Below, piece after piece: positions 1 through 64,000 of a stretch of 64,000 nt of DNA. A program made the position numbers and the translations under genes. The notes beneath the pieces were generated by a model. The model saw only the letters and a list, made by a program, of their open reading frames with translations. It searched no databases and was not told the origin of the DNA. The stretch comes from Cyclobacteriaceae bacterium (lineage in GTDB: Bacteria > Bacteroidota > Bacteroidia > Cytophagales > Cyclobacteriaceae). How positions within the stretch are numbered: the first letter of the stretch is position 1; the number at the start of each line of letters is the position of its first letter. Location: assembly GCA_022841475.1 (NCBI GenBank), contig JALHRJ010000019.1, positions 13,733 to 77,732 of the forward strand, given 5' to 3'.

Positions 1-2
1 AT

Positions 3-236
3 CTCTCCGTCTTTTCTGAAGAACAAAAATTTGAAAATTTGTACCACCTCATTCAATTGATGAAAAGTGATGGCCATGTTTTCAAAAGCGAAATTAATTT
101 TTGTGAAGAAATCGCTGAAAAGCTTGGATATAAAAAGGCCGTTGTCGGTGAGCTTTCCTCCCGGATTTACTCGGATCCCACCATCACAGCAGATCGGAAA
201 ATGCTGATTGAAAGAGCCCACAAATTTTTAAAATAA
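3..236 (+). CDS. TerB-like (tellurite resistance/co-chaperone DjlA N-terminal type) protein, 5' truncated by window edge
   Basis: Frame is open from position 3 (LSVFSEEQKFENLYHLIQLMKSDGHVFKSEINFCEEIAEKLGY); the M-x-x-D-G...E...C..IA..LG pattern resembles TerB family. Confidence 0.6.
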   Translation, partial: LSVFSEEQKFENLYHLIQLMKSDGHVFKSEINFCEEIAEKLGYKKAVVGELSSRIYSDPTITADRKMLIERAHKFLK

Positions 237-257
237 TTTCTTACCTAAACCTGAATG

Positions 258-286
258 AGGCCCGCCTAACCAGTAGGCCTTTTTTT
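258..286 (+). terminator. Hairpin plus T-run between convergent genes
   Basis: AGGCC...GGCCT stem followed by T run. Confidence 0.5.
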
Positions 287-2000
287 ATTTTCTTTCATAA
301 AGAACCTGTCCACCTAAAATAGTCATGGCCACTTCGGTAGTGAGCAACTCCTGATCTGGCACCGTCATGAGGTCTTTCGTGAAAACGGTGAAGTCAGCAA
401 GTTTTCCTGGCGCAATCGATCCCTTGATCTTTTCTTCAAAAGCTCCATAGGCTGCATCTAAGGTATAGGATTTTAGTGCTTGTGCGCGGGTCATCTTTTC
501 TTCCGGCTCATAGCCCCCTTCAGGTTCACCTTTCAAAGTTTGACGGGTTACGGAAGCAAAGAACGAAGCAATAGGATTAATGGGCTCAACAGGCACATCG
601 GTTCCGTTAACGATAATCGCTCCTGATTTTAAAAGCGATTGCCACATATATGCGCCTTCCTTAATTCTTTTCTCTCCTAATCGGTCAATGGCCCACGGCC
701 GGTCGGAAGACATATGCACTGCTTGCATCGCGGGGATAACACCTAACGCTCCGAACCGTGGAATATCCGCAGGATGAACATGCTGGGCATGTTCGATCCG
801 GTAACGGTGGTCTTTGATTGCTGGCTTTTCCTTGAAAGCAACTTCATAGCGATCCAGAATTTCCTTATTGGCACGGTCACCGATAGCATGCGAGCAAACC
901 TGAAAGCCGTACGTAAGTCCTTCACGAGAAATTTTCATTACGGTATCCATCGACAGTGTTGGCATGCCACTAAAATCCTGGCGATCAGTGTAAGGCTCTA
1001 AAAGCCAGGCACCGCGTGACCCTAATGCTCCATCACAATTTAATTTGATGGAGCGAATTGTTAAAAGATTAGCCGAATCAATCTCAGGACCTTTTCTAAG
1101 CCATTCATAAATAAGCTCACTGTCGAAGCCAGTAAGCATCACATACAAACGAGTATTGAGCTTGCCCTCGTTCTTAAATTTCTTAAAAAGTTCAATATTT
1201 TCCCGTGATACACCGGCATCATGAAAACTGGTGATTCCATTTCGAAGACTTGCAGCCATGGCTAATTCCAAAGCCTGGCTTTGTGTCTCCTCTGAGTTCT
1301 CCGGAATATGTTGGCCAATCAACCCTTGCGCTCTTTCGTTGAACAACCCAGTTGGATTTCCTAATTCATCAAGAATGATTTCGCCACCCTCTCCTAAATC
1401 TTTGCCTAACTTCTCAACAGAGAGTTGATTCACTCCAGCCAGTTGCATGGCTTTGGCATTGGCAAAGCCTGCATGACCACTGGCATGTCGTAAAAACACA
1501 GGATTGTTTGGAGAAATGGAGCTAAGGAGTTGATGGGTTGGAAACCCTTTGATCATCTTCTCAGGTTTTGTGGTCCATTTATCCTGATGCCAGCCACGAC
1601 CTACAATCCATTGACCTGGTTGAGCTTTGGCTATGGCCTCGTTCACTTTTTGGACAAGCTCTTCATAACTGGTAACGTTCATCAAGTCGAGCTGGAGCTC
1701 ATTATAGCCCAATCCCATAAAATGACCATGCCCTTCAATAAAACCCGGAGTCATTGTCTTCCCTTGTAAGTCAATTGTTTTTGTGTTTTCACCTTCAAAT
1801 TTTTTAATGCCCGCAAGATCACCTGCATATACAATCTTATCCCCACTCACAGCCACAGCCTCTACGGAAGGAGTACCTTCCTCAACAGTATAAATGGTTC
1901 CGCCTCGAATGATTAAATCAGCGGGGGCTTCTTTTTCTGAACAACTAACCAATAAGGTGAACACTAAAACACATGCAACGGGTAAGAACTTATTTAGCAT
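285..2000 (-). CDS. Metal-dependent amidohydrolase (Amidohydro_3/YtcJ-like), predicted lipoprotein
   Basis: Lipobox LLVSC; PGFIEGHGH, HAIGDRAN, RIEHAQ, GTDVPV motifs. Confidence 0.9.
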   Translation of the reverse strand: MLNKFLPVACVLVFTLLVSCSEKEAPADLIIRGGTIYTVEEGTPSVEAVAVSGDKIVYAGDLAGIKKFEGENTKTIDLQGKTMTPGFIEGHGHFMGLGYNELQLDLMNVTSYEELVQKVNEAIAKAQPGQWIVGRGWHQDKWTTKPEKMIKGFPTHQLLSSISPNNPVFLRHASGHAGFANAKAMQLAGVNQLSVEKLGKDLGEGGEIILDELGNPTGLFNERAQGLIGQHIPENSEETQSQALELAMAASLRNGITSFHDAGVSRENIELFKKFKNEGKLNTRLYVMLTGFDSELIYEWLRKGPEIDSANLLTIRSIKLNCDGALGSRGAWLLEPYTDRQDFSGMPTLSMDTVMKISREGLTYGFQVCSHAIGDRANKEILDRYEVAFKEKPAIKDHRYRIEHAQHVHPADIPRFGALGVIPAMQAVHMSSDRPWAIDRLGEKRIKEGAYMWQSLLKSGAIIVNGTDVPVEPINPIASFFASVTRQTLKGEPEGGYEPEEKMTRAQALKSYTLDAAYGAFEEKIKGSIAPGKLADFTVFTKDLMTVPDQELLTTEVAMTILGGQVLYERK

Positions 2001-2103
2001 AGGGGTAAATATTAAACCCTAAAAGTAGTAAGCAATTTTATATTTCCCTTGCCTATTCTATCAACGGCAGGATATAGCGAGTTTTGTATCTTCGCAGCCA
2101 GAA

Positions 2104-3930
2104 ATGAAAGAACGATTAATTTTTTTTGGGAAGCTCGCTTTGTTTTGGCTTCTCTTTTTCACTGTAAGTCGCATTCTTTTCTTTATTTATTTGCATACAC
2201 AAACCAGCTCCCTTACGGGAAAAGAAATACTGATGCCTATGGTGCTGGGGCTGCGTATGGATGCGGCCATGGCCGGTTACTGGATGTTACTGCCTGGATT
2301 AATTTTTATCTTCTCCGCATTTATTTCAGTGCGATGGATTTATATCCTGCAGGGTATTGTAACCAGTATTTTACTTTTGATTTCTACCCTACTAATTGTG
2401 GCTGATGTTGAATTGTACAAACACTGGGGTTTTCGTATCAACGCTACGCCACTCATGTATCTGGAGTCAGAGGCGGCAAGCAGTGTAAACCTCTCCACAT
2501 TAGTTCTGTTGATTACCATTTTTGTATTCCTACTTATCGCTTTCTTATTTCTTTATTGGAAGAAACTAGCTCCACAACTCTTAGGATTTCAAAAACTACC
2601 CGCCAAGTGGTCACCGGTTTGGTTGGTGATTACAGCAACCTTGATCATTCCTATTCGTAGCAGCTTCAGTGTGGCACCTTTAAATACAGGGGTAGTATAT
2701 TTTCACAAAACGAAAGCCTTTCCAAATCATGCCGGAATTAATCCGGTCTGGAACTTTTTAAAAGATGTAACCCGTAAAGACAACCTCCAATACAATACCA
2801 ACTTTCATCAGCCTGCAAACCTTGATGATCAATTCGCTTCTCTTATCAATACCGAAGGCGCTACTAAAAAATTTATCTCTGTAGAAAAGCCCAACGTCTT
2901 ACTTATCATCCTGGAAGGGTTTACTTCGAAAATCATTGCACCACTGGGTGGGTTGGAGAATATTACACCCGAGTTGAATGAACTTATTAAAGAAGGAATC
3001 CTGTTTGAGAATTTTTACTCCAGCGGTGATCGCACGGATAAAGGAATAGTCTCCATCCTGAGTGGCTATCCGGCACAGCCACGGAGTTCCATCATTAAGT
3101 TTCCAAACAAAACACAACGACTCCCCTACTTACCAAAAGTGTTGGAGAAATCCGGCTATCACACTTCGTTTGTTTATGGAGGCGACATTGGCTTTGCCAA
3201 CATGGAATCGTATGTAACGCAAGCGGGGTTTAGTCACATTACCGAGATAGATGATTTTGAAAGCGAATTAGATGATTCCAAATGGGGTGTTGCCGATCAT
3301 TATGTTTTTGAACGACTCCAGAATGAATGTGATACAGTTTCCAATCCTTTCTTTAAAGTCATGCTGAGCCTGAGTAGTCACGAACCCTTTAAGGTGCCTA
3401 TGGAAACGGTCATTAAAGGAAATGATGAAGGTTCTATGTTTCTGAATGCCTGTTTTTATACCGACAAAAGCCTGGGTGAATTTATCCGTAAGGCAAAACA
3501 AAAACCATGGTGGAAAAATACGTTGGTGATTATCACTGCCGATCATGGACATAGATTTCCGAATCCCAATGAATTAAAAGAGAAAGAACGATTTAAGATA
3601 CCCATGCTCTGGTTGGGTGGTGCACTCAATCAGTCCGGCATCCGCATCAATACCTTTGCCGGCCACACCGATATTGCCAACACACTGTTGAATCAGGTTG
3701 GGATTAGCCGCTCACCGGATTTTTCATTTAGCAAAAACATACTGGCCGATACCGTTAATTCGTTCGCCATGTATGTATTCTCCAATGGCTATGGATACGT
3801 GAGTCCAACCAACGAGAATATTTTTGACTTTGATCTGAATAATTACCTCAAGCGCGAAGGAAATGAAAATGAACTTCCTTTGGGTAAAGCCTATATGCAA
3901 AAGCTCTTTGACGACTATAATAAAAAATAA
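2104..3930 (+). CDS. LTA synthase family / sulfatase-like membrane protein
   Basis: 5 N-terminal TM segments, then alkaline-phosphatase-fold motifs IILEG, GDRTDKG, LSSHEPF, ITADHGH. Confidence 0.88.
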   Translation: MKERLIFFGKLALFWLLFFTVSRILFFIYLHTQTSSLTGKEILMPMVLGLRMDAAMAGYWMLLPGLIFIFSAFISVRWIYILQGIVTSILLLISTLLIVADVELYKHWGFRINATPLMYLESEAASSVNLSTLVLLITIFVFLLIAFLFLYWKKLAPQLLGFQKLPAKWSPVWLVITATLIIPIRSSFSVAPLNTGVVYFHKTKAFPNHAGINPVWNFLKDVTRKDNLQYNTNFHQPANLDDQFASLINTEGATKKFISVEKPNVLLIILEGFTSKIIAPLGGLENITPELNELIKEGILFENFYSSGDRTDKGIVSILSGYPAQPRSSIIKFPNKTQRLPYLPKVLEKSGYHTSFVYGGDIGFANMESYVTQAGFSHITEIDDFESELDDSKWGVADHYVFERLQNECDTVSNPFFKVMLSLSSHEPFKVPMETVIKGNDEGSMFLNACFYTDKSLGEFIRKAKQKPWWKNTLVIITADHGHRFPNPNELKEKERFKIPMLWLGGALNQSGIRINTFAGHTDIANTLLNQVGISRSPDFSFSKNILADTVNSFAMYVFSNGYGYVSPTNENIFDFDLNNYLKREGNENELPLGKAYMQKLFDDYNKK

Positions 3931-4614
3931 ATGAAAAAAATTATTCTATCTGCTCTGCTTGCATTTGCATTGATGCAGACACAAGCCCAGGATGTAGGTC
4001 TCTCCTTTTCTTATTTTATTCCGCGCAACGGATATTTCTCAACCCCCATCAGTCCTTTTTCTATACGTGGACTTGGAGTAAATCTGAATCAGTTTATTGC
4101 CATTGAAACCGGAGCATCACTTTATCGGATGTCGGGTCTTAACATCATTGATTTGCCGTTTGAATCAAAGGAAGCATTGCTGGGCCCAAACTTTACGTTG
4201 TTCGTTCCGGTTGAATTGGTACTTCAATTTCAGGGTAAGCAGGTAGAGTTTGACATTAAAGGCGGTGGATTCTTTTTTTATGGATTCGATCAGAAACTAA
4301 ACTATGGAAACATCGATCGGGCGATCCGAAATTTTGAAAGCTGGCAAGTGGCCAATGCAAACTTGCGCTACAAAAACAACCCCGGTTTTGGATATCATTT
4401 TGGGGCAGAATTTACCTTTCATGTTACCCGTCAATTTGGAATCTCGCTAGAGAGCAATTACCTGATGGGTTCGGCCAAATTTCCATTAACTGGAAATTAT
4501 ACAGGAGGCACACTGAACGATCCACTGGAAACAATCGCGGTCGATTATAAAGACGCGAAAGTTGACTTCACGGGTTTTGAGTTTTCTATCGGAATTATTT
4601 TTTCAGGACGATAA
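3931..4614 (+). CDS. Hypothetical exported protein, probable outer-membrane beta-barrel
   Basis: Signal peptide MKKIILSALLAFALMQTQA; alternating aromatic/Gly beta-strand pattern; abuts the upstream stop codon. Confidence 0.6.
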   Translation: MKKIILSALLAFALMQTQAQDVGLSFSYFIPRNGYFSTPISPFSIRGLGVNLNQFIAIETGASLYRMSGLNIIDLPFESKEALLGPNFTLFVPVELVLQFQGKQVEFDIKGGGFFFYGFDQKLNYGNIDRAIRNFESWQVANANLRYKNNPGFGYHFGAEFTFHVTRQFGISLESNYLMGSAKFPLTGNYTGGTLNDPLETIAVDYKDAKVDFTGFEFSIGIIFSGR

Positions 4615-4634
4615 CTGAATCGGAGAAGCTAAGG

Positions 4635-6002
4635 TTAATTCATACTTGCTGGCGATGTAGCTGGCCGAACATCTTCCAGGTCTACACGTCTCACAATCCT
4701 TGCTCTGCGAAATGGAGTCTTACTCCATATTTCAACCAACGCCTGTTGGGCAAGTTCATATTCATAAAATGTACCGGCTAACCAGGTAGTTTCACTATCC
4801 TCATGTACTATCCGATGAGCTCCGTAAAATTTAACCAAGGGATCGTTCAACAAAACTGAATCCATTTCAAGATCCATACCCAGATTGATTGAATAAATTA
4901 TTGAGTCGGTTCGGGTTGAATAATCCTTTTCATTCACCATCACATTGTGCTTCGTTAACAACGCTCTCGAGTCTTTGGTAAATAATGTAAACGCGTCTCG
5001 TAACGTCTTCGATTTTACAAATAGCGTATCGCCTTCGAAATACCGAAGTGGCAGCACCGTAAATAGTTCATTGGATTTCTTAACCCACTCCAGTTCATAT
5101 TCGGCATTGTGGATGGAAGTGGTTGATACTGTGTCTGTCACTATTTTCTGAAGGTCAACCCACAGCATGGCACCACCATCGCGGTAACGCGGCCGCTGAC
5201 CCGAAATAAAATTACCTAGGGAATAGGCTATCAGCTGATCCTCTTTTTGGTTCCAAACCATAGGTTGCAATACATGCGGATGTGCACCGATGACCAACTT
5301 TGCACCTTCGCGAAAACATAGCGCTGCCAATTTTTTTTGTTCCGCATTTGGTAAACTTTGATACTCCGCACCCCAATGCATAAACACAATGATGGCGTCA
5401 GTCTGCTGTGCTCTTGCTTTCGCCATATCGACCTTGATGGCAACGGTATCAATCAGATTTACAATGTTGGGCTTTGTTACCGGAATGCCATTGGTGCCAT
5501 ATGTGTAATTAAGCAAGGAGAAACGAAATCCATTCTTCTCTATTTGCAAGGGATATATACTGGCGCGCTCTGCAGAATCTCTGAACGTGCCTGTGTGCTG
5601 TATTTGCAAAGAATCTAAAACGCGAATGGTACGCTCCACTCCTTTCTTCCTTCTATCAAGGCTGTGATTATTGGCAGTAACCAACACATCAAATCCGAGT
5701 CGCTTCAACTGAACTGCCAACGCATCAGGTGCACTAAATTGAGGGTATCCTTTATAGGGAGCTCCGGCTAACGTGAGTTCCAAATTACCAATGGTTAAAT
5801 CTGCCGAGCGTAAAATAGGTGCTGCATGCTCAAAGCACGCTGAGTAATCATACTTTTTATCGGTTGAGTTATACGCTGCTGCAATATTGGAGTCGTGCTG
5901 CATGATGTCGCCTACAAACAGCAACGAGATACGGGTTGTATCCTGCGCGGCAACTGCAAGGCTTACAAATTGAAAAATAAATAACAACCGGAGTTTATGC
6001 AT
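4635..6002 (-). CDS. CapA family (PGA_cap metallophosphoesterase-like) protein with C-terminal extension
   Basis: GDIMQH, GNLE, ANNHSLD, HWGAEY, GAHPHVLQ, YSLGNF motifs. Confidence 0.88.
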   Translation of the reverse strand: MHKLRLLFIFQFVSLAVAAQDTTRISLLFVGDIMQHDSNIAAAYNSTDKKYDYSACFEHAAPILRSADLTIGNLELTLAGAPYKGYPQFSAPDALAVQLKRLGFDVLVTANNHSLDRRKKGVERTIRVLDSLQIQHTGTFRDSAERASIYPLQIEKNGFRFSLLNYTYGTNGIPVTKPNIVNLIDTVAIKVDMAKARAQQTDAIIVFMHWGAEYQSLPNAEQKKLAALCFREGAKLVIGAHPHVLQPMVWNQKEDQLIAYSLGNFISGQRPRYRDGGAMLWVDLQKIVTDTVSTTSIHNAEYELEWVKKSNELFTVLPLRYFEGDTLFVKSKTLRDAFTLFTKDSRALLTKHNVMVNEKDYSTRTDSIIYSINLGMDLEMDSVLLNDPLVKFYGAHRIVHEDSETTWLAGTFYEYELAQQALVEIWSKTPFRRARIVRRVDLEDVRPATSPASMN

Positions 6003-6642
6003 TTGTGTAGGCTATGATTTTATCATCTGCAATAACAAAAATTCTATCCTCTTTTTTTGGCTGAATGCGGGCTAATCCGGTGAACGAACCAAAGGCCGGA
6101 AGAATGCCCTGATTCTTACCAAAATAAAAACAAGGTAATGTTACCGCCTGTCTTCCGGTTCCGCGAAGTTGAACACCCGGATGCAAATGCCCGGAAAGAT
6201 TATAGCTACCCTCTGGAACATCCGTCATGGGTTCGTGGGTAAGAATGAGATTACCTTCCCGTAACTCATTGAGATAAACTTTCAGATTGTTTCGATCATA
6301 TTGAAGTTCACTGAGGATGTCATGATTACCAAGCACCAGTTCGAAAGCGCAATTCACAAAGTGTTTTCTGATCTGCCCCACAACTTCCCATTCTTCATTA
6401 TAATGACTGTGAAATAAATCGCCTAGAAAAATTACGCGGTCAGCTTTGGTTGTTTGTAATAAAGCGATCAGAGCCTCGGTATTTTTATCGTTAGCACGGG
6501 CGGGCACGGGTATCCCTGACTTCCTGAAATGGTTGATTTTTCCAAAATGTAAATCTGCCATCAAAAGGGTTTTTTTGCTTTTTAACCACAGTGCCTTTTG
6601 AGGTAATAGTACGGCCTTTTCGTTCAATAGCTCAATTTCCAT
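5995..6642 (-). CDS. pdeM: Ligase-associated DNA damage response endonuclease (metallophosphoesterase)
   Basis: DLHFGK, GDLFH, GNHD, THEP, GHLHP, LPAFG motifs; Lhr-type helicase nearby. Confidence 0.85.
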   Translation of the reverse strand: MEIELLNEKAVLLPQKALWLKSKKTLLMADLHFGKINHFRKSGIPVPARANDKNTEALIALLQTTKADRVIFLGDLFHSHYNEEWEVVGQIRKHFVNCAFELVLGNHDILSELQYDRNNLKVYLNELREGNLILTHEPMTDVPEGSYNLSGHLHPGVQLRGTGRQAVTLPCFYFGKNQGILPAFGSFTGLARIQPKKEDRIFVIADDKIIAYTNA

Positions 6643-6803
6643 TCTTTGGCCAGCAGGTTGTTAAATTATGCGCAAATTCGGTTAAAGTAATCGCAGTAAA
6701 AAGCCAAAATAGCTATGACTTCAAGTTTGCTTAGATACTGAAAATCATGGTGTTACAAAGCTTTCGAAATTTATCTGTAAGGTTCTGTCCTTGAAAACAA
6801 AAA

Positions 6804-6822
6804 TGTTAACATTGGGTTAACA
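6804..6822 (+). promoter_or_regulatory. Candidate PhoB/OmpR-type box upstream of phosphate transporter
   Basis: TGTTAAC-ATTGG-GTTAACA: TTAACA repeated at 11-bp spacing and also palindromic, about 45 bp upstream of ATG. Confidence 0.45.
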
Positions 6823-6865
6823 GTGCCCCACACGCAACCAATTACATTTACCCGATTTTGAATTT

Positions 6866-8281
6866 ATGTTCGAATTAGAACTTTCCTACTCCATTCTTCT
6901 AATCGTATGTCTTTTAGCAGCATGTGCATTCGAATTTGTTAATGGTTTTCACGATACAGCGAATGCTGTAGCCACAGTTATTTATACCAATTCGCTGAAG
7001 CCAACCGTAGCCGTTGTGTGGTCTGGAATCTGTAATGCCATAGGAGTGTTTTTAGGTGGCATTACGGTTGCCATGGGAATTGTTAATCTTTTACCTGTTG
7101 AGTCTCTGGTTGATCAGAATATTGCCCATAGTGTTTCGATGGTGATGGCACTATTATTAAGTGCCATTTTCTGGAATCTGTTAACCTGGTATTTCGGTAT
7201 TCCCTGCTCAAGTTCACATACCTTGATAGGCTCAATACTAGGTGTGGGGCTTGCATTCTCAATGCTTCCTGATAGCAGCGGGGCAGCTGTAAATTGGGGA
7301 AAGGCGCAAGAGATTGGCGCCTCTTTACTCATCTCGCCTCTCTTTGGATTTTCATTAACTATTATTTTAATGTTTTTACTGCGCAACCTGACCAAAAACA
7401 GTAAGACCGGTGAAAGTTTATTTAAGGAACCTAAGAAGAATCAACCACCACCGTTATGGATACGAATCATTCTGATAACTACATGTACTGCCGTAAGTGG
7501 TTTTCATGGTTCGAATGACGGACAAAAAGGCGTTGGATTAATTATGCTGATTCTTATCGGCATTGTTCCTGTTTACTTTGCTCTCAATCCAAACGAAAAT
7601 CCTTCAGCGCTGCGAGATCCACTTTATAAAATCGAACGTACTATCAATACGGTAGATCCGTTGCCCTTATCAGCAACTGATAAATCTAAACTGGATAGTT
7701 CCAAAATGATGATTACCCGGATTGGGGCAACGATTGGGAACGCTACATCTGTAAATTCTATTCCTAAACAAGATCGATTTGTCGTTCGCAAGGATATCAT
7801 GATCCTCAATAGCAATATCAAATCATTGTTGGAAACCAGTGAAGCAAGATTAAGCGAGCGTGATAAAGAAATTCTCTCCGGTAGTCTTAAACAGATTCGT
7901 AAAATGACTGACTACTCACCTACCTGGGTGATCATTATCATTGCCGGGTCCCTTGGTCTCGGCACCATGATTGGCTGGAAGCGCATTGTGAAAACAATTG
8001 GTGAAAAGATTGGAAAAGAACATTTGACCTATGCACAAGGAGCCAGTGCTGAATTGGTAGCATCTACTACGATTGGCTTATCTACCTTTTTCGGACTTCC
8101 TGTAAGCACTACGCATGTGCTTTCTTCGGGCATTGCAGGATCGATGGTTGCCAGCAAAGGAATTAAAAACCTGCAGGCGGACACAGTCAGAAATATCTTA
8201 ATTGCCTGGCTGCTTACATTACCTGTTGTAATGGTCATGTCGGGAACGCTGTTTCTGATCTTCCGCTCCCTCTCCGCTTAA
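6866..8281 (+). CDS. pitA: Inorganic phosphate transporter (PiT family)
   Basis: NGFHDTANAVAT, HGSNDGQK and PVSTTH signature motifs. Confidence 0.92.
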   Translation: MFELELSYSILLIVCLLAACAFEFVNGFHDTANAVATVIYTNSLKPTVAVVWSGICNAIGVFLGGITVAMGIVNLLPVESLVDQNIAHSVSMVMALLLSAIFWNLLTWYFGIPCSSSHTLIGSILGVGLAFSMLPDSSGAAVNWGKAQEIGASLLISPLFGFSLTIILMFLLRNLTKNSKTGESLFKEPKKNQPPPLWIRIILITTCTAVSGFHGSNDGQKGVGLIMLILIGIVPVYFALNPNENPSALRDPLYKIERTINTVDPLPLSATDKSKLDSSKMMITRIGATIGNATSVNSIPKQDRFVVRKDIMILNSNIKSLLETSEARLSERDKEILSGSLKQIRKMTDYSPTWVIIIIAGSLGLGTMIGWKRIVKTIGEKIGKEHLTYAQGASAELVASTTIGLSTFFGLPVSTTHVLSSGIAGSMVASKGIKNLQADTVRNILIAWLLTLPVVMVMSGTLFLIFRSLSA

Positions 8282-8285
8282 ATTT

Positions 8286-10718
8286 TCAACTAAAGTTAAG
8301 GCGCATTTTTTTGATACGGTCTTCCAGTTTTTCGGAAGTAAGCTTTTCACGGGTTCTGTCCACCATAATGGGAAAAGCAAAGGGTGTAGGTTTGTCAGGT
8401 TCTGTGATGATGATTTTCTGATGCGCAATTCGAATCAGCGCTTTTCGCAACCGTGCTTCCTCCAATTGAAAATCCATCACTTCTTCAAAGGCTTGCTGGA
8501 GCAATAGATTATGTGATTCGTATTCATGGAATACATTAAAGAACAACTGCGAAGAAGATTGCAAATGCCGCTCCTTAACCTTTTGCCCTGGTAAGCCCTT
8601 AAAAATTAATCCTGATATGGCTGCGATGTCTCGAAATTTTCTTCTCGCCATTTCGGTGCTGTTGATACTTGCCTGAATATCATGCATGAGGTTTTCGCTG
8701 CCCAACACATTCGTTTCAACGGCTTCGTAAATGGGAATTTCCTGATCAGAAAGCAACTCAAAGCCATAATCGTTCATCGCAATGGAAAACGTGATAGGTG
8801 TTGATTTCGAGATGCGATAGGCAATCAATGCGGCCATACCTTCATGAACAAAGCGGCCTTCAAAGGGATACATCACTACGTGATAACCTTCTGAAGAATG
8901 AAAGTATTCGATCAGAAACTCATCTTTGGTTGGCAGATGCGAACGTTCCTTTTGCAAATTCATTAAAGGTTTTAAAAATCGCATTTCATCATCCGTCTCT
9001 GCACCTCGTGCTGCTTCGTCAATTTTAAACCGAATCATTTCACTCAATTGTGAAGAGAGTGGCATCCGTCCACCTTGCCAGGAGGGAACTTTGCCTGATT
9101 TCTTCTTGCTCTTGCGCACATGCACTTCCATTTCTTTTATCCGGACTAACTCCAGACTTTGCCCCGCAAACCAAAACACATCGCCCGTATTAAGCCTCGA
9201 AATAAAATACTCTTCGATGGTTCCTAAATATTTTCCGGATACGTACTTCACATATAAAAGATTGTCACCTACAATGGTGCCAATGGAAAGGCGATGTTTT
9301 AGGGCAATCCGTTTGTTTTCAACTTTATAAATTCCTTCTTCAACAATTACTTTGCGATATTCATTGTAAGCAGTAAGCGCTTCACCACCAGAAGTAATAA
9401 AATTCAACACCCAGTTCCATTCATCTTCGGTGGTGGAAGAAAAACTGACAGTCGTTTTAATCTCATTCAGAATTTCCTCGGGCTTAAACCCATCAGAAAC
9501 TGCCAGCGTAATCAGATATTGTATCAACACATCGAATGATCGCAAATAAGGTAATCTATCTTCCACGATGTTGCGGGTCATCGCTTCGCGTAACGCAGCC
9601 GCCTCCGTAAGTTCAAGTGTATTGGTTGGTAAAAAATAAATCCGGCTAACGGCCCCGGGCTGGTGACCACTGCGACCCGCACGTTGTAAAAACCGGGCCA
9701 CTCCTTTGGGACTCCCCACCTGAATAATAGTTTCTACAGGTCGGAAGTCAACACCGAGATCCAGGCTAGACGTGCACACTACTGCTTTCAGTTTGCCCGC
9801 ATGTAGTTGTTCCTCCACCCATTCGCGTAATTCTTTGCTGATAGAACCATGATGCATGGCAATTAAGCCCGAAAGTTCTGGTGCTCGTTCCAAAATCTTT
9901 TGATACCAGATTTCGGCAAAAGACCGGGTGTTCGTAAAGATGAGTGTACTGTTGCTTCCTTTCACGATAGGAATAACTTTATCAAGCAACTGAATCCCAA
10001 GATGACCAGCCCACGGCAGTGTCTCGACTTCATCAGGAAAAATGGAAACAACCTCCACCTTCTTTTCAATAGCAGCTTTAATTACTTTCGTTTTTGCATT
10101 GGGAATATTCCCCATTAAAATTTGAAGGGATTGCTCCATGTTTCCTATCGTTGCCGAGATTCCCCAAACCTTGAGTTCAGGAGATAATGTTTTCAATCGC
10201 GATAAGGCCAATTCCATCAGCACACCACGTTTGGAGCCAAGCAACTCATGCCACTCGTCAACAACAATGGTCTTGAGGTTGGCAAAATATTCAGCATAGC
10301 CTTTTTGAGAGATCAGCAAGTGAAGACTCTCAGGAGTAGTAATTAAAAAATCAGGTGGTTTATCTTTTTGTTTGGCCCGTTCCTTTGTTGAAGTATCGCC
10401 ACTTCGTACTCCTATTTGCCACGATGTTTCCAGTCCTTCCGTAGCGCGTTTGGCCGAGAATTCAATTTCTTTTGCCAAAGCGCGGATAGGCGTTATCCAA
10501 ATCGCAGTAGGGCCATGCGATTTCTGCTTGCGCGGATTACTCTCTAATAAAATGGGAATCAGTAAGGAATAGGTTTTGCCGCTGCCCGTTGGGGCATTGA
10601 TCATGCCACTAAAACCCGCCCACACACTTTGCCATGCCTCCAACTGAAATGGAAACGGAGTCCAGCCCTGCGCTTCAAACCACCTTTTGCCCGACTTCTG
10701 ATTGTTCAGCATCCGCAA
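8286..10718 (-). CDS. lhr: Ligase-associated DNA damage response DEXH-box helicase (Lhr-like)
   Basis: APTGSGKT, DEWH, SAT, HHGS, QRAGRSGH motifs. Confidence 0.9.
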   Translation of the reverse strand: MRMLNNQKSGKRWFEAQGWTPFPFQLEAWQSVWAGFSGMINAPTGSGKTYSLLIPILLESNPRKQKSHGPTAIWITPIRALAKEIEFSAKRATEGLETSWQIGVRSGDTSTKERAKQKDKPPDFLITTPESLHLLISQKGYAEYFANLKTIVVDEWHELLGSKRGVLMELALSRLKTLSPELKVWGISATIGNMEQSLQILMGNIPNAKTKVIKAAIEKKVEVVSIFPDEVETLPWAGHLGIQLLDKVIPIVKGSNSTLIFTNTRSFAEIWYQKILERAPELSGLIAMHHGSISKELREWVEEQLHAGKLKAVVCTSSLDLGVDFRPVETIIQVGSPKGVARFLQRAGRSGHQPGAVSRIYFLPTNTLELTEAAALREAMTRNIVEDRLPYLRSFDVLIQYLITLAVSDGFKPEEILNEIKTTVSFSSTTEDEWNWVLNFITSGGEALTAYNEYRKVIVEEGIYKVENKRIALKHRLSIGTIVGDNLLYVKYVSGKYLGTIEEYFISRLNTGDVFWFAGQSLELVRIKEMEVHVRKSKKKSGKVPSWQGGRMPLSSQLSEMIRFKIDEAARGAETDDEMRFLKPLMNLQKERSHLPTKDEFLIEYFHSSEGYHVVMYPFEGRFVHEGMAALIAYRISKSTPITFSIAMNDYGFELLSDQEIPIYEAVETNVLGSENLMHDIQASINSTEMARRKFRDIAAISGLIFKGLPGQKVKERHLQSSSQLFFNVFHEYESHNLLLQQAFEEVMDFQLEEARLRKALIRIAHQKIIITEPDKPTPFAFPIMVDRTREKLTSEKLEDRIKKMRLNFS

Positions 10719-10783
10719 CTAATATTGAGGTAAAATAACATTTTCGATTAGACTGTGTTATTTTGAACAATAATACAGCACGC

Positions 10784-11665
10784 ATGGGAAAGTATTCGAT
10801 TAAAGAATTAGAAAAACTATCCGGAATAAAAGCCCATACCATTCGTATCTGGGAAAAGCGACACCATTTGGTGAGTCCTCAGCGTACCCAAACCAACATT
10901 CGCTATTACTCTGATGATGATCTCAAAAAAATCATCAATGTTTCTGTACTCAATAACAACGGAGTTAAGATCTCGAAAATTGTAGGCTTAAGTCTTGATG
11001 AAATTAATGAACAGGTAGCGCAACTCAGCGACTCCAAAAACAGCATTGAAATCTACATTGATCAACTAGTGCTTGCCATGATTGACATGGAGGAAGAACA
11101 GTTTGAAAAAATCTTAGCTAGCCTTACCCTAAAGTTCGGATTTGAGAAAACCGTAATCGAAATAGTATATCCCTTCATGGAGAAGATCGGGATTTTATGG
11201 TTGACTAACAACATTACACCCGCACAGGAGCATTTTATTTCGCACCTGATCCGGCAAAAAATGATTGTGGCCATTGATAGTTTACCATTGCCACCAAAAA
11301 CATCTAAGAGAGCTGTTTTATATCTCCCTGAAAACGAGCTACACGAATTGGGCTTGCTTTTCTATCATTACATAGCGAAGAGAGAAGGATTCAGAACCTA
11401 TTACCTGGGGCAAACTGTACCTTACAAGGATTTAAAATATGTGGTTGAATATCATAAACCCAACCTGATCATTACTTCCTTAACCAGTGGCCCGTCTCCG
11501 CACGCCATGCAAGGATACCTGAATCGCTTAAGTACCGATTTTCCTACCACCAGAATCCTGATTTCAGGATATGCCTTAAAAAAGGCAAAAGTAGAGCCCC
11601 TACCGAATATTGAAACATTTACTAATGCTCTGACTCTTAGGGATTTAATAATATCGATGACATAA
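10784..11665 (+). CDS. MerR-family, cobalamin-binding CarH/LitR-like photoregulator
   Basis: MerR HTH (YSIKELEKLSGIKAHTIRIWEKR); W-x9-EH (WLTNNITPAQEH) and ExHxxG (ELHELG) B12 motifs; next to crt genes. ATG at 10784 preferred over TTG at 10763. Confidence 0.85.
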   Translation: MGKYSIKELEKLSGIKAHTIRIWEKRHHLVSPQRTQTNIRYYSDDDLKKIINVSVLNNNGVKISKIVGLSLDEINEQVAQLSDSKNSIEIYIDQLVLAMIDMEEEQFEKILASLTLKFGFEKTVIEIVYPFMEKIGILWLTNNITPAQEHFISHLIRQKMIVAIDSLPLPPKTSKRAVLYLPENELHELGLLFYHYIAKREGFRTYYLGQTVPYKDLKYVVEYHKPNLIITSLTSGPSPHAMQGYLNRLSTDFPTTRILISGYALKKAKVEPLPNIETFTNALTLRDLIISMT

Positions 11666-11666
11666 T

Positions 11667-11759
11667 TGTTTAATTTATTGTTAAATAAGTTAAACATATT
11701 GTAGTAAATGCTGCTGTCTTGACTATATTTGTCTAACATTTACAATTAAACGTTAGACA
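11667..11759. promoter_or_regulatory. Candidate operator region upstream of ECF sigma/crt genes
   Basis: Inverted repeats TGTTTAA-N16-TTAAACA (11667-11696) and TGTCTAAC-N14-GTTAGACA (11730-11759). Confidence 0.4.
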
Positions 11760-11762
11760 CTT

Positions 11763-12266
11763 ATGACGACATACGATTTCGACCACCAACTCGCAACTCT
11801 TCGTCCTACGCTAAGGACGTTTACTCGTAGATTCACCAACGATCGGGATGAGTCTTTAGATCTGGTACAAGACACCATCCTGAAAGCTCTTACTTACCGC
11901 GATAAATTTCGTGAGGATACAAACCTTAAAGGTTGGCTCTTTACGATTATGCGCAATACCTATATCAATAATTACAGAAAGAATCAGCGCGCGAAAACTT
12001 CGCATGATGATACCAAAGAATTGTATTTCCTGAATGTAGAAGATCACCATACCTTCAACCGTCCGGAAGGCAGTATTGAGTTTAAAGAAGTGTGGCGCAA
12101 TGTAAACGAGTTGAAAGATGACCTGTTGATCCCTTTCAAAATGCACACCACAGGCTACAAGTACCATGAAATAGCCGAACATCTAAGTATTCCTATCGGC
12201 ACGGTTAAAAACAGAATTTTCCACGCACGAAAAGAAATTCAAAAGAAATTAACCGGATACCAGTAA
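11763..12266 (+). CDS. ECF sigma-70 factor
   Basis: Region 2 DLVQDT...WLFTIMRN; region 4 YHEIAEHLSIPIGTVKNRI; 167 aa. Confidence 0.92.
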   Translation: MTTYDFDHQLATLRPTLRTFTRRFTNDRDESLDLVQDTILKALTYRDKFREDTNLKGWLFTIMRNTYINNYRKNQRAKTSHDDTKELYFLNVEDHHTFNRPEGSIEFKEVWRNVNELKDDLLIPFKMHTTGYKYHEIAEHLSIPIGTVKNRIFHARKEIQKKLTGYQ

Positions 12267-12272
12267 ATAGAG

Positions 12273-12304
12273 AAACACGGTGGACAAAGCCGTGTTTTCT
12301 GTTT
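12273..12304 (+). terminator. Terminator-like hairpin between sigma gene and crtI
   Basis: AAACACGG-N9-CCGTGTTT followed by TCTGTTT. Confidence 0.45.
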
Positions 12305-12315
12305 ATACTCGAGCG

Positions 12316-13794
12316 ATGAAAAAAATAGCAGTGATTGGGGCTGGCTTTTCCGGCCTTGCGGCAGCATCCGGTTTAGCCAAAGCCGGATATGATGTAACCG
12401 TCCTTGAAAAAAACAATTCAGCCGGTGGTCGGGCACGGAAATTTGAAGCCGATGGATTTACTTTCGACATGGGCCCCAGTTGGTATTGGATGCCCGATGT
12501 CTTTGAAAAATTTTTCCAACAGTTTGGCAAAACTACATCTGACTATTACGAACTCGAAAGACTTTCTCCCTCCTACCGGATTTATTATTCAGCCAACAAC
12601 TTTCTGGATATACCGGCTGGGGTAGAAGCACTCTGTAAACTCTTTGACGAACTAGAACCTGGAAGTTCTAAGAACTTGCTTCGTTTTCTGGAAGAAGGTA
12701 AATACAAATACGAGATTGGTATAAATGACCTGGTCTATAAACCGGGTTTGTCGGTGATTGAGCTGCTGGACATAAAACTGCTGGCCGGTGTTTTTAAAAT
12801 GCATGTGTTCCAATCGGTATCGCAGTATGTGCGTAAGTTTTTTAAAGATCCCCGCATCATTCAGTTACTGGAATTTCCGGTTCTCTTTCTCGGGGCTACT
12901 GCGCAAAAAACCCCCGCTCTTTACACACTCATGAATTATGCCGACATGGCCTTGGGTACCTGGTATCCTAAAGGAGGCATGCATAAAATTGTAGATGGCC
13001 TTACCACTTTGGCAACAGAACAAGGTGTGAAGTTTGAGTTCAACAGCGAAGTAACCCGCTTTGTGGTGAATGGCAGCAGTATTCAGGAAGTAATTGTGAA
13101 TGGCCAACCCAGAAAGTTTGATTATGTAGTGGCCGGAGCCGACTACCATCATGTTGAACAAAACTTATTGCCGGCATCGCATCGAAGGTATTCTGAAACC
13201 TATTGGCAAAACAGGGCGATGGCACCTTCTAGTTTAATTTTTTATCTGGGACTCAATAAAAAAATCTCAGGCCTGCTCCATCATACGTTATTCTTCGATG
13301 AGGATTTTTCGGTACATGCCAAAGAAATTTACGAAGATCCCAAATGGCCCACAGCACCCCAGTTTTATGTTTCCTGCACGTCACAAACAGACCCAACTGT
13401 GGCGCCAGCGGGTGGAGAAAATATTTTTATCCTGATTCCGGTTGCACCCGGTTTAAAGGATGAAGATTCGATCCGCGAAAAATATTATACGCTGGTGATG
13501 GACCGGTTTGAAAAAATTATGGGGCAACCCATCCGCGACCATGTTGTGTATAAACGTAGTTATGCGCACAACGATTTTCAGGCCGACTACCATGCTTTCA
13601 AGGGCAATGCGTATGGTTTGGCCAATACTATTTTACAAACGGCCAATTTGAAGCCTTCAATCTTAAACAAAAAGGTAACAAACCTGTTCTATACAGGTCA
13701 ACTTACGGTACCTGGACCGGGGGTGCCACCCTCGCTCATATCCGGGCAAGTGGTAGCAAAAGAGTTGATTGAGCGAGACAAAAAGCAGAATTAG
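12316..13794 (+). CDS. crtI: Phytoene desaturase
   Basis: GAGFSG dinucleotide fold, FDMGPSWYWMP, GQLTVPGPGVPP; ATG at 12316. Confidence 0.93.
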   Translation: MKKIAVIGAGFSGLAAASGLAKAGYDVTVLEKNNSAGGRARKFEADGFTFDMGPSWYWMPDVFEKFFQQFGKTTSDYYELERLSPSYRIYYSANNFLDIPAGVEALCKLFDELEPGSSKNLLRFLEEGKYKYEIGINDLVYKPGLSVIELLDIKLLAGVFKMHVFQSVSQYVRKFFKDPRIIQLLEFPVLFLGATAQKTPALYTLMNYADMALGTWYPKGGMHKIVDGLTTLATEQGVKFEFNSEVTRFVVNGSSIQEVIVNGQPRKFDYVVAGADYHHVEQNLLPASHRRYSETYWQNRAMAPSSLIFYLGLNKKISGLLHHTLFFDEDFSVHAKEIYEDPKWPTAPQFYVSCTSQTDPTVAPAGGENIFILIPVAPGLKDEDSIREKYYTLVMDRFEKIMGQPIRDHVVYKRSYAHNDFQADYHAFKGNAYGLANTILQTANLKPSILNKKVTNLFYTGQLTVPGPGVPPSLISGQVVAKELIERDKKQN

Positions 13795-13858
13795 AAGAAC
13801 GGTAAGGCTTTTGTCTTTTTTCTGACGTATTTTGAGAGACAAAAACTGATTTCTTTGA

Positions 13859-14698
13859 ATGAGTAAAGACCTGTTTGATAAAGTTTCTTTACGGTGTAGT
13901 AAACTTACCACACGAGCCTATAGCACATCCTTTTCGCTGGGCATACGCTGCCTGAAAAAGGAAATGCGTGGTCCTATTTACTCCATTTATGGCTTTGTTC
14001 GTTTTGCTGATGAAATTGTGGATACCCTTCATGATTTTGATAAAGCAGCTTTGTTAAAACGATTTACCTCAGATACGCATCATGCTATCGATGAAAAAAT
14101 AAGTCTGAACCCAATACTTCACAGTTTTCAAAAGACCGCCAACGAATTTAAGTTTGAACGCCCGCTGGTTGATCAGTTTCTGAAAAGTATGGAAATGGAT
14201 TTGGCGTTAACCTCCTACGATCAAAAAGGAATTGAAGAATATATTCTTGGCTCGGCCGAAGTAGTGGGCCTCATGTGTCTACGCGTGTTTTGCAAGGGTG
14301 ATGAAGTTATGTACCAGCAACTGAAGTCCTCTGCCATGAAACTGGGTTCAGCTTTTCAAAAAATAAATTTCCTGCGCGATCTCAATGCTGATTTCAATGG
14401 CATGGGTCGGAGTTATTTTCCGGGTGTTGATCTCACCGATTTTAATGAGGAAACCAAGAAACAAATCGAAGATGATGTGGCGAAAGATTTTAATGCCGGG
14501 TATGAAGGCATTAAGCAACTTCCCCGTTCAGCCCGCTTTGGAGTCTATGTGGCCTACTTGTATTACATGGCACTTTTCGAAAAGATAAAAAATACACCGA
14601 GCCACATTATACTCACCAACCGGATTCGGGTTCGTAACAGACGTAAACTTACTATTCTCGCTTACTCCTATGTAAAGCATCAACTTAATCTCTTGTAG
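13859..14698 (+). CDS. crtB: Phytoene synthase
   Basis: YSTSFS, ADEIVD, SMEMDL, NFLRD motifs. Confidence 0.93.
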   Translation: MSKDLFDKVSLRCSKLTTRAYSTSFSLGIRCLKKEMRGPIYSIYGFVRFADEIVDTLHDFDKAALLKRFTSDTHHAIDEKISLNPILHSFQKTANEFKFERPLVDQFLKSMEMDLALTSYDQKGIEEYILGSAEVVGLMCLRVFCKGDEVMYQQLKSSAMKLGSAFQKINFLRDLNADFNGMGRSYFPGVDLTDFNEETKKQIEDDVAKDFNAGYEGIKQLPRSARFGVYVAYLYYMALFEKIKNTPSHIILTNRIRVRNRRKLTILAYSYVKHQLNLL

Positions 14699-14699
14699 C

Positions 14700-15221
14700 A
14701 TGGAACAAGTGATTTTGGTAGATGAACAGGATAATGAAATCGGGAACATGGAAAAAATGGAAGCCCATCAAAAAGGTTTACTCCATCGGGCATTCTCCAT
14801 TGTAATTTTTAACTCGAAAGGTGAAATGTTGCTGCAGCAACGGGCCATTGAAAAATATCACAGTGGCGGTCTCTGGACGAATGCTTGTTGCAGTCACCCA
14901 AGGCCAGGTGAAACTCTTGAACAAGCAGGTAAGCGTAAGCTCTTGCAGGAAATGGGAATTGATTGTGATCTGAACTACTCGCACAAGTTCATCTACAAAG
15001 TCGAGCTGGATAATCAGCTAACTGAATATGAATGGGATTATGTGTTGGTTGGCTATTATGATGGGGCACCTACAATCAACAAGCAAGAAGCACAAGCCTG
15101 GAAATATGAATCCCTTGATTCGATCCGGAATGATGCACACCAAAATCCGGAAGCTTATACCTGTTGGTTTAGGCTCATGCTGAATCAACCTGAATTACAG
15201 GCGATCAATCAAAGTGCCTGA
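14700..15221 (+). CDS. idi: Isopentenyl-diphosphate delta-isomerase (type 1)
   Basis: HRAFS, WTNACCSHP, ExE motifs. Confidence 0.93.
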   Translation: MEQVILVDEQDNEIGNMEKMEAHQKGLLHRAFSIVIFNSKGEMLLQQRAIEKYHSGGLWTNACCSHPRPGETLEQAGKRKLLQEMGIDCDLNYSHKFIYKVELDNQLTEYEWDYVLVGYYDGAPTINKQEAQAWKYESLDSIRNDAHQNPEAYTCWFRLMLNQPELQAINQSA

Positions 15222-15236
15222 AATCAGATCCTGTTA

Positions 15237-16278
15237 CTAATCCACTACCTCGTAAATAATTACCGGATTGGACTTATTTTTTAGAACCGCCTCGCCTACT
15301 TTCCGGCAATTAAATGACTCTTTGATTTTTTGATAGGCTGCCTCATTGATCACGATTTGACCCGGACCAGCCGCTGATTGCAATCGTTGGGCGGTGTTTA
15401 CCACATCCCCAATCACGGTATAGTCCAGCCTTTTTAAGGTTGCCGAACCAATATTGCCTGAAATCATTTCACCGCTGTTGATGCCAATGGATACCTGGGG
15501 TATGAAGGAAAGTGTTGCCTTCAATTCGGGCAAAGAATTGATTTTAGATCTCACGGCAAGGCTCGCATCGATGGATCTATCCAAATGATAGTCGCCACGA
15601 AAAACGGCCATAATTGCATCACCAATAAACTTATCAATATAGCCGCCCTGGGCAATTACTTCTTTTACAATGATGTCAAAATAATCGTTCAACAACTTGA
15701 CAACCGTATCGGCCGATTCGTTTTCACTGATGGATGTAAAACTGCAGATATCAATGAAGACTACCGTTGCATCTACTGTTTCGTTCGCCATCAACGATGA
15801 TTCATATTCACGGCTGCCCATAAAATTGAGCACCGTCTCATCCACATACATCTTCAAAATGTTATTCTCTTTAATAGCTTTTAATGTTTCCCGAACTTGA
15901 ATAACATGTTTGATGGTTTTCTCCATCGTGAGTGCAAGATCCTCAAAATTGACAGGTTTGGTTACAAAGTCAAAAGCACCGCGGTTCATAGCCACCCGAA
16001 TATTATCCATATCGCCATAGGCAGACACGATAACGGTTTTGATCAGCGGGCTCGATTCTGATAACCGGCTGAGCAAAGTTAACCCATCCATTTCAGGCAT
16101 GTTGATTATCGCTCAGCACAATATCAATGTCAGGATTTTGCTTTATCTTCTCGAGTGCATCATTGCCATTAACTGAAAAAATAAACTCATACTGCTGCTC
16201 ACGTATCTTTTGACGAAATTTTTGCTTGATCAGCATTTCCAAATCAACCTCGTCATCGGCTACTAATATTTTAGTCAT
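15237..16278 (-). pseudogene. Response regulator receiver-adenylate/guanylate cyclase fusion, split by a +1 frameshift
   Basis: 16093-16278 encodes a REC N-terminus ending LSD-NQHA*. Removing one base at 16106/16107 (GATAATCAAC to GATATCAAC) restores [11 protein letters not shown], in frame with the class III cyclase ([28 protein letters not shown]). Confidence 0.8.
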
Positions 16279-16280
16279 TA

Positions 16281-16652
16281 CTACACAAGATTAAGTTTTT
16301 GCTTCAGGGCAGTGAAATCCACAGGCTTAGTTAAAAAGTCATCTGCGCCCAATTCTTTGGCGATTTTATGGTTCTCTGCATCGCCATACGCGGTAATCAT
16401 CATCACCACCGGAGGCGGCTTCATATATTTCTTCTTCACATTTTCCAGTAATTGCAAGCCGCTCATGCCGGGCATATTAATGTCGGATAAAATCAACATC
16501 GCCTCATGTTCCCATTTGTTCAGTTGCACCAATGCATCTTCACCTGAAAAGGAAAAAATAAACTCTACCTGACCACCTTTGATTTCCTTTCTGAAACGCT
16601 GCTCAAACAAGGTTTTAACATCTTGTTCGTCATCTACCACTAATATTTTCAT
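16281..16652 (-). CDS. Single-domain response regulator
   Basis: VVDD, LSDINMPG, ITAYG, LTKP motifs. Confidence 0.92.
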   Translation of the reverse strand: MKILVVDDEQDVKTLFEQRFRKEIKGGQVEFIFSFSGEDALVQLNKWEHEAMLILSDINMPGMSGLQLLENVKKKYMKPPPVVMMITAYGDAENHKIAKELGADDFLTKPVDFTALKQKLNLV

Positions 16653-16663
16653 ATGCTACTAAT

Positions 16664-17680
16664 TTACATGGGTAATACTACTATAAACTCAGTGCCCTCC
16701 ACCTCCTTTGTCTCTACCTTTATTTCTCCGTTATGTGCTTTGGTCACGATATCATAACTCATGCTTAATCCCAATCCAGTGCCTGCTCCCGCGGGCTTGG
16801 TCGTGAAAAACGGTTGAAAGATTTTATCTAAAACTTTTTGTGGAATACCATTTCCGTTGTCTTTGACTGAAATCAAAACTTTATCACCTTCTCTTTTAGT
16901 AGACACAGTAACCATTGGTTCGTAACCCGGAAGATCTTGTTTTTTCTTTTCATACACAGAATAAAAAGCATTCGTGATCAGGTTTAAGATTACACGACCC
17001 ATATCCTGTGGCACAACAGAAACTTTACCAAGGCTTTCATCAAATTCTGTTTTCATCGAAGCGTTGAAGGCCTTGTCTTTAGCACGCAACCCATGGTAAG
17101 CCAGGCGCAGATACTCATCGGCCAATGCATTGATATCAGTGGGTTCTTTCACACCGCTGCTGCTGCGACTATGTTGAAGCATTCCCTTTACAATCCCATC
17201 GGCACGCTTGCCGTGAAAAATTATTTTCTTTTCATTCTCATCGATATTATCAGCAATGTTTTTGGCCTCCTCAAAATTCCCTTTCGACAGTTCTTCCTTC
17301 ATTTCCGCAATCAATTCGGAGTTGACTTCTGCAAAATTGTTTACAAAATTGAGTGGGTTCTGAATTTCATGCGCAATGCCGGCTGTAAGTTCACCGAGGC
17401 TGGCCATCTTTTCTGATTGAATCAATTGTGATTGCGTGGCCTTTAATTCGGTGTACGCCTTCTCGATTTCTTTGGCTTGTTTCAATTCCCGTTCACGGCC
17501 GCGCTACCACTTGATCGTTGCTTTTTTTGAGGTAAAAACCTCTTCCTTAGTGGTGCCTAAAAGCCAATATGCTTCATCCAGGCAGGAGGCAAAGGTTTTA
17601 ACATTACCGGTCAGGTAGCTATTCCAATAAGTATCGTAAACGTTTTGGATTTCGGCCTTGAGTTTTTTAGTGAGGGCCAT
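16664..17680 (-). pseudogene. Sensor histidine kinase remnant: short N-terminal fragment, in-frame TAG, then HisKA/HATPase
   Basis: ATG at 17680 is in frame (65 codons) with the kinase ORF at 17485; TAG at 17504-17506; H-box AHEIQNPLNF, N-box NLITNAF, DNGNG, FFTTK, GTGLGL. Confidence 0.65.
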
Positions 17681-17805
17681 GCGGATGTAGAAGGTTTAGT
17701 ATTAGGTGTCCCGGCTAATATACTCAAAGATTTGAAGCAGGGGGAGCAAAGTGAGGGATATGAACTCAATTAAAAACTTTACGTATTATTCGTACGCTAA
17801 CTACT

Positions 17806-18438
17806 ATGCTGCAACTTATACATCTTAAAAAGGCTTACGGCTCGCGTGTTATTCTGGAGATTCCACAACTCAGCATCCCCGATGGAGCTTATTGGGTAAA
17901 AGGGAATAATGGTTCGGGCAAAACCACACTGATGAAAATTATTGCGGGCATCAACCCCTTCGAAGGTTCGGTGATACTTAATGCAACTGATCTGATTAAA
18001 AATCCAATGGCCTACCGGCAACAGGTTTCTTTTGCAGAAGCCGAGCCCGTTTTTCCAGGATTTGTTACCGGGTGGGATCTTATTCGCTTTGTACAAAAGA
18101 CCCGACATGCACAAGAAGAGTCTATTAAAGCACTGGTGGATTACTTTGGCATCCAGAGTTTTCTAGGTTACACTGTCGGCACCTACTCCAGCGGCATGAC
18201 TAAAAAACTTTCGTTGTTGCTCGCCTTGATCGGAGATACTAAACTCATCCTGCTTGATGAGCCATTGATTACTCTCGAAGATAGTTTTCTGCCAATATTA
18301 TTCTCGCTGATAAAAGAACGACAAGCCTCGGGATCTTCATTTTTATTAAGCTCCCATCAACCCTTTCGGGAAGATCAGTTTGTGCCCAATGGTAAAGTGA
18401 TTGTGGAAAATCAAACCGCACAATTCATCGCCTCATGA
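17806..18438 (+). CDS. ABC transporter ATP-binding protein
   Basis: GNNGSGKT, YSSGM, LLDEP, SSH. Confidence 0.9.
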   Translation: MLQLIHLKKAYGSRVILEIPQLSIPDGAYWVKGNNGSGKTTLMKIIAGINPFEGSVILNATDLIKNPMAYRQQVSFAEAEPVFPGFVTGWDLIRFVQKTRHAQEESIKALVDYFGIQSFLGYTVGTYSSGMTKKLSLLLALIGDTKLILLDEPLITLEDSFLPILFSLIKERQASGSSFLLSSHQPFREDQFVPNGKVIVENQTAQFIAS

Positions 18439-19535
18439 AAGGAATTCTTCACATGATGATCAAAGTGCTTGTGATGCCTTTCTATAAAAATCATGCAGGA
18501 CTTTTGTTCTTCGTTTTCTTTCTCATGTTTGGCATCGTAGAGTCCACACAGATTGTATTCTATCATCAGTCACTGATCTATGGTATGCTGAGTTCGGGAA
18601 TATTTTTAGTCGGGGTGTTTGTTATCTGGTTGCTCTATCAACTCAAGTCACTACATTTTTTGCTTAAAATTTCGGATGCCGATTCGTATTCTTTTCTAAA
18701 CCACGTAGCATTGCTCCCAGTGGCACAAAGCTTTTTGTATTTCCTTCTCATCAGTTTCATAACCTTTCTGCCGGTGTTCCTCTATACACTGGCTATCTAT
18801 GCTATTGGCATTCAGCAAGCATTTTATGAAGTGCTTGCTTTGGTTTTTGTTTTTCAGGTGGCCTTATGGTTGATGAATGCCTGGGTGCTCAATCATTCCA
18901 TCCGCCAGCGCCATATAGCGTCATGGGTTACTATGCCCTCACTTGCGTTGCCCCATCAACAAACACAAACAGGTATTTATGCAGGCTATCTTTTCAAAGA
19001 AGAAAAATCAGCGCTCCTACTCAGCAAGGTATTTTCATTGGTGCTGATTTATATCGTAAAGGAAACACTGGAGCCGGGCGATGACTTTCGTATTGTGGGC
19101 ATCACGTGGTTGTTTGCCTTGCTCTCGCACACGTACCTCGTTCAGAAGTTAAAAACGTTTGAAGATCATTTATTGAGTTGGACGAGAAATCTCCCTATCC
19201 CGACTACTAAGACTTTCTCTTCTTATTTGCTTCTGTACTCACTAGTAATGATTCCCGAACTGTTGTTGCTAACAGGAAATATCGGCCACGGACTTTCCTT
19301 ACTACAATTTATACTGCTACCCATTTTTTCAAGTGCCTTTCTGATGGCCATCCATGTTTACCTGCTTAAACCCAACCGCGACCCCGATCAATTTTTAACG
19401 TATCTCTTTTGGTTATTTCTCGGTTGTTTCATGTTGGTGTTAAGTAAACTTATCTGGGTTACAGCCGTTGCTTTATTGGTGATTTCTTCCCACCTCTTTA
19501 ACAAGAGATTATTTCAGTATGAGCGTATAGAGTAA
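18435..19535 (+). CDS. Polytopic membrane protein, probable ABC permease partner
   Basis: Many hydrophobic segments; 4-bp overlap (ATGA) with the ATPase gene. Confidence 0.65.
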   Translation: MKGILHMMIKVLVMPFYKNHAGLLFFVFFLMFGIVESTQIVFYHQSLIYGMLSSGIFLVGVFVIWLLYQLKSLHFLLKISDADSYSFLNHVALLPVAQSFLYFLLISFITFLPVFLYTLAIYAIGIQQAFYEVLALVFVFQVALWLMNAWVLNHSIRQRHIASWVTMPSLALPHQQTQTGIYAGYLFKEEKSALLLSKVFSLVLIYIVKETLEPGDDFRIVGITWLFALLSHTYLVQKLKTFEDHLLSWTRNLPIPTTKTFSSYLLLYSLVMIPELLLLTGNIGHGLSLLQFILLPIFSSAFLMAIHVYLLKPNRDPDQFLTYLFWLFLGCFMLVLSKLIWVTAVALLVISSHLFNKRLFQYERIE

Positions 19536-19576
19536 CAACTAAACAAAAATTGTAAATTGAAAACCTAGAGTAATAC

Positions 19577-20548
19577 ATGAAAGCCATCATCCACACGCAA
19601 TACGGTCCGCCCGAAGTACTTCAGCTACAAGAGATACCGAAGCCTGCACCAAAAGATAATGAAGTACTTATAAAAGTGCATGCCACCACCGTAAACCGAA
19701 CCGACTGTGGCTTTAGAAGTGCAGAATATTTTATCAGCCGGTTTTTTAGCGGGTTGTTCAAGCCCAACAATCAAACCCTGGGCAACGAGTTTGCCGGAGA
19801 GATTGAAGCCATAGGTAAAGAAGTTAAAAGTTTTAAACCAGGCGATAAAGTGTTTGGTTATAACGACACCACCTTTGGCGCCAATGCCCAATATATGGTA
19901 ATGGCCGAAGGCGCTGCTATCACCACGATGCCCGCATCCATCACTTATGAAGAAGCTGCTCCTATTACAGAAGGTGGACATTACGCCTTATGCGATATCA
20001 GGGCCGCCAAAATAATGAGCGGACAAAAAGTATTAGTCAATGGAGCCACGGGTGCAATCGGCTCTGCAGCCGTGCAGTTGATTAATTTCTTTGGTGCCGA
20101 AGTAACAGCCGTGTGTAATACCAAAAATGTAGACCTGGTCAAATCACTGGGCGCCTATCAGGTTATTGATTACACGCAACAAGACTTTACAAAATTGGAT
20201 ACCCAATTTGATGTGGTCTTTGATGCGGTAGGAAAGAGTTCGTTCGGAAAATGTAAACCGTTGCTGAAGAAGGGTGGCATTTATATGTCCACCGAACTTG
20301 GGTATATGTCGCAAAATCCATTTCTGGCGCTTATTACTCCGCTGCTGGGAGGGAAAAAGGTATTGTTTCCGATACCCACCATCAGCAAAAAAGATGTTGA
20401 ATTTTTAAAGGAGCTGGTAGAAACCAATAAGTTTAAACCTGTTATCGATCGGTATTATCCGCTGGAACAAATTTTGGAGGCTACCCGCTATGTAGAAACC
20501 GGGCAGAAAACGGGAAATGTGGTGATTACTGTGGCGCATAACTCTTAG
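19577..20548 (+). CDS. NAD(P)-dependent alcohol dehydrogenase/quinone oxidoreductase (MDR family)
   Basis: YGPPEVL, GNEFAG, NGATGAIG, GNVVI; lacks the catalytic Zn Cys pattern. Confidence 0.85.
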   Translation: MKAIIHTQYGPPEVLQLQEIPKPAPKDNEVLIKVHATTVNRTDCGFRSAEYFISRFFSGLFKPNNQTLGNEFAGEIEAIGKEVKSFKPGDKVFGYNDTTFGANAQYMVMAEGAAITTMPASITYEEAAPITEGGHYALCDIRAAKIMSGQKVLVNGATGAIGSAAVQLINFFGAEVTAVCNTKNVDLVKSLGAYQVIDYTQQDFTKLDTQFDVVFDAVGKSSFGKCKPLLKKGGIYMSTELGYMSQNPFLALITPLLGGKKVLFPIPTISKKDVEFLKELVETNKFKPVIDRYYPLEQILEATRYVETGQKTGNVVITVAHNS

Positions 20549-20575
20549 TCCAGTTTATTTTGTTATTTACGAGAA

Positions 20576-20749
20576 ATATTTCATCCCTTTGGGATTCTTG
20601 AATTATCAGTCGTGTTGTTTACCAATATGAAGTCCCTAACGGGACTAGTTACCGAAATAAAGAAGCATTCTCACCCTTAAAGTCCCGTAGGGACGGCCTA
20701 TTGGTAGAAGTTGGTATTAAATAATTCAAATCCCGTAGGGATGAAATAT
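20576..20749. repeat. Non-autonomous inverted doublet of tandem-hairpin (REP-like) units
   Basis: Hairpins ATCCC-TTT-GGGAT (20576-20596), GTCCC-TAAC-GGGAC (20620-20646), GTCCC-GTA-GGGAC (20681-20706), ATCCC-GTA-GGGAT (20729-20749); same motifs flank tnpA at 26 kb. Confidence 0.85.
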
Positions 20750-20841
20750 GAATGCTTCGCCATACAATAGAATAAATAATGTTTTTATCATTTGTAATAA
20801 AATATAGTTAAACCAATTACCTGATTAACTGTTAATCTACC

Positions 20842-21015
20842 ATGTTCTCATTCCTAAAATCCGACCCCATCAAAAAGCTGGAGGCAAAACGTAAAAAGTT
20901 GCTTGAAGAAGCCATGCACGTACAGCGCTCTGGTGATTTGAAATTGTATGCCGTAAAAATGGCTGCCATCGATCAACTCGAAAAAGAAATTGAAGCGCTA
21001 CAAGCAAAAAAATAG
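20842..21015 (+). CDS. 57-aa coiled-coil small protein (resembles Lacal_2735/DUF6435-type proteins found beside photolyase genes)
   Basis: Read by hand, absent from the ORF track: MFSFLKSDPIKKLEAKRKKLLEEAMHVQRSGDLKLYAVKMAAIDQLEKEIEALQAKK*; family call from memory. Confidence 0.75.
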   Translation: MFSFLKSDPIKKLEAKRKKLLEEAMHVQRSGDLKLYAVKMAAIDQLEKEIEALQAKK

Positions 21016-22324
21016 TGCGCTCATCGACTCTTCTTCGACAGTCTTCTGGTTCAGAAGAGACCTCCGCCTGAAAGACAATGCCGGACTCTTCCATGCTTTG
21101 AAAGATAATGAAGACGTAGTACCTATCTTCATTTTCGACACCGCCATTCTCGACAAGTTAGAAGATAAAGCAGATCGAAGAGTAGAATTCATTTATCACT
21201 CACTCAAGGTGATGCAACAGCAACTGGAAGAAGTTGGAAGCTCGCTTCTTATCTTTCATGGCGACCCTATTGAAATCTTTAAGTCGTTAAAACCAAAAGC
21301 AGTTTACACCAATCATGATTACGAACCGTATGCACGTAAGCGCGATGAAGAAGTAAAAAACATTCTTTCAAAGTACGGTACTGATTTCAAAACCTTCAAA
21401 GACCAGGTGATCTTTGAAAAAGCGGAAGTGACCAAAGACGATGGCAAGCCCTATACCATCTTTACGCCTTACAGTCGCAAGTGGAAATCGTTGATCACAC
21501 CGGCACATCTTAAGAGCTATCCTACCGAAAGTCATTTCGGATCATTCAAAAAAATAAAAGCAGTTCCGCTTCCATCCTTGGAAGAAATCGGATTTGAAGC
21601 AACGGGTTTACTGTTTCCGGAACGAGTGATCAAACAATCCATCGTTGAGAAATACGATCAGCAAAGAAATTTTCCGGCTATCGAAGGCACTACAAAACTA
21701 AGTGTACATCTACGGTTTGGCACCGTAAGCATTCGCAAGCTGGCCCAACTGGCACAGAAAAAAAATGAAACGTGGCTGAACGAATTAATCTGGCGCGATT
21801 TCTATCACATGATTTTATGGCATTTTCCTCAAGTAGAAAATCATGCCTTCAAACCTGCCTACGATCATATTGAATGGCGCAATAATGAAAAAGAATTTAA
21901 AGCCTGGTGCGATGGCAAAACCGGGTATCCGATCGTGGATGCTGGTATGCGTGAACTCAACAATACAGGTTTCATGCACAACCGCGTACGCATGATCGTG
22001 GCGAGTTTCCTCACCAAACACTTGCTCATCGACTGGCGCTGGGGTGAAGCCTATTTTGCGAAAAAACTATTAGACTTCGACCTCGCTGCTAACAATGGCG
22101 GATGGCAATGGGCCGCAAGTTCAGGTTGTGATGCCGCACCCTACTTCCGGGTATTTAATCCTACCTTGCAAACAGAGAAGTTTGATCCCGAATTGAAATA
22201 CGTAAAAAAATGGGTTCCTGAATTGAGTACAAAAGAATACCCTAAACCGATTGTTGAGCATAAGATTGCAAGAGATCGTGTTTTGAAGGTGTATAAAGAA
22301 GCATTGAATAGTAGTGAGACTTGA
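20990..22324 (+). CDS. phrB: Deoxyribodipyrimidine photolyase (CPD photolyase/cryptochrome family)
   Basis: WFRRDLRL, ELIWRDF, GKTGYPIVDAGMREL, HNRVRM, NNGGWQW; start codon uncertain. Confidence 0.9.
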   Translation: MKRYKQKNSALIDSSSTVFWFRRDLRLKDNAGLFHALKDNEDVVPIFIFDTAILDKLEDKADRRVEFIYHSLKVMQQQLEEVGSSLLIFHGDPIEIFKSLKPKAVYTNHDYEPYARKRDEEVKNILSKYGTDFKTFKDQVIFEKAEVTKDDGKPYTIFTPYSRKWKSLITPAHLKSYPTESHFGSFKKIKAVPLPSLEEIGFEATGLLFPERVIKQSIVEKYDQQRNFPAIEGTTKLSVHLRFGTVSIRKLAQLAQKKNETWLNELIWRDFYHMILWHFPQVENHAFKPAYDHIEWRNNEKEFKAWCDGKTGYPIVDAGMRELNNTGFMHNRVRMIVASFLTKHLLIDWRWGEAYFAKKLLDFDLAANNGGWQWAASSGCDAAPYFRVFNPTLQTEKFDPELKYVKKWVPELSTKEYPKPIVEHKIARDRVLKVYKEALNSSET

Positions 22325-22355
22325 GAAATACATAACAAGATTTTAGTCAAGACAG

Positions 22356-23804
22356 ATGAAGATACTCCTCACCGGCTCAACCGGCTACATTGGCAGAAGA
22401 TTGCTTCCTGTTTTATTAGCGGATGGTCATGAAGTAATTTGCCTCGTACGAGATAAGCGCAGATTTGATTGGGATGATTTTTCTGGTGCTTTGCAAAAGC
22501 AGATTACAGTTGTGGAAGGTGATCTGAATCAGGTTGCTACACTAAAGGAAGTACCGGCAAATTATGATGCAGCCTATTACCTTGTGCATTCGATGAGTTC
22601 ATCGTACAAAGACTTTGCAACCGTTGAGGCCGAGTCTGCCCAAAACTTTACGGCAATGGTCAACGGCAGCACAGCCAGGCATGTCATTTACCTGAGTGGC
22701 ATCGTGAATGACTCCGATCTTTCAAACCACTTGCTTTCCCGAAAAAATGTAGAAGATATTATTAGATCCGGCACCGTACCTGCTACAGTTTTAAGGGCCG
22801 CCATCATTATTGGATCAGGGAGTGCTTCGTTTGAAATCATTCGCGATTTGGTAGAAAAACTTCCGGTGATGATCGCACCCAAATGGTTGAAGACACGCTG
22901 TCAACCCATTGGCATCCGCAATGTAATTGACTATTTACATGGTGTATTGATGAAACCAAATGCATTCAATCAGTCTTTCGACATTGGTGGAGCGGATATT
23001 CTTACCTATAAAGAAATGTTGCTCGGGTATGCAAAGGTTAGAAATCTTAAAAGATGGATCATCACTGTGCCCGTGCTTTCGCCCAAGCTTTCTTCGCTAT
23101 GGTTATACTTTGTTACCTCCACATCTTATTCGCTGGCACGTACGCTGGTTGCTAGCATGAAAAATGAAGTGATCTGTAAAGACACCGGTATTCAAAAGAT
23201 AGTGCCGATAAAAATTCTTCATTACCATGAAGCATTGCAGTTGGCCTTTGATAAAATCAGTCAGAAACATGTAATCTCTAGTTGGAAGGATTCGATTTCA
23301 TCGGATACGATGAGAAACAACTTTCTGGACAATGTGCAAGTTCCTGAACATGGCGTGCTAACGGATAAACGAATAATACCTTTTGAAAGAAATAAAACAG
23401 AAGTAGTTGATAACATCTGGCGTATTGGGGGTGAACAAGGATGGTACTTCGGCAACTGGCTCTGGGGCATCCGGGGTGTGATCGATAAAGTAGTGGGGGG
23501 AGTAGGCTTACGCAGAGGGCGAAGAAGTGAGACAGATTTAAAGCCAGGCGATGCCCTTGACTTCTGGCGTGTGCTTATCGCGGATAAAGAAAACATGCGA
23601 CTACTATTATATGCCGAAATGAAATTACCAGGCGAAGCATGGCTGGAATTTAAAATCAAAGAGGTAGATGGCAAGAAGACACTATTTCAAACCGCAACCT
23701 TTCAACCACTTGGTTTGTGGGGCCGGGTGTATTGGTATTTAGTTCTACCCTTTCATGGACTTATCTTTCCCAGGATGGCAAAGGGAATTATAACGGCCAA
23801 ATGA
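22356..23804 (+). CDS. SDR/NAD(P)-binding protein with C-terminal DUF2867-type domain
   Basis: TGSTGYIG, YYLVHSM; C-terminal GDALDFWRV...AEMKLPGEAWLEF. Confidence 0.85.
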   Translation: MKILLTGSTGYIGRRLLPVLLADGHEVICLVRDKRRFDWDDFSGALQKQITVVEGDLNQVATLKEVPANYDAAYYLVHSMSSSYKDFATVEAESAQNFTAMVNGSTARHVIYLSGIVNDSDLSNHLLSRKNVEDIIRSGTVPATVLRAAIIIGSGSASFEIIRDLVEKLPVMIAPKWLKTRCQPIGIRNVIDYLHGVLMKPNAFNQSFDIGGADILTYKEMLLGYAKVRNLKRWIITVPVLSPKLSSLWLYFVTSTSYSLARTLVASMKNEVICKDTGIQKIVPIKILHYHEALQLAFDKISQKHVISSWKDSISSDTMRNNFLDNVQVPEHGVLTDKRIIPFERNKTEVVDNIWRIGGEQGWYFGNWLWGIRGVIDKVVGGVGLRRGRRSETDLKPGDALDFWRVLIADKENMRLLLYAEMKLPGEAWLEFKIKEVDGKKTLFQTATFQPLGLWGRVYWYLVLPFHGLIFPRMAKGIITAK

Positions 23805-23815
23805 AATCGTTCTAA

Positions 23816-25984
23816 TCAATAAAAAAACACTTCGTCCACAAAAAACCAACCCTTCTGTCCTTTGCCACCATGCCAAAGCGGAAGTTTGCTAACTGGCTTT
23901 GCAATAATTTTATAATACGGATGTTTAACCAAATCAAAAGAAACGGCTAGGGCCTCCATCCGCTGAGGGCGATAGGCTAAAGGCTGCTCAACTTTTATTG
24001 ATTTGAGTAGTTTCAAATCCTGCGCATTTTTTCCACCCCACACCTCCACCTCCGTTGGTGGGAAAACATATCCACCCAGATTATCAGCATAACTCAAAAC
24101 AATTTTATGAATTGCTGGTGGTTGGATACCAAAGTCAAAGCCGGCCTCAAAATTATTTTCACGAAACCCCAGCCAGGATGGCTCCTTCAACACATCTGTA
24201 AATCCTTTTCGTCCATCGATTAAACTGCTCGCGCCTTCACCCGGATATTGTTTGTCGGCTGGTTTCAATAATGTAACTGCGTCCGATTTGTACCCATCTA
24301 CATAACAGGTAGCTTCTAACAACTCACTACAATACCAGCCTTCTTTGCAAGCCAGCGCTTTTAGCTTCACAGTTTCATTCACTACAATGGGCTTCTCATA
24401 GATTTTATTTGAACTACTATCGGGTAAACTTCCATCCAGTGAATAACGAATTACCACACCGGGCATCGAGTGCTTCAACTGAAGCAACTCACCCCTTTTC
24501 AAAATGCCCTCATTTACCAAAATAGGTTTGCTAAGCTGCAACGTGCTTGAATCATTAAACAAGTTGGCGACAATTTTAACCTTTGGATATTGATTCTGTA
24601 ACGCTACCGCTTCGGGTTCGGATATTTTTGTATTCCAGATAAATAGTTCGCGTAAGGATGGGGCGGAGATCATTGAATGAATCTCTTCATTCCCAATAGC
24701 AGTACCGGCAAGTGAAACCGATGCAAGCTTGCTTAACGATTTTAATGCTGAAAAGCCAGTGCCTTTTACATCCGTAAAATTTAAATTCAATTTTTCCAGA
24801 TTAACAAATTGGGCAATGGTTTTTAGTTGCTCATCCGTAATCGGCATCATGGAAAGATTCAAGACTACCAATTGCTCTCTAATTTCCTTTAACTCTTCCA
24901 GCGAAGCTGGTTGAAATGATTCACGCACAAAAAAATCAGCCTGTAATGCCGGACTATTCTGGTACAAAGGAAAGACCGTGCGGAACGGAGTATTTAACTT
25001 ATCAATAACATCCTGAGATACCGGATTGAAAGAGTAGATTTTCTCCTCTCTAACTTTAACCTGTGAATTAACCCGGGCAGAAACCCATTTACGAATTGTA
25101 TCCGTTTCTGAATACTCCGCTAGTTTCTTTTCAAAATCCGCACCTGCCTGAATCCACGCTTCAAGAATAAAAATCTCCTCGGGTGTCAATTGCGTTTTTC
25201 CGTCAGGCGGCATATGCAAATCATCCTCCATTGGCAAATGAATATATTGAATCAGTCGACTTGCTTCGGGATTTCCCGCTTCCCACTCAACGCCTTCTTC
25301 TCCACCCTGTTTAAACTTAGCAACCGATGTCATCACCAACCCACCCTTACTCTTCTTTTCATTGTGACAGCTAAAACATTTTTTCTCCAACACCGGCTCC
25401 ACGGCAAATTTATAGAGTGAAGAAGTTTCTACTGAAAGTTCTTCTTTCTGTTTGTTCATCAAAGGTTCCAGCACAAAATTTTCACCGTGTGTAATCATGG
25501 AACCCGTATGACCGGTAAACAACAGAGCCGCTATGGTAATGCCAACTCCTGAATAAAATATTGCCTTAATCCTTTTTATTGAATTATAAGCGATCAGAAG
25601 AAAGTAGCAGAGAAAACTAAGAATAATTCCACCGATCTTATGCTGCCAGATACTTTCTGCTCCGTAACCCTCTTGCAGGGAAAGAAACAAACCAAACAAG
25701 GCACTTAAGGAAGCGGTAATGGAAATCAGAATCAAACAGAGGAATACAATTCTTTCAAATGATTTTCTTCTGAACTCCTTTCTAAAAAAAAGTAGAACGA
25801 CCAGAAAAACCAATACTCCAATGGGAAGATGAAGTATGAGGGGATGTATTCTGCCAGCCGCTTGTAGCAAAGCAGGCAACTCAATCCGATCTTCAAATAA
25901 AAAAAGAAATAACAGTAGTACCTGCAGAAACAGAACGATGTTTAAAACTATAACCTTAACTAACCCTATCCTTCCTCTTCGCAC
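23816..25984 (-). CDS. Membrane-anchored planctomycete-type cytochrome c protein with LRR and Fn3-associated/carbohydrate-binding-like C-terminal domains
   Basis: N-terminal TMs (HPLILHLPIG), CFSCH heme motif, HMPP, LRR-like LxxLNL repeats, IRYSLDGS.P. Confidence 0.75.
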   Translation of the reverse strand: MRRGRIGLVKVIVLNIVLFLQVLLLFLFLFEDRIELPALLQAAGRIHPLILHLPIGVLVFLVVLLFFRKEFRRKSFERIVFLCLILISITASLSALFGLFLSLQEGYGAESIWQHKIGGIILSFLCYFLLIAYNSIKRIKAIFYSGVGITIAALLFTGHTGSMITHGENFVLEPLMNKQKEELSVETSSLYKFAVEPVLEKKCFSCHNEKKSKGGLVMTSVAKFKQGGEEGVEWEAGNPEASRLIQYIHLPMEDDLHMPPDGKTQLTPEEIFILEAWIQAGADFEKKLAEYSETDTIRKWVSARVNSQVKVREEKIYSFNPVSQDVIDKLNTPFRTVFPLYQNSPALQADFFVRESFQPASLEELKEIREQLVVLNLSMMPITDEQLKTIAQFVNLEKLNLNFTDVKGTGFSALKSLSKLASVSLAGTAIGNEEIHSMISAPSLRELFIWNTKISEPEAVALQNQYPKVKIVANLFNDSSTLQLSKPILVNEGILKRGELLQLKHSMPGVVIRYSLDGSLPDSSSNKIYEKPIVVNETVKLKALACKEGWYCSELLEATCYVDGYKSDAVTLLKPADKQYPGEGASSLIDGRKGFTDVLKEPSWLGFRENNFEAGFDFGIQPPAIHKIVLSYADNLGGYVFPPTEVEVWGGKNAQDLKLLKSIKVEQPLAYRPQRMEALAVSFDLVKHPYYKIIAKPVSKLPLWHGGKGQKGWFFVDEVFFY

Positions 25985-26055
25985 TTGCTAATTTTTATGT
26001 TTAATTGTGAGTTTAACTATGAAACCTATCTGCCTTAACGTTGCAACCTTAATGC

Positions 26056-26126
26056 AGTCCCATAGGGACTATATATTGGTAACAACCTAAACCCTTACCA
26101 AAGAATCCCTTTAGGGATGATATATT
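26056..26126 (+). repeat. Tandem-hairpin REP-like unit downstream of tnpA
   Basis: AGTCCC-ATA-GGGACT-ATATATTGGTA ... AATCCC-TTTA-GGGAT-GATATATT. Confidence 0.85.
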
Positions 26127-26152
26127 ATTCACAACACATTTAGTCCTGGGCA

Positions 26153-26614
26153 TTATTCCAATGGTTTAAAAATATATCGTTCATCATACTCGATATCAAA
26201 CTGATCTAAAAGTTCACGATACTCATCTAAAAATGTTTGCTTGGCATGATGAGTTTCCTGATTCTGTATATACTTGATTACGTCTGCTATCTGAGACTTA
26301 CTATACGAAAAAGCTCCAAAGCCCGATTGCCATTCAAAATGTGATGAAATAAATTTTTTATCATTAATCCATTTAGATGAATTTGCTTTTACATCCTGCA
26401 TTAAATCAGAAAGCGATTGAGTGGGGCGCATTCCAAAGAAAATGTGAACGTGATCTTCCACACCATTAATAATTAGCAACTTATGTCCATTCTGCTGAAT
26501 GATTCCCGTTATATACTTGTACAATTCGTCTTTCCAATCTTTCCCAATTACACACAATCGATACTTCACCGCAAAAACGGCTTGAATATGAATCTGTGTG
26601 TATGTGTTAGGCAT
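26153..26614 (-). mobile_element. tnpA: IS200/IS605-family HUH (Y1) transposase, no tnpB
   Basis: HUH motif EDHVHI; WQSGFGAFSYS; catalytic Tyr in VIKYIQNQ; 153 aa. Confidence 0.92.
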
Positions 26615-26630
26615 GTTTTTATTTTTCTAA

Positions 26631-26856
26631 AATATGTCGTCCCTACGGGACTTGTCATCAATCTTATACCAATTCTACCGATATGCCGTCCCTAAAGGGA
26701 CTTCGTCAACATTCATAAACTAATAATTCTACTATTACCGATATACCTCCCAATAAGACAAAACAATTCCTGACCAGATATCCTTAAGTCCCGTAGGGAC
26801 TATATTGGTAATAAACCAGTATCCATCTACACAAATCCCGTCAGGGATGATATATT
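26631..26856. repeat. Inverted doublet of tandem-hairpin units upstream of tnpA
   Basis: Unit on - strand 26631-26702, degenerate half-unit about 26731-26760, unit on + strand 26786-26856. Confidence 0.85.
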
Positions 26857-26948
26857 TTTCACATTAGCCTTAGAACAGTATAAAATAATAGGCATCAATT
26901 GAATGATCTCAAATAAATCTTCTCATATCTATTTTCATCTCAAAAAAC

Positions 26949-28397
26949 TTACGCCAAAATTCCCTCCACCACTTTACCAGCCACATCGGTGAGTCGATAA
27001 CGTCTCCCTAAATGTTTGTAGGTTAATTGTTCGTGATTAAGTCCCATCAAATGCATTACTGTAGCATGAAAATCATTTACATGCACGGGGTCCTTTATAA
27101 TATTATATCCAAACTCATCCGATTCTCCATAGACGATGCCCGGCTTTACACCACCACCTACCATCCAGATAGTATAACATCGCGGATGGTGATCACGTCC
27201 ATAATTCTCTATCGATAAATCGCCCTGACAATAATTGGTGCGGCCAAACTCACCGCCCCAAATCACTAAGGTTTCATCGAGCAGTCCGCGCTGTTTCAAA
27301 TCCATGATCAACGCAGCCGTAGAACGATCCACATCTTGTGCCTGCAACGGCATCTCTCCTACTATATTACCATGCTGATCCCAACCCTGGTGATACAACT
27401 GCACAAAGCGAACACCAGCTTCAGAAAGTTTTCGCGCCAGCAAACAGTTGGCCGCATAGGTTCCGGGCACAAGACAATCAGCACCATACATTTTAACAAT
27501 GCTATCTGGTTCTTTGGTGAGGTCGGTAAGTTCGGGCACTGCAGTCTGCATTCGATAGGCCATTTCATACTGCTGCACGCGGGTTTGGATTTCGGGATCG
27601 CCAAATTCCTGGTAGTTCAAGTCATTCAATTGCGCAAGGTTGTCAAGCATCTTTCTGCGGTCTTCACGATCACGACCTTCGGGATCTTTCAAGTACAACA
27701 CCCGTTCTTCACTGCTGCTGAATTGAACACCCTGATGTACACTGTCGAGAAAACCGTTAGTCCAGAGTTTTGAGTAAACGCCTTGACCGTTGCCCCGCCC
27801 CCGCGATAACAACACACAATAAGCCGGAAGATTTTTATTTTCACTGCCCAACCCATAACTCATCCATGCACCCATGCTGGGACGATTGCCTTGCTGTGCA
27901 CCGGTTTGCATAAATGTAAGTGCCGGATCGTGGTTGATTGCTTCGGTATGCATCGACTTAATAATGCATAGGTCATCAACTACTTTCGCGATGTTGGGGA
28001 AAAGCTCGCTTACCCACGCACCCGACTTTCCATACTGACTGAATTTAAAATGGGATCCCACTAACGGAAACTTAGCCTGACCTGAGGTCATGCCGGTTAA
28101 GCGTTGCCCCATTCGAATAGAGGCCGGAAGTTCTTCACCCGCCATTTTATTAAGCATGGGTTTGTAATCAAAACTTTCCAACTGCGAAGGAGCACCATTT
28201 TGAAAAAGATAGATAATGCGTTTTGCTTTAGGAGCAAAATGTGGAAGACCGAGAGCTTGCATCGGACCTTCTGATTTAGAAAATAGATCAGGAATCAATA
28301 AAGAGCCTAACGCAACAGAGCCTAACCCCAAACTCACTTTTCCCAAAAAGTGTCTGCGGGTAACATGCAATCGATGATCAATAAATTCTTTACTCAT
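26949..28397 (-). CDS. DUF1501 domain protein, Tat-type N-terminus
   Basis: TRRHFLG; AKRIIYLFQNGAPSQLE; GGEFGRT; GRDHHP. Confidence 0.88.
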   Translation of the reverse strand: MSKEFIDHRLHVTRRHFLGKVSLGLGSVALGSLLIPDLFSKSEGPMQALGLPHFAPKAKRIIYLFQNGAPSQLESFDYKPMLNKMAGEELPASIRMGQRLTGMTSGQAKFPLVGSHFKFSQYGKSGAWVSELFPNIAKVVDDLCIIKSMHTEAINHDPALTFMQTGAQQGNRPSMGAWMSYGLGSENKNLPAYCVLLSRGRGNGQGVYSKLWTNGFLDSVHQGVQFSSSEERVLYLKDPEGRDREDRRKMLDNLAQLNDLNYQEFGDPEIQTRVQQYEMAYRMQTAVPELTDLTKEPDSIVKMYGADCLVPGTYAANCLLARKLSEAGVRFVQLYHQGWDQHGNIVGEMPLQAQDVDRSTAALIMDLKQRGLLDETLVIWGGEFGRTNYCQGDLSIENYGRDHHPRCYTIWMVGGGVKPGIVYGESDEFGYNIIKDPVHVNDFHATVMHLMGLNHEQLTYKHLGRRYRLTDVAGKVVEGILA

Positions 28398-28411
28398 ATT
28401 TTTTTACAATT

Positions 28412-28544
28412 GAGGCTGACCAAAAAGTCACAATATCAATCGAAGTGTCATTCCGGGCTTGACCCGGAATCCCGAAATTGTGCGTACTCCTCGGGATCGC
28501 GGGTCAAATGCCCGCGATGACTGAATGACTTTTGAGACAGCCTC
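28412..28544. mobile_element. MITE-like element: outer inverted repeats enclosing a REP-like hairpin doublet
   Basis: GAGGCTGACCAAAAAGTCA (28412-28430) / TGACTTTTGAGACAGCCTC (28526-28544); inner GTCATTCCGGGCTTGACCCGGAATCC and GGATCGCGGGTCAAATGCCCGCGATGAC; second copy at 63844. Confidence 0.75.
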
Positions 28545-28550
28545 ATCTAA

Positions 28551-30860
28551 TTATGTTTTTGTAATTGCCTCATCCAAATTATAAATAGTTTGTACCACCT
28601 GCATCAGCGCAGCTAATGTTATTACATCGTTGATTTTTACATGCGGATACTCTCCTGCCGAAATAAAACTTTTTGCTTTTTCAGGAAATTGTTTGAACCC
28701 TGATTTCTCTTCTTCAAAATACTGAAGCAACATTTTTAGCTCATCGCTTTTTGGCTGTCTACACACAATAGACTGAAATGCTTTCTTAATTTTTTCTTCA
28801 ACACTTGATTGTTCTATCATCAATCGTTCTGCAAACACCCGCGCGGCTTCAAGCATTAACGGTTCGTTTAACATCACCAAGGCTTGCAACGGAGTATTTG
28901 TTCTCATTCGGGTTACTTCACATTGATCGCGATTACTGCCGTCAAACACCAGCATACCTGGAGGAGGCACTGTTCGTTTAATGAAGGAGTAAAGTCCCCT
29001 GCGATATAATTTCTCCCCATGATCCTGCACGTAGCGGGCCAGTACCCCGCGACCAGACGTAGAAGATTCCCAAATACCTTTCGGCTGATACACTTTCACA
29101 CTGGGGCCGCCAATTTCATTCACCAACAAGCCACTGCTAGCCAATGCAAGATCACGCACACCTTCAGCGGTTAAACGAGTGCGCGGGCCGCGTGACAATA
29201 AAATATTATCGGGGTCGGTGGCTAACTTTTCTTTGCTTATCGCAGAAGACTGTTTATACGTTGAAGAAGTAACAATCTGCTTTATCAAACGCTTCACATC
29301 CCAACCATGCTCTCTGAAATCAACCGCCAGCCAATCCAATAATTCCGGGTGCGAGGGCATCTCGCCCTGCATACCAAAGTCGCCACTGGTTTTTACAAGA
29401 CCTCTTCCAAAAAATTCCTGCCACATGCGGTTAACAAACACCCGCGCTGTCAATGGATTCTTTTTATCAAACAACCAACGCGAAAGTCCTAACCTATTGG
29501 TTCCATACTTTGTAGAATCATAAGGCAAAATATCGGGTGGCAAGCCAATATCCACCACTTCACCATGGGCATCATAGGCACCTCGCGTAAGCACATACGT
29601 GGGCCGCTTCCAGGTTGTATCTTTCATTACCATTACTTCCACCGGGGTGGTATCCTTTTTATTGATGAACGTGAGAATATTATTAATTTCTTCGGTGGTG
29701 ATTTTAATTTTTGGTGGATCGGCCAATGAAGCAACCTGAATATCTCCTACCAATCCTTTTTCAGGAACGCGATTAAAAAACGCGAAAGTCCGGTAATAGT
29801 CTTTTTGCGAGATGGGATCATACTTATGATCATGGCAATGGGCACACTCAAACGTAAGGGCCAGAAAAGCTTTGCCAAATGTATTTGTGCGATCGGTTAC
29901 ATATTCTACTCTGTATTCTTCATCGATTACCCCACCCTCCTGCGTGATTTTATGATTTCGGTTAAATCCTGTTGCCAGCAATTGTTCTTTGGTAGGATTC
30001 GGTAATTGATCACCCGCCAATTGCCAGGTTACAAACTGATCGTATGGATAATTTTTATTGAACGCATGAATCACCCAATCGCGCCACGGCCACATGGTAC
30101 GAAGCCCGTCATCCTGATAACCGTGCGAGTCGGCATAACGCGCAACGTCCATCCAATACACGGCCATGCGTTCGCCATACTGAGGTTGAGCCAACAACTC
30201 ATCAACTATTTTTTCATAGGCATCTTCAGACTGATCGGCCAAAAAACGATTTTGCATTTCGAGAGAAGGCGGCAGCCCGGTAATATCCAGGCTTGCTCTT
30301 TTTAATAAACGCTCGCGGTCAGCCGCTTCATTCGGTTTTAATCCGGAAGCGTCCATTCTTGCCAGTATAAACTGATCGATTTCATTCGCTACCCATTGTT
30401 CATTCACTCGTGGAAGTGCTGACTTCACCGGAGGTATAAATGCCCAATGTGGTTTGTACTTCGCACCTTGCTCAATCCATTTTTCAATTAAGTCTATTTC
30501 GTTTTTAGTCAGCGACAAATTGGAATTGGGTGGAGGCATTACCAATGAAGTGTCAGAACTAGATATCCGTAAAAATACTTCCGATTGGTTAGCATCACCC
30601 GGCACAATAACGTGTGCAGATGGATTATCCTTTAGGGCAGCCAAAGCTCCTTCACGCGTATCCAGTCGCAGGTTTGCTTTGCGCTGATTGGCATCGGGCC
30701 CATGACATTTAAAGCAACGGTCGGATAAAATGGGGCGAATGTGAAGGTTGAAGTCTACGGAATCCGAACTGAAGGTTGTAGAATTATTGTCCCGACAACT
30801 TGTTAAGAAAATTCCTGAGGCCAGGGCAAAAAGAATGACGAATCCGATGGCAAACCTCAT
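28551..30860 (-). CDS. PSD1/planctomycete cytochrome c lipoprotein (DUF1549/DUF1553)
   Basis: Lipobox FLTSC; CFKCH and CAHCH heme motifs; WLDVARY-like WMDVARYADSHG; HPELLDWLA; NTPLQAL. Confidence 0.88.
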   Translation of the reverse strand: MRFAIGFVILFALASGIFLTSCRDNNSTTFSSDSVDFNLHIRPILSDRCFKCHGPDANQRKANLRLDTREGALAALKDNPSAHVIVPGDANQSEVFLRISSSDTSLVMPPPNSNLSLTKNEIDLIEKWIEQGAKYKPHWAFIPPVKSALPRVNEQWVANEIDQFILARMDASGLKPNEAADRERLLKRASLDITGLPPSLEMQNRFLADQSEDAYEKIVDELLAQPQYGERMAVYWMDVARYADSHGYQDDGLRTMWPWRDWVIHAFNKNYPYDQFVTWQLAGDQLPNPTKEQLLATGFNRNHKITQEGGVIDEEYRVEYVTDRTNTFGKAFLALTFECAHCHDHKYDPISQKDYYRTFAFFNRVPEKGLVGDIQVASLADPPKIKITTEEINNILTFINKKDTTPVEVMVMKDTTWKRPTYVLTRGAYDAHGEVVDIGLPPDILPYDSTKYGTNRLGLSRWLFDKKNPLTARVFVNRMWQEFFGRGLVKTSGDFGMQGEMPSHPELLDWLAVDFREHGWDVKRLIKQIVTSSTYKQSSAISKEKLATDPDNILLSRGPRTRLTAEGVRDLALASSGLLVNEIGGPSVKVYQPKGIWESSTSGRGVLARYVQDHGEKLYRRGLYSFIKRTVPPPGMLVFDGSNRDQCEVTRMRTNTPLQALVMLNEPLMLEAARVFAERLMIEQSSVEEKIKKAFQSIVCRQPKSDELKMLLQYFEEEKSGFKQFPEKAKSFISAGEYPHVKINDVITLAALMQVVQTIYNLDEAITKT

Positions 30861-30988
30861 AATAGTTGGATAGTTTCTAAAAATGAGGATTTTAGATCAC
30901 AATTAAAACTCTTATCTGACAGTCGTGCAATTGGAATTAATTTATTCCAGATAAGAACTCTTTGGCCCATCCGTTGTTTGAAATTTGA

Positions 30989-31456
30989 ATGAAAATCTAC
31001 AATCTCACCCGCACGCAGTTTCTACCTATTTCGCTACCGGAAGCCTGGGAATTTTTCTCAAAACCAAAAAATCTCTCCAAAATCACACCAGAGCACATGG
31101 GGTTTAAAATTTTATATATCTCTGGAGGAGATAAGGCTTATGCAGGGCAAATCATCCGGTATCATGTCAGCATCCTGCCCGGTATTAAAGTCCATTGGGT
31201 AACAGAAATTACCCAGGTAAAAGAGCCATCCCATTTTATTGACGAACAACGCTTCGGTCCGTATGCGCTCTGGCACCATCAGCACCACTTTAAGGAAGTA
31301 CCTGGCGGTGTAGAAATGACTGATGAAGTCAACTATGCGATTCCACTCGGTTTGCTTGGCCGACTGGCCCATGCTCTTTTTGTGGGGCGTGAAGTAAATC
31401 GTATTTTTGAGCACCGATTTAAAGTGTTGGAAGAGTATTTTAGAAGAGCTAAGTAA
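30989..31456 (+). CDS. SRPBCC family protein
   Basis: WEFFSKPKNLSKITP...FIDEQRFGPYALWHHQH. Confidence 0.85.
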   Translation: MKIYNLTRTQFLPISLPEAWEFFSKPKNLSKITPEHMGFKILYISGGDKAYAGQIIRYHVSILPGIKVHWVTEITQVKEPSHFIDEQRFGPYALWHHQHHFKEVPGGVEMTDEVNYAIPLGLLGRLAHALFVGREVNRIFEHRFKVLEEYFRRAK

Positions 31457-31956
31457 TGAATATGGACTGGAAGGTAATTCTAATTTGTGCTTTGATAACC
31501 ATAGGTACTTTTTTGTTTTGGGAAGTTGTCGCCTGGTTCTCGCACAAGTACGTTATGCATGGTATTTTATGGACGTGGCATAAGTCGCACCACACGGTAC
31601 ATGATCATACAGTTGAAAAAAATGATCTCTTTGCCGTAGTGTTTAGCGTTCCCTCCATTGCGCTGTTTGTCATTTCAACTTCCATTTATCCGAGCCCATA
31701 CTTGTTTGCTGTAGCATTAGGTATATTTTGTTATGGATTATTTTATCTAGTTTTTCATGACATCATTGTGCACCAACGTATTAAATGGAGACCCGCCAAG
31801 AGAAGTAAGTATTTACAACGCATGATTCATGCTCATTATATCCATCATGCAAAACATACCAAAGAAAATTGTGAAGCCTTTGGGTTTTTATATGCTCCGA
31901 AAAAATTTGAGCCCAAGAATTTCACCATGAAGGAGAAACGGCAGGAAACACAATAG
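31456..31956 (+). CDS. crtZ: Beta-carotene hydroxylase
   Basis: HKYVMHG, WHKSHH, EKNDLF, HDIIVHQR, HYIHH His boxes. Confidence 0.88.
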   Translation: MNMDWKVILICALITIGTFLFWEVVAWFSHKYVMHGILWTWHKSHHTVHDHTVEKNDLFAVVFSVPSIALFVISTSIYPSPYLFAVALGIFCYGLFYLVFHDIIVHQRIKWRPAKRSKYLQRMIHAHYIHHAKHTKENCEAFGFLYAPKKFEPKNFTMKEKRQETQ

Positions 31957-31991
31957 CCAAAGTAACAAGTAAAAAGTCTTAAGAAAATAAA

Positions 31992-32702
31992 TTGGAACAG
32001 AAGTACCTTTATCTCGCCATCGACTTTTTCTCGATTCTGTTTCCGTTCTTATTCAGTTTTTATTCTAAATATAATTTCTCTAAGAAATGGAAGTATTTGT
32101 GGCTGGCAATTCTTATGCCTGCGATCTTCTTCATTGTTTGGGATGAGTGGTTCACACAAATGGGTGTTTGGGGTTTTAATCCCCGCTACCTAACGGGGAA
32201 CTTCATCTTCTCCTTACCGATTGAAGAAGTCCTATTTTTTATTTGCATCCCTTATGCCTGTGTATTTACATACGAAGCTGTGAACTATCTGATCCGTTGG
32301 CGGATGAGTCTTAAGCAACAAAATCTAATTACCGATATACTGTCAGCCTTACTATTTATACTAGGTGTAATTTTCTTCGATCGGTGGTATACCTCAGTAA
32401 CGTTTATCCTTGCGTCCGTTTTTTTAAACTTGCATCGCTGGGTATGGAAATCAGACTATCTCGGAAAGTTTTATGTAGCTTTTCTTTTTATCCTGATACC
32501 CTTTTTTATTACTAATGGCATTCTCACTGGCACCGGTATCGAAGAGCAGGTTGTGTGGTATAACGATGCTGAAAATCTGGGAATCAGAATGCTAACCATT
32601 CCAGTGGAAGATACTTTTTATGGGATGCTTTTATTGCTGATGAATGTTTCCCTGTTCGAATACCTGCAAAAAAGAAAGGGGCTCAAAGCCCCCTCACGAT
32701 AA
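31992..32702 (+). CDS. Lycopene cyclase domain protein (fused CrtYc/Yd-type, membrane)
   Basis: Two repeats with LPIEE and IPVED motifs; WGFNPRY, YNDAENLG. Confidence 0.85.
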   Translation: MEQKYLYLAIDFFSILFPFLFSFYSKYNFSKKWKYLWLAILMPAIFFIVWDEWFTQMGVWGFNPRYLTGNFIFSLPIEEVLFFICIPYACVFTYEAVNYLIRWRMSLKQQNLITDILSALLFILGVIFFDRWYTSVTFILASVFLNLHRWVWKSDYLGKFYVAFLFILIPFFITNGILTGTGIEEQVVWYNDAENLGIRMLTIPVEDTFYGMLLLLMNVSLFEYLQKRKGLKAPSR

Positions 32703-32716
32703 GATCTTTATATTCA

Positions 32717-32980
32717 TTAGGCAGTCTCTAACTCTACTGGCTTAACTTTTTTTTCTTTCCTGATTTTTACGTTTTTGATCTTCTTTAACTCTCTTTTCAT
32801 TTGAGTTGCAACCACGGCTGCCAGGCGTTTTGCTGATTTTTCAATTAGTTTGTTGGCTTTCTTTTTCGATTTTGTAATCCCCAGAGCCTGAACGGTTTGG
32901 TGTAAAGAATCCACCAAAAGCATCTTAATTTCCTTTTTTCCTTTAACTACTAATTTTTCCATAACCTGTTGTTTAGACAT
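32717..32980 (-). CDS. Small Lys-rich hypothetical protein
   Basis: 87-aa ORF with ATG, roughly one residue in four is Lys/Arg, fills the intergenic gap. Confidence 0.55.
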   Translation of the reverse strand: MSKQQVMEKLVVKGKKEIKMLLVDSLHQTVQALGITKSKKKANKLIEKSAKRLAAVVATQMKRELKKIKNVKIRKEKKVKPVELETA

Positions 32981-33039
32981 CCAAAGTATAAGGTTATGGC
33001 TGTATTACCAAGAGGTTAAAAAAACTTAACATTGAAATC

Positions 33040-36000
33040 TCATTTCGCCTCAATTCGCTTCAAATCAGGGGATTTTCGAAGCAACTCAAACTGACTTTGC
33101 ACCTCAGCGAGCTTACCGCTAACAATTCCAAACACTTCCAACTGTTGGTCGGTGGGTGGAGCGTCCGCACTGGCAATTTGACTTTCCTTTGCCATTGCCA
33201 AAAGCCGTTCCAGTACTTGGGGTGGATTACGAAAAATATCCATCCGCGCCCCGGTGGCGTGCACATCATGCAGTTGTGATTCCAATTCATAGATTTTAGC
33301 TTCCAGCGCGGGCGCTTTCTTATCTTTCGTCTGTGTAAGCAGCTTTGCCCGCATTCTCTCCATCTCATCGATCAGTTTTAAAGTCGTGATGGTGGCGCTG
33401 TACAAACGGATACCAAAATTATATTGCTTCAGAATATCGGCATCAGTGCCTGTTGTATTGGGATCTTTTACAACCATAAGACTTTGCTTGTACTCCTTTC
33501 CATTTACTCTCAGTACAATCGTGTACATACCCGGATGCACCAACGGAGGAGTTTGACCGGGGCCAATATCCAAATCAAATATGAACAGCTCGCGTTCTCC
33601 TTTCTCATCCAACTTCACCCACTCTTTGCCTTTTGGTTGTGTTCTCAACTTTGGAAACTCATACGGCTGCAAACGCAAGTCCCACCAGATTCGATTTACA
33701 CCTGCTTCGTTGGTGCCTTTCATCGTTTGCACTGTTTCGTTCCGGGCATTCAGCACCATAATTTCAACCAGTCCTTTTGATTTTTCTTTCAGGTAATAAT
33801 TTATATCAGCACCATCCGGTGGATTTTTTCCTGATACATAACTATTGTCTGTTTTGATTCCATTGGTTGACTGAAAACGATACGCCTTTCGATTTGAAAA
33901 TAAATGTGCTTCTGAGTTCTGAACCTGTTCTGTGAATTCGCGAATCGGGGTAATGTCATCCAGAATATAAATACCTCTTCCGTAGGTAGCGATTACCAAG
34001 TCTTTGAAGTTGCGTTGGATTTCAATGCCAAAAATCGGAACCGGTGGTAAATTGTTTTTCAAGTGAATCCAGTTCTTGCCATCATCGGGTGAAAAGTAAA
34101 GTGACTTCTCCGTTCCCAACCATAACAAACCCTGCTTGTCAGGATCTTCCTTTATCTGATTAACGAAGTTTGAATTGTTGGGAGGTAAATTAATTTCCAG
34201 GCGCTTCCATGTTGCACCAAAATCAGTGGTCTTAAAAACATAGGTACCAAAATCGCCTACATAATGAGCGTCTACAGCAAGGTAGCAGGTGCCGGCATCA
34301 AAATAGGAAGCATCGATATGTCGGATTGTTCCCCATTGCGGCAAACCCGGAATATTACCCGAAACATTAGTCCAGGTTGTACCTCCGTCTTGCGAAACAT
34401 GTACGAGACCATCATTGCTGCCTGTCCAAAGTACGCCAGCTTTTACAGGCGACTCGGCCATAGAAAAAAGTGTACTGCCATCCCAGGTCATCAGGTTGTC
34501 ACTGGCCATACCGCCTGAATTTTGCTGATGTGATTTATCGTTGGTGGTGAGATCAGGACTTACCACCTGCCAACCCTGGCCACCATTATTTGTTTCGTGA
34601 ACATACTGACTGCCAACCCACACTCTACCCTTTGTATGTTTCGACAACACCATCGGAAAATTCCAATGCCAACGATATTTGGCATCTGCAGGTGCTGCAC
34701 CGATTTGTGTTTGGGGCCACACACGCACATCGCGTGAATGCATTGTAGTAAGATCAAAAATATCGAGACCACCATCATAACATCCTGACCAGACAATATT
34801 ATTATCGAAGGGATCTGGTTGGGCAAAACCACTTTCGCACCCACCTACTCCATGCCATGCTCCCAGCGGAATATTCCAGCCCCCTAAATACCTACTCGGG
34901 CCACGATAGGACCATGCATCCTGCCGGTTGCCATAAACCCAATAAGGAATCCGGTCGTCCACTGCAATATGATACATCTGGGCGATAGGCAAATTTATGT
35001 TTCGCCACGTTTTACCACCATTGTAGGTCATATTCAAACAGCCATCATGCGCACTTAAAATTCGATTTCCATCTTTGGGGTCGAACCACATGTCGTGATT
35101 ATCGCCACCAGGTGCCCACTGATTAAAATCTTTAACGAACGACTTGCCTCCATCCATAGATTTTTTGATTCCGACACAAATGGTATAAACCTCATCTTCA
35201 TTGGCCGTTGAAACGCGAAGCCTAGTATAATATCCGGCACGCTGCCCCATCGAATGATCTTTTTGCATCAACTTCCAACTGTCACCACCATCATCCGACC
35301 GATACAGTCTTGGTTCTTTATCTTCCACCAATGCATACACTCTTTTGGGATTGGTATAAGAAACATCTATCGAAGTTTTCCCTATAGGATGGCTCGGGCC
35401 ACTCTCTAAACCATTTCGCAATGGCTCCCAGGTTTTGCCACCATCTTTACTACGATAGATACCACTCCCCTCGCCACCGCTATTTAAATTCCAGGTACGA
35501 ATATCTACTTGCCACATGGCCGCGAAAATTGTTTCAGGATTTTTTGGATCGATGCTCATATCTGAGCATCCTGTGTTTTCGTTAACAAATAAAATGCGCG
35601 CCCAGGTTTTTCCCCCATCGATTGTTTTATAAACTCCACGCTCTTGCTGCGGTCCATGCGTGTGGCCCATGGAAGCAACATAGACCGTGTTTGTATCTGT
35701 TGGATGCACAATAACCCTACTGATGCGAAAGGTTTTTTCGAGCCCCATGTTCTTCCAGGTTTTACCCGCATCAGATGATTTGTAAACTCCATTCCCTACA
35801 GCATGGGCAGGACGAATCAAGAATGTTTCACCTGTACCGGCCCAAACTTGTTTGGGTGCAGAAGGAGCTATGGCCAACGCCCCGATGGATGAATCTTCCG
35901 TACTGTCGAAAACAGATTTCCAGGTAATGCCGGCATCTTCCGTTTTCCAGATTCCACCCGAAGCTGCACCGGAATACGATACGTTCGGATTACCGGGCTC

Positions 36001-36141
36001 CCCCACAACAGAAATCATTCGGTTGCCATCGGGGCCAATGAACCGAAAATTTAGTTTGGAAAAGAGTTTGGGGTCATAAGACTGTCCGTACAAGAATTGA
36101 AGACAACTGCTAAGGCAGAGGAATAAAAAAAGCTTTCTCAT
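33040..36141 (-). CDS. Exported BNR/Asp-box (VPS10/sialidase-like) beta-propeller glycosyl hydrolase
   Basis: Signal peptide; repeated S/T-x-D-G-G-x-T/S-W boxes. Confidence 0.85.
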   Translation of the reverse strand: MRKLFLFLCLSSCLQFLYGQSYDPKLFSKLNFRFIGPDGNRMISVVGEPGNPNVSYSGAASGGIWKTEDAGITWKSVFDSTEDSSIGALAIAPSAPKQVWAGTGETFLIRPAHAVGNGVYKSSDAGKTWKNMGLEKTFRISRVIVHPTDTNTVYVASMGHTHGPQQERGVYKTIDGGKTWARILFVNENTGCSDMSIDPKNPETIFAAMWQVDIRTWNLNSGGEGSGIYRSKDGGKTWEPLRNGLESGPSHPIGKTSIDVSYTNPKRVYALVEDKEPRLYRSDDGGDSWKLMQKDHSMGQRAGYYTRLRVSTANEDEVYTICVGIKKSMDGGKSFVKDFNQWAPGGDNHDMWFDPKDGNRILSAHDGCLNMTYNGGKTWRNINLPIAQMYHIAVDDRIPYWVYGNRQDAWSYRGPSRYLGGWNIPLGAWHGVGGCESGFAQPDPFDNNIVWSGCYDGGLDIFDLTTMHSRDVRVWPQTQIGAAPADAKYRWHWNFPMVLSKHTKGRVWVGSQYVHETNNGGQGWQVVSPDLTTNDKSHQQNSGGMASDNLMTWDGSTLFSMAESPVKAGVLWTGSNDGLVHVSQDGGTTWTNVSGNIPGLPQWGTIRHIDASYFDAGTCYLAVDAHYVGDFGTYVFKTTDFGATWKRLEINLPPNNSNFVNQIKEDPDKQGLLWLGTEKSLYFSPDDGKNWIHLKNNLPPVPIFGIEIQRNFKDLVIATYGRGIYILDDITPIREFTEQVQNSEAHLFSNRKAYRFQSTNGIKTDNSYVSGKNPPDGADINYYLKEKSKGLVEIMVLNARNETVQTMKGTNEAGVNRIWWDLRLQPYEFPKLRTQPKGKEWVKLDEKGERELFIFDLDIGPGQTPPLVHPGMYTIVLRVNGKEYKQSLMVVKDPNTTGTDADILKQYNFGIRLYSATITTLKLIDEMERMRAKLLTQTKDKKAPALEAKIYELESQLHDVHATGARMDIFRNPPQVLERLLAMAKESQIASADAPPTDQQLEVFGIVSGKLAEVQSQFELLRKSPDLKRIEAK

Positions 36142-36229
36142 AGGTATTACGTTGGAGAAGTAAATTACCTAAGAGAAAGCAGAATTAATAGTGATCTAAT
36201 ACCGGACTTACCTGTTTTTGATCAGTGGT

Positions 36230-38641
36230 CTATTCATATCGTAAAGAATCAACCGGATTTGCAGCAGCTGCTTTTATTGATTGATAACTTACCGTAAGCC
36301 AGGCAATAACTATCGCCACAAATCCACTTAGGATAAATACTAACGGATTAATTTCGATCCGGTAAGCAAATCCATTTAACCAAACATCGGCTACGTACCA
36401 CGCCAACACCGCTGCCGGTATAAAGGCAATTACCACCAGTTTGGTAAACTCTCCCGACAGCAAAATAGAAAGGCTGAATACAGATGCTCCCATAGACTTA
36501 CGAATACCGATCTCCTTGGTACGTTGCTCTGAGGTAAATGCAGCCAGGGCAAATAAACCTAGGGAAGCAATAAATATAGCTAACCCGGAGAACACGCTGA
36601 ATAATTGTCCCATACGCTGCTCGGCCCTAAACAAGCGATCAAAATTTTCATCCAGAAAGGAATATTCAAACGGCTCGCTGGCTGACTGTTCTTTCCATAA
36701 TTTTTCTACGTTGGCGATTAATGTGGTTGGGCTGCCTTCATAGCGCACTAACAAGTTATTTGCATTTTGAGTAAGCAAAATTGATAACGGTCTTACCTGG
36801 TCCTTGAAAGATTCAAAATTAAAATTCTTAACTACACCAATGACTTTATATTTATTAAAGGTGGCACCATTGTTATTATAAAGCACTTCCTCGCCCACAG
36901 GATTTTCAAAACCAAATTCTTTGGCGGCCGCTTCATTTAACAGGATGGCCAGCGAATCGGAAGCAAACTCTTTTGAAAAATAACGACCTGCCGTCAATTC
37001 AAATTTGAGAACATCCTGATGGTCATAATCGGCAAAATATACACCCATGATGTGGTCTTGCTCGGAACCGGCTGTTTTAAACACAGTTGTATTATTAACC
37101 CCCGGAAAAGTATTGTTGGTATAACTGATTTTGGTAATGCCAGTTTGCTGGGCAAGTGAATTGCGAAAAGTCTCTTTATTATTACCCAGGCGACCTGCAT
37201 TATTGATCACCAACACATTATTCTTGTCAATACCCAGATTTTTATTTTGCAAATATTGAATCTGTTGGAAAACCACTACCGTAAAAATGATCAGAAAGAT
37301 GGAGAGACCGAATTGAAACACGACCAGCGCGCTTCGGATACCTTTACTTTTTGCACCGGCCCTTACTTTTCCTTTCAATACTTCTACTGCGCTAAAGGAT
37401 GTTAAATATAATGCAGGATATATACCCGATACAATCCCAACAAAAAAAGTAAGCGCTATGATGCCCATTATAAACCAGGGAGCCTGAAAAGTTTCCATGC
37501 CTAATTCCTTCCCAGCCAAAATATTAAAGTAGGGTAACAGCAAATAACAAGCGATCAATGCCAGTACAACCGCAGCCACGCTATAGAGTATAGATTCAGA
37601 CATAAACTGACCAACCATTTGCCCGCGAAGAGATCCCAGCGCTTTACGCAATCCTACCTCCTTGGCTCTTCCAGCAGAACGGGCCGTTGAGAGATTCATG
37701 AAATTGATGCACGCAATGACAATGATAAATAATCCAATTCCGCTAAAGAAGTATACGTACATAATATTTCCACCTGGCTGAAGGTCTCCTTGCGTAGTTG
37801 AGTGCAAATGAATATCCTGAACATTGGTGGCAAAATAACCATAGGCTCCACCCGCATCCTGCATCTGCTTTAGCGTGGTCCCCATAAATCGCTCCAGTTC
37901 CGGACCAATGTACTTTTCAATCATAGGAACAAATTTTTCTTCTACCTGGGCAACAGAAGTACCGGGCTGTGTTTTAAAATAAGTGAACATGAAATTATTC
38001 AGCCAAATGCCACCGCCTTTCAGGTTGTCATCAGATACCGCGGATACCAACATATCATAGTTGAAATGAGAATTGGTGGGCGGGTTTTCAGCTACCCCGG
38101 TTACTTTGAATGTTTTGTTTTCATTTCCAATCACCAACAAACTTCCAACGGGATTGGAGTCTCCAAAATACTTGATGGCCATACGCTCGGTAAGCACTAC
38201 TGTATTGGGTTCTAGTAATACAGTTTTGATATCACCTTCTCTCAATCGATAGCTGAAGAATTCAAAAAAGTTAGAGTCCACAAAAAAGATGTTCTCTTCT
38301 GAAAATACTTTTTCTCCATTGCGCACAACCGGCTGACCAAACATAGTCGCAATGCGCATGGCCGACTCAACTTCCGGAATATCTGCTACCAGCGCTTGCG
38401 CCATGGGCGGGCATGTGTTGGATACCCTAATATCCTGACCACCAATTTTTCCATGCAATCCAACCTGATAAATCCGGTCTGCATCATCATGAAACTTATC
38501 GTAGCTCAATTCATGCGACACATACAGTACAATCATCAAACTAGCAGTGATGCCGATGGTCATTCCCAGAATATTGATGGCTGAAAATAATTTATACTTT
38601 AGGATGTTGCGGATCGCAACTCTATAGTAATTTTTTAACAT
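36230..38641 (-). CDS. MacB/FtsX-type ABC permease
   Basis: MLKNYY..AIRN, RAKEVGLRK, RTKEIGIRK, ANPVDSLRYE. Confidence 0.92.
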   Translation of the reverse strand: MLKNYYRVAIRNILKYKLFSAINILGMTIGITASLMIVLYVSHELSYDKFHDDADRIYQVGLHGKIGGQDIRVSNTCPPMAQALVADIPEVESAMRIATMFGQPVVRNGEKVFSEENIFFVDSNFFEFFSYRLREGDIKTVLLEPNTVVLTERMAIKYFGDSNPVGSLLVIGNENKTFKVTGVAENPPTNSHFNYDMLVSAVSDDNLKGGGIWLNNFMFTYFKTQPGTSVAQVEEKFVPMIEKYIGPELERFMGTTLKQMQDAGGAYGYFATNVQDIHLHSTTQGDLQPGGNIMYVYFFSGIGLFIIVIACINFMNLSTARSAGRAKEVGLRKALGSLRGQMVGQFMSESILYSVAAVVLALIACYLLLPYFNILAGKELGMETFQAPWFIMGIIALTFFVGIVSGIYPALYLTSFSAVEVLKGKVRAGAKSKGIRSALVVFQFGLSIFLIIFTVVVFQQIQYLQNKNLGIDKNNVLVINNAGRLGNNKETFRNSLAQQTGITKISYTNNTFPGVNNTTVFKTAGSEQDHIMGVYFADYDHQDVLKFELTAGRYFSKEFASDSLAILLNEAAAKEFGFENPVGEEVLYNNNGATFNKYKVIGVVKNFNFESFKDQVRPLSILLTQNANNLLVRYEGSPTTLIANVEKLWKEQSASEPFEYSFLDENFDRLFRAEQRMGQLFSVFSGLAIFIASLGLFALAAFTSEQRTKEIGIRKSMGASVFSLSILLSGEFTKLVVIAFIPAAVLAWYVADVWLNGFAYRIEINPLVFILSGFVAIVIAWLTVSYQSIKAAAANPVDSLRYE

Positions 38642-38733
38642 GGCTATATAGTTTATAAATTAAGATGCTAGACTAACATGATGGGTTGCATCAAGTCCTC
38701 CAATTCAGAAAAAATAGTTTAGTCAGGTAGGTC

Positions 38734-38763
38734 TTAGACGCCTATCTTAAGAAATAGGTTACA
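38734..38763 (-). promoter_or_regulatory. Candidate ECF promoter
   Basis: TGTAAC-N17-CGTCTAA on - strand upstream of permease. Confidence 0.5.
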
Positions 38764-38784
38764 TCTCCATTGAAACTTTTTAAC

Positions 38785-38821
38785 AATAAATATCACCTAG
38801 CTATGTGAGGTGATATTTATT
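38785..38821 (-). terminator. Hairpin terminator between the two permease genes
   Basis: AATAAATATCACCT-N9-AGGTGATATTTATT. Confidence 0.7.
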
Positions 38822-38839
38822 TCTATACTTCGGCAAGTA

Positions 38840-41242
38840 TTACTCATCTCGTAACGTTTTTGTAGGATTTAACGAGGCTGTACTGATAGTTTTATATCCT
38901 ACCGAGGCAACGGCAATAAACAACATCGTCAATATTGAAACAGTAAGACTTACAATACCAATTTTCAGGTAATATTCCCAGATTGAATCCATGAGGGTAT
39001 CTGCCATATAATACCCTGCCGCGCCTCCAATAATAGTGGCTATTCCAAGATTAACGGCAAATTCGAAGTTGATTACCTGCGCAATATTGAAAATGGAAGC
39101 ACCTAATACTTTTCGAACACCAATTTCTTTCATCTTCTTTACAATATTCAATGAAACTAAGGTAAACATGCCTATGCCTGTCATTAAAGCAGCAAAAAAA
39201 CCCAAAAATCCGAACATGATTACAATATTATTATTGATCTCAGCGGTCTCCTGTAGTTCCTGCTCAATCATCTGCCCGTTATAAACTGTATTCGGAAATA
39301 CTTCTTTCCATTTTTCTTCCATAAATTCATTCACAGAGGCAAATTTAGATGGATCTGTCTTTATCACTACTTGTTGAAATTTGTCAGGCGATGTGTAACG
39401 AATCATCAACGGTTGAATCGGATCCCATAAAGCTCGCGCATAAATATTTTTTACAACCCCCACAACATACAACTGTACCGTATCCATCCAGACAAGGCGT
39501 TTTCCTATGGGACTATCCGTCCAGCCAAATTCCTTAACGAGCTCTTCTGTTACCAGCACTGATTCCTTACGATCAGTCTCTGAATCTTTTTGAAAATTGC
39601 GACCCGCAACCAATTTCATGTCCATCACATCAAAGTAGTTGTCGCCAATATCAAAGATGTCTACCTCGCGCTCTAAAGATTCATACTTCACAGGGTCATT
39701 GTACCAGGCATTAGCCACATGATGTCTTGTGCCCGCAATCAACTGAATATCTTTATTGGACGATAGGGCATCACGGTAAGTATTGTATCCCCCTTCGTTG
39801 TTAACCCATACCGATATAATGCCCTTGGTTGCAAAACCAAGATCATAATCTTTCTGATACTCTCCATTGTTGTAGAAAGCCACCCCCATAATGATTGAAA
39901 GTATAGAGATTACAAATTGTCCACCTAACAAAAACCGGGTAAACCAATTGGTACCTCCAAATTTTGCCCGGCCTTTAAGAATCGAAACGGGTTCAAAGGA
40001 AGTGATGTAAAAAGATGGGTAACCACCTGCAATAATGGCGGTGAGAAACAAGAGAACAAAAAGAAATGCAAGAAATCCTATATTCTCTGTATAACTCAAA
40101 TTCAATTCAAGCCATGGCCACAGTGAATCATAGGCAGGAACAAGCCACTCAGCTATTATCAAACCTGCTGCTAAACCTAAAAAACACAGAATCAAATTTT
40201 CACCCAAAAATTGAAATACTAATTGACTTCGCATTCCGCCCATCACCTTTCGAATACCAATTTCTTTCAATCTTCGGCTTGAAATAGCTATAGAGGTATT
40301 CGTAAAATTGAAGCAGGCTAATAGTAGTAGAAGCCCGGCCATAATAGCGGGAAGTGTAACTGCTTCAGATGGAATTCCACCATAGAGCCAGTCGTTGTTC
40401 ACACGAGGATTTGCCCGATTACGTTGCATCATGCCGTTGAAGTTCTCCAGATAGTAGGAAGTCACCTTGAAATCTTCACGGGCTTTATTTTGCGGTTCAA
40501 TGTAACTTTGAAGTTGTTTTGTTACAGAGGCAACCACGGAGGGGTCTTTTATTTCAATAAATAAAGTATTCCACCGCTTCCAGCTCGACTCGCTCATCTC
40601 CGGATCAAGATTAATATCCCAGAAATTATCAAACAGAGTTACTACTTCAAATCGAAAACTTGAATTTTGTGGCAGTTGTTTAAACACCCCGCCAATCAAA
40701 AACTCTTTAGGTCTGCGTATTCCATCTTTACCAAGAATTATTTGGGTGATAGAGCGCCCGATCACATCCTCCTCATTGAAATATTTCAATGCAACTTCGT
40801 CACTGATAAACACTTTGCTTTTGTCGTAGAAATCAGCGAAGGTTCCATACTTCAGTTCATAAGTAAACAAGTCGAAGAATCCAGAATCCACAAATACCAT
40901 CTGGGTTCCGAAAACCTCCTCACCAATTCTGATATCACAATAAGAAGGAGTGTAACGAACTACCTTCGTGACCTCTTTGAAGTTTTGCTTTACATAATTC
41001 CCAAGAGGCATAGGCGCCATCCCGTAACGCTCAGAGCGACCCTGGAAATCTCTTACAAATTGTACTCGATAAATCTGATCGGCATTTACATGCTTTGAAT
41101 CCCAGGTGGTAGCAAATTCCCAATTGACATACGCAACAATGCAACATGCAATGGCGATACCCATACCAAAGACGTTAATAATTATGAAGACCTTGTTCTT
41201 GGCAAGACTCCGTAGCGTGATGAGTAAGTAGTTTTTAATCAT
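38840..41242 (-). CDS. MacB/FtsX-type ABC permease
   Basis: MIKNYLLITLRSL, RLKEIGIRK, KMKEIGVRK, LNPTKTLRDE. Confidence 0.92.
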   Translation of the reverse strand: MIKNYLLITLRSLAKNKVFIIINVFGMGIAIACCIVAYVNWEFATTWDSKHVNADQIYRVQFVRDFQGRSERYGMAPMPLGNYVKQNFKEVTKVVRYTPSYCDIRIGEEVFGTQMVFVDSGFFDLFTYELKYGTFADFYDKSKVFISDEVALKYFNEEDVIGRSITQIILGKDGIRRPKEFLIGGVFKQLPQNSSFRFEVVTLFDNFWDINLDPEMSESSWKRWNTLFIEIKDPSVVASVTKQLQSYIEPQNKAREDFKVTSYYLENFNGMMQRNRANPRVNNDWLYGGIPSEAVTLPAIMAGLLLLLACFNFTNTSIAISSRRLKEIGIRKVMGGMRSQLVFQFLGENLILCFLGLAAGLIIAEWLVPAYDSLWPWLELNLSYTENIGFLAFLFVLLFLTAIIAGGYPSFYITSFEPVSILKGRAKFGGTNWFTRFLLGGQFVISILSIIMGVAFYNNGEYQKDYDLGFATKGIISVWVNNEGGYNTYRDALSSNKDIQLIAGTRHHVANAWYNDPVKYESLEREVDIFDIGDNYFDVMDMKLVAGRNFQKDSETDRKESVLVTEELVKEFGWTDSPIGKRLVWMDTVQLYVVGVVKNIYARALWDPIQPLMIRYTSPDKFQQVVIKTDPSKFASVNEFMEEKWKEVFPNTVYNGQMIEQELQETAEINNNIVIMFGFLGFFAALMTGIGMFTLVSLNIVKKMKEIGVRKVLGASIFNIAQVINFEFAVNLGIATIIGGAAGYYMADTLMDSIWEYYLKIGIVSLTVSILTMLFIAVASVGYKTISTASLNPTKTLRDE

Positions 41243-41262
41243 GAAAGGGAAATTATGTTAAC

Positions 41263-41291
41263 AAGGACGGATAACAATGCTTAAGGTTGCA
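41263..41291 (-). promoter_or_regulatory. Candidate ECF promoter
   Basis: TGCAAC-N16-CGTCC on - strand, about 20 bp upstream of ATG. Confidence 0.45.
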
Positions 41292-41300
41292 TGGTGAATC

Positions 41301-41316
41301 CCAAGAAATATGCCAA
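41301..41316 (-). promoter_or_regulatory. Candidate sigma-54 -24/-12 promoter
   Basis: TTGGCATATTTCTTGG on - strand. Confidence 0.55.
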
Positions 41317-41387
41317 CCGTTCACTTTAGTTAGTTTGATTTAATCAAGCAAGAAAAAGCATTTTGAACTTGTTGGCAAAGGCAAGCA

Positions 41388-41423
41388 TGTTCAAAAGTGT
41401 ACAGTGTTGTTCAATTCTGTTCG
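41388..41423. promoter_or_regulatory. Tandem candidate enhancer (bEBP) sites
   Basis: TGTTCA-AAAG-TGTACA and TGTTCA-ATTC-TGTTCG, 20 bp apart. Confidence 0.45.
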
Positions 41424-41440
41424 CCTTCCCAAAAAAGAAT

Positions 41441-41469
41441 AAAGCCCATTCTGAAAACAGAACGGGCTT
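41441..41469 (-). terminator. Intrinsic terminator after ABC ATPase
   Basis: AAGCCC-ATTCTG-AAAA-CAGAAC-GGGCTT with T-run on - strand. Confidence 0.75.
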
Positions 41470-41538
41470 ATATTCTAACCTAAACCTAAACTATGAAGAA
41501 CGAATCAGGAAAGTGCTTCCCTGAAATCTTAAATCAAC

Positions 41539-42228
41539 TTAAATATGAAACTGCTCTTTGATATTTTCCGTAACGACTTTGCCATCGAAAAGATTGATGA
41601 TGCGATGTGCATAATTTGCATCATACGGTGAGTGAGTTACCATCACGATGGTGGTTCCTTCCTCATTTAATTGAGATAACAGTTTCATTACTTCCTCGCC
41701 ATTGGCTGAATCCAAATTTCCTGTAGGTTCATCGGCCAGAATCACTTTGGGTTTTGCTACAATAGCACGTGAAATGGCAACACGCTGCTGCTGTCCACCC
41801 GATAATTGCTGGGGGAAGTGGTTTCTTCTATGCATGATATTCATGCGTTCCAAAACTTCTTCTACTCTTTTCTTACGCTCATCAGAGGGCACCTTCAAAT
41901 AAAGCAAAGGAAGTTCTACGTTTTCAAATACGGTAAGCTCATCAATAAGATTAAAGCTCTGAAATACAAAACCAATTGATCCTTTGCGCAATTGGGCTCG
42001 TTGGCGTTCTGAATATTTGGCTACTTCGTGTTCACCGAAATGATATTCGCCTCCCGATGGATTATCGAGCAAACCAAGAATGTTTAGCAAGGTGGATTTA
42101 CCACAACCGGATGGCCCCATGATGGCTACAAATTCACCATCCTTAATTTCAAGATTAATATTATTGAGGGCGGTGGTTTCTACTTCTTCAGTAGTATAAA
42201 CTTTTTCAAGATTTTTTAGTTTGATCAT
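41539..42228 (-). CDS. ABC transporter ATP-binding protein (MacB/LolD-type)
   Basis: GPSGCGKST, LSGGQQQR, ILADEPTGNLD. Confidence 0.95.
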   Translation of the reverse strand: MIKLKNLEKVYTTEEVETTALNNINLEIKDGEFVAIMGPSGCGKSTLLNILGLLDNPSGGEYHFGEHEVAKYSERQRAQLRKGSIGFVFQSFNLIDELTVFENVELPLLYLKVPSDERKKRVEEVLERMNIMHRRNHFPQQLSGGQQQRVAISRAIVAKPKVILADEPTGNLDSANGEEVMKLLSQLNEEGTTIVMVTHSPYDANYAHRIINLFDGKVVTENIKEQFHI

Positions 42229-42332
42229 AACCAGTTCGGTTTAATTGTTAGATGAGGTAAGTGGAGATATAGTTTTAAGGGATTACTTAATTTTTCTTCA
42301 AAGGTTACTTTCCAAAATTATAATTCTGTGTA

Positions 42333-42361
42333 TTAGACGCCAGTTTTTATAAATAGTTGCA
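42333..42361 (-). promoter_or_regulatory. Candidate ECF promoter
   Basis: TGCAAC-N16-CGTCTAA on - strand upstream of ATPase. Confidence 0.55.
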
Positions 42362-43612
42362 TCAGTTGAGTATTAAAACCTCGTTGTTGCCAAAATTCTC
42401 GTAGGATGATGTAATTACCCGATCGCCAGGCTGCAAACCTTCCAGCACTTCAAAATTTTCTGTGTTCTTGCGCCCAAGTTTAATATTTCTGCGAACTGCT
42501 TTATTATCACTATCCAAAACAAACACCCAGTTGCCACCCGTGTCTTTATAAAATCCACCAACAGGCAAAAGCAGTTCTTCTGAAGCCAGACCTAACTCAA
42601 TGCGCAAGCGTAAGGATTGACCACGTCTGATTCCAGGCGGTACATCGCCTTGAAATTCCAAGTCAACTTCAAATCGGCCATTTTGTATAGTTGGATAAAT
42701 ATAATTGATCGTTAAATAGTAATCTTTACCAACAAAATTGGGAAGCACTACAGGTAATCCCACTGAAATTTTTGGCAAGTATAATTCGTCAATAGGGACA
42801 CGCACTTTATAACTTCCAACAATATCTACCTGGCCCATACGCTGACCTTGTTGTACAGATTGACCGATCTCCCAATGGGGTGTAGAAAGTTGTCCATCAA
42901 TAGGAGCTCGTATAACGAGGTTGTCCAGAATTTTAGATAAACCATTCAAACTTATCATCATCTTTTGTTCCGACTCAGCTGTAAACTTCAACTGACGAAT
43001 CCGGTCGATGGAATCATTTTTATAAACTTCATACGTGATTCTTTTTCTCTCGAGGTTGTATTTATAATTCGCTTCGGTTTGTTCAAATTCCTGCTTGGCA
43101 ATTAATTTCTTTTCATACAGTTGTTTCTGGCGGTTATACTGAGGCTCCAGAATCTGCAACTGGTTTTCAATTAAAGCCAATTGTTGGCGCTGATCCAGGT
43201 CATTTCGCATAATATTCAACTTGGTCTCACGCGCCCGATTTATACTTTCATTAAAAGAAGCTTCTTGTTGCAAAACGGTGAGCTCCCGGTTAAGGTTAGT
43301 AAGTTCCAGAATAACATCGCCTTGTTTCAGCATCTTTCCGCTTTCACTTACAATGCGTTTTATATTACCGCCTTCGATTGCATCGAGATAAACCGTGCGG
43401 CTTGGTTCCACCGTTCCTGTTTGCGGAATAAATTCTTTAAACTCACCACGCGTCACTGTGGAGATAGTGAGTTTATCCTTGTCTGTTTTAAAGGTTGATC
43501 TGCGATCGGCAAAAATGAATTGATAGGCTATAAAAAATACAAGCAAGGCAATTCCGCCATAGGTTGCAATTCGCTTCAAGGTCCAGGTCTTCTTTGCGAT
43601 CTTCTTATCCAT
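42362..43612 (-). CDS. Efflux RND/MacA-type periplasmic adaptor
   Basis: N-terminal anchor, lipoyl-like GGNIKRI, coiled coil, IRAPIDG, EVLEGLQPGDRVITS. Confidence 0.9.
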   Translation of the reverse strand: MDKKIAKKTWTLKRIATYGGIALLVFFIAYQFIFADRRSTFKTDKDKLTISTVTRGEFKEFIPQTGTVEPSRTVYLDAIEGGNIKRIVSESGKMLKQGDVILELTNLNRELTVLQQEASFNESINRARETKLNIMRNDLDQRQQLALIENQLQILEPQYNRQKQLYEKKLIAKQEFEQTEANYKYNLERKRITYEVYKNDSIDRIRQLKFTAESEQKMMISLNGLSKILDNLVIRAPIDGQLSTPHWEIGQSVQQGQRMGQVDIVGSYKVRVPIDELYLPKISVGLPVVLPNFVGKDYYLTINYIYPTIQNGRFEVDLEFQGDVPPGIRRGQSLRLRIELGLASEELLLPVGGFYKDTGGNWVFVLDSDNKAVRRNIKLGRKNTENFEVLEGLQPGDRVITSSYENFGNNEVLILN

Positions 43613-43668
43613 AGTACTGTTTAAAACTCAGAATGAAATAGTATTTTCTTAAATCCTTCATGCACTTG

Positions 43669-43684
43669 CCAACAAGCGTGCCAA
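43669..43684 (-). promoter_or_regulatory. Candidate sigma-54 -24/-12 promoter
   Basis: TTGGCACGCTTGTTGG on - strand. Confidence 0.6.
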
Positions 43685-43735
43685 CGGGGTTTAACCGATA
43701 AAAGATGCCTTTTCACCAGAATTTGATTTATTTCT

Positions 43736-43771
43736 AGTTCACATATGAACGAGATTGTCCGATTGCGGACA
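43736..43771. promoter_or_regulatory. Tandem candidate enhancer (bEBP) sites
   Basis: AGTTCA-CATA-TGAACG and TGTCCG-ATTG-CGGACA, 20 bp apart. Confidence 0.55.
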
Positions 43772-43847
43772 AGAGTTATTACCTTTGAAATGGCTGTCTT
43801 GCGAATTCATTCAAATAATGCATATCTCGATTTAGGTATTAATATTG

Positions 43848-43868
43848 CCTACCTGACCGGTAGGCAGG
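43848..43868. repeat. 21-bp palindromic mini-element
   Basis: CCTACCTGACCGGTAGGCAGG; ends match the insert at 63877-63910. Confidence 0.6.
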
Positions 43869-43902
43869 CCCATTTGCGGACAGGCCAAAAACTTAATCCA
43901 CT

Positions 43903-45288
43903 ATGTCTGAAACCAAACATGGCAAAATCCTGATCGTTGACGACAACGAAGATTTATTGAAAGCAGCAAAAATGTATCTGAAGCGCCATGTTGCGCAAGT
44001 AGATATTGAGAAAAACCCTGAAGCTTTACCTTCCCTGATGGGCAATGAAGATTATGATGTAATTCTGCTCGATATGAATTTTACCAAAGATGTGAGCAGT
44101 GGCAGTGAAGGTTATTATTGGTTGGAAAGAATCTTGAGTATCGATCCATCTGCTGTAGTGGTTTTGATTACCGCATATGGCGATGTGCAAATGGCGGTAA
44201 AAGCTATTAAAGCCGGAGCTACAGATTTTGTATTAAAGCCCTGGGAGAATGAAAAATTACTCGCCACCATTTATTCATCCATGCGTTTACGCGAATCGCG
44301 CGATCAGGTGCAAACCCTGAAGAACAAGAATCAGGAAATCAACCAATCTATCAATGAAAAATACAGCGACATCATTGGGCAGAGCCAGGCGATGCAACGT
44401 ATTTTTCAAACCATTGAACGAGTGGCCCAAACAGATGCCAATGTTTTGATTTTAGGAGAAAACGGAACCGGAAAAGAAATGATTGCACGTGCAATACACC
44501 GAAACTCGGCCCGCAAAAATGAATCGTTTGTTGGCGTTGATCTCGGGTCGATCACCGAAACACTATTTGAAAGCGAACTATTTGGCCATAAGAAAGGTGC
44601 GTTTACGGATGCAAAGGAAGATCGTGCCGGTCGGTTTGAATTAGCCAATCAGGGCACATTATTTTTAGATGAAATCGGAAATCTCTCCATGCCATTACAG
44701 GCGAAACTTCTTACTGCCATTCAGAATAAAAAAGTAAGTCGGGTGGGTTCTAATAAGGATACGCAAATTGATTTACGTTTGATATGCGCCACCAATCTTC
44801 CACTTTACGATATGGTGAAAGAAAACCGCTTTCGTCAAGACTTATTATATCGTATAAACACAATTGAAATTGAGATTCCACCTTTGCGAGATCGGATCGA
44901 AGATATCCCCTTGCTTGCTCATCACTTTCTTAAATTTTACGCAGGAAAATATGGAAAGTCGATCACCAAAATTAGTGAAGGCGCCATGACCCGGATGACG
45001 AAACATCCGTGGCCTGGTAACATTCGCGAATTGCAACATTCTCTGGAGCGAGCAATCATTCTTAGCAACTCATCAGTGTTGCAACCTGAAGACTTTAATT
45101 TTTCTGTTCAGTCAGCCAAAGAAAGTGATCAACAAATAAATCTCGATCAATTCAATCTGGATGAAGTGGAAAAACTTCTTATTCGCAAGGTTCTGAAAAA
45201 GTACAATGGCAACATCACTCAGGCTGCAGCCGAATTAGGACTCACCCGATCTTCCTTGTATCGAAGGCTGGAAAAACACGGACTTTAA
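43903..45288 (+). CDS. Sigma-54-dependent response regulator (REC-AAA+-Fis HTH)
   Basis: GENGTGKE, ESELFGH..GAFTDA, LFLDEIG, WPGNIREL, SLYRRLEK. Confidence 0.95.
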   Translation: MSETKHGKILIVDDNEDLLKAAKMYLKRHVAQVDIEKNPEALPSLMGNEDYDVILLDMNFTKDVSSGSEGYYWLERILSIDPSAVVVLITAYGDVQMAVKAIKAGATDFVLKPWENEKLLATIYSSMRLRESRDQVQTLKNKNQEINQSINEKYSDIIGQSQAMQRIFQTIERVAQTDANVLILGENGTGKEMIARAIHRNSARKNESFVGVDLGSITETLFESELFGHKKGAFTDAKEDRAGRFELANQGTLFLDEIGNLSMPLQAKLLTAIQNKKVSRVGSNKDTQIDLRLICATNLPLYDMVKENRFRQDLLYRINTIEIEIPPLRDRIEDIPLLAHHFLKFYAGKYGKSITKISEGAMTRMTKHPWPGNIRELQHSLERAIILSNSSVLQPEDFNFSVQSAKESDQQINLDQFNLDEVEKLLIRKVLKKYNGNITQAAAELGLTRSSLYRRLEKHGL

Positions 45289-45378
45289 ATTTGAATATTT
45301 GAAAATGAGCCAATTTGAGAATTGGATGTTTATCAAACTTACCATGAGTGTACACTCCCCATTTTCAAATCTTCAAAT
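45289..45378. repeat. AT-rich inverted repeat with 8-bp periodicity between regulator and kinase
   Basis: ATTTGAATATTTGAAAATG (45289-45307) / CATTTTCAAATCTTCAAAT (45360-45378), 18 of 19 complementary. Confidence 0.7.
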
Positions 45379-45400
45379 TAACAAATTGACTAATTAGTTT

Positions 45401-46744
45401 ATGTTTAATGACTTTCGGTTTCGGGTTGCGTTGCGGGTAGTGTTGCTTGGGCTTACCGTGTCACTTTTTGTATTCATGGTCAGTAAGCCGAATATGATTT
45501 TTGCGGCCGGCCTGATGGCATTTATTATTATTGGGCAATTGGCCGAACTATTTCGCTTCACTTCACAAACCAACCGCAAACTTACCCGCTTTCTAGAATC
45601 CGTAAAATATTCTGACTTCATTTCCGGGTTTGCCAACGACAATAAGTTAGGGAAGAGTTTTCGCGAACTCAATGCAGCTTTCAATGAAGTATTAGAAGCC
45701 TTCCGGAAAGCTAGAACGGAAAAAGAAGAGCATTGGCAATATCTCAATACGATTGTGCAACAAGTACGCACGGGTATCCTTTCTTTCGATCCGGATGGGA
45801 CCGTTCAATTGATGAATCCGATTGCCAAACGTTTTGTGGGTATCATCAACATGAAAAATGTGAATGAGCTGAAGGATAGAAACCCCAATTTATACAAAGC
45901 ACTGATGGAGGTTCAGTCTGGAAAAAGTACGCTTTATAAATCAGGAAATGAATTTTTATTAACCTTGCAAGCTACCGAGCTACGCATCCGCGGCAACACG
46001 GTAAAGTTAGTTACGCTTCAAAACATTCAAACGGAATTGCAGAAACAAGAACTGGAATCCTGGCAAAACCTTACCCGCGTATTGCGGCATGAGATCATGA
46101 ATTCCATTACCCCCATCTCGTCACTTACATCCACCCTACGAGAAATCCTTGATCATGACCTCACAAAAAAAGAGCATCATTATGAGTTAAAAACAGAAGG
46201 CGCTGAAGACTTGCGGGAAGGTTTAACTACCATTGAAAGCCGGAGCAAAGGACTTATCAAATTTATTGATGCCTATCGCGAATACACTTCCTTGCCCCAG
46301 CCAAAAATTCAGCGTATCCGGATTGCTGATCTGCTGGAAAAAGTGGCTCAGCTACTAAAACCAGAATTAAAGAAAACCACTATTCAATTCGGTTATCACT
46401 GCGATTCAGAGTACCTGACAATAGATGCGGATCAGGAAATGATTGAACAGGTTTTAATTAATCTGATTAAGAACGCTATGGAGGCTTTAGATCATTCCAG
46501 TAATGGAAAAATTGAATTAAAAGGAACCTATGCGGATAATCGGGTTCTTATCTCCGTATCTGATAATGGTTCGGGCATCATTCCGGAAGCAATCGAGCGG
46601 GTGTTTATTCCCTTTTTTACCACTAAAAAAACCGGATCGGGAATTGGTCTTGCACTTTCACGACAAATCATGCAGATGCACAACGGTTCATTAAGCGTTA
46701 AATCAGAACCTGATGTTAAGACAACGTTTACCTTGAGCTTTTGA
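45401..46744 (+). CDS. Sensor histidine kinase (PAS-like, HisKA, HATPase)
   Basis: LRHEIMNS, NLIKNA, DNGSG, FFTTK, GSGIGL. Confidence 0.93.
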   Translation: MFNDFRFRVALRVVLLGLTVSLFVFMVSKPNMIFAAGLMAFIIIGQLAELFRFTSQTNRKLTRFLESVKYSDFISGFANDNKLGKSFRELNAAFNEVLEAFRKARTEKEEHWQYLNTIVQQVRTGILSFDPDGTVQLMNPIAKRFVGIINMKNVNELKDRNPNLYKALMEVQSGKSTLYKSGNEFLLTLQATELRIRGNTVKLVTLQNIQTELQKQELESWQNLTRVLRHEIMNSITPISSLTSTLREILDHDLTKKEHHYELKTEGAEDLREGLTTIESRSKGLIKFIDAYREYTSLPQPKIQRIRIADLLEKVAQLLKPELKKTTIQFGYHCDSEYLTIDADQEMIEQVLINLIKNAMEALDHSSNGKIELKGTYADNRVLISVSDNGSGIIPEAIERVFIPFFTTKKTGSGIGLALSRQIMQMHNGSLSVKSEPDVKTTFTLSF

Positions 46745-46763
46745 GTCGATGTAAGCCAAAAAA

Positions 46764-47258
46764 TTAATTATTCAAAAAATCATCCCACTCAGTATGCGAA
46801 CTATTGTTATCGTTCAGGAAAAGCGCATAGGAAGGCTTATAGGGCTTGCGCTTTAAAATCATTTGGGCTTCATCCGGTGTGAAGTCGCCTTTTTTCGCAT
46901 TGCACTTTTTACACGCGGTAACCAGGTTTGTCCAGGTGTGGGTGCCCCCTCGTGAACTGGGAACAACATGATCCAGAGTTAAATCTCTACGGGTGCCGCA
47001 ATATTGACATTCAAAGTTATCTCGCTTAAAAACATTCTGACGGGTAAGACTTACACCTTTATAGGGAGCATTTACATAACGGTTTAACCGGATCACGGAA
47101 GGCATCGGAAACGATTGGGTGACGGAATTAATCCGATAGCCATTGGCCGGGCGAACGAGTTCACTTTTGTTCAGGTAAACCAACACAAAAGCTCGCTGTA
47201 CGGAACATACCATCAACGGACTGTCATCTTGATTAAGGACCAAAACCCGATTGTTCAT
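46764..47258 (-). CDS. HNH endonuclease
   Basis: CQYC...DHVVP...GG...N...C..CN; start set at MNNRVLVLN (47258). Confidence 0.88.
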   Translation of the reverse strand: MNNRVLVLNQDDSPLMVCSVQRAFVLVYLNKSELVRPANGYRINSVTQSFPMPSVIRLNRYVNAPYKGVSLTRQNVFKRDNFECQYCGTRRDLTLDHVVPSSRGGTHTWTNLVTACKKCNAKKGDFTPDEAQMILKRKPYKPSYALFLNDNNSSHTEWDDFLNN

Positions 47259-47334
47259 AAAGTGAAAGATAACCCCAAAGTTTGGGTTTATCAAGACAAC
47301 CAATTACCAGCCAGTGGTTTAAACCTGGAATTAT

Positions 47335-48129
47335 TCAGGGCAGGTTAAGAATTCGCCTTATCTCAATTAAGGAGTGGGTATAAATTTTTGATTCGGCTCT
47401 CAAAATTCCTTCTTCCATCAGGTGATCGATACGCACCTTTCCATCACAATGAATAATCTTTTGATCGTTCAATACAATGCCAGCATGCATTTCATTCCCT
47501 GATTGACCTTTAAAGAAAGCGATATCACCGGCACAACAATCATCCAGAGAAGTTATCTTTTTGCCTTCCGTAATCTGTCGATCAAAATTACGAGGCAGCA
47601 TAAAGCCGGCAATTTTAAATACCATCTGAACAAATCCAGCCGCATCAATACCAAATGGACTTTTACCTCCCGCCAGGTAAGGAGCATTTAAATATTTGAG
47701 AGCAATAGATTTTAAAAATTCATACTCACGCTTTTGGCCCAAACTTTTGGATTCTCCATTGAATGCAAATTGTTCTTCCAGTTTAAAAAGTTCTGAATTT
47801 GAAATCGGCACAATACTACCTATCAGAATTGTTAACGGGCTTTTCTTGAAGAGAATACTGCACGTAAGATCGGTGGTGATTTTAAAATTAGCATGATTAA
47901 TTTGCTCAAAATATTCGTGCGTTATGCCATGGTGCTGCTCCGCCTGTATCCACCCCTCCGAACCATCAAAATGAATTCGGATAAAAACCCAATCCTTGTG
48001 ATCGGGAACATTTAATACCTCATAATGATCACCAAACAATAATTGCGTAGCCAATGGGGCATGTTCTTGCGGGGCATGGCGAACCGAAACCAGAGACAAT
48101 CTGCAAACTCCATAGCCTAATACATCCAT
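47335..48129 (-). CDS. SH3 + NlpC/P60 (C40) family protein with catalytic Cys replaced
   Basis: YLAGGKSPFGIDAAG in place of YxWGG...DCSG; both His residues retained (MHAG, IIH). Confidence 0.85.
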   Translation of the reverse strand: MDVLGYGVCRLSLVSVRHAPQEHAPLATQLLFGDHYEVLNVPDHKDWVFIRIHFDGSEGWIQAEQHHGITHEYFEQINHANFKITTDLTCSILFKKSPLTILIGSIVPISNSELFKLEEQFAFNGESKSLGQKREYEFLKSIALKYLNAPYLAGGKSPFGIDAAGFVQMVFKIAGFMLPRNFDRQITEGKKITSLDDCCAGDIAFFKGQSGNEMHAGIVLNDQKIIHCDGKVRIDHLMEEGILRAESKIYTHSLIEIRRILNLP

Positions 48130-48139
48130 GCAAAAATGA

Positions 48140-48604
48140 TTAACCGATTTTAATTCTGCTCAATTCTCTTTTTATGTCGCGTTCTTTAATGCCTTCGCGC
48201 TTATCATGTGTTTTCTTTCCACGGGCCAAAGCAATCTCCAGTTTAGCCAGCCCACGATCAGTGATAAAAATACGAATCGGAATTAACGCCAACCCTTTTT
48301 CCTCCACTTTTGATTCCAACTTTTTTAGTTCTGTCTTCTTCAGTAAAAGTTTTCGTTCGCGGCCAGCCTCATGATTATAATGAGTCCCCTGCGCATAGGG
48401 TGTGATATTTATGCCTCTTGCAAATATTTCACCGTTATTAAAGTAACAATATCCATCTTGCAAATTCACCTTTCCCTCACGAATAGATTTAATTTCGGTT
48501 CCGCGCAAAGCAATACCCGCTATGTATTTATCCAGGAGTTCATACTGAAATGTTGCCTGCTTGTTTCGAATATTAATATCGCTCGAAAATCTCTTTTCTG
48601 CCAT
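48140..48604 (-). CDS. smpB: SsrA-binding protein
   Basis: NKQATFQY, AGIALRGTEIKSIR, RKLLLKK, GKKTHDKR. Confidence 0.96.
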   Translation of the reverse strand: MAEKRFSSDINIRNKQATFQYELLDKYIAGIALRGTEIKSIREGKVNLQDGYCYFNNGEIFARGINITPYAQGTHYNHEAGRERKLLLKKTELKKLESKVEEKGLALIPIRIFITDRGLAKLEIALARGKKTHDKREGIKERDIKRELSRIKIG

Positions 48605-48614
48605 GGGTAAGTAC

Positions 48615-49010
48615 CTACTTGTAGGGATGATTAAACAAACTACTTAACTTTTCCTTCTTGAGCATTTTTTGCCCAGTCTTTCCCGAGGCAATCAACCGCG
48701 CTCCACAAACAGCCTCAATGTTACAAATTAACTCATTATTTCGTATTGACTCAATTGTGGCTGTTATCGATACTTCATCGCCTACACGTGCCGGATTTTT
48801 ATGTTCAATAGTCAGGAAAGTGCCCACGCCTTCTTCATCATCTTCCTTCATTTCAATAAAAAACAACCGGGATGACCACTCAAAATCCCGCGCTAAGGCA
48901 AAAGTAGAATAAACAGGGTGCAAAACCTCACCATGAAAAGCCGCCACATCTGCCTCACTGACATTCTTTGTATATACTTTCTTATCGCCTGGCTTATAGA
49001 TCAATTTCAT
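48615..49010 (-). CDS. Hot-dog fold thioesterase (FlK-like)
   Basis: VYST..L...E...GVGT.L.IEH pattern; start set at MKLIYKPG. Confidence 0.8.
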   Translation of the reverse strand: MKLIYKPGDKKVYTKNVSEADVAAFHGEVLHPVYSTFALARDFEWSSRLFFIEMKEDDEEGVGTFLTIEHKNPARVGDEVSITATIESIRNNELICNIEAVCGARLIASGKTGQKMLKKEKLSSLFNHPYK

Positions 49011-49011
49011 A

Positions 49012-50019
49012 TTAATCGATTGAAAGGTTAGCGAGTGGAGCAACATCCAGCGGACTGAACTTGTTTTCTAGAAATTTATAGTGTGCAGCCATGGCAATCA
49101 TTGCAGCGTTGTCGGTGCAATATTGAAAATCAGGAATAAAAGTTTTCCACGAATATTTTTTTGCATACTCCAACAAGGTCTTTCGCAATTCGGAGTTGGC
49201 AGCAACACCACCCGCAATCGCTATTTGCTTTATACCGGTTTCGTCACTTGCTTTTTTTAATTTTTGCATCAACATGCCAATCAAATGCTTTTGCAAGCTG
49301 GCGCAAATATCGTTCCGTCTGTTTTCAACAAAGTTGGGATTAATCAACTTCTGATCGCGCAGAAAATATAGGAATGCAGTTTTGATTCCACTAAAAGAAA
49401 AATCCAGATCTGGAATTGAGGTCTGTGGAAATTGAAATGCACTGCTGTTACCCAACCGGGCATATTGATCAATTAACGGTCCGCCCGGATAAGGAAAGCC
49501 CATCATCTTGGCTGCTTTGTCGAACGCCTCGCCCACTGCATCATCACGAGTTTCTCCAATCACATTCATATGCAGATAATCCTCTACCTGAACCAGTTGT
49601 GTATGACCGCCACTTACCGTTAAGCAAAGAAAAGGAAAGGCAGGTTTTGGATCGGAAATAAAATGTGCCAACACGTGCGCCTCCATGTGGTTTACTTCAA
49701 TTAATGGAATACCCAGCCCCATTGCCATGCCTTTTGCAAATGATACCCCAACCAGCAATGAACCCAGCAATCCAGGGCCACGGGTAAAGGCTATTGCATT
49801 TAACGAGGCAGTTGAGATACCGGAAGACGTTAATGCTTCGTTAACTACATGTAGAATATGCTGTTGGTGTGCACGTGAGGCAAGCTCGGGCACGACACCG
49901 CCATATTTCTGGTGCACTGTTTGTGAGGCAATTACATTATTAAGTACCTTGCCATGTTGTATAACCGAAGCAGAAGTTTCATCACAGGAGGACTCGATGG
50001 CAAGAATTACAGGCTGCAT
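49012..50019 (-). CDS. tsaD: tRNA N6-adenosine threonylcarbamoyltransferase subunit
   Basis: LAIESSCDET, ELASRAH, NHMEAH, SGGHT, DDAVGEAFDK, TDNAAMI; start set at MQPVILA. Confidence 0.96.
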   Translation of the reverse strand: MQPVILAIESSCDETSASVIQHGKVLNNVIASQTVHQKYGGVVPELASRAHQQHILHVVNEALTSSGISTASLNAIAFTRGPGLLGSLLVGVSFAKGMAMGLGIPLIEVNHMEAHVLAHFISDPKPAFPFLCLTVSGGHTQLVQVEDYLHMNVIGETRDDAVGEAFDKAAKMMGFPYPGGPLIDQYARLGNSSAFQFPQTSIPDLDFSFSGIKTAFLYFLRDQKLINPNFVENRRNDICASLQKHLIGMLMQKLKKASDETGIKQIAIAGGVAANSELRKTLLEYAKKYSWKTFIPDFQYCTDNAAMIAMAAHYKFLENKFSPLDVAPLANLSID

Positions 50020-50028
50020 TTTTAGCAA

Positions 50029-53000
50029 ATGAAACTGCAAGTTACCAAAATTCGCGTTTTAAACTGGCTCAAGAACATTCTGCTGTACGGAATCTACTTT
50101 GTGCTGTTGTTTACGGTAGTGAGTTTTGGCCTCTTTCAGATTCCACAAGTACAAAAAAATCTGGCCGAGCGGCTCACCTCCAAATTCTCTCAACTTTCAG
50201 GCTTCAACATTCGGTATGATCGGCTTTACCTGATCTGGTACGATCGCCTTGAAATTAACGGACTGATAATTGAAGATCCTGCCCATCATAAGATGATTGA
50301 AATTGACCGCCTTCAGGTTAATTTCAGTCTCTCCACTCTTTTTCAAAGCAAAGAAATTAATATCGATGGTGTTACCTTGGAAGAAGGCAATGTCAATCTT
50401 GTAAAAATCTTCGAGACAGATTCCACACGCGATTTTAACATTAACCTCTTCATTAACGAAATCAATAAACAACTGTCATCAGGGAAAGGCCAGGGCGGCT
50501 CCGCTAAATTGAATATCGGTGAAATAGTAATTCACAAAACCAATTTCAGATTGGATGACCCTTTAAAAGATTCATTGAAGCATGCCTTTGATTATAATCA
50601 CATCCAAATTCATATTGATGAGGCGGAAGCTGGTAACTTCAAAGTGATAGGCGATACGATTCAGTTTAAACTGAATACCTTGATTGCTGAAGAAAAAAAC
50701 TGTGGCCTTCCTATCCACAACTTTTCTACCTTCTTTAGAATCTCTCAGACATCGATGGAGTTTTTAGGTATAAACGCAAAGCTTGGCGAAAGTATAATAA
50801 CTGATTCCCTCATTTTTAACTACCAAAGCATGGTGGATATGAATGACTTTAACAATCGTGTTAACATTAAAGCGAAACTTCGTAATACAATACTCAGTCC
50901 TCAAGATCTTGTTTTATTTACTCCCGGAACAAAACCTTTGCCCCTACCCATCTATCTCAATGGCACAATTTCCGGAAAAGTCTCCCGCTTCTCTTACCAA
51001 AACATGGATGTGATACTTGGCAACACCAAAATGAAAGGGAGCCTTCAAATGGATGGATTGCCTTCCCTCAGTGAAACATTTATCAATCTGAATGTAAAGG
51101 AAGGGGATATCGACATCCATAATCTTGATTTTCTTTTTCCTAATAAAATATTCGAACGCCTGTCGCACCTTGGAAGGTTTCGGTTGACGGGAAAATTTAC
51201 CGGGTTCGTCAATGACTTTGTTGCCAATGGAGATTTCCGCGGGCAGTTTGGGCAAATAAAATCTGATATAAACTTAAAAATAGACACAACGTTTTTAGAA
51301 CAATCAACCTACAGCGGCAACTTGTATCTGAATAAATTTGATTTGGGTATTCTACTCCGCGATACCATGACATTTCAAAAAGTAACACTGAACGGAAGAA
51401 TAGATGGTAAGGGCCTTACTCAGGAAACTGCTGATTTCAGTTTGATCGGAAAAATTAACTCTATTGGAATTCGATTTTACGACTACATTAATATTGCTAC
51501 CGATGCACGTTTCGCCAAGCAACTTTTTAGTGGAGCATTATCTATTGACGACCCCAACCTAAAACTAACCGCGACCGGCTCCATTAATATTCGTCAAGGG
51601 CAAGAGCTTATCAACATAGAAGCTCAGCTAGACACCCTATTCACAAAACCTATTGGCTTTACCCGGGATCATGTGTTCCTTAGCACCTCAGCCAACATCA
51701 ATACCAAAGGCTTACAATTAGATAGTTTGTTTGGTAAAATACGTTTACAAAAAACTTACCTTGAATATAAAGATCGGTCACTCGCAATAGATTCAATCTC
51801 TTTAAATTCATCTCTTCAGGATAATATTCGTAACCTGAACTTACGAAGTGCTTTCGCGAGCGTGGATTTAACGGGTGACTTTTATTATTCTACCCTGTTT
51901 CAGGATATTCAGAAGTTAGTCAAAGAGTTTCAACTTAATGTTAAAAATAACAAAGAAGAAACGAAGGCCTATTATGCCAGCAAGTCAACCGATACGCAAC
52001 AATATGAAGCTGATTTTGACATCGCGCTTTTAAGAATAAACCCCGTTTTGGATTTATTTAATCTTGACTTACATCTTTCTAATGGAACGACAATTGAAGG
52101 TAACTTTTCCAATGGATACACCTCACTCCTACAAGCGTTTACACAGATCGATACAGTTACGTACCAGGGTAAAAATTTTATCAGTAATCAGATAGAGTTT
52201 TCTGGATCTAAGATTAGAGACAGCACAACAGTATTAGCTATGCTTACCATCGACTCTAAAAGGCAAGAGCTTAGCAAAGCCTTTATTGTTAAGGATTTCT
52301 TTTCAGAAGCCATCTGGAATAAAAATCATATCGATCTGAATATTGAATTGGATCAGGAAGGCTCAACAAATTATGTTCGGCTGCAATCGGAAATTGATTT
52401 CCTGACAGACAGCACCCGAATAAAGATACTCCCTACAAAATTCCAACTGTTAGATAAAATATGGCTCATTAGTCCACAAAACTATAGCCTGATAAAAAAT
52501 AAGGAATGGCAAATTCATAATTTGAAATTATTTAACAATGAAGAGTCAGTTCTATTGGAAGGTAGAATCTCTCAGGATCCTGAACAAATGCTGAGGTTGT
52601 CTTTGGATAATCTGGATTTAAGTATTTTAAATTCGATTATTACTACTTCGTTGGGTGGGGTAGTTAATGGCAATGTTGAGGTAAAAGATGTCTATCAGGA
52701 TTTCTTTCTTCAAAATAATATAACCGTAAAAGACCTTGTGGTTGATAAGTTTCTGGTGGGTGATTTGACCGGCACCAACATCTGGAACCGTGATAAAAGA
52801 TTATTTGATATTGAATTTTTTATCGATCGGCTGGAAAAGAGAACTCTAACGGTAAATGGTTATTATAATCCAAAGGAGAAAAGCCCACTTAACCTGACTG
52901 CCAAATTGGAGGAGACCAACATCAAACTGATTGAACCCTTTTTGCAAGGTATTTTCTCACAAATGGATGGCAACCTTTCAGGATCGTATGAAATTACTGG

Positions 53001-54597
53001 CACGTTTGGGCAACCTCTCATTGAGGGTGAAGGCAAAATCGATCGCGGTCAGATCATGATCGACTATTTACGAACCCTCCATACTTTTAATGGCACACTC
53101 GCCATGAATCATAATCAAATCATTTTTAAAGAATTTACCTTGTTTGACAGACTCGGCAACCGTGGTTCTTTGGATGGCTATCTCACACACCGCAACTACA
53201 CCAAATTCAGAATAAACCTGGATGCGGCATTTACCAATTTTCAAACCTTGAATACCACATCAAAAGATAATAGCTTGTTTTATGGACAAGCCAACGCAAC
53301 AGGCAATCTAAACATGTTCGGGCCGCTATCTAACATGAAAATATCAGCAACTGCCCGAACTTCAAAAGGGACCCGAATATACATCCCCATTAGTGGTTCC
53401 GAATCTGTTGAGAAAAGTGATTTCATCTCGTTCGTTCACTTTAACGATACACTCCAGAATATTGCGCAGGAAAAAAAGAAAAAACCTATATCACAAGATC
53501 CCTCCGGAATTATTCTGGATCTGAACCTGGATATAACACCAGACGCTTATACTGAAATCATATTTGACATTAAGGCTGGTGATATTGTTCGTGGTTATGG
53601 CTACGGTGATATAAAATTGCAAATTGATACAAAGGGAGAGTTTAACATGTTTGGACTTTACGAATTCGAACAGGGATATTACAATTTCACTCTGTTTGAT
53701 ATCATCAATAAAGAATTTAGCATTACGAAAGGCAGCCGTATCAGTTGGTATGGCGACCCTTATGCCGGTATACTAAATTTAACAGCCAGCTACAGGCAGA
53801 TGGCTTCCCTCGGACCGATCATCCCAAATCAAACCGAAACAGTAGTTTCATCGCCACAGGTACGCAGAAAATATCCTGTAGAGGTACAATTAAAATTAGA
53901 TGGCCCCATGCTCTCCCCTCAAATTGTATTTGATATTGTAGCGAATAACCTGCCCGATAATATTACTACCGATGACGGAACGCTGGTTCAACTTGACTTT
54001 GCGTTTAAAGCTTTCAAAGCTAAACTCGATGAACAAGAATTAAATCGCCAGGTATTTAGTTTACTTATCCTTCGAAGGTTTTCACCTCCGGATGCCTTTA
54101 GTACCAGCGGTTCTATTTCCAACAGTGTAAGTGAGCTTCTTTCTAATCAATTAAGTTATTGGTTAACACAAGTAGACCAAAATCTTGAGATTGATTTAGA
54201 TCTTGGTACCTTGGATAATGAAGCCTTCAATACCTTTCAATTGAGACTCTCCTATTCATTTCTGAATGGTAGACTTCGCGTAACGCGTGATGGTTCGTTT
54301 AATAACGAATACAATCGTTCGGACATAGCCAATATGTTGGGCGATTGGACTGTGGATTATGTTCTTACAGCAGATGGAAAATTTAAGGTGAAGATGTATA
54401 GCCGATCCAACTATAGCCAGATTAACAATACACTCGGCACACAAACTGCCGTTACCACGGGTGTGAGTTTGTTACATACCCAGAGCTTCAACCAATTAAA
54501 AGATCTGCTGACGATGGCCCGGGATAGAAGAAGAAAAGAAATGCTGGATAATCCTATTAATGAGGACGCATTACCAGAAGAGGATGGAACACAGTAG
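50029..54597 (+). CDS. Translocation/assembly module TamB-like protein
   Basis: N-terminal TM anchor, long beta-taenia repeats, C-terminal DUF490-like region; divergent from tsaD. Confidence 0.85.
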   Translation: MKLQVTKIRVLNWLKNILLYGIYFVLLFTVVSFGLFQIPQVQKNLAERLTSKFSQLSGFNIRYDRLYLIWYDRLEINGLIIEDPAHHKMIEIDRLQVNFSLSTLFQSKEINIDGVTLEEGNVNLVKIFETDSTRDFNINLFINEINKQLSSGKGQGGSAKLNIGEIVIHKTNFRLDDPLKDSLKHAFDYNHIQIHIDEAEAGNFKVIGDTIQFKLNTLIAEEKNCGLPIHNFSTFFRISQTSMEFLGINAKLGESIITDSLIFNYQSMVDMNDFNNRVNIKAKLRNTILSPQDLVLFTPGTKPLPLPIYLNGTISGKVSRFSYQNMDVILGNTKMKGSLQMDGLPSLSETFINLNVKEGDIDIHNLDFLFPNKIFERLSHLGRFRLTGKFTGFVNDFVANGDFRGQFGQIKSDINLKIDTTFLEQSTYSGNLYLNKFDLGILLRDTMTFQKVTLNGRIDGKGLTQETADFSLIGKINSIGIRFYDYINIATDARFAKQLFSGALSIDDPNLKLTATGSINIRQGQELINIEAQLDTLFTKPIGFTRDHVFLSTSANINTKGLQLDSLFGKIRLQKTYLEYKDRSLAIDSISLNSSLQDNIRNLNLRSAFASVDLTGDFYYSTLFQDIQKLVKEFQLNVKNNKEETKAYYASKSTDTQQYEADFDIALLRINPVLDLFNLDLHLSNGTTIEGNFSNGYTSLLQAFTQIDTVTYQGKNFISNQIEFSGSKIRDSTTVLAMLTIDSKRQELSKAFIVKDFFSEAIWNKNHIDLNIELDQEGSTNYVRLQSEIDFLTDSTRIKILPTKFQLLDKIWLISPQNYSLIKNKEWQIHNLKLFNNEESVLLEGRISQDPEQMLRLSLDNLDLSILNSIITTSLGGVVNGNVEVKDVYQDFFLQNNITVKDLVVDKFLVGDLTGTNIWNRDKRLFDIEFFIDRLEKRTLTVNGYYNPKEKSPLNLTAKLEETNIKLIEPFLQGIFSQMDGNLSGSYEITGTFGQPLIEGEGKIDRGQIMIDYLRTLHTFNGTLAMNHNQIIFKEFTLFDRLGNRGSLDGYLTHRNYTKFRINLDAAFTNFQTLNTTSKDNSLFYGQANATGNLNMFGPLSNMKISATARTSKGTRIYIPISGSESVEKSDFISFVHFNDTLQNIAQEKKKKPISQDPSGIILDLNLDITPDAYTEIIFDIKAGDIVRGYGYGDIKLQIDTKGEFNMFGLYEFEQGYYNFTLFDIINKEFSITKGSRISWYGDPYAGILNLTASYRQMASLGPIIPNQTETVVSSPQVRRKYPVEVQLKLDGPMLSPQIVFDIVANNLPDNITTDDGTLVQLDFAFKAFKAKLDEQELNRQVFSLLILRRFSPPDAFSTSGSISNSVSELLSNQLSYWLTQVDQNLEIDLDLGTLDNEAFNTFQLRLSYSFLNGRLRVTRDGSFNNEYNRSDIANMLGDWTVDYVLTADGKFKVKMYSRSNYSQINNTLGTQTAVTTGVSLLHTQSFNQLKDLLTMARDRRRKEMLDNPINEDALPEEDGTQ

Positions 54598-55504
54598 TGG
54601 ATGTTCCACACGCAATTTTACGTATAGACTTCAAGGTGCAGCCCTGACGCTCGTGTTCCTGATCAGCTTTTTCGCTGGTTTTTCCCAGGTAAATGATTCG
54701 TTACCAAAAGTTAATTCAACAAGGTTAAAGACAGTTATTATTGGATCAGCCGTTGCCTATACCGGAACTATGATTGGTCTTAATTCAATCTGGTATAGTC
54801 AATATGATCGGCAGTCATTTAAATTCTTTAACGATGCTGGTGAGTGGAAGCAAATGGATAAAGTGGGGCACTTCTATTCTGCTTTTCAGATATCTTCCAT
54901 AGGTTCACGTTCGCTGCAGTGGAGTGGGGTTTCAAAAAAGAAATCGGATTTAGCTGGAGCTATAACAAGTTTTGCCGTGATGTCTTCCATCGAAGTGCTG
55001 GATGGCTTTTCGGCAGGCTATGGCGCTTCGGCAAGTGATCTGCTTGCCAATGCATTAGGTTCAGGATTTTACCTGGGGCAGCAGGCCCTATGGAAGGAAA
55101 CAAGACTCTATCCTAAATTCTCCTTTCATCGCACAGCCTATGCCCCACAACGACCCGAAACATTGGGGTCCGGACTTTTGGAAGAGATTATTAAAGACTA
55201 CAACGGCCAAACCTATTGGTTAACGGCCGATGTAGATAAGTTTATCAGATTTCCAAAATGGCTTAATATCTCTATAGGCTATGGTGCCGAAGGAATGCTC
55301 TATGCCAATGATGAAAATAATCTTGCCAATGGTCTTCAGCCCTACCGGCAACTTTTTATCGGTGTTGATTTTGATCTTACAGCAATAAAATCGCGGTCCA
55401 AAGCAGTCAATACATTAATTTACCTTGCGAACATGATTAAACTGCCAGCCCCCACGCTGGAGTTTTCAAATGGAAAGGTAAAAGGTCACTTCTTTTATTT
55501 CTGA
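54560..55504 (+). CDS. DUF2279/YfiM-like protein
   Basis: QMDKVGH, IEVLDGFS..YGAS..DLLAN, KDYNGQTYWL; start uncertain. Confidence 0.75.
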   Translation: MRTHYQKRMEHSSGCSTRNFTYRLQGAALTLVFLISFFAGFSQVNDSLPKVNSTRLKTVIIGSAVAYTGTMIGLNSIWYSQYDRQSFKFFNDAGEWKQMDKVGHFYSAFQISSIGSRSLQWSGVSKKKSDLAGAITSFAVMSSIEVLDGFSAGYGASASDLLANALGSGFYLGQQALWKETRLYPKFSFHRTAYAPQRPETLGSGLLEEIIKDYNGQTYWLTADVDKFIRFPKWLNISIGYGAEGMLYANDENNLANGLQPYRQLFIGVDFDLTAIKSRSKAVNTLIYLANMIKLPAPTLEFSNGKVKGHFFYF

Positions 55505-55559
55505 ACTCTTCCATTAATAGCCTTCCTTTATTAATTTCGAAAACCTAAACCCCAGTCTT

Positions 55560-55958
55560 ATGGACCTAACCGAATTCATGAAAAAATATGCTGATCAAAT
55601 TGGAGGTCAGTTTACTGAATACGATTCCGATCACTCCATTATTATTGTTCCTGTTTCCGGGAATCGTTTTCAAACGGTTATCGGCACCATCAAGAAAAAT
55701 GAGCTTTATAACAGAAGTCTTGTTACCCTAAATTCAAAAGTATGCGCGGTAAATTCGCGATTGGACTTTAAAATGTTACTGGAGCAGTCTGCCTTTTTTA
55801 ATTACTGCCGTTTTGTTATCTCAGAAAATTATTTGCAGATAGAGTCTGTAACAGCCCTGGATACAATATCGGAAGGAACCGTTAAAGAAATGCTTCAGGA
55901 GGTAGCCAACCTGGCGGACCAATATGAGTTAAAGCTCACCGATTCGGATATCCACTGA
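55560..55958 (+). CDS. Hypothetical protein, YbjN/T3SS-chaperone-like fold suspected
   Basis: 132-aa ORF ending EVANLADQYELKLTDSDIH. Confidence 0.55.
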   Translation: MDLTEFMKKYADQIGGQFTEYDSDHSIIIVPVSGNRFQTVIGTIKKNELYNRSLVTLNSKVCAVNSRLDFKMLLEQSAFFNYCRFVISENYLQIESVTALDTISEGTVKEMLQEVANLADQYELKLTDSDIH

Positions 55959-55986
55959 TTCACGTCCCATTCTCAGTTTAAGTACG

Positions 55987-55994
55987 TAAATTTG
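55987..55994 (+). promoter_or_regulatory. Bacteroidota -7 promoter element for rnpB
   Basis: TAAATTTG matches TAnnTTTG, 6 bp before P1. Confidence 0.65.
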
Positions 55995-56000
55995 CACTAA

Positions 56001-56386
56001 TGCAAGCCGGCTTATCGCGCTCCGCCAGCTGGCGGAGGGAGGAAAGTCCGGGCAACACAGAGCATCGTACTTCCTAACAGGAAGGTCCGCCAGCTGGCGG
56101 AACAGATAGTGCCACAGAAAACAAACTACTCTTGCCTTAGGCGAGGGAAAAGGTGAAAAGGCGGGGTAAGAGCCCACCGCTTTGATGGTGACATCAAAGG
56201 CATGGTAAACCTTACGAGTTGAAAGGCCAAATAGGTCACGCTCACGAAAGTGATTAGCTGCTCGCTAATAGTTTATCTGGCGTGATTGGGTAGGCTGCTT
56301 GATCCTGATGGCAACGTCAGGGCTAGATAAATGATAGGCACCCTGACGGAACCGTCAGGGAACAGAACCCGGCTTATAGGCTTGCA
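56001..56386 (+). ncRNA. rnpB: RNase P RNA (type A)
   Basis: GAGGAAAGTCCGGGC, AGTGCCACAGAAA, GGTAAACC, AACAGAACCCGGCTTA conserved regions; P1 TGCAAGCC/GGCTTGCA. Confidence 0.95.
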
Positions 56387-56442
56387 TTATTTTGATTCTA
56401 CATCATCAATAAAATATGTTTCGAAAAAAAATCGAAGATTGT

Positions 56443-56542
56443 GTCAGCCTGAGGTTCTCGAAGGCTATAATGTTTAGTCAGGTCAGTTTTCCATGCCTGT
56501 TCCGCCAACTGGCAGATTCGGCAGACAGGGCCTCAAACTAAC
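56443..56542. repeat. Mosaic of nested palindromic elements downstream of rnpB
   Basis: GTCAGCCTGAGGTTCTCGAAGG arm; CCTGT-[TCCGCCAACTGGCAGA]-TTCG-GCAGACAGG; degenerate partner arm GCCTCAAACTAAC. Confidence 0.55.
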
Positions 56543-56602
56543 AACGTAGATAGTTTTATGTAATAAGTTTAAATTATAGAATTAGATCTAAACTGTAAAC
56601 CT

Positions 56603-57763
56603 GTGCCCAAAGTATTACTCATCGAAGACGAAGCGAGCATCCGTGCCGTATTGAAAGATATCCTCAAAGACCAGAAAGAGTTAAAACTGGAAGTAGACGA
56701 AGCCAAAGATGGCGCAGAAGGACTTTCGAAACTTGAAAATGACCATTATGATGTTGTGTTCTGCGACATAAAAATGCCAAAGATGGATGGTATGGAAGTA
56801 TTGCAACAAGCAAAAGCAAAAGGTATCGCTTCCACATTTATTATGATCTCAGCCCATGGCACTACTGAAATTGCTGTGGACGCAACGAAGCTAGGTGCCT
56901 ACGATTTCCTGCAAAAGCCACCTGACCTCAACCGATTATTAATAACGCTGCGGAATGCGCTGGATAAAAATAGTCTTGTTACGGAAACGAAAACCCTGAA
57001 GAAAAAAATATCTCAAAAATTTGAGATCATCGGCAACTCAAAAGCCTTACAAGAAGTAAAGGAGATGATTGAAAAGGTTGCCCCGACAGATGCGCGTGTT
57101 CTCATTACGGGACCCAATGGATCAGGGAAGGAATTGGTAGCACGTCAACTACATGAGAAAAGCTCCCGCAACAACGGCCAGTTTGTAGAAGTGAACTGTG
57201 CCGCTATTCCATCAGAGCTAATTGAAAGCGAACTATTTGGTCATGAAAAAGGATCATTTACATCGGCCATTAAACAGCGGATTGGCAAATTCGAACAGGC
57301 CGAGGGAGGCACTCTCTTTCTTGATGAGATCGGGGATATGAGTTTGGCTGCGCAAGCCAAAGTATTGCGTGCCTTACAAGAATACAAAATAACCCGCGTT
57401 GGAGGCGACAAAGATATTACCGTGAATGTTCGGGTACTTGCCGCCACCAACAAAGACCTCAAAAAGGAAATTACTGAAAATAGATTTCGAGAAGATCTAT
57501 ATCATCGACTTTCCGTAATCGTGGTGAAGGTCCCTTCACTGAATGATCGCCTGGATGATATTCCCTTATTGGTAGATAAATTTCTGGATGTTATTGCTGC
57601 TGAATATGGATCGAAAAAGAAGGAAATAAAAAAAGAAGCTATAGAACTGCTTCAAAAGAACAACTGGACGGGAAATATCCGGGAATTGAGAAACGTAATA
57701 GAAAGGCTTGTAATTATGAGCGAAGGACCCATCGGACCCACGGAAGTGAAAAAATACCTGTGA
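56603..57763 (+). CDS. NtrC/NtrX-like response regulator (REC-AAA+) lacking C-terminal HTH
   Basis: GPNGSGKE, ESELFGHEKGSFTSA, FLDEIGD, WTGNIREL; ends PTEVKKYL; GTG start. Confidence 0.88.
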   Translation: MPKVLLIEDEASIRAVLKDILKDQKELKLEVDEAKDGAEGLSKLENDHYDVVFCDIKMPKMDGMEVLQQAKAKGIASTFIMISAHGTTEIAVDATKLGAYDFLQKPPDLNRLLITLRNALDKNSLVTETKTLKKKISQKFEIIGNSKALQEVKEMIEKVAPTDARVLITGPNGSGKELVARQLHEKSSRNNGQFVEVNCAAIPSELIESELFGHEKGSFTSAIKQRIGKFEQAEGGTLFLDEIGDMSLAAQAKVLRALQEYKITRVGGDKDITVNVRVLAATNKDLKKEITENRFREDLYHRLSVIVVKVPSLNDRLDDIPLLVDKFLDVIAAEYGSKKKEIKKEAIELLQKNNWTGNIRELRNVIERLVIMSEGPIGPTEVKKYL

Positions 57764-57768
57764 GCGAC

Positions 57769-57888
57769 TTAAATCCGGCTCTCAGATACGTTTTTCTTCA
57801 CCTCTTTCTTGCTATAGGTAGGGCAAGTATACTGGCTGCAAGAGGTCAGAAACGCTAGAAGTGCAACAAAAGCTAAGATTTTCTTCAT
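57769..57888 (-). CDS. 39-aa predicted lipoprotein/peptide
   Basis: Read by hand, absent from the ORF track: MKKILAFVALLAFLTSCSQYTCPTYSKKEVKKNVSESRI*; lipobox LTSC. Confidence 0.7.
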   Translation of the reverse strand: MKKILAFVALLAFLTSCSQYTCPTYSKKEVKKNVSESRI

Positions 57889-57978
57889 ATAAGTGGCTTT
57901 TATAAAAAACAAAAATATCAATCTTTTGAATTTCTACAAATTTAATATTCACAAATTGCTGTTTGGCGAAAAAAACGA

Positions 57979-58965
57979 CTACCCGACCAATAAATTACAA
58001 CCCCTCACATCACTATTATCAATCCTTCCAAGTACCTCAAAACTACCATTTTGGTCTATCCGGCCTAAATCCTGGGTTTCAATAAAGGCGCAGGAATGGA
58101 AATTTGCAAGGTCAATAACATTTAGCCCCCCAACTTTGCTATCAACGATCAAAAACGGGTCATTGATATCTCTGACCAGCACCTTCATCCAGGGGGGAGA
58201 TTGATAGTAACCTCCACCTTTTGAATAAGCCTGCGACATAAGTTCTGTCATGCCGTATTCAGAGTGCACGGCCTGAATGTTAAACCGTTTTGTGAGAAAA
58301 ATGTGTAGCTCTTCCCGTATCCACTCCCTTCTCCTGCCCTTCATTCCACCTGTTTCGAGCACGATACAATCATGCAAATCAAGCTCATATGCCTCCGCCA
58401 GATCAAGCAAAGCAAACGAAACTCCCCAAAGGATTACTTTTCGATCTGTACCCCTCAGCGTATTCAGCTTGTTTACCAAATCTGCCTGGTTGTGCAAATA
58501 GAATCCTGAATGAGGTGATTTGCTTTGCTTAATCAAATGATCCATCATAGCGATAAGGGACGATCCAGTCCGTTCCAGATAAGAAGGAAGCAACGCTAAG
58601 AAGTGAAATTGTTCTGTTGAGCCATAAAATTGTTTAAAGATGTTTTCTGATAAACTCAGATAGTACGAAAGGTCATTTACTGCATGCCGGCTTGTTACCA
58701 TTCCCGTGGTTCCACTACTTGTAAATTCAACCTGTGGTAGCCAGGTTCCGGTTTTAACTTCGTGAGTCTTAAAAAAACTGATTGGTAAAAATGGAATCTT
58801 CTGAATGGATGTTATCTCCTCTATTGGACATTCCAAATAAAGAAGATATCGATGGTAAACAGGGTTATTTTTCGCCTGAAAACGGAATAACCGGAGCGCA
58901 ATATCCTCAAAGTTCTCTTCGTTTATGGAATACAAAGTATCCCTAAAACTTTTGAATGTGTCCAA
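57979..58965 (-). CDS. LuxE/PaaK-like acyl-protein synthetase (acyltransferase)
   Basis: IPFLPISFFK, FTSSGTTG, ETGGMKG, SEYGMTEL, RGCNLL. Confidence 0.85.
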   Translation of the reverse strand: MDTFKSFRDTLYSINEENFEDIALRLFRFQAKNNPVYHRYLLYLECPIEEITSIQKIPFLPISFFKTHEVKTGTWLPQVEFTSSGTTGMVTSRHAVNDLSYYLSLSENIFKQFYGSTEQFHFLALLPSYLERTGSSLIAMMDHLIKQSKSPHSGFYLHNQADLVNKLNTLRGTDRKVILWGVSFALLDLAEAYELDLHDCIVLETGGMKGRRREWIREELHIFLTKRFNIQAVHSEYGMTELMSQAYSKGGGYYQSPPWMKVLVRDINDPFLIVDSKVGGLNVIDLANFHSCAFIETQDLGRIDQNGSFEVLGRIDNSDVRGCNLLVG

Positions 58966-58999
58966 GCGTTGTTTACTTTACAAAGGCTAAAGGTAGAAA

Positions 59000-59719
59000 A
59001 TGAGATTGATAAGAAGGCTGCTGTTGTTTGTGATTGTCGTTGTGGGGTTGAGTGCCTGTTTTGATCCACCCGAATATCCTGTACAACCACAAATTGAATT
59101 TGAAAGCATTGAATTTAAGGAATACGGATCGGGATTCGATTCAGAACCAGATTCACTCATCTTGGTAGTGTCATTTAAAGATGGCGATGGCGATCTGGGA
59201 TTGGATCCGGGTGAGCAGGGCTGTATCAGTGAAACAATTTGTTATAATAATAAATTTTACCGTAGAAAGTTGGATGGAAATCTAGTTACCTACAAGGATA
59301 AAAGAACCGATCCTAACTTTAGCTCATTACCAGAATTCGTTAAACCCTTCAATTGTATCAATTGGGAAGTTCGTAATGATAACAATGTGATTGATACGCT
59401 TTATTTTGAATTGAATCCTGATCACTATAACATCACGGTAGATTTTTTAGTAAAGAATCCTTCCAACGGAACGTTTGAAGAATTTGATTGGACCAAGGAA
59501 TTTACTTATCCGAATTGCGGGATTTCATTTGATGGTCGATTCCCAATATTATTTAAAGACAAACCCGGCTCCCCACTTGAAGGGAATATAAAATATAGTA
59601 TGGGGTCACTGGGTTTTAAAGCGCTATTCAGCATTAAAACATTAAAGCTCCGGATTCAAATAAAAGATCGCGCGCTGAACGAAAGCAATATAATCGAAAC
59701 CCCTGAGTTTACTCTTTAG
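59000..59719 (+). CDS. Hypothetical lipoprotein
   Basis: Lipobox GLSAC; FKDGDGDLG; IQIKDRALNESN. Confidence 0.7.
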   Translation: MRLIRRLLLFVIVVVGLSACFDPPEYPVQPQIEFESIEFKEYGSGFDSEPDSLILVVSFKDGDGDLGLDPGEQGCISETICYNNKFYRRKLDGNLVTYKDKRTDPNFSSLPEFVKPFNCINWEVRNDNNVIDTLYFELNPDHYNITVDFLVKNPSNGTFEEFDWTKEFTYPNCGISFDGRFPILFKDKPGSPLEGNIKYSMGSLGFKALFSIKTLKLRIQIKDRALNESNIIETPEFTL

Positions 59720-59722
59720 ACT

Positions 59723-62149
59723 CTAGTAGATTTTTGGATAGCGAAGAGGATCCGCTTCATTCAATAATGCATACACAGCATCGAACACATCCTCCGGATT
59801 AGGTTTAGAAAAATAATCTCCATCCGAACCATAAGCCGGGCGATGTTCTTTTGCTGTAATGGTCCTGGGTGTTGCGTCCAGGTATTGATAGGCTTGTTGA
59901 ACCTCCAGCACTTGCTGCATCATAAAGGCAGTCGCACCACCGGGCACATCTTCATCAGCAAATATTACCCGATTTGTTTTCTTCACAGATTCCACAAGAG
60001 TGTGGTTTACATCAAAGGGTAATAGGGATTGCACATCAATTACCTCACAGGAAATTCCTGTTGATTCCAGATCAGCCGCTGCTTCCATCACAATACGGCA
60101 CATCGACCCATAGGTAACAATGGTTACATCACTTCCCTCTCTCAACACTTCGGGTACGCCTACGGGCACCGTAAACTCGCCAATATTATCGGGCAATTTC
60201 TCTTTCAAGCGATACCCATTTAAACATTCGATAATCAACGCGGGATCATCCGATTGTAACATGGTATTGTAGAATCCAGCAGCTTGTGTCATATCACGCG
60301 GAACGAGTACAAGTATGCCACGAATAGCATGCAAAATCATGCCCATGGGCGATCCGGCATGCCATACACCTTCAAGTCTATGACCACGGGTGCGAATAAT
60401 TAACGGAGCCTTCTGACCTCCTTTGGTGCGATATTGAAGACAAGCCAGGTCATCAGACATTATCTGAATGGCATATAGCAGATAATCGAGATATTGAATC
60501 TCTGCAATGGGTCGTAAGCCGCGCAGAGCTGCTCCAATACCCTGCCCTATGATTGTACACTCCCGAATTCCGGTATCTGTAACTCGTAGTTCACCAAATC
60601 TTTCCTGTAAGCCTGCAAATCCCTGATTAACATCTCCAATCTTACCAACATCTTCTCCAAAAGCAAGTACCCGTGGATCGCGCTTCAACGCTTCTCTAAA
60701 ACAAGCTTGCAATACTTCCCGCCCATCCACCAGCGAAGATTTATCAGAGTAAACAGCCTCTATTTTTTCTACTTTACTGGCAGACCATTCTGAAGTGCTA
60801 TGCAAAAAAGAACTGTACCGATCTTCATTCGCCAGTTCATTCGTATGAATCCACTCTAATAAGTCCACACGGGATTGAGACGAACTATCGCGCAATACTC
60901 GCATGGCTTTCCGGGCAGCACGCATAGAATCTAACCGAAGCGGATTGATTGTCTTTTTCAGTTCTGTCAAGAGTTTACCAATTTCAGAATGCCCGGAAGT
61001 AGCACTTTCTAAAATTTGCTCTAACAATTTTTGATCCTGCTGAATATCTTCATTGAAAGCTTTCCAGGCTAGTTCTTTTGCGGACTTGGCGGTTGCCTTT
61101 GCTTCCTTTTCTATATCGATTAATTCTTCTGGTGACGAAACTCCATTTTCTAACATCCATTCCCGGAGCTTGCGAATACAATCATGCTCTGCCTCCCACG
61201 CAAGTCTTTCTTTGGGTTTATAGCGTTCATGCGAACCAGAGGTTGAATGCCCTTGTGGCTGGGTCATTTCTATAACATGAACAAGCACTGGCACATGCTC
61301 TTCCCGGCAAATCCTTTCAGCTTTTTCGTAGGTCTGGATAAGTGCCGGATAATCCCACCCACGGACAGTAAAAATTTCAAATCCTTTTTCCGTACTGGTA
61401 CGCTGAAAACCAGCTAATATCTTTGAGATGCTTCCTTTGGTTGTCTGGTATTCTTTTGGTACTGAAATTCCATAATCATCATCCCACACAGACATCAGCA
61501 TAGGCACTTGCAAAACCCCGGCTGCGTTAATCGCTTCGAAAAACATTCCTTCCGAAGTAGACGCATTACCAATGGTACCAAACGCGATTTCGTTCCCTTG
61601 ATTACTTAGCTCTTTATATACAGCGAGTGCTGGATTATTCTTAAAAAGTTTGGATGCGTAAGCTAATCCTACCAATCTCGGCATTTGCCCTGCAGTAGGA
61701 GAAATATCAGAACTACTGTTTTTTAATTGAGCAAGATTTTTGAATGCCCCGATGTCATCAATCATGCGCGTTGCGAAATGACCGTTCATCAGGCGCCCCG
61801 CTGAAGCAGGATCAGCTGCTACATCAGGATGTGCATATAACTGCGCGAAATATTCTTTTAAGGTTAGTTCACCAATTGCAAGCATAAAGGTTTGATCGCG
61901 ATAATAACCAGCGCGATGATCACCCTTGCGAAACACTTTTGCCATAGCAAGTTGAGCCAATTCTTTTCCGTCACCGAAAATGCCAAACTTAGCTTTACCC
62001 ATAAAGACTTCCTTACGACCCAGAATACTGGCTTCGCGACTTTCACATGCCAACTTATAATCTGCCAGCAGTGCAGAGATCTTTTTTGCGGATAATCCAC
62101 TAACCATTGTCTTTGATTGGCTCACATTAAATGGGTTGGTGATTGTCAA
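59723..62149 (-). CDS. 2-oxoacid dehydrogenase E1, fused alpha/beta subunits
   Basis: GNASTSEG TPP region, GHSTSGS, GEDVG, DTGIRE, EVIDVQSLLPF. Confidence 0.92.
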   Translation of the reverse strand: MTITNPFNVSQSKTMVSGLSAKKISALLADYKLACESREASILGRKEVFMGKAKFGIFGDGKELAQLAMAKVFRKGDHRAGYYRDQTFMLAIGELTLKEYFAQLYAHPDVAADPASAGRLMNGHFATRMIDDIGAFKNLAQLKNSSSDISPTAGQMPRLVGLAYASKLFKNNPALAVYKELSNQGNEIAFGTIGNASTSEGMFFEAINAAGVLQVPMLMSVWDDDYGISVPKEYQTTKGSISKILAGFQRTSTEKGFEIFTVRGWDYPALIQTYEKAERICREEHVPVLVHVIEMTQPQGHSTSGSHERYKPKERLAWEAEHDCIRKLREWMLENGVSSPEELIDIEKEAKATAKSAKELAWKAFNEDIQQDQKLLEQILESATSGHSEIGKLLTELKKTINPLRLDSMRAARKAMRVLRDSSSQSRVDLLEWIHTNELANEDRYSSFLHSTSEWSASKVEKIEAVYSDKSSLVDGREVLQACFREALKRDPRVLAFGEDVGKIGDVNQGFAGLQERFGELRVTDTGIRECTIIGQGIGAALRGLRPIAEIQYLDYLLYAIQIMSDDLACLQYRTKGGQKAPLIIRTRGHRLEGVWHAGSPMGMILHAIRGILVLVPRDMTQAAGFYNTMLQSDDPALIIECLNGYRLKEKLPDNIGEFTVPVGVPEVLREGSDVTIVTYGSMCRIVMEAAADLESTGISCEVIDVQSLLPFDVNHTLVESVKKTNRVIFADEDVPGGATAFMMQQVLEVQQAYQYLDATPRTITAKEHRPAYGSDGDYFSKPNPEDVFDAVYALLNEADPLRYPKIY

Positions 62150-62215
62150 AAATAGGGAAAAAGGAAGGAGGCATCAAAGCAAAAATTTTTACAATAGAAA
62201 ATACTGCGATTTCAC

Positions 62216-62581
62216 TCAATGTCCGAAGAATTTCACCCAGTCTCCGTGATGCACAGGCTGATAATTTGTTGCCTCTACATAAAGAAAAATTCCAATTGGT
62301 TCGCGATGAATAAAAATATCTGTGTAATAATAACCGGCATTCATTTCAATTTGAAAGATCTCCTTCTCAATAATTGGATCTGTTATTTTCATAATTTCAA
62401 TCAGTATTTTGCTTTGAGGATGCGTAGACTTAACCGCACAGGGATAGGATCCTAAAGAAAATAATTCATAGCCTGGCAGCCACATACTAAACTGATACAC
62501 GAGATTTGGATTAAACTCCTTGTACAATCTCATGCCCCGCCTTAATGAGCCGTAAAACGCATAGGTAGATTGGTGATTCAT
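62216..62581 (-). CDS. Gamma-glutamylcyclotransferase (AIG2-like) family protein
   Basis: YAFYGSLRRG, LGSYP, IFLY. Confidence 0.8.
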   Translation of the reverse strand: MNHQSTYAFYGSLRRGMRLYKEFNPNLVYQFSMWLPGYELFSLGSYPCAVKSTHPQSKILIEIMKITDPIIEKEIFQIEMNAGYYYTDIFIHREPIGIFLYVEATNYQPVHHGDWVKFFGH

Positions 62582-62629
62582 ATTCTATCAAAATGTAACA
62601 AAACAACTCCCGCAATCGTGTCCGAATGC

Positions 62630-62637
62630 TATCTTTG
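62630..62637 (+). promoter_or_regulatory. Bacteroidota -7 promoter element for ald
   Basis: TATCTTTG matches TAnnTTTG. Confidence 0.55.
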
Positions 62638-62704
62638 CGGTGGTTTTAAGGTCCCTCGCGACCCTAAAATCAATATCAAATTGCTAAAATAAAAATCCAC
62701 TATT

Positions 62705-63820
62705 ATGATAATCGGAGTTCCCAAAGAAATTAAGAATAATGAAAACCGGGTAGCTGTTACACCCGCAGGTACCCAGGAGTTTGTGCGAAAAGGTCATACC
62801 GTATATGTGCAAACCAAAGCTGGTGAAGGCAGTGGCTTTAGTGATGAAGAATACATTGGAGCCGGAGCCAAGATTCTTCCCAAAGCAGAAGATGTATTTA
62901 GCATTGCCGAAATGATTATTAAGGTGAAAGAGCCGATTGAACAAGAATATGGTTTGATTAAAAAAGACCAATTGGTATTTACCTATTTCCATTTTGCATC
63001 CTACGAACCATTGGCTCATGCCATGATTAAAACGGGTGCTGTGTGTCTGGCTTATGAAACTGTTGAGCGTCCTGATAGGAGTTTACCCTTGCTCATCCCG
63101 ATGTCAGAAGTAGCGGGCCGCATGGCCATTCAGGAAGGAGCAAAATATCTTGAGAAACCATTAAAAGGAAGAGGCATATTGCTCGGAGGTGTACCCGGGG
63201 TTATGCCAGCCAAAGTTTTGATCTTAGGTGGTGGTGTTGTTGGCAGCAATGCCGCGAAAATAGCAGCCGGCATGGGTGCTGATGTAATTATTACAGATGT
63301 AAACCTCAATCGTCTCCGTTACCTCGATGATGTTATGCCAAAGAATGTTCATACCATGGCTTCTAATGATTATGTTCTACGCGAACTGGTTAAGACGCAC
63401 GATTTAATAGTGGGTGGCGTGTTGATTCCAGGAGCCAAAGCACCCAAATTAATTACCCGAGATATGCTTAAAACGATGAGACCGGGCACCGTGTTGGTTG
63501 ATGTTGCAGTCGACCAGGGTGGATGTATTGAAACCTGCAAGCCCACCACACATGAAGATCCGACTTACATCATTGATGATATCGTGCACTATTGTGTTGC
63601 CAATATGCCTGGTGCCGTTCCGTATACATCAACGTTGGCACTTACCAACGCAACTCTTCCCTATGCATTAAAGCTTGCTAATGTAGGTTGGAAAAAAGCG
63701 TGTAAAGACCATGATGATTTACAGAAGGGATTAAATGTTGTGAGTGGCAAAGTTGTTTATAAGGCTGTAGCCGATTCATTTAATCTTCCGTATGTAGATG
63801 TGAAGGAAGTTTTGAACTAA
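62705..63820 (+). CDS. ald: Alanine dehydrogenase
   Basis: IGVPKEIKNNENRV, KVKEP, MSEVAGR, GGGVVG, DVAVDQGG, VANMPGAVP. Confidence 0.96.
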   Translation: MIIGVPKEIKNNENRVAVTPAGTQEFVRKGHTVYVQTKAGEGSGFSDEEYIGAGAKILPKAEDVFSIAEMIIKVKEPIEQEYGLIKKDQLVFTYFHFASYEPLAHAMIKTGAVCLAYETVERPDRSLPLLIPMSEVAGRMAIQEGAKYLEKPLKGRGILLGGVPGVMPAKVLILGGGVVGSNAAKIAAGMGADVIITDVNLNRLRYLDDVMPKNVHTMASNDYVLRELVKTHDLIVGGVLIPGAKAPKLITRDMLKTMRPGTVLVDVAVDQGGCIETCKPTTHEDPTYIIDDIVHYCVANMPGAVPYTSTLALTNATLPYALKLANVGWKKACKDHDDLQKGLNVVSGKVVYKAVADSFNLPYVDVKEVLN

Positions 63821-63843
63821 AGAAATAACTACATGACGAAAAA

Positions 63844-64000
63844 AGGCTGTCTCAAAAGTCTTTCGGTCATCGCGGGCCTGCCTGCGCGTAGCCGCTTCGG
63901 CAAAGGCAGGCATTGACCCGCGATCCAGTTTCTCAAGGTATGATAGGATTCCGGCTCAAGGCCGGAATGACATTTCAATTTTAATTGACTTTTGAGACTG
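63844..64000. mobile_element. Second copy of the MITE-like element, with a 34-bp insert, truncated by window edge
   Basis: AGGCTGTCTCAAAAGTC ... GTCATCGCGGG[34 bp]CATTGACCCGCGATCC ... GGATTCCGGCTCAAGGCCGGAATGAC ... TGACTTTTGAGAC. Confidence 0.75.

Follow-up and report, generated by a model that had tools for sequence, protein, structure and literature searches.

A single tnpA gene and several short hairpins of one sequence family lie together in a Cyclobacteriaceae draft genome, and the locus raises the question of whether they make up an ordinary insertion sequence or a resident enzyme beside its own repeats. The initial annotation had proposed the latter, namely a REP-RAYT-like system based on an IS200-type enzyme in Bacteroidota. 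For this analysis, we used the window (the whole stretch of 64,000 nucleotides, C19:13733-77732) and the draft genome from which it comes (5.7 Mb, 282 contigs, 41.5% G+C, and 94% completeness), whose nearest relatives are Cyclobacteriaceae MAGs.

Anatomy of the tnpA locus

The tnpA gene has no tnpB beside it. Its flanking genes encode a PSCyt1 cytochrome protein and a DUF1501 protein, and the two TnpB-like ORFs found genome-wide are confined to contig C2, which bears out the initial description of a solo tnpA. The hairpin family was searched with the pattern [AG]TCCC-N3-4-GGGA[CT]. The search resulted in 10 matches in the 64-kb window, six around tnpA (starting at 26057, 26105, 26639, 26688, 26788, and 26835) and four at 20576-20749. 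They form five pairs with internal spacings of 48, 49, 47, 49, and 48 bp; the fixed period of 47-50 bp claimed for the five units was thus measured at 47-49 bp. In the whole genome, the pattern was matched 33 times, by 19 family members and about 14 non-family sequences, and the latter correspond to about 0.16 matches expected per 64-kb window. Control stems of the same composition yielded 1 to 10 matches genome-wide. The hairpin cluster in the window is not a chance occurrence, with 10 matches observed against a background of about 0.16.

The coordinates of the features are collected in Table 1. The single unit downstream of tnpA and the inverted pair upstream of it were both present where they had been described. 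The arms immediately on either side of the gene are mutually inverted with their tails pointing inward; the downstream side consists of a single arm, whereas the two upstream arms form a complete inverted doublet, the longer spacer of which contains a decayed copy. Within this doublet, 26634-26653 pairs with 26786-26805 at 90% as an inverted repeat, and the nearest upstream hairpin is 24 bp from the tnpA ATG. The decayed copy had been noted as a degenerate half-unit, and it is real, as its counterpart at the orthologous position of G009, the closest genome, is intact (TACCAATATGCC-GTCCCTAAAAGGAC). The arm adjoining tnpA upstream is kept in both G009 and G010, a second related species, and the downstream arm is kept in G009 and missing in G010.

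The aligned copies share a 5-bp stem (RTCCC-N3-4-GGGAY) followed by a tail of the form G-R-N-ATAT-(T)GGTA. Two variants alternate, a GTCCC stem with the full TATTGGTA tail and an ATCCC stem with a shorter GAHATAT tail. No GTAG or GTGG was found at the hairpin foot; conservation lies in the 3' tail GAAATATYGGTA. A second hairpin within the stretch of about 20 nt in the arms was considered as a general feature and rejected, since it occurs in the 26072-26104 unit only (TTGGTAA/TTACCAA).

Table 1. Coordinates of the tnpA locus, its flanking genes, and the gene-free copies of the hairpin family (positions without a contig label refer to the window)
Feature	Position	Strand	Description
PSCyt1 cytochrome protein	23816-25984		Neighbour of tnpA
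Arm downstream of tnpA	26055-26133	plus	AGTCCC-ATA-GGGACT, tail ATATATTGGTAA; 48 bp on, ATCCC-TTTA-GGGAT, tail GATATATT; repeat family D1
tnpA	26153-26614	minus	153-aa ORF, HUH/Y1, Pfam Y1_Tnp E 1e-26 over full length
Arm adjoining tnpA upstream	26627-26704	minus	Hairpins 26639-26651 and 26688-26701; tails AATATGTC and TACCGATATGCC toward the gene
Decayed REP copy	26736-26759 (about)	minus	TACCGATATACC-TCCCAATAAGAC
Distal upstream arm	26786-26863	plus	Hairpins 26788-26800 and 26835-26848; kept in G009 and G010
DUF1501	26949-28397		Neighbour of tnpA
Gene-free copy (cluster A)	20576-20749		Hairpins 20583 -, 20632 -, 20682 +, 20730 +
Gene-free copy	C17:43527-43710		Four hairpins, - - + +
Gene-free copy	C20		Four hairpins, - - + +
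Gene-free copy	C41:12290-12446		Four hairpins, - - + +
Gene-free copy	C69:4394-4552		Four hairpins, - - + +

Class of the TnpA enzyme

TnpA scored 68.4 bits against the NCBIfam IS200/IS605 model NF033573 (cutoff 55) and 21.7 bits against REP_Tyr_transpos (NF047646), far under the cutoff of 80. A PDB sequence search with TnpA retrieved ISDra2 TnpA (E 7e-7), and E. coli TnpA-REP was not among its matches. The AlphaFold model, built from 38 homologs, had a pLDDT of 84.5. In the fold search with this model, the ISDra2 and IS608 TnpA proteins were closest (E 5e-9 to 1e-7), and E. coli TnpA-REP (PDB 4ER8) ranked 30th (E 1.4e-5). These placements agree with the IS200-type enzyme proposed at the outset; TnpA is on the IS200 side (class 1) and is not a class 2 RAYT. 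The Y---NP tyrosine motif of class 2 RAYTs is absent from TnpA, which has YIQNQE instead.

The motifs of the protein are D54-H55-V56-H57, W95-Q96, and Y115-IQN-Q119-ET-H122-H123, and in the alignment of the 38 homologs, D54, H55, H57, W95, and Q96 are invariant. The TnpA-Y1 subclass 1.2 was defined by Quentin, Siguier, Chandler & Fichant (2018) with the signatures DH[IV]H, WQ, and Y---Q--HH (PMC6006769), and by these published motif signatures TnpA is assigned to the subclass 1.2 type. The published subclass has a median length of 148 aa, occurs in Cyanobacteria and Bacteroidetes, and is present in a mean of 1.7 copies per genome with a mutual identity of 36%; it was stated that it "does not share IS properties", and its table entry reads "REP: no" (PMC6006769). 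Our enzyme resembles it in the motifs, the length of about 150 aa, the conserved C-terminal tail, the few divergent paralogs, the non-IS behaviour, and the occurrence in Bacteroidetes. It differs from the published "REP: no" in the hairpins near the gene, which in the RTCCC clade carry a conserved 3' tail. The automatic REP search of that study accepted only repeats with a GTAG/GTGG foot whose basal stem measured 7-20 nt (PMC6006769), and because of these two demands, repeats with a 5-bp stem and without a GTAG foot were undetectable by it. At least 7,987 protein clusters match the TnpA query at E<=1e-20. The catalytic residues are present in TnpA, which is predicted to bind and cleave ssDNA in a hairpin-specific manner.

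Copy number, paralogs, and gene-free copies

By tblastn against the whole draft genome, we found three paralogs (100, 57, and 50% identity), each in a single copy, and no second tnpA copy above 57% identity in this assembly of 94% completeness. The two other paralogs have their own hairpin families, GCCCC-AGC-GGGGC with a G..ATAT tail on contig C188 and GCTCC-NNN-GGAGC on contig C61. Neither of these families was found elsewhere in the genome; both are restricted to sites beside those genes. The genome therefore contains three orthogonal pairs of gene and repeat, and the pairing is private.

The family of the window comprises about 22-24 hairpins at six loci genome-wide, according to a profile search, and five of these loci do not have a tnpA. 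The hairpins thus do not sit just at the ends of identical tnpA copies, which the initial annotation had named as the finding that would speak for an ordinary IS200. All five tnpA-free loci have the same symmetric - - + + unit of about 170 nt, which can be folded end to end as ssDNA. For cluster A, the fold had -36.3 kcal/mol against -14.7 +/- 2.7 for shuffled sequences (z = -7.9). The earlier suggestion of a tandem-hairpin pair as the mobile unit held in part: tandem pairs are the arms, whereas the dispersed unit is an inverted pair of tandem pairs. These gene-free units are REPIN-like, as they are extragenic inverted doublets that can form one long hairpin. They are far fewer than in REPIN populations, with five gene-free clusters here against the tens to hundreds per genome that are typical.

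Synteny, selection, and turnover of the repeats

In G009, the tnpA ortholog (89% amino acid identity) lies between the same two flanking genes. In G010, it is found at the same locus beside DUF1501 with 81% amino acid identity. Compared with G009, tnpA is 89% and the adjacent DUF1501 91% identical at the nucleotide level, and the dN/dS of tnpA ranges from 0.07 to 0.11 in all three pairs, which indicates purifying selection. The gene is therefore vertically inherited and single-copy, syntenic in two sister species, and behaves like RAYTs and not like an active IS. In G021, a genome of the same genus, the flanking genes are about 40 bp apart with neither tnpA nor hairpins between them, as in an empty site. 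The distribution within the genus is patchy, with a homolog in 10 of 18 other genomes and a best identity of 75%. Given this distribution, horizontal transfer is conceivable, and both an ancient insertion at the locus and later losses are possible.

These data bear on the simplest alternative, an ordinary autonomous IS200 whose left and right ends are the hairpins and which is single-copy by chance in a draft genome. The NCBIfam score above the cutoff, the fold nearest to true IS transposases, the empty site in G021, and the patchy occurrence would all fit such an element. However, the three paralogs share 50-57% identity and no identical copies exist; the same locus is occupied in three species, with a divergence like that of its flanks and a dN/dS of about 0.1; and hairpins of the family are present at five loci without tnpA. 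Same-strand left and right subterminal hairpins bounding tnpA, as in an IS, were not found at the locus, where the inverted arms with inward tails are the opposite of the IS608 layout. The tyrosine motif is Y---Q--HH and not Y[IV]ENQ. An ordinary IS200 is therefore very unlikely, and this reading is largely refuted by copy number and synteny.

The orthologous intergenic space in G009, G010, and G022 is devoid of cluster A. At the C41 locus, the four hairpins of our genome compare with a single decayed one in G009 and none in G010, so that the filled and empty comparison at this site has one decayed hairpin retained on the G009 side. Repeat clusters turn over between sister species, and loss and gain look alike in these comparisons: because the intergenic flanks have diverged, exact junctions and target sites are not fixed, and loss is inseparable from gain.

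Homologous loci across Bacteroidota

A scan with one genome per species yielded 529 relatives, and 80 loci with 61-89% identity, distributed Bacteroidota-wide, were retained. Additionally, 40 loci with 34-66% identity were selected from a phylum sample, for a total of 120 loci. The Y---Q--HH motif was conserved in 39 of the 40 divergent homologs. At least two short G+C-rich hairpins with 5-bp stems were found within 450 bp of the gene at 117 of the 120 loci. Over all loci, the hairpin density was 7.1/kb within 450 bp of the gene and 0.95/kb beyond 1.2 kb, an approximately 7-fold difference between intergenic DNA and a control of mostly coding DNA. The start-to-start spacing of the hairpins had its main peak at 47-54 bp and a smaller one at 29-31 bp. 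The tail consensus of 449 RTCCC hairpins was G-A-a-A-T-A-T-y-G-G-T-A; position +4 was A in 94% and position +7 was T in 81% of them. The pairing of gene and hairpin recurs across Bacteroidota.

Stem sequences differ from one enzyme clade to another. When stems were divided into RTCCC and other and mapped on the protein tree, the split required 23 changes, whereas 300 shuffles averaged 37.6 and never fell under 30. Among the oriented hairpins of the RTCCC clade, 82% of those upstream point toward the gene, and 63% of those downstream point the opposite way. Some distant clades have direct-repeat flanking motifs (G052 and G131:C20). A strictly inverted orientation was therefore discarded as a rule of the family, as the 82%/63% figures describe a tendency and direct flanks occur in these clades. 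The number of GTCCC hairpins in ten other genomes ranged from 0 to 60. One genome, G007, contains at least 20 dispersed doublets of about 150 bp, which are perfectly symmetric and cognate to a 42%-identical paralog that itself has this hairpin in its flanks.

The periodic arrays could also be read as CRISPR-like or guide-encoding, with hairpin repeats and variable spacers that program a nuclease. The regular period of about 50 bp, the variable spacers of about 20 nt in the window and in locus L013, and the nuclease-type gene adjoining the arrays are in keeping with this reading. However, the arrays of loci L049 and L066 duplicate the whole 48-50-bp unit, "spacer" included, and no cas, tnpB, or iscB was found near tnpA. 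The sole Rfam CRISPR-repeat match of the window was a weak one to CRISPR-DR12, with 14.9 bits against a required 37, and 20 related loci gave no match at the gathering score. Furthermore, HUH enzymes recognise hairpins directly. A CRISPR-like array is thus exceedingly improbable, and we ruled it out for the periodic arrays on the whole-unit duplications and the lack of cas and tnpB.

Relationship with the Acido-Lenti-1 motif

Positions 26627-26652 of the window matched model positions 21-46, the 3' half, of Rfam RF01687 (Acido-Lenti-1) with 25.6 bits, where the gathering score is 37. In the full motif, CUACCAAUAUnnC lies between a 20-nt hairpin on its 5' side and a 5-bp-stem hairpin on its 3' side. 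The window remains below the gathering score since it lacks the 20-nt 5' hairpin and has a variable stretch of about 20 nt in that position. The 3' half of Acido-Lenti-1 is CUAnnnUAUGCC plus a 5-bp-stem hairpin, and the window repeat, read on the other strand, has the equal layout of TACCAATATGNC plus GTCCC...GGGAC. The repeat is thus a variant without the 5' hairpin and with the variable stretch in its place. The source genome had no RF01687 matches at E<=0.001 (Infernal, stricter filters), and Rfam at the gathering score matched none of 20 related loci, so that the repeats of the closest clade resemble Acido-Lenti-1 only in part.

For the co-occurrence analysis, a sample of 100 Bacteroidota genomes was used, with E<=1e-20 as the cutoff for tnpA homologs. 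Acido-Lenti-1 matches were present in 22 genomes and a tnpA homolog in 43. The homolog was found in 17 of the 22 motif carriers and in 26 of the 78 non-carriers. From 92 Acido-Lenti-1 matches, 14 were within 1 kb of a homolog, whereas about 0.2 would be expected (an estimate). Two of these near-gene matches, G131:C14 and G079:C1, exceed the cutoff.

Rfam files Acido-Lenti-1 as an sRNA, and the motif comes from Weinberg et al. (2010), who reported that it is sometimes near group II introns and nothing more (PMC2864571). In the supplement of that study, the seeds of Lentisphaera and Koribacter have no IS200 or COG1943 annotation (PMC2864571). Two 2026 preprints still term its function unknown. 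The initial annotation had left aside whether the family is already catalogued, and the answer is divided: the enzyme clade corresponds to the known subclass 1.2 and the repeat has a relative in RF01687, whereas no paper linking Acido-Lenti-1 to Y1 enzymes was found in the literature searched, itself an incomplete sample.

The Rfam assignment raises the alternative that the hairpins are RNA elements, such as an Acido-Lenti-1-type sRNA, terminators, or mRNA stabilisers, and not substrates of TnpA. The sRNA class of the related motif rests on covariation, the clusters sit in 3' intergenic regions (the C41 cluster between convergent genes), and REPs elsewhere have such secondary roles (PMC6006769). 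Against it, the stem follows the clade of the adjacent enzyme, with a private family for every paralog; the two-fold symmetry of the units leaves no strand preferred; no U-tract follows the hairpins of the tnpA locus; and the proximity of Acido-Lenti-1 matches to tnpA homologs exceeds the expected value. We consider an RNA role in place of a TnpA substrate unlikely.

Comparison with known systems and a proposed mechanism

The locus is closest in organization to the REP/REPIN-RAYT systems, such as the E. coli REPtron and the REPINs of Pseudomonas fluorescens. It shares with them a single-copy, vertically inherited Y1 gene with cognate palindromes, one repeat family per paralog, and dispersed gene-free inverted doublets that can be folded into a long hairpin. 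It differs from the proteobacterial systems in the class of the enzyme (class 2 with Y---NP there, class 1 with Y---Q--HH here), in the repeat (a GTAG foot there, a 12-nt tail 3' of a 5-bp stem here), in the arms, which have two hairpins about 48 bp apart, and in the copy number, which is in the hundreds there and in the tens here. With the IS200/IS605 elements IS608 and ISDra2, the locus shares the HUH/Y1 fold and subterminal hairpins, and the inner pair of the doublet corresponds to an IS608-like site-hairpin...hairpin-site arrangement. In contrast to these elements, the gene is single-copy, has no tnpB, and lies outside the doublet and not inside it, and the flanking arms are inverted.

The enzyme class, the single copy, the synteny under purifying selection, and the gene-free hairpins, together with the anatomy and copy numbers observed here, support the REP-RAYT-like system that was first proposed. 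In our view, the locus is quite probably REPtron-like, with a Y1 HUH enzyme of the IS200 branch (subclass 1.2), domesticated and single-copy, beside its own cognate repeats and with a predicted activity on them. The hairpin on ssDNA, for example on the lagging-strand template, would be the binding site of the enzyme, by analogy with the IS608 and ISDra2 TnpA proteins and E. coli TnpA-REP. The cut would fall near the conserved tail, with flanking bases positioning the cleavage, again by analogy. Either strand would be processable because the doublet is two-fold symmetric. Units would occasionally be copied or moved, which would leave tandem arrays beside the gene and a few dispersed copies, and head-to-tail arrays of about 50 bp could arise if a target for the unit lies at one of its own ends.

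Implications for subclass 1.2 and Acido-Lenti-1

For the family as a whole, we lean, with more reserve, toward a broader proposal. Subclass 1.2, present in about 44% of the sampled Bacteroidota genomes, may well supply the enzyme for a second REP/REPIN-type partnership, one with an independent origin on the IS200 side. Its partner would be a short hairpin with an ATAT..GGTA tail and a period of about 50 bp, and Acido-Lenti-1 would be included in it as an ssDNA substrate and not as an RNA gene.

This proposal would provide a likely DNA partner and a testable function for a large Y1 subclass that in 2018 was termed neither IS nor REP-associated. Acido-Lenti-1, unexplained since 2010 and still annotated as a possible regulator, may gain an explanation. 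REPIN-like partnerships of repeat and enzyme may have evolved more than once, and low-copy systems of this kind are missed by the usual searches based on repeat counts. Moreover, a short hairpin-plus-tail substrate and orthogonal pairs in one genome would make a simple system for the study of target recognition by HUH enzymes.

Gene neighbourhood and paralogs of tnpA

In the window, the tnpA and REP module interrupts a co-oriented gene set; in a same-genus genome with an empty site (G021), the gap from DUF1501 to the PSCyt1-cytochrome gene is ~40 bp. The source genome (G000) also harbors two subclass-1.2-type paralogs (Table), each adjoined by a private hairpin family: GCCCC-AGC-GGGGC with a G..ATAT tail on contig C188, and GCTCC-NNN-GGAGC on C61. 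Neither family occurred elsewhere in that genome.

Table. Coordinates of genes and elements related to tnpA and REP
Feature	Location	Remark
PSD1 (DUF1549/1553), DUF1501 and PSCyt1-cytochrome set	window 23816-30860	co-oriented
Subclass-1.2-type paralog	G000:C188:742-1191	57% identity; outside window
Subclass-1.2-type paralog	G000:C61:14738-15196	50% identity; outside window
MITE-like element with REP cluster	G000:C17:43449-43790	outside window
MITE-like element with REP cluster	G000:C20:23130-23375	outside window
TnpB/Cas12f-like ORF	G000:C2:23492-23689	outside window
TnpB/Cas12f-like ORF	G000:C2:29981-30172	outside window
Y1 ORF, 148 aa	G023:C17:83-445	same-genus genome
Y1 ORF, 148 aa	G023:C12:27300-27662	same-genus genome
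Homolog with in-frame stop codons	L010:3001-3459	
Homolog with in-frame stop codons	G027:C254:2203-2655	
Homolog with in-frame stop codons	G092:C24:408961-409419	

MITE-like element and doublets

Two REP clusters of the source genome are enclosed by a MITE-like element of ~340 bp, with 21-bp terminal inverted repeats (CACCATAGTCGTTAACTTAAG) and duplication-like TCCT or TCTT ends. An 11-bp palindrome (CTCGGTCTGTG/CACAGACCGAG) appears to have received the element in its loop. The sister-species genome (G009) contained at least three copies at contig ends, and their identity (96-98%) exceeded that of the flanks (88-93%).

A Saprospiraceae MAG (G007; L155-L164) contains at least 20 doublets of ~150 bp that are dispersed and two-fold symmetric, and every arm shares the Acido-Lenti-1 layout, in the order GTCCC-GGA-GGGAC, GGCATGTTATAGC and GAGGGAT-GTGA-ATCCCTC. 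A paralog with 42% identity (G007:C31:20403-20834) has the same hairpin at its flanks.

Homologs in other genomes

Genes 63-67% identical to tnpA lie on contigs labelled Pirellulaceae, Planctomycetota, Bifidobacterium and Limiplasma (L060, L062, L055 and L079), as a result of horizontal transfer or, alternatively, because Bacteroidota contigs were mis-binned. GTCCC hairpins were close to the homolog in three of the four; none was seen near it in L079. Some of the homologs (Table) have in-frame stop codons and therefore may be decaying copies.

The TnpB/Cas12f-like open frames on C2 of the source genome (425 and 486 aa) are 6.5 kb apart, and no Y1 tnpA adjoins either. The two Y1 ORFs of G023, 24%-identical and with equal scores, may represent a genuine multi-copy IS200, and the pair would be of use as a contrast.

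Follow-up and report, generated by a model that had tools for sequence, protein, structure and literature searches.

The RNase P RNA gene (rnpB) of a soil/sludge-type Cyclobacteriaceae bacterium carries the same perfect 16-nt palindrome, TCCGCCAGCTGGCGGA, as the tip of both helix P3 and helix P9. Comparison with related genomes points to this 16-mer as the consensus member of a set of short, G+C-rich palindromic hairpin modules that are copied, at the level of DNA, onto hairpins already present, a reading to which a probability of about 0.6 may be attached. The window analyzed is the whole 64,000-nt stretch C19:13733-77732 of the present genome (G000), the assembly of which comprises 5.70 Mb in 282 contigs with 41.5% G+C. 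The features of rnpB and its immediate surroundings in the window are the following:

55999-56392, + strand: rnpB, bacterial type-A RNase P RNA (Rfam RF00010), host of both copies
56021-56036, + strand: P3 tip, exact 16-mer TCCGCCAGCTGGCGGA, the derived copy
56086-56101, + strand: P9 tip, exact 16-mer TCCGCCAGCTGGCGGA, the old copy
about 56226-56290, + strand: P15-P17 block, a mosaic segment
56341-56360, + strand: P18 tip, CCCTGACGGAACCGTCAGGG
about 56401-56580: MITE-like segment of ~180 nt, 3' of rnpB, which includes the shell palindrome listed next
56496-56529: shell palindrome CCTGT[TCCGCCAACTGGCAGA]TTCGGCAGACAGG around a 14/16 copy of the 16-mer (56501-56516), with the 5' stem strand on one side of it and the TTCG loop on the other

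The covariance model of RF00010 matches rnpB over its full length (281.8 bits against a cut-off of 100, model positions 1-367), and with this match above the gathering score, along with P4 and the other conserved cores, the gene is a member of the type-A RNase P RNAs. The first-pass annotation had placed exact copies of the palindrome on helices P3 and P9; sequence matching recovers both, 65 nt apart, the Rfam model puts both on these hairpins, and 100 shuffles of the sequence yielded zero matches to the 16-mer. The same annotation had noted an imperfect copy just outside the gene, nested in a second palindrome, and this too is borne out: TCCGCCAACTGGCAGA, a 14/16 match, lies 110 nt 3' of rnpB within a CCTG..CAGG shell.

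Across 58 rnpB genes from the genus and the clade, together with 6 metagenome contigs, P9 has the form TCCGCC-N4-GGCGGA in at least 12 distinct Cytophagales lineages, with the loops AGCT, AATT, AACT, AGTT and TGTG, so that AACU and AGUU represent both orientations of the loop in the RNA. As the hairpin is common to so many lineages, the P9 copy is old, and the earlier view of it as a recent insert has to be given up. The exact 16-mer is found in P3 only in G000 and in the contig L121, which is 92% identical to it over 8.3 kb. In the next relative, L125, P3 is TCTGCCATCTGGTAGA, 12/16 to the 16-mer and with a compensated pair, and in L054 and L059 it is a more diverged hairpin of equal length with a loop that is that of their own P9, while the P3 tip of G012 is unrelated to the 16-mer. 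The relatives had been expected to show shorter and different P3 tips, whereas the P3 hairpin of the nearest ones, though diverged, is equal in length and alike in type. The identity of P3 and P9 is hence better read as probable local copying or homogenization from P9 than as two independent insertions. The likely history is one in which the P9 hairpin was old, P3 gained a related hairpin in an ancestor, and P3 was then overwritten by, or homogenized to, the exact P9 sequence 65 nt away in the lineage of G000 and L121. The ribozyme would tolerate such a swap because the P3 and P9 tips are peripheral, and because a 6-bp stem with a tetraloop restores the helix tip.

In the rnpB genes of other species, the hairpin shared within a gene is a different one. 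For example, CCCCGACTTGTCGGGG occupies two helices of one rnpB (P3+P9, P3+P18 or P9+P12, depending on the species), TCCCGATTTATCGGGA is present in P3+P18, and CCCGATAGCTATCGGG is nested within older P3 or P9 stems. The lineage UBA2371 (L056/L122), a separate one, carries the exact 16-mer on P18 and CCGCCAGCTGGTGG on P3. Helix pairs within one rnpB share a 9-mer in 21 of 292 cases against 8.9 expected, and 0/5000 label permutations reached 21, though this test across the 58 genes ignores phylogenetic non-independence. The rnpB of G022 carries a 28-nt hairpin in three or four of its helices, among them P9, P12 and P18, with the P9 copy inverted relative to the other two. Dispersal of this hairpin through the G022 genome was considered and ruled out, its exact core being found within that genome only in rnpB; thus, for that family, copying can be purely local rather than a genome-wide transposition.

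Between G000 and L121, all the indels longer than 1 nt in the 8.3 kb lie in rnpB or in the adjacent MITE. In L121, TCCCGATTTATCGGGA, a palindrome that recurs in the genus, stands in place of the P18 tip of G000, with the breakpoints precisely at the base of the hairpin. The P15-P17 block differs wholesale: in G000 it matches the more distant relatives L054, L059 and L057, whereas the closer L121 and L125 share another block. This suggests recombination between divergent rnpB alleles, a process that could account for part of the tip swaps.

Being two copies of one perfect palindrome, the P3 and P9 tips are also complementary to each other. ViennaRNA predicts that the two pair as a 16-bp P3:P9 duplex in the minimum free energy structure (-166.4 kcal/mol, compared with -156.9 kcal/mol when both hairpins are forced), with a probability of about 0.95 for the duplex pairs, these values being for the secondary structure of the complete rnpB RNA by itself. 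Of the tip hairpins compared, none is as stable as that of the 16-mer by itself (-10.2 kcal/mol). The presence of the palindrome twice in an essential ribozyme entails a predicted strong misfolding or dimerization helix, and the pair would, if anything, endanger folding and bring no evident advantage; L121 has the arrangement too, so that it is tolerated.

The proposal that the 16-mer is over-represented in the genome at large is upheld by a comparison with an order-5 Markov model: there are 7 exact copies against 0.001 expected, and 36 copies of TCCGCC-N4-GGCGGA against 0.14 expected, the family rising to 38 once 3-nt loops are counted too. The 16-mer ranks first among the perfect 16-nt palindromes of the genome, and TCCGCC-N4-GGCGGA ranks first genome-wide among hairpins whose stem is 6 bp and whose loop is 4 nt, against 0 for the non-complementary control. 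The copy number of the family is species-specific, ranging from 0 to 36 across 41 related genomes. All but one of the 38 copies lie outside long ORFs, whereas 87.5% of random sites fall inside them; many are within or beside genes for tRNA, tmRNA, rnpB or 6S-like RNA, or are nested in REP-like hairpins. Self-complementary loops (AGCT or AATT) are present in 10 of the 38, and as self-complementarity is meaningless for an RNA tetraloop, this may be seen as a sign of a DNA-level process. The independent events are far fewer than 38, since many of the copies ride as passengers in larger repeats.

Most of the copies with loops other than AGCT form the core of a nested structure, in which a shell, CCTGCCTGC^TTCGGCA(A/T)AGGCAGG, holds the 16-mer at the junction of the shell's 5' stem strand with its TTCG loop. 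These shells lie in turn between the stem and the loop of GTCAT-tagged REP-like hairpins, or within MITEs of ~90 nt, and they also hold other cores, which gives rise to 21-, 27-, 29- and 34-nt forms. The CCTGCC...GGCAGG palindromes (21-40 nt) occur as clean insertions into hairpin loops, without target duplication, in REP hairpins, tRNA T-loops and anticodon loops. Palindromes of this shell family in the window are the following:

43848-43868: 21-nt palindrome CCTACCTGACCGGTAGGCAGG of the CCTGCC...GGCAGG shell family, seen in the sequence
63877-63910: 34-nt CCTGCC...GGCAGG palindrome between the stem and the loop of the GTCATCGCGGG REP hairpin

The latter belongs to the same shell family that elsewhere hosts the 16-mer, and the hairpin that it fills has an empty sister at 28494-28521; this filled and empty pair, free of target duplication, agrees with the first-pass view of the insert at 63877 as a hairpin-targeting element. 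The MITE-like segment 3' of rnpB is present in G000 and L121 and absent in L125, L054, L059, L057 and L123, and related copies are found at C4:165 and C4:152133 of G000. A direct repeat near it, ATCGAAGA, was entertained as a target duplication and dropped, as the alignment breakpoints do not coincide.

There are seven solo copies with the AGCT loop: two in rnpB, one in a tRNA-Gly-like gene (C6:30604), two in an array on C24, one beside tRNA-Trp (C100) and one in an RNA on C213. The two exact 16-mers on C24 lie 323 nt apart in their repeat array. The array itself is intergenic (C24:31850-33000) and consists of units of ~100-300 nt with a terminator-like end, ...GGCC(C/T)G followed by the 16-mer or a decayed version of it and then by TCGTTCTTGATTTTTTT; some of its units have lost part of the 16-mer or carry another hairpin in its place. 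The RNA on C213 (C213:1-215, minus strand) is conserved at ~190-200 nt in G012 (C14:~16850-17060), with the exact 16-mer in both. It has a long rod fold (z = -4.6) and a U-tail and lies upstream of a serC-like gene; it matches no Rfam family significantly, shows a weak resemblance to 6S-Flavo (18 bits, E = 4.6), and is possibly an expanded 6S RNA. The P6 tip of a cobalamin riboswitch in G012 is likewise an exact 16-mer; at this position relatives have a series of related and unrelated hairpins and several species a TCCGCC-type one. This tip, P9 and the hairpin of the 6S-like RNA (kept in G012) look ancestral rather than newly hit. A further exact copy in G012 is in frame in a vWA/YfbK-like CDS (C8:138193-138208), with YDYEHPPAGGEDPF against YEYDQPKGDDPF in G000 (C10:~44600), and adds 6 nt (two codons) relative to G000.

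A filled and an empty version of one site are provided by the gene for tRNA-Gly(CCC). It is intact in G049, G059 and G071, where it reads ...GGTAG AGTGTCAGCT TCCCAAG..., and at the orthologous locus of G000 (C6:30582-30660), with flanks 82% identical in G049, it reads ...GGTAG TCCGCCAGCTGGCGGA TCCCAAG..., the 22 nt before and the 41 nt after the 16-mer being identical to the relatives. What has been exchanged for the 16-mer is a segment of 10 nt that includes the 3' strand of the D stem, and CAGCT is a microhomology common to this target and the center of the palindrome. ARAGORN no longer calls a gene at this locus in G000. Judged from the aligned sequences, the replacement is a DNA-level event, one that selection for a working RNA cannot explain.

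Beside many other tRNA genes there are short, incomplete duplicates of the gene, with an arm replaced or a loop interrupted. In the partial copy of tRNA-Cys, the 16-mer has taken the place of the D hairpin GCCGAGTGGC (GCC-GAGT-GGC), and the T-loop is interrupted at TTC^GAA by a 29-nt shell; in the case of tRNA-Arg, a 27-nt shell is found in the anticodon loop and in the T-loop. At tRNA-Trp and at tRNA-Ala of G012, the AGCT 16-mer stands in place of the tip of the T arm, and the G012 fragment is absent from the orthologous site in G000. Similar fragments occur at the tRNA-Met, tRNA-Gly, tRNA-Ser, tRNA-Leu and tRNA-Val loci. Mini-hairpins of 10 nt, with a stem of 2-3 bp and a 4-nt loop, are what was replaced in tRNA-Cys, tRNA-Met, tRNA-Gly(TCC) and the 34-nt shell form, and the T-arm tips replaced measure 13 nt at tRNA-Trp and 9 nt at tRNA-Ala of G012. 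G000 also has about 30 tRNA genes densely packed on a single contig (C37:14000-16320), 2-5 nt apart, in an array that may be mobile or phage-type, and a tRNA with the anticodon CTA, labelled Pyl by ARAGORN (C232:1334-1408), a possible amber suppressor-like tRNA.

In the mechanism proposed for the copying of the modules, a module would replace a small hairpin exactly at its base or enter at the stem/loop junction, with no target duplication, in either orientation and with a strong preference for nearby targets. The process favored, which we infer from the form of the products, is replication-linked template switching between hairpin-forming DNA, aided by microhomology, with classical transposition being less likely. 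Perfect palindromy that includes the loop, loop inversions and microhomology delins all point to template switching rather than to a cut-and-paste transposase, as do the absence of target duplication or terminal signatures and the accompanying partial duplications. Template switching at quasipalindromes (the Ripley model; the E. coli thyA/lacZ reporters) yields, at hairpins, perfect palindromes as well as loop inversions and complex delins, without a transposase, and the 16-mer resembles it in these products. However, to our knowledge, the quasipalindrome events are intramolecular or between sister strands and correct an existing quasipalindrome, the copying of a hairpin to unrelated loci being undescribed, and we know of no established case of template switching that results in long-range copying without flanking homology. 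It also counts against the template-switching explanation that no mobilizer, terminal signature or conserved target motif was found for the 16-mer, and that neither a target motif nor a target-site duplication is consistent at the junctions of the family copies and the tRNA sites. With the over-representation, the extragenic and stable-RNA-linked distribution, the precise tip swaps and the filled versus empty tRNA-Gly(CCC) site all observed, the first-pass picture of a mobile palindrome at hairpin tips stands in these respects, while for rnpB two independent insertions are the less likely reading.

Each of the rival explanations covers a part of these data and fails on the tRNA-Gly site, on the flanks of the Y1 genes, or on the solo copies with unrelated flanks. 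It might be held that UCCGCC-NNNN-GGCGGA is a favored, highly stable hairpin or a site to which an RNA-binding protein attaches, and that it was selected on separate occasions in stable RNAs such as rnpB (P3/P9/P18), the 6S-like RNA, the riboswitch P6 and tRNA-like RNAs. The concentration of copies in or near stable-RNA genes, the long persistence, with compensatory changes, of the hairpin at P9 and at the P6 tip of the riboswitch, and its rank as the most stable tip hairpin compared (-10.2 kcal/mol) would all be consistent with such selection. Yet at tRNA-Gly(CCC) the D stem is destroyed and the product is no working RNA; both loop orientations occur and self-complementary tetranucleotides are enriched; most copies are nested within intergenic REP-like repeats, and an exact one is in frame in the vWA-type CDS of G012; two copies in one RNA lead to the predicted misfolding duplex; and the same helices carry other palindromes in other species, all of which makes selection on the RNA quite an improbable account. 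An even less probable one combines ancestry with ordinary recombination, such that the P3 and P9 hairpins are old and became identical through homologous gene conversion between tips that were already alike, or through the import of foreign rnpB segments, and the copies elsewhere are unrelated passengers of MITEs. The ancestral P9, the P3 of L125, L054 and L059 as diverged hairpins of the same type, the mosaic of rnpB at the P15-P17 block and the larger repeats that carry most family copies speak for it, but the tRNA-Gly delins, the tip replacements at tRNA-Trp, tRNA-Cys and tRNA-Ala, the CDS copy of G012 and the sharp 16-nt boundaries with unrelated flanks are left unexplained.

The remaining rival, which bears on the identity of a mobilizer, is trans-mobilization by an HUH Y1 transposase (RAYT or IS200-type TnpA) that recognizes the hairpin on single-stranded DNA. 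G000 has six hits to PF01797 (Y1 HUH), three of them strong, and REP-type, GTCAT-tagged hairpin doublets exist in it that host nested palindromes, while the distribution of the 16-mer is extragenic, as would suit such an enzyme. The three intact genes are the following:

window ~26258-26602, - strand: Y1 transposase, IS200-type, intact, with its own hairpins AGTCCCnnnGGGACT / ATCCCTnnAGGGAT
G000 C188:754-1098: Y1 transposase, IS200-type, intact, with its own hairpins GCCCCAGCGGGGC
G000 C61:14750-15094: Y1 transposase, IS200-type, intact, with its own hairpins GGCTCCnnnGGAGCC

The hairpins around the Y1 genes are of the types AGTCCC..GGGACT, GCCCCAGCGGGGC and GGCTCC..GGAGCC, and as each intact gene has hairpin repeats of its own, several separate RAYT-REP-like systems coexist in one genome. 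At the four loci read (C19, C188, C61 and C41), there were other hairpins or none, and no TCCGCC or CCTGCC elements beside the genes. Moreover, the 16-mer is without a GTAG/CGTC-type tag, a guide/target tetranucleotide or a doublet architecture, and the Y1_Tnp hit counts do not track the palindrome counts across 41 genomes. The HUH TnpA-like mobilizer that the first-pass annotation had put forward is thus disfavored, the Y1 genes being flanked by different hairpins and none by the 16-mer, and mobilization of this kind is unlikely. The comparison with REP/REPIN elements and their RAYT transposases, i.e., extragenic palindromic hairpins in tens of copies (PMC3116915; PMC3733652), leads in the same direction. 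The 16-mer family resembles them as an extragenic, multi-copy palindromic hairpin (38 copies, 37 outside long ORFs), but it differs in that the flanks of the solo copies share no motif, such as a terminal tetranucleotide of the GTAG or CGTC type, in that no RAYT gene is flanked by the same repeat, in that the 16-mer is single or nested and never a spaced inverted doublet, and in that it also occurs within RNA genes. From the MITEs derived from IS200/IS605 and the PATEs, which have left and right subterminal hairpins that are distinct and insert 3' of a fixed tetra- or pentanucleotide, it is set apart as a single symmetric hairpin with variable bases 5' of the junctions.

Another kind of enzyme is associated with the tRNA genes. 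The small GIY-YIG ORFs of G000 (PF01541, ~80-95 aa) lie directly 3' of a tRNA gene in 8 of 8 cases, at five loci:

G000 C1:90880-91613: GIY-YIG locus (PF01541)
G000 C4:116928-117951: GIY-YIG locus (PF01541)
G000 C22:5039-5327: GIY-YIG locus (PF01541)
G000 C76:12186-12664: GIY-YIG locus (PF01541)
G000 C91:617-1346: GIY-YIG locus (PF01541)

At three of the five (those of tRNA-Arg, tRNA-Met and tRNA-Val, with 6 of the 8 ORFs), the ORFs are flanked by palindrome-carrying pseudo-tRNA fragments, and the GIY-YIG gene and the pseudo-tRNA form tandemly duplicated cassettes; ARAGORN miscalls two pseudo-tRNAs at GIY-YIG loci as tRNA-Met and tRNA-Arg. A pattern scan found no such fragments beside the ORFs of tRNA-Phe and tRNA-Leu. 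These units look like mobile or duplicating tRNA-linked nuclease cassettes. Under template switching, the copying may be initiated when a structure-specific nuclease nicks the DNA, and the GIY-YIG enzymes linked to tRNA genes are candidates for this role. A bolder version, speculative and on balance doubtful, would posit an undescribed "hairpin grafting" in Cytophagales, wherein such a nuclease, with the bare SLX1-like GIY-YIG proteins encoded behind tRNA genes as candidates, nicks hairpin DNA in highly transcribed stable-RNA genes and repair copies another hairpin, such that palindromes of 16-40 nt overwrite tips genome-wide. If true, this would drive the modular evolution of RNase P RNA, riboswitches and 6S-like RNA, while making tRNA pseudo-copies and now and then killing tRNA genes; as a side effect, the P3/P9 copies could provide an alternative 16-bp long-range or dimer helix.

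Among known systems, the behavior comes closest to that of SDR1-8 of Nostoc and other cyanobacteria and, more loosely, to REP elements and to the STRR repeats in rnpB. The SDRs were reportedly described by Elhai et al. in 2008 (Genome Res 18:1484) as dispersed, hairpin-forming repeats of 21-27 nt. These are said to be highly over-represented and nested, both in one another and in larger repeats, with mobility inferred from orthologues and without a known mobilizer, and on that description the 16-mer family is like them in being very small, over-represented, nested and mobile by orthologue comparison. It differs in belonging to Bacteroidota, in its unrelated sequences, in its smaller size (16 nt) and often perfect palindromy, in replacing mini-hairpins base for base and spreading between the helices of one RNA gene, and in its ties to tRNA pseudo-copies and GIY-YIG genes. 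A parallel might also be struck with the STRR heptamer repeats in P12 of rnpB from heterocystous cyanobacteria, reportedly described by Vioque in 1997, as in both cases genome-wide short repeats are tolerated in a peripheral helix of RNase P RNA; the STRRs, however, are tandem heptamers that lengthen P12, whereas the elements described here are single palindromes that make up, or take the place of, the tips of P3, P9, P12 and P18. The palindromic elements of Rickettsia are comparable as palindromic repeats inside genes, including RNA genes and in-frame CDS, but they are about 100-150 bp long and have no similarity to the 16-mer in sequence or size. Excision of the 16-nt tip from the RNA, as for intervening sequences of the rRNA type, is unlikely. 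A full-text search of the literature for these palindrome sequences and for palindromic repeats in RNase P RNA returned nothing relevant, and no description was found for Bacteroidota, nor of base-precise hairpin replacement in rnpB or tRNA genes.

If palindromes are routinely copied onto the tips of hairpins, ribozymes, riboswitches and other structured RNAs would have their peripheral helices remodelled blockwise rather than base by base, which would explain the high variability of the rnpB helix tips in the clade. The process can also inactivate genes, as at tRNA-Gly(CCC). The "very small mobile repeats", mainly documented in cyanobacteria, would thereby be extended to Bacteroidota, and the clean filled and empty sites offer a handle for finding the mechanism.

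Other short palindromes show comparable enrichment. Within the genus, the copies of CCGATAGCTATCGG number 0-21 per genome against a control of 0, and hairpins of the CTCTCC-, CCCGAT- and CCCCGA-types are likewise enriched in G000. The CTCTCC-N4-GGAGAG hairpins constitute a second abundant nested family, with 23 copies at a loop of 4 nt and 41 at loops of 2-6 nt, which sit in outer palindromes of the form CCCTCACCCC...GGGGTGAGGG on contigs C3, C5, C13, C15, C40, C60 and others of G000.

What the first reader, a model, noticed from the sequence alone, without database searches (positions are those of the whole stretch)
63866..63926. Direct filled/empty-site pair: 34-bp palindrome inserted in the loop of a REP hairpin
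Seen: here GTCATCGCGGG-[CCTGCCTGCGCGTAGCCGCTTCGGCAAAGGCAGG]-CATTGACCCGCGATCC; the sister copy (28494-28521, reverse complement) reads GTCATCGCGGGCATTTGACCCGCGATCC with no insert. The insert (63877-63910) has 7-bp terminal inverted repeats CCTGCCT/AGGCAGG, an internal GCCG-CTT-CGGC hairpin, a G|C junction and no target duplication. This is the best internal evidence in the window that such mini-palindromes are insertions that target existing stem-loops.
Basis: seen in the sequence. Interest (0 to 1): 0.72.

Follow-up and report, generated by a model that had tools for sequence, protein, structure and literature searches.

The report
Tiny mobile hairpin inside REP loop
The 34-base palindrome is a real, precise insertion of a very small hairpin element into the loop of a repeated hairpin; the same 34 letters occur almost unchanged in bacteria labelled as about nine phyla, and no enzyme that moves it has been identified.

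Summary
Observation confirmed. Window 63877-63910 (CCTGCCTGCGCGTAGCCGCTTCGGCAAAGGCAGG, here "X34") lies between the 5' stem and the loop of a REP hairpin (63866-63926). The host is a CGTC/TGTC-tagged REP of the kind described by Di Nocera et al. 2013.

Evidence that X34 is an insertion:
- In this genome 86 of 139 such REP units have empty loops and about 19 carry X34 or its 40-nt sister, in both orientations at the same junction.
- The 22 nearest paralogues of the window's ~165-bp composite all lack it.
- In a conserved non-coding region aligned across 17 species, X34 is present as exactly +34 nt at two sites in some species and absent in others. There is no duplication and no loss. This genome is empty at both sites.

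X34 is exact or near-exact in more than 110 contigs whose records name about nine phyla. It is absent from the phage, plasmid and viral collections searched, and occurs in only 14 of 61 genomes of its own genus.

The loop-targeting reading is partly right. Hairpin loops are about 50-fold enriched and the junction usually lies exactly at a stem end with R^Y flanks. Most sites, however, are other repeats or are not simple hairpins.

The mobilising mechanism is unknown. Y1 transposase and GIY-YIG tests did not discriminate. The closest published analogue is the cyanobacterial small dispersed repeats.

The parts
63877..63910 (+). X34, the 34-nt guest mini-palindrome CCTGCCTGCGCGTAGCCGCTTCGGCAAAGGCAGG
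   Evidence: Read. There are 7 exact copies in the genome. The same 34-mer occurs in more than 110 contigs of other genomes.
63866..63926 (+). Host REP hairpin (head GTC, 8-bp stem ATCGCGGG/CCCGCGAT, loop CATTGA, tail CC), interrupted by X34 between stem base G63876 and loop base C63911
   Evidence: The architecture matches the CGTC/TGTC-tagged REPs of PMC3733652.
63946..63971 (-). Second REP unit of the doublet (on the minus strand GTCATTCCGGCCTTGAGCCGGAATCC), with an empty loop
   Evidence: Elsewhere in the genome this REP type carries X34/X40 in either orientation.
63845..63860 (+). Left outer inverted repeat GGCTGTCTCAAAAGTC of the ~165-bp composite
   Evidence: It pairs with the right arm in the predicted fold. 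The genome holds 23 exact copies of this arm.
63987..64000 (+). Right outer inverted repeat GACTTTTGAGACTG(CC), which runs 2 nt past the window end
28494..28521 (-). Empty sister REP unit GTCATCGCGGGCATTTGACCCGCGATCC
28423..28543 (-). Sister composite (outer arms plus REP doublet), 77% identical to the filled composite with X34 removed
   Evidence: C19:42155-42275.

Best explanation
X34 is a gene-less, 34-bp hairpin-forming mobile element. One copy was inserted precisely into the G^C step at the border between the 5' stem and the loop of a pre-existing CGTC/TGTC-type REP hairpin. No target duplication or loss accompanied the insertion. That REP is half of a ~165-bp REP-doublet composite lying downstream of an alanine-dehydrogenase-like gene.

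Shown:
- The insertion is precise.
- The empty state is the majority and the ancestral-looking state.
- X34 occurs in both orientations and in many unrelated host sequences.
- It is much younger or more uniform than its hosts.
- It is patchily distributed within its genus and shared between phyla.

Inferred:
- It is copied in trans, probably as a folded single strand (DNA, less likely RNA), and joined at helix ends (R^Y) by an enzyme that is not encoded next to it.
- Candidates are HUH/Y1 (IS200/RAYT-like) enzymes or small structure-specific GIY-YIG nucleases. Neither is established.
- Its spread between phyla requires horizontal transfer of DNA that carries it.
For: - Paralogous empty sites: 86 of 139 REP units have 5-8-nt loops and about 19 carry X34/X40 at the same stem|loop junction, 12 in one orientation and 7 in the other. 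Removing X restores the consensus empty REP exactly.
- The 22 closest paralogues of this composite (76-86% identity) all lack X.
- Orthologous evidence: in a conserved non-coding region (own C39:21565-22070), X34 is exactly +34 nt at GCGCG^TGGGC in four species, plus a fifth (L103) that has X34 at this left junction and a deletion to its right. It is exactly +34 nt at GATGAG^CGCGG in two rows (L215 of G012, and L104, which is nearly identical and may be the same genome); a third species carries a diverged X34 holding a further 32-nt insert at that site. The sites are empty in this genome and 10 other rows at the first site, and in 12 rows including this genome at the second.
- At that shared site X is 34/34 identical while the 60-nt flanks are 63-88% identical.
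- Within this genome X copies are 95% identical, against 72% for near host flanks and 61% for far host flanks.
- Distribution: 14 of 61 genomes of the genus and 0 of 16 other families of the order. Exact copies occur in Bacteroidota, Ignavibacteria/Chlorobiota, Deltaproteobacteria/Thermodesulfobacteriota, Auribacterota, Neomarinimicrobiota, Planctomycetota, Nitrospiraceae, Fibrobacteres and Patescibacteria records, embedded in each genome's own repeats.
- In the Auribacterota genome the same picture recurs: about 75 empty REPs and 38 with X34/X42.
- Hairpin loops are about 50-fold enriched as sites, and the junction lies at the stem end in 28 of 37 cases.
Against: - No strain-level polymorphism could be observed.
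- No mobilising enzyme was identified. Y1 transposase genes occur in all 14 X-bearing genomes but also in 36 of 47 X-free ones, and none is flanked by these repeats. GIY-YIG genes are in all 61 genomes. No recurrent neighbour gene was found in 110 loci. No longer element is bounded by X ends.
- X34 was absent from the viral, phage and plasmid collections, so no vector is known.
- In the Auribacterota genome every copy examined (about 20) has one orientation in one REP type, so much of the copy number there may come from amplification of the REP+X unit rather than from new insertions.
- Identical X at the same orthologous site in diverged species could also reflect selection or gene conversion rather than repeated insertion.
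Confidence: 0.8

Rival explanations
1. X34 has no mobility of its own. It entered a REP once or a few times and was multiplied passively when the REP or composite host was copied, so it is a REP subfamily with an extended loop.
For: In the Auribacterota genome X34/X42 sit in one REP type, and every copy examined there has the same orientation. REP families with alternative self-complementary long loops are described (PMC3733652). In this genome all six X-bearing REP1-type units have the same orientation.
Against: At least 100 distinct flanking contexts are known, including heptamer arrays, unrelated repeats and two orthologous sites in a conserved non-coding region. REP2-type units carry it in both orientations. 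X is 95% identical between copies whose host flanks are 61-72% identical. The nearest paralogues of the window's composite are all empty.
Confidence: 0.07
2. X34 is a functional structured module, such as a protein-binding DNA or RNA hairpin or an RNA stabiliser/terminator extension. It is kept identical by selection and spread between copies by gene conversion rather than by transposition.
For: The 34-mer is extremely conserved across phyla. It is 34/34 identical at one orthologous site in species whose flanks differ by 12-37%. A compensatory G10:C19 to A10:T19 change preserves an inner helix. The fold is stable.
Against: Both orientations occur in the same host position. Degenerate copies exist. 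47 of 61 congeners lack it altogether. It has no fixed position relative to genes and no recurrent neighbour. No Rfam family matches.
Confidence: 0.1
3. The filled form is ancestral and the 28.5-kb copy and other short-loop REPs are precise deletions of the 34-mer.
For: Palindromes are deletion-prone in bacteria (general knowledge). Precise loss between the G and C would be invisible.
Against: Empty units outnumber filled ones 86 to about 19. Empty REPs of this type exist in genomes and sites that never show X. At the orthologous sites the empty state is found in the majority and in both sequence sub-groups. X also sits in many non-REP contexts.
Confidence: 0.02

Closest known systems
Small dispersed repeats SDR1-8 of heterocyst-forming cyanobacteria (Elhai et al. 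2008, Genome Res 18:1484). The reference is listed in PMC3116915 and PMC3733652. The paper itself is not held here, so its content is cited from memory.
   Same: Both are very small gene-less elements with short inverted ends and a conserved centre. Both are found nested inside other repeats, mini-transposons and tandem heptamer arrays, and sometimes inside one another. Both are inferred to be mobile with no known enzyme.
   Different: X34 is longer (34 nt, with 40- and 42-nt forms, against 21-27 nt). It occurs outside cyanobacteria. It is letter-for-letter shared between records of about nine phyla, whereas SDRs were reported as confined to one coherent cyanobacterial group. Its preferred site is the stem/loop border of REP hairpins. 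Sequence relatedness could not be tested.
CGTC/TGTC-tagged REPs (Di Nocera, De Gregorio and Rocco 2013, PMC3733652)
   Same: The HOST hairpin fits this family: an unpaired (N)GTC head, an 8-bp stem beginning with AT, a short loop, a CC(A) tail, presence in Bacteroidetes and Chlorobi, and no transposase gene flanked by the repeats. The paper also records REP families with alternative long self-complementary loops.
   Different: The guest X34 is not a REP of either tag. The paper does not describe a discrete loop guest shared across phyla. The REP pair here is tail-to-tail inside outer inverted repeats, whereas head-to-head dimers predominate in the paper.
REPIN/RAYT and IS200/IS605-derived miniature elements (Bertels and Rainey 2011, PMC3116915; Quentin et al. 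2018, PMC6006769)
   Same: Both are hairpin-forming, lack a target duplication and presumably use single-strand chemistry. Y1 transposase genes are present in every X-bearing genome of the genus.
   Different: These elements are lineage-specific, mostly vertically inherited, tied to a flanking RAYT gene and inserted in one orientation next to a specific tetranucleotide. X34 is cross-phylum, occurs in both orientations, has symmetric ends and is not linked to any Y1 gene.
Mobile G+C clusters of yeast mitochondrial DNA and Rickettsia palindromic elements (from memory)
   Same: These are short palindromic guests that land in other palindromes, in structural RNA genes and in coding regions without a transposase of their own.
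   Different: They occur in other lineages, have other sequences and in part make target duplications. Their host range is restricted.

Membership tests
CGTC/TGTC-tagged REP (host hairpin) | Unpaired CGTC (or TGTC/CCTC) tag at one end | tested here: met
   GTC is invariant, preceded by G, A, T or C (gGTCAT, aGTCAT, tGTCAT). This matches the degenerate tags allowed in PMC3733652.
CGTC/TGTC-tagged REP (host hairpin) | 8-9-bp stem beginning with complementary A-T pairs, 4-5-nt loop, 3-nt tail close to CCA | tested here: met
   The stem is ATCGCGGG/CCCGCGAT or ATTCCGGS/SCCGGAAT (8 bp). The tail is CC[A/C]. Loops are CTTGA (5 nt) or CTTTGA/CATTGA (6 nt), one longer than in the paper.
CGTC/TGTC-tagged REP (host hairpin) | Mostly head-to-head dimers | tested here: not met
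   In the composite the two units face tail to tail and are enclosed by 16-bp outer inverted repeats.
CGTC/TGTC-tagged REP (host hairpin) | No transposase gene flanked by the repeats | tested here: met
   None of the four Y1 loci checked, of six Y1 matches in this genome, has GTCAT-type REPs or X beside it.
Small dispersed repeats (SDR) of cyanobacteria | 21-27 nt, short inverted repeats around a conserved centre | tested here: not met
   X is 34 nt (31-42 in variants). The general shape is similar.
Small dispersed repeats (SDR) of cyanobacteria | Found nested in other repeats, heptamer arrays, mini-transposons and each other | tested here: met
   Contexts include REP loops, the composite MITE-like element, CGCAAAG and TCGAAAY heptamer arrays, and an X copy holding a further 32-nt insert.
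Small dispersed repeats (SDR) of cyanobacteria | Confined to heterocyst-forming cyanobacteria; sequence identity to SDR1-8 | not testable with these tools
   The paper and its sequences are not held. None of the 80 listed hits was cyanobacterial.
MITE of a DDE transposon | Terminal inverted repeats plus a target-site duplication of fixed length | tested here: not met
   7-bp inverted ends are present but there is no duplication. Removing X restores the empty sequence exactly at paralogous and orthologous sites.
MITE of a DDE transposon | A longer autonomous element with the same ends | tested here: not met
   No pair of X ends 60-6000 bp apart encloses anything except neighbouring full X copies.
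IS200/IS605-type miniature element or REPIN | Linked Y1 (TnpA/RAYT) gene whose presence tracks the repeat | tested here: inconclusive
   Y1_Tnp occurs in 14 of 14 X-bearing and 36 of 47 X-free genomes of the genus. There is no physical linkage.
IS200/IS605-type miniature element or REPIN | Insertion in one orientation 3' of a fixed tetra- or pentanucleotide | tested here: not met
   Both orientations occur at the same REP junction. Flanks share only R^Y and a weak CGNG^C.
Any Rfam RNA family | Match to a curated covariance model | tested here: not met
   Only RNase P reaches threshold in the window. Nothing credible is found at 63780-64000.

The most novel reading that the evidence does not exclude
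X34 and its relatives (X40/X42, the 27-mer CCTGCCTGCGTGACGCAGTCAGGCAGG, and the 16-mer TCCGCC-N4-GGCGGA) may be a class of mobile DNA in which one short hairpin is the whole transposable unit. On this reading the hairpin is joined at helix ends of other folded DNA by a structure-specific enzyme supplied in trans, possibly the multi-copy mini GIY-YIG nucleases seen beside hairpin-bearing tRNA fragments here. It would pass horizontally among at least nine bacterial phyla.
Probability: 0.3. Interest if true: 0.9.

Novelty: new variant of a known kind. Interest (0 to 1): 0.72.

Why it matters
If a 34-nt hairpin can copy itself into helix ends in many phyla, it is among the smallest mobile units known. 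It would also be an unrecognised source of structural change in REPs, non-coding RNAs, tRNA remnants and gene ends.

Its letter-perfect conservation across phyla implies a conserved recognition machinery that has not been identified. Finding that machinery could reveal a new strand-transfer or repair activity.

Practically, such elements break short-read assemblies, since copies sit at contig ends in several of these genomes. They can also be mistaken for functional RNA motifs.

One cultured carrier, Roseivirga thermotolerans CGMCC 1.15111, makes experiments possible.

Tried and rejected
- Same-species contigs: the metagenome scan with the adjacent Ald-like protein gave at best 88-91% amino-acid identity, and the composite is absent there. 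In congeners the orthologous intergenic space is 49-104 bp against about 247 bp here, so the whole composite is lineage-specific.
- Vectors: there are no X34 matches in IMG/VR, INPHARED phages or PLSDB plasmids.
- Neighbour-gene enrichment: none over 110 foreign loci.
- An autonomous element bounded by X ends: none found.
- Microhomology or template-switch origin: flank-to-X matches are no longer than at control sites.
- Y1 transposase and GIY-YIG presence or copy number against X presence in 61 congeners: not discriminating.
- An empty 24-nt frame (CCTGCCTGC-TTCG-GCAAAGGCAGG) that would prove a third nesting level: not found in 54 X-bearing genomes, only 31-mers in one.
- Rfam: no family.
- Literature: no held paper prints the sequence. 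The Elhai 2008 paper could not be opened.
- Strand test by G-U against A-C intermediates: both kinds occur, so it is uninformative.

Full report
**What is there.** The window is C19:13733-77732 of a 5.70-Mb, 282-contig, 41.5% G+C assembly. At 63866-63926 the + strand reads GTCATCGCGGG | CCTGCCTGCGCGTAGCCGCTTCGGCAAAGGCAGG | CATTGACCCGCGATCC. The reverse complement of 28494-28521 reads GTCATCGCGGGCATTTGACCCGCGATCC. I call the 34-mer X34.

Both hairpins are the first unit of a ~165-bp composite. The composite has outer inverted repeats GGCTGTCTCAAAAGTC...GACTTTTGAGACAGCC. These enclose two hairpin units in inverted orientation, and the whole is predicted to fold into one long imperfect hairpin. 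Both composites are intergenic. The filled one lies 25 nt after the stop of a 371-aa alanine-dehydrogenase-like ORF.

**The host.** The host hairpin has an unpaired (N)GTC head, an 8-bp stem that starts with A-T pairs, a 5-6-nt loop (CTTGA, CTTTGA, CATTGA) and a CC(A) tail. This is the architecture of the CGTC/TGTC-tagged REP super-family of Di Nocera et al. 2013 (PMC3733652). That family is reported in Bacteroidetes and Chlorobi among others and is noted for lacking a dedicated transposase. The one departure is that the two units here lie tail to tail inside extra outer repeats.

**Census in this genome.** A strict search (GTCAT + 6-nt stem ... complementary stem + AT) finds 139 units.
- 86 have loops of 5-8 nt.
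- About 19 carry X34 or a 40-nt sister, X40 (CCTGCCTGC-TCCGCCNNNNGGCGGA-TTCGGCAWAGGCAGG).
- In these the guest always lies between the last base of the 5' stem and the first loop base.
- 12 are in one orientation and 7 in the other.
- About 30 further units have long, variable loop fillings of another kind.

Deleting X restores the consensus empty unit exactly, so there is no target duplication and no loss. One C at either end makes the boundary ambiguous by 1 nt.

With X removed, the window's composite has at least 28 paralogues. The 22 best (76-86% identity) all lack any X-like insert. X34 copies are 95% identical to each other, while their host flanks are 72% (14+14 nt) and 61% (66+66 nt) identical, against 54% for random pairs. 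The guest is therefore much younger, or much more uniform, than its hosts.

**Orthologous proof.** Four foreign X34 loci shared flanks with an intergenic stretch in this genome (C39:21565-22070) that is conserved among congeners; it lies in a ~680-nt gap between two ORFs and has no Rfam match. Aligning 17 rows shows two sites.
- Site 1, ...ATGCGCG^TGGGCAAAAAAC...: X34 is exactly +34 nt in four species, including a congener (G008). A fifth, L103, has X34 at the same left junction with a deletion to its right. Ten other rows and this genome are empty there.
- Site 2, ...CCCGGATGAG^CGCGGCC...: X34 is exactly +34 nt in L215 (congener G012) and L104. These two rows are nearly identical and may be the same genome. 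A third species carries a diverged X34 that itself holds a further 32-nt insert.

At site 1 the four X copies are 34/34 identical while the 60-nt flanks are 63-88% identical. Filled and empty states occur in both sequence sub-groups of the region. More than one gain or loss, or gene conversion, is therefore needed (inference).

A consensus fold places site 2 at a loop/stem border and site 1 at the foot of a helix, not in a loop.

**Distribution.**
- The records are labelled Cyclobacteriaceae, Cytophagales, other Bacteroidota, Ignavibacteria, Chlorobiota, Deltaproteobacteria, Thermodesulfobacteriota, Syntrophorhabdus, Auribacterota, Neomarinimicrobiota, Planctomycetota, Nitrospiraceae, Fibrobacteres and Patescibacteria.
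- Nearly all are MAGs. Roseivirga thermotolerans CGMCC 1.15111 is a cultured isolate.
- Binning error cannot explain this. Copies sit in each genome's own repeats, and several genomes hold many copies: Auribacterota 38, one Cyclobacteriaceae MAG 33, Neomarinimicrobiota 10, Planctomycetota 8.
- Identical coordinates tie a congener to the record 'Cyclobacteriaceae bacterium A1-SPW-14', which places this genus in Cyclobacteriaceae.
- In the genus the X family is present in 14 of 61 genomes. Its closest relative at the conserved locus has none and the next has ten. It is in 0 of 16 other families of the order.
- It is absent from 2.9 million viral contigs, 50,697 phage records and 72,556 plasmids.
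- In the Auribacterota genome about 75 REPs of its own type (ATCCCCG-CTTTCG-CGGGGATGAC) are empty. About 25 hold a different 30-nt guest. 38 hold X34 or a 42-nt form, and every copy examined (about 20) has the same orientation.

**Target.**
- Over 106 distinct contexts the base before X is G (71%) or A (21%) and the base after is C (58%) or T (25%). There is a weak C-G-N-G^C preference.
- Perfect stems of at least 7 bp with loops of 10 nt or less enclose 30 of 120 contexts, against 15 of 3000 control R^Y positions.
- Among sites in hairpins, 28 of 37 junctions lie exactly at a stem end, against 64 of 190 in controls.
- Other contexts are tandem heptamers (CGCAAAG, TCGAAAY), other dispersed repeats, a T-rich terminator-like hairpin, and once the 5' arm of a REP stem.
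- Flank-to-X microhomology is not elevated.

The element therefore prefers helix ends, above all the 5' stem/loop border of REPs, but not exclusively. Sequence and structure preferences are confounded.

**Anatomy of the guest.** All forms share the frame CCTGCCTGC...TTCGGCAWAGGCAGG. They differ in an inner hairpin placed directly after the 5' strand of the frame:
- GCG-NAGC-CGC (X34);
- TCCGCC-N4-GGCGGA (X40);
- GCGGAGC-CGGA-GCTCCGC (X42);
- GCGNAGC only (31-mers).

The two candidate folds of X34 are nearly iso-energetic. The G10:C19 to A10:T19 double change favours the nested fold, although it may be a single event. It is seen in at least eight handles, some of which are the same genome reached twice.

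The geometry of 5' strand | guest hairpin | old loop letters | 3' strand repeats the way X34 itself sits in the REP. The 16-mer also occurs about 17 times on its own in this genome, including the two RNase P helices noted by another reader. An empty 24-nt frame was not found in 54 genomes, so a third nesting level is plausible but not shown.

**Mechanism.** Nothing is encoded in 34 nt, and no longer element has X ends. No gene recurs near X.
- Y1 transposases are in every X-bearing congener but also in 77% of X-free ones, and they are not linked to these repeats.
- Small GIY-YIG genes are multi-copy in all 61 genomes, following a lead from earlier notes of this scan.
- These GIY-YIG genes are, however, physically tied to relatives of X. 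At C1:90850-91700 an intact tRNA-Arg(CCG) is followed by tandem mini GIY-YIG genes. Each is bracketed by a tRNA 3' fragment whose T-loop (TTC^GATT) carries the 27-mer CCTGCCTGCGTGACGCAGTCAGGCAGG.
- At C4:116900-117990 a tRNA-Met, two GIY-YIG genes and tRNA fragments carry the 16-mer.
- X34 lies within 200 nt of a GIY-YIG gene in 2 of 110 foreign loci, where about 0.07 would be expected (my estimate).

This makes a structure-specific nuclease a testable candidate, no more. I commit to copy-and-paste of a folded single strand joined at helix ends by a trans-acting enzyme, with horizontal transfer between lineages. Insertion and horizontal sharing are shown. The intermediate and the enzyme are inferred.

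**Comparison with the known.** The closest described thing is the SDR families of Nostocaceae (Elhai et al. 2008, from memory; the paper is not held). These are very small, nested in repeats, heptamers and mini-transposons, and have no known enzyme. X34 differs in size, taxon, breadth and preferred site. REP families with alternative long self-complementary loops are described (PMC3733652) but are not interpreted as discrete guests. No held paper prints the X34 sequence. Earlier notes of this scan describe similar tiny cross-phylum hairpins in other genomes. They are leads rather than evidence, and one of them partly failed a later check.

**Limits.** Most carriers are MAGs. Phylum labels are those of the records. 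The copy-number tallies use exact frame patterns and so miss diverged copies.

Noticed in passing
own genome C39:21565-22070 (locus L204), outside the window: A stretch of at least 500 nt, in a ~680-nt gap between two ORFs, is conserved across the genus and beyond (70-90% identity). It has no Rfam match and contains repeated TTATATAACTGTG motifs. It is a hotspot for several different mini-palindromes (X34, CCCGATAGCTATCGGG, CCTGCCTGTCGGCAGACAGG, and the 16-mer). It may be an undescribed structured RNA or regulatory region.
   Followed up: partly
own genome C1:90850-91700 (locus L266): An intact tRNA-Arg(CCG) is followed by tandem ~90-aa GIY-YIG genes. Each is bracketed by a duplicated tRNA 3' fragment whose T-loop (TTC^GATT) carries the 27-mer CCTGCCTGCGTGACGCAGTCAGGCAGG. 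The 27-mer has the same ends as X34. An N-run (assembly gap) lies inside the array.
   Followed up: partly
own genome C4:116900-117990 (locus L267): A tRNA-Met(CAT) lies next to two mini GIY-YIG genes and four tRNA-derived fragments. In the fragments the anticodon-to-T-arm part is replaced by the 16-mer TCCGCCAACTGGCGGA.
   Followed up: partly
window 56021-56036 and 56086-56101: The same 16-mer TCCGCCAGCTGGCGGA forms two helix tips of RNase P RNA. In relatives these two tips are also often identical to each other but with a different species-specific palindrome (for example CCCCGACTYGTCGGGG in G006 and G015). This suggests overwriting of helix tips by the locally abundant mini-palindrome without a change in length.
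   Followed up: partly
own genome C65:890-8230, C62, C67, C58, C8: About 30 REP units of the same type have long loop fillings with conserved ends and variable centres. One form is C[AG]AGTTAACC...N25...AAAACGCGA (40-46 nt) and another is CAAGC...GGCGCGA (72-74 nt). They are arranged in ~245-bp tandem doublets on C65. Their nature is unexplained.
   Followed up: no
window 26153-26614 (-): A solo 153-aa IS200-like Y1 transposase is flanked by its own hairpins (GTCCCTACGGGAC type). These are unrelated to the GTCAT-type REPs and to X34.
   Followed up: partly
window 43848-43868: The 21-mer CCTACCTGACCGGTAGGCAGG has ends resembling those of X34. Whether it belongs to the X family was not tested.
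   Followed up: no
genome G054 (Auribacterota MAG), e.g. C7:18890-18936: A second loop guest of 30 nt (CTCGAGTTTACACTGAGCGCAGTCGAAGTG) fills about 25 REPs of that genome at the same place where X34 sits in others.
   Followed up: no
locus L105, around position 5559 on the minus strand: One X34 copy lies in what reads like the C-terminal coding end of a gene (...DQLVYQ | X | LYGLTEKEIKIVE). 34 nt is not a multiple of three, so the frame would shift. This was not examined further.
   Followed up: no
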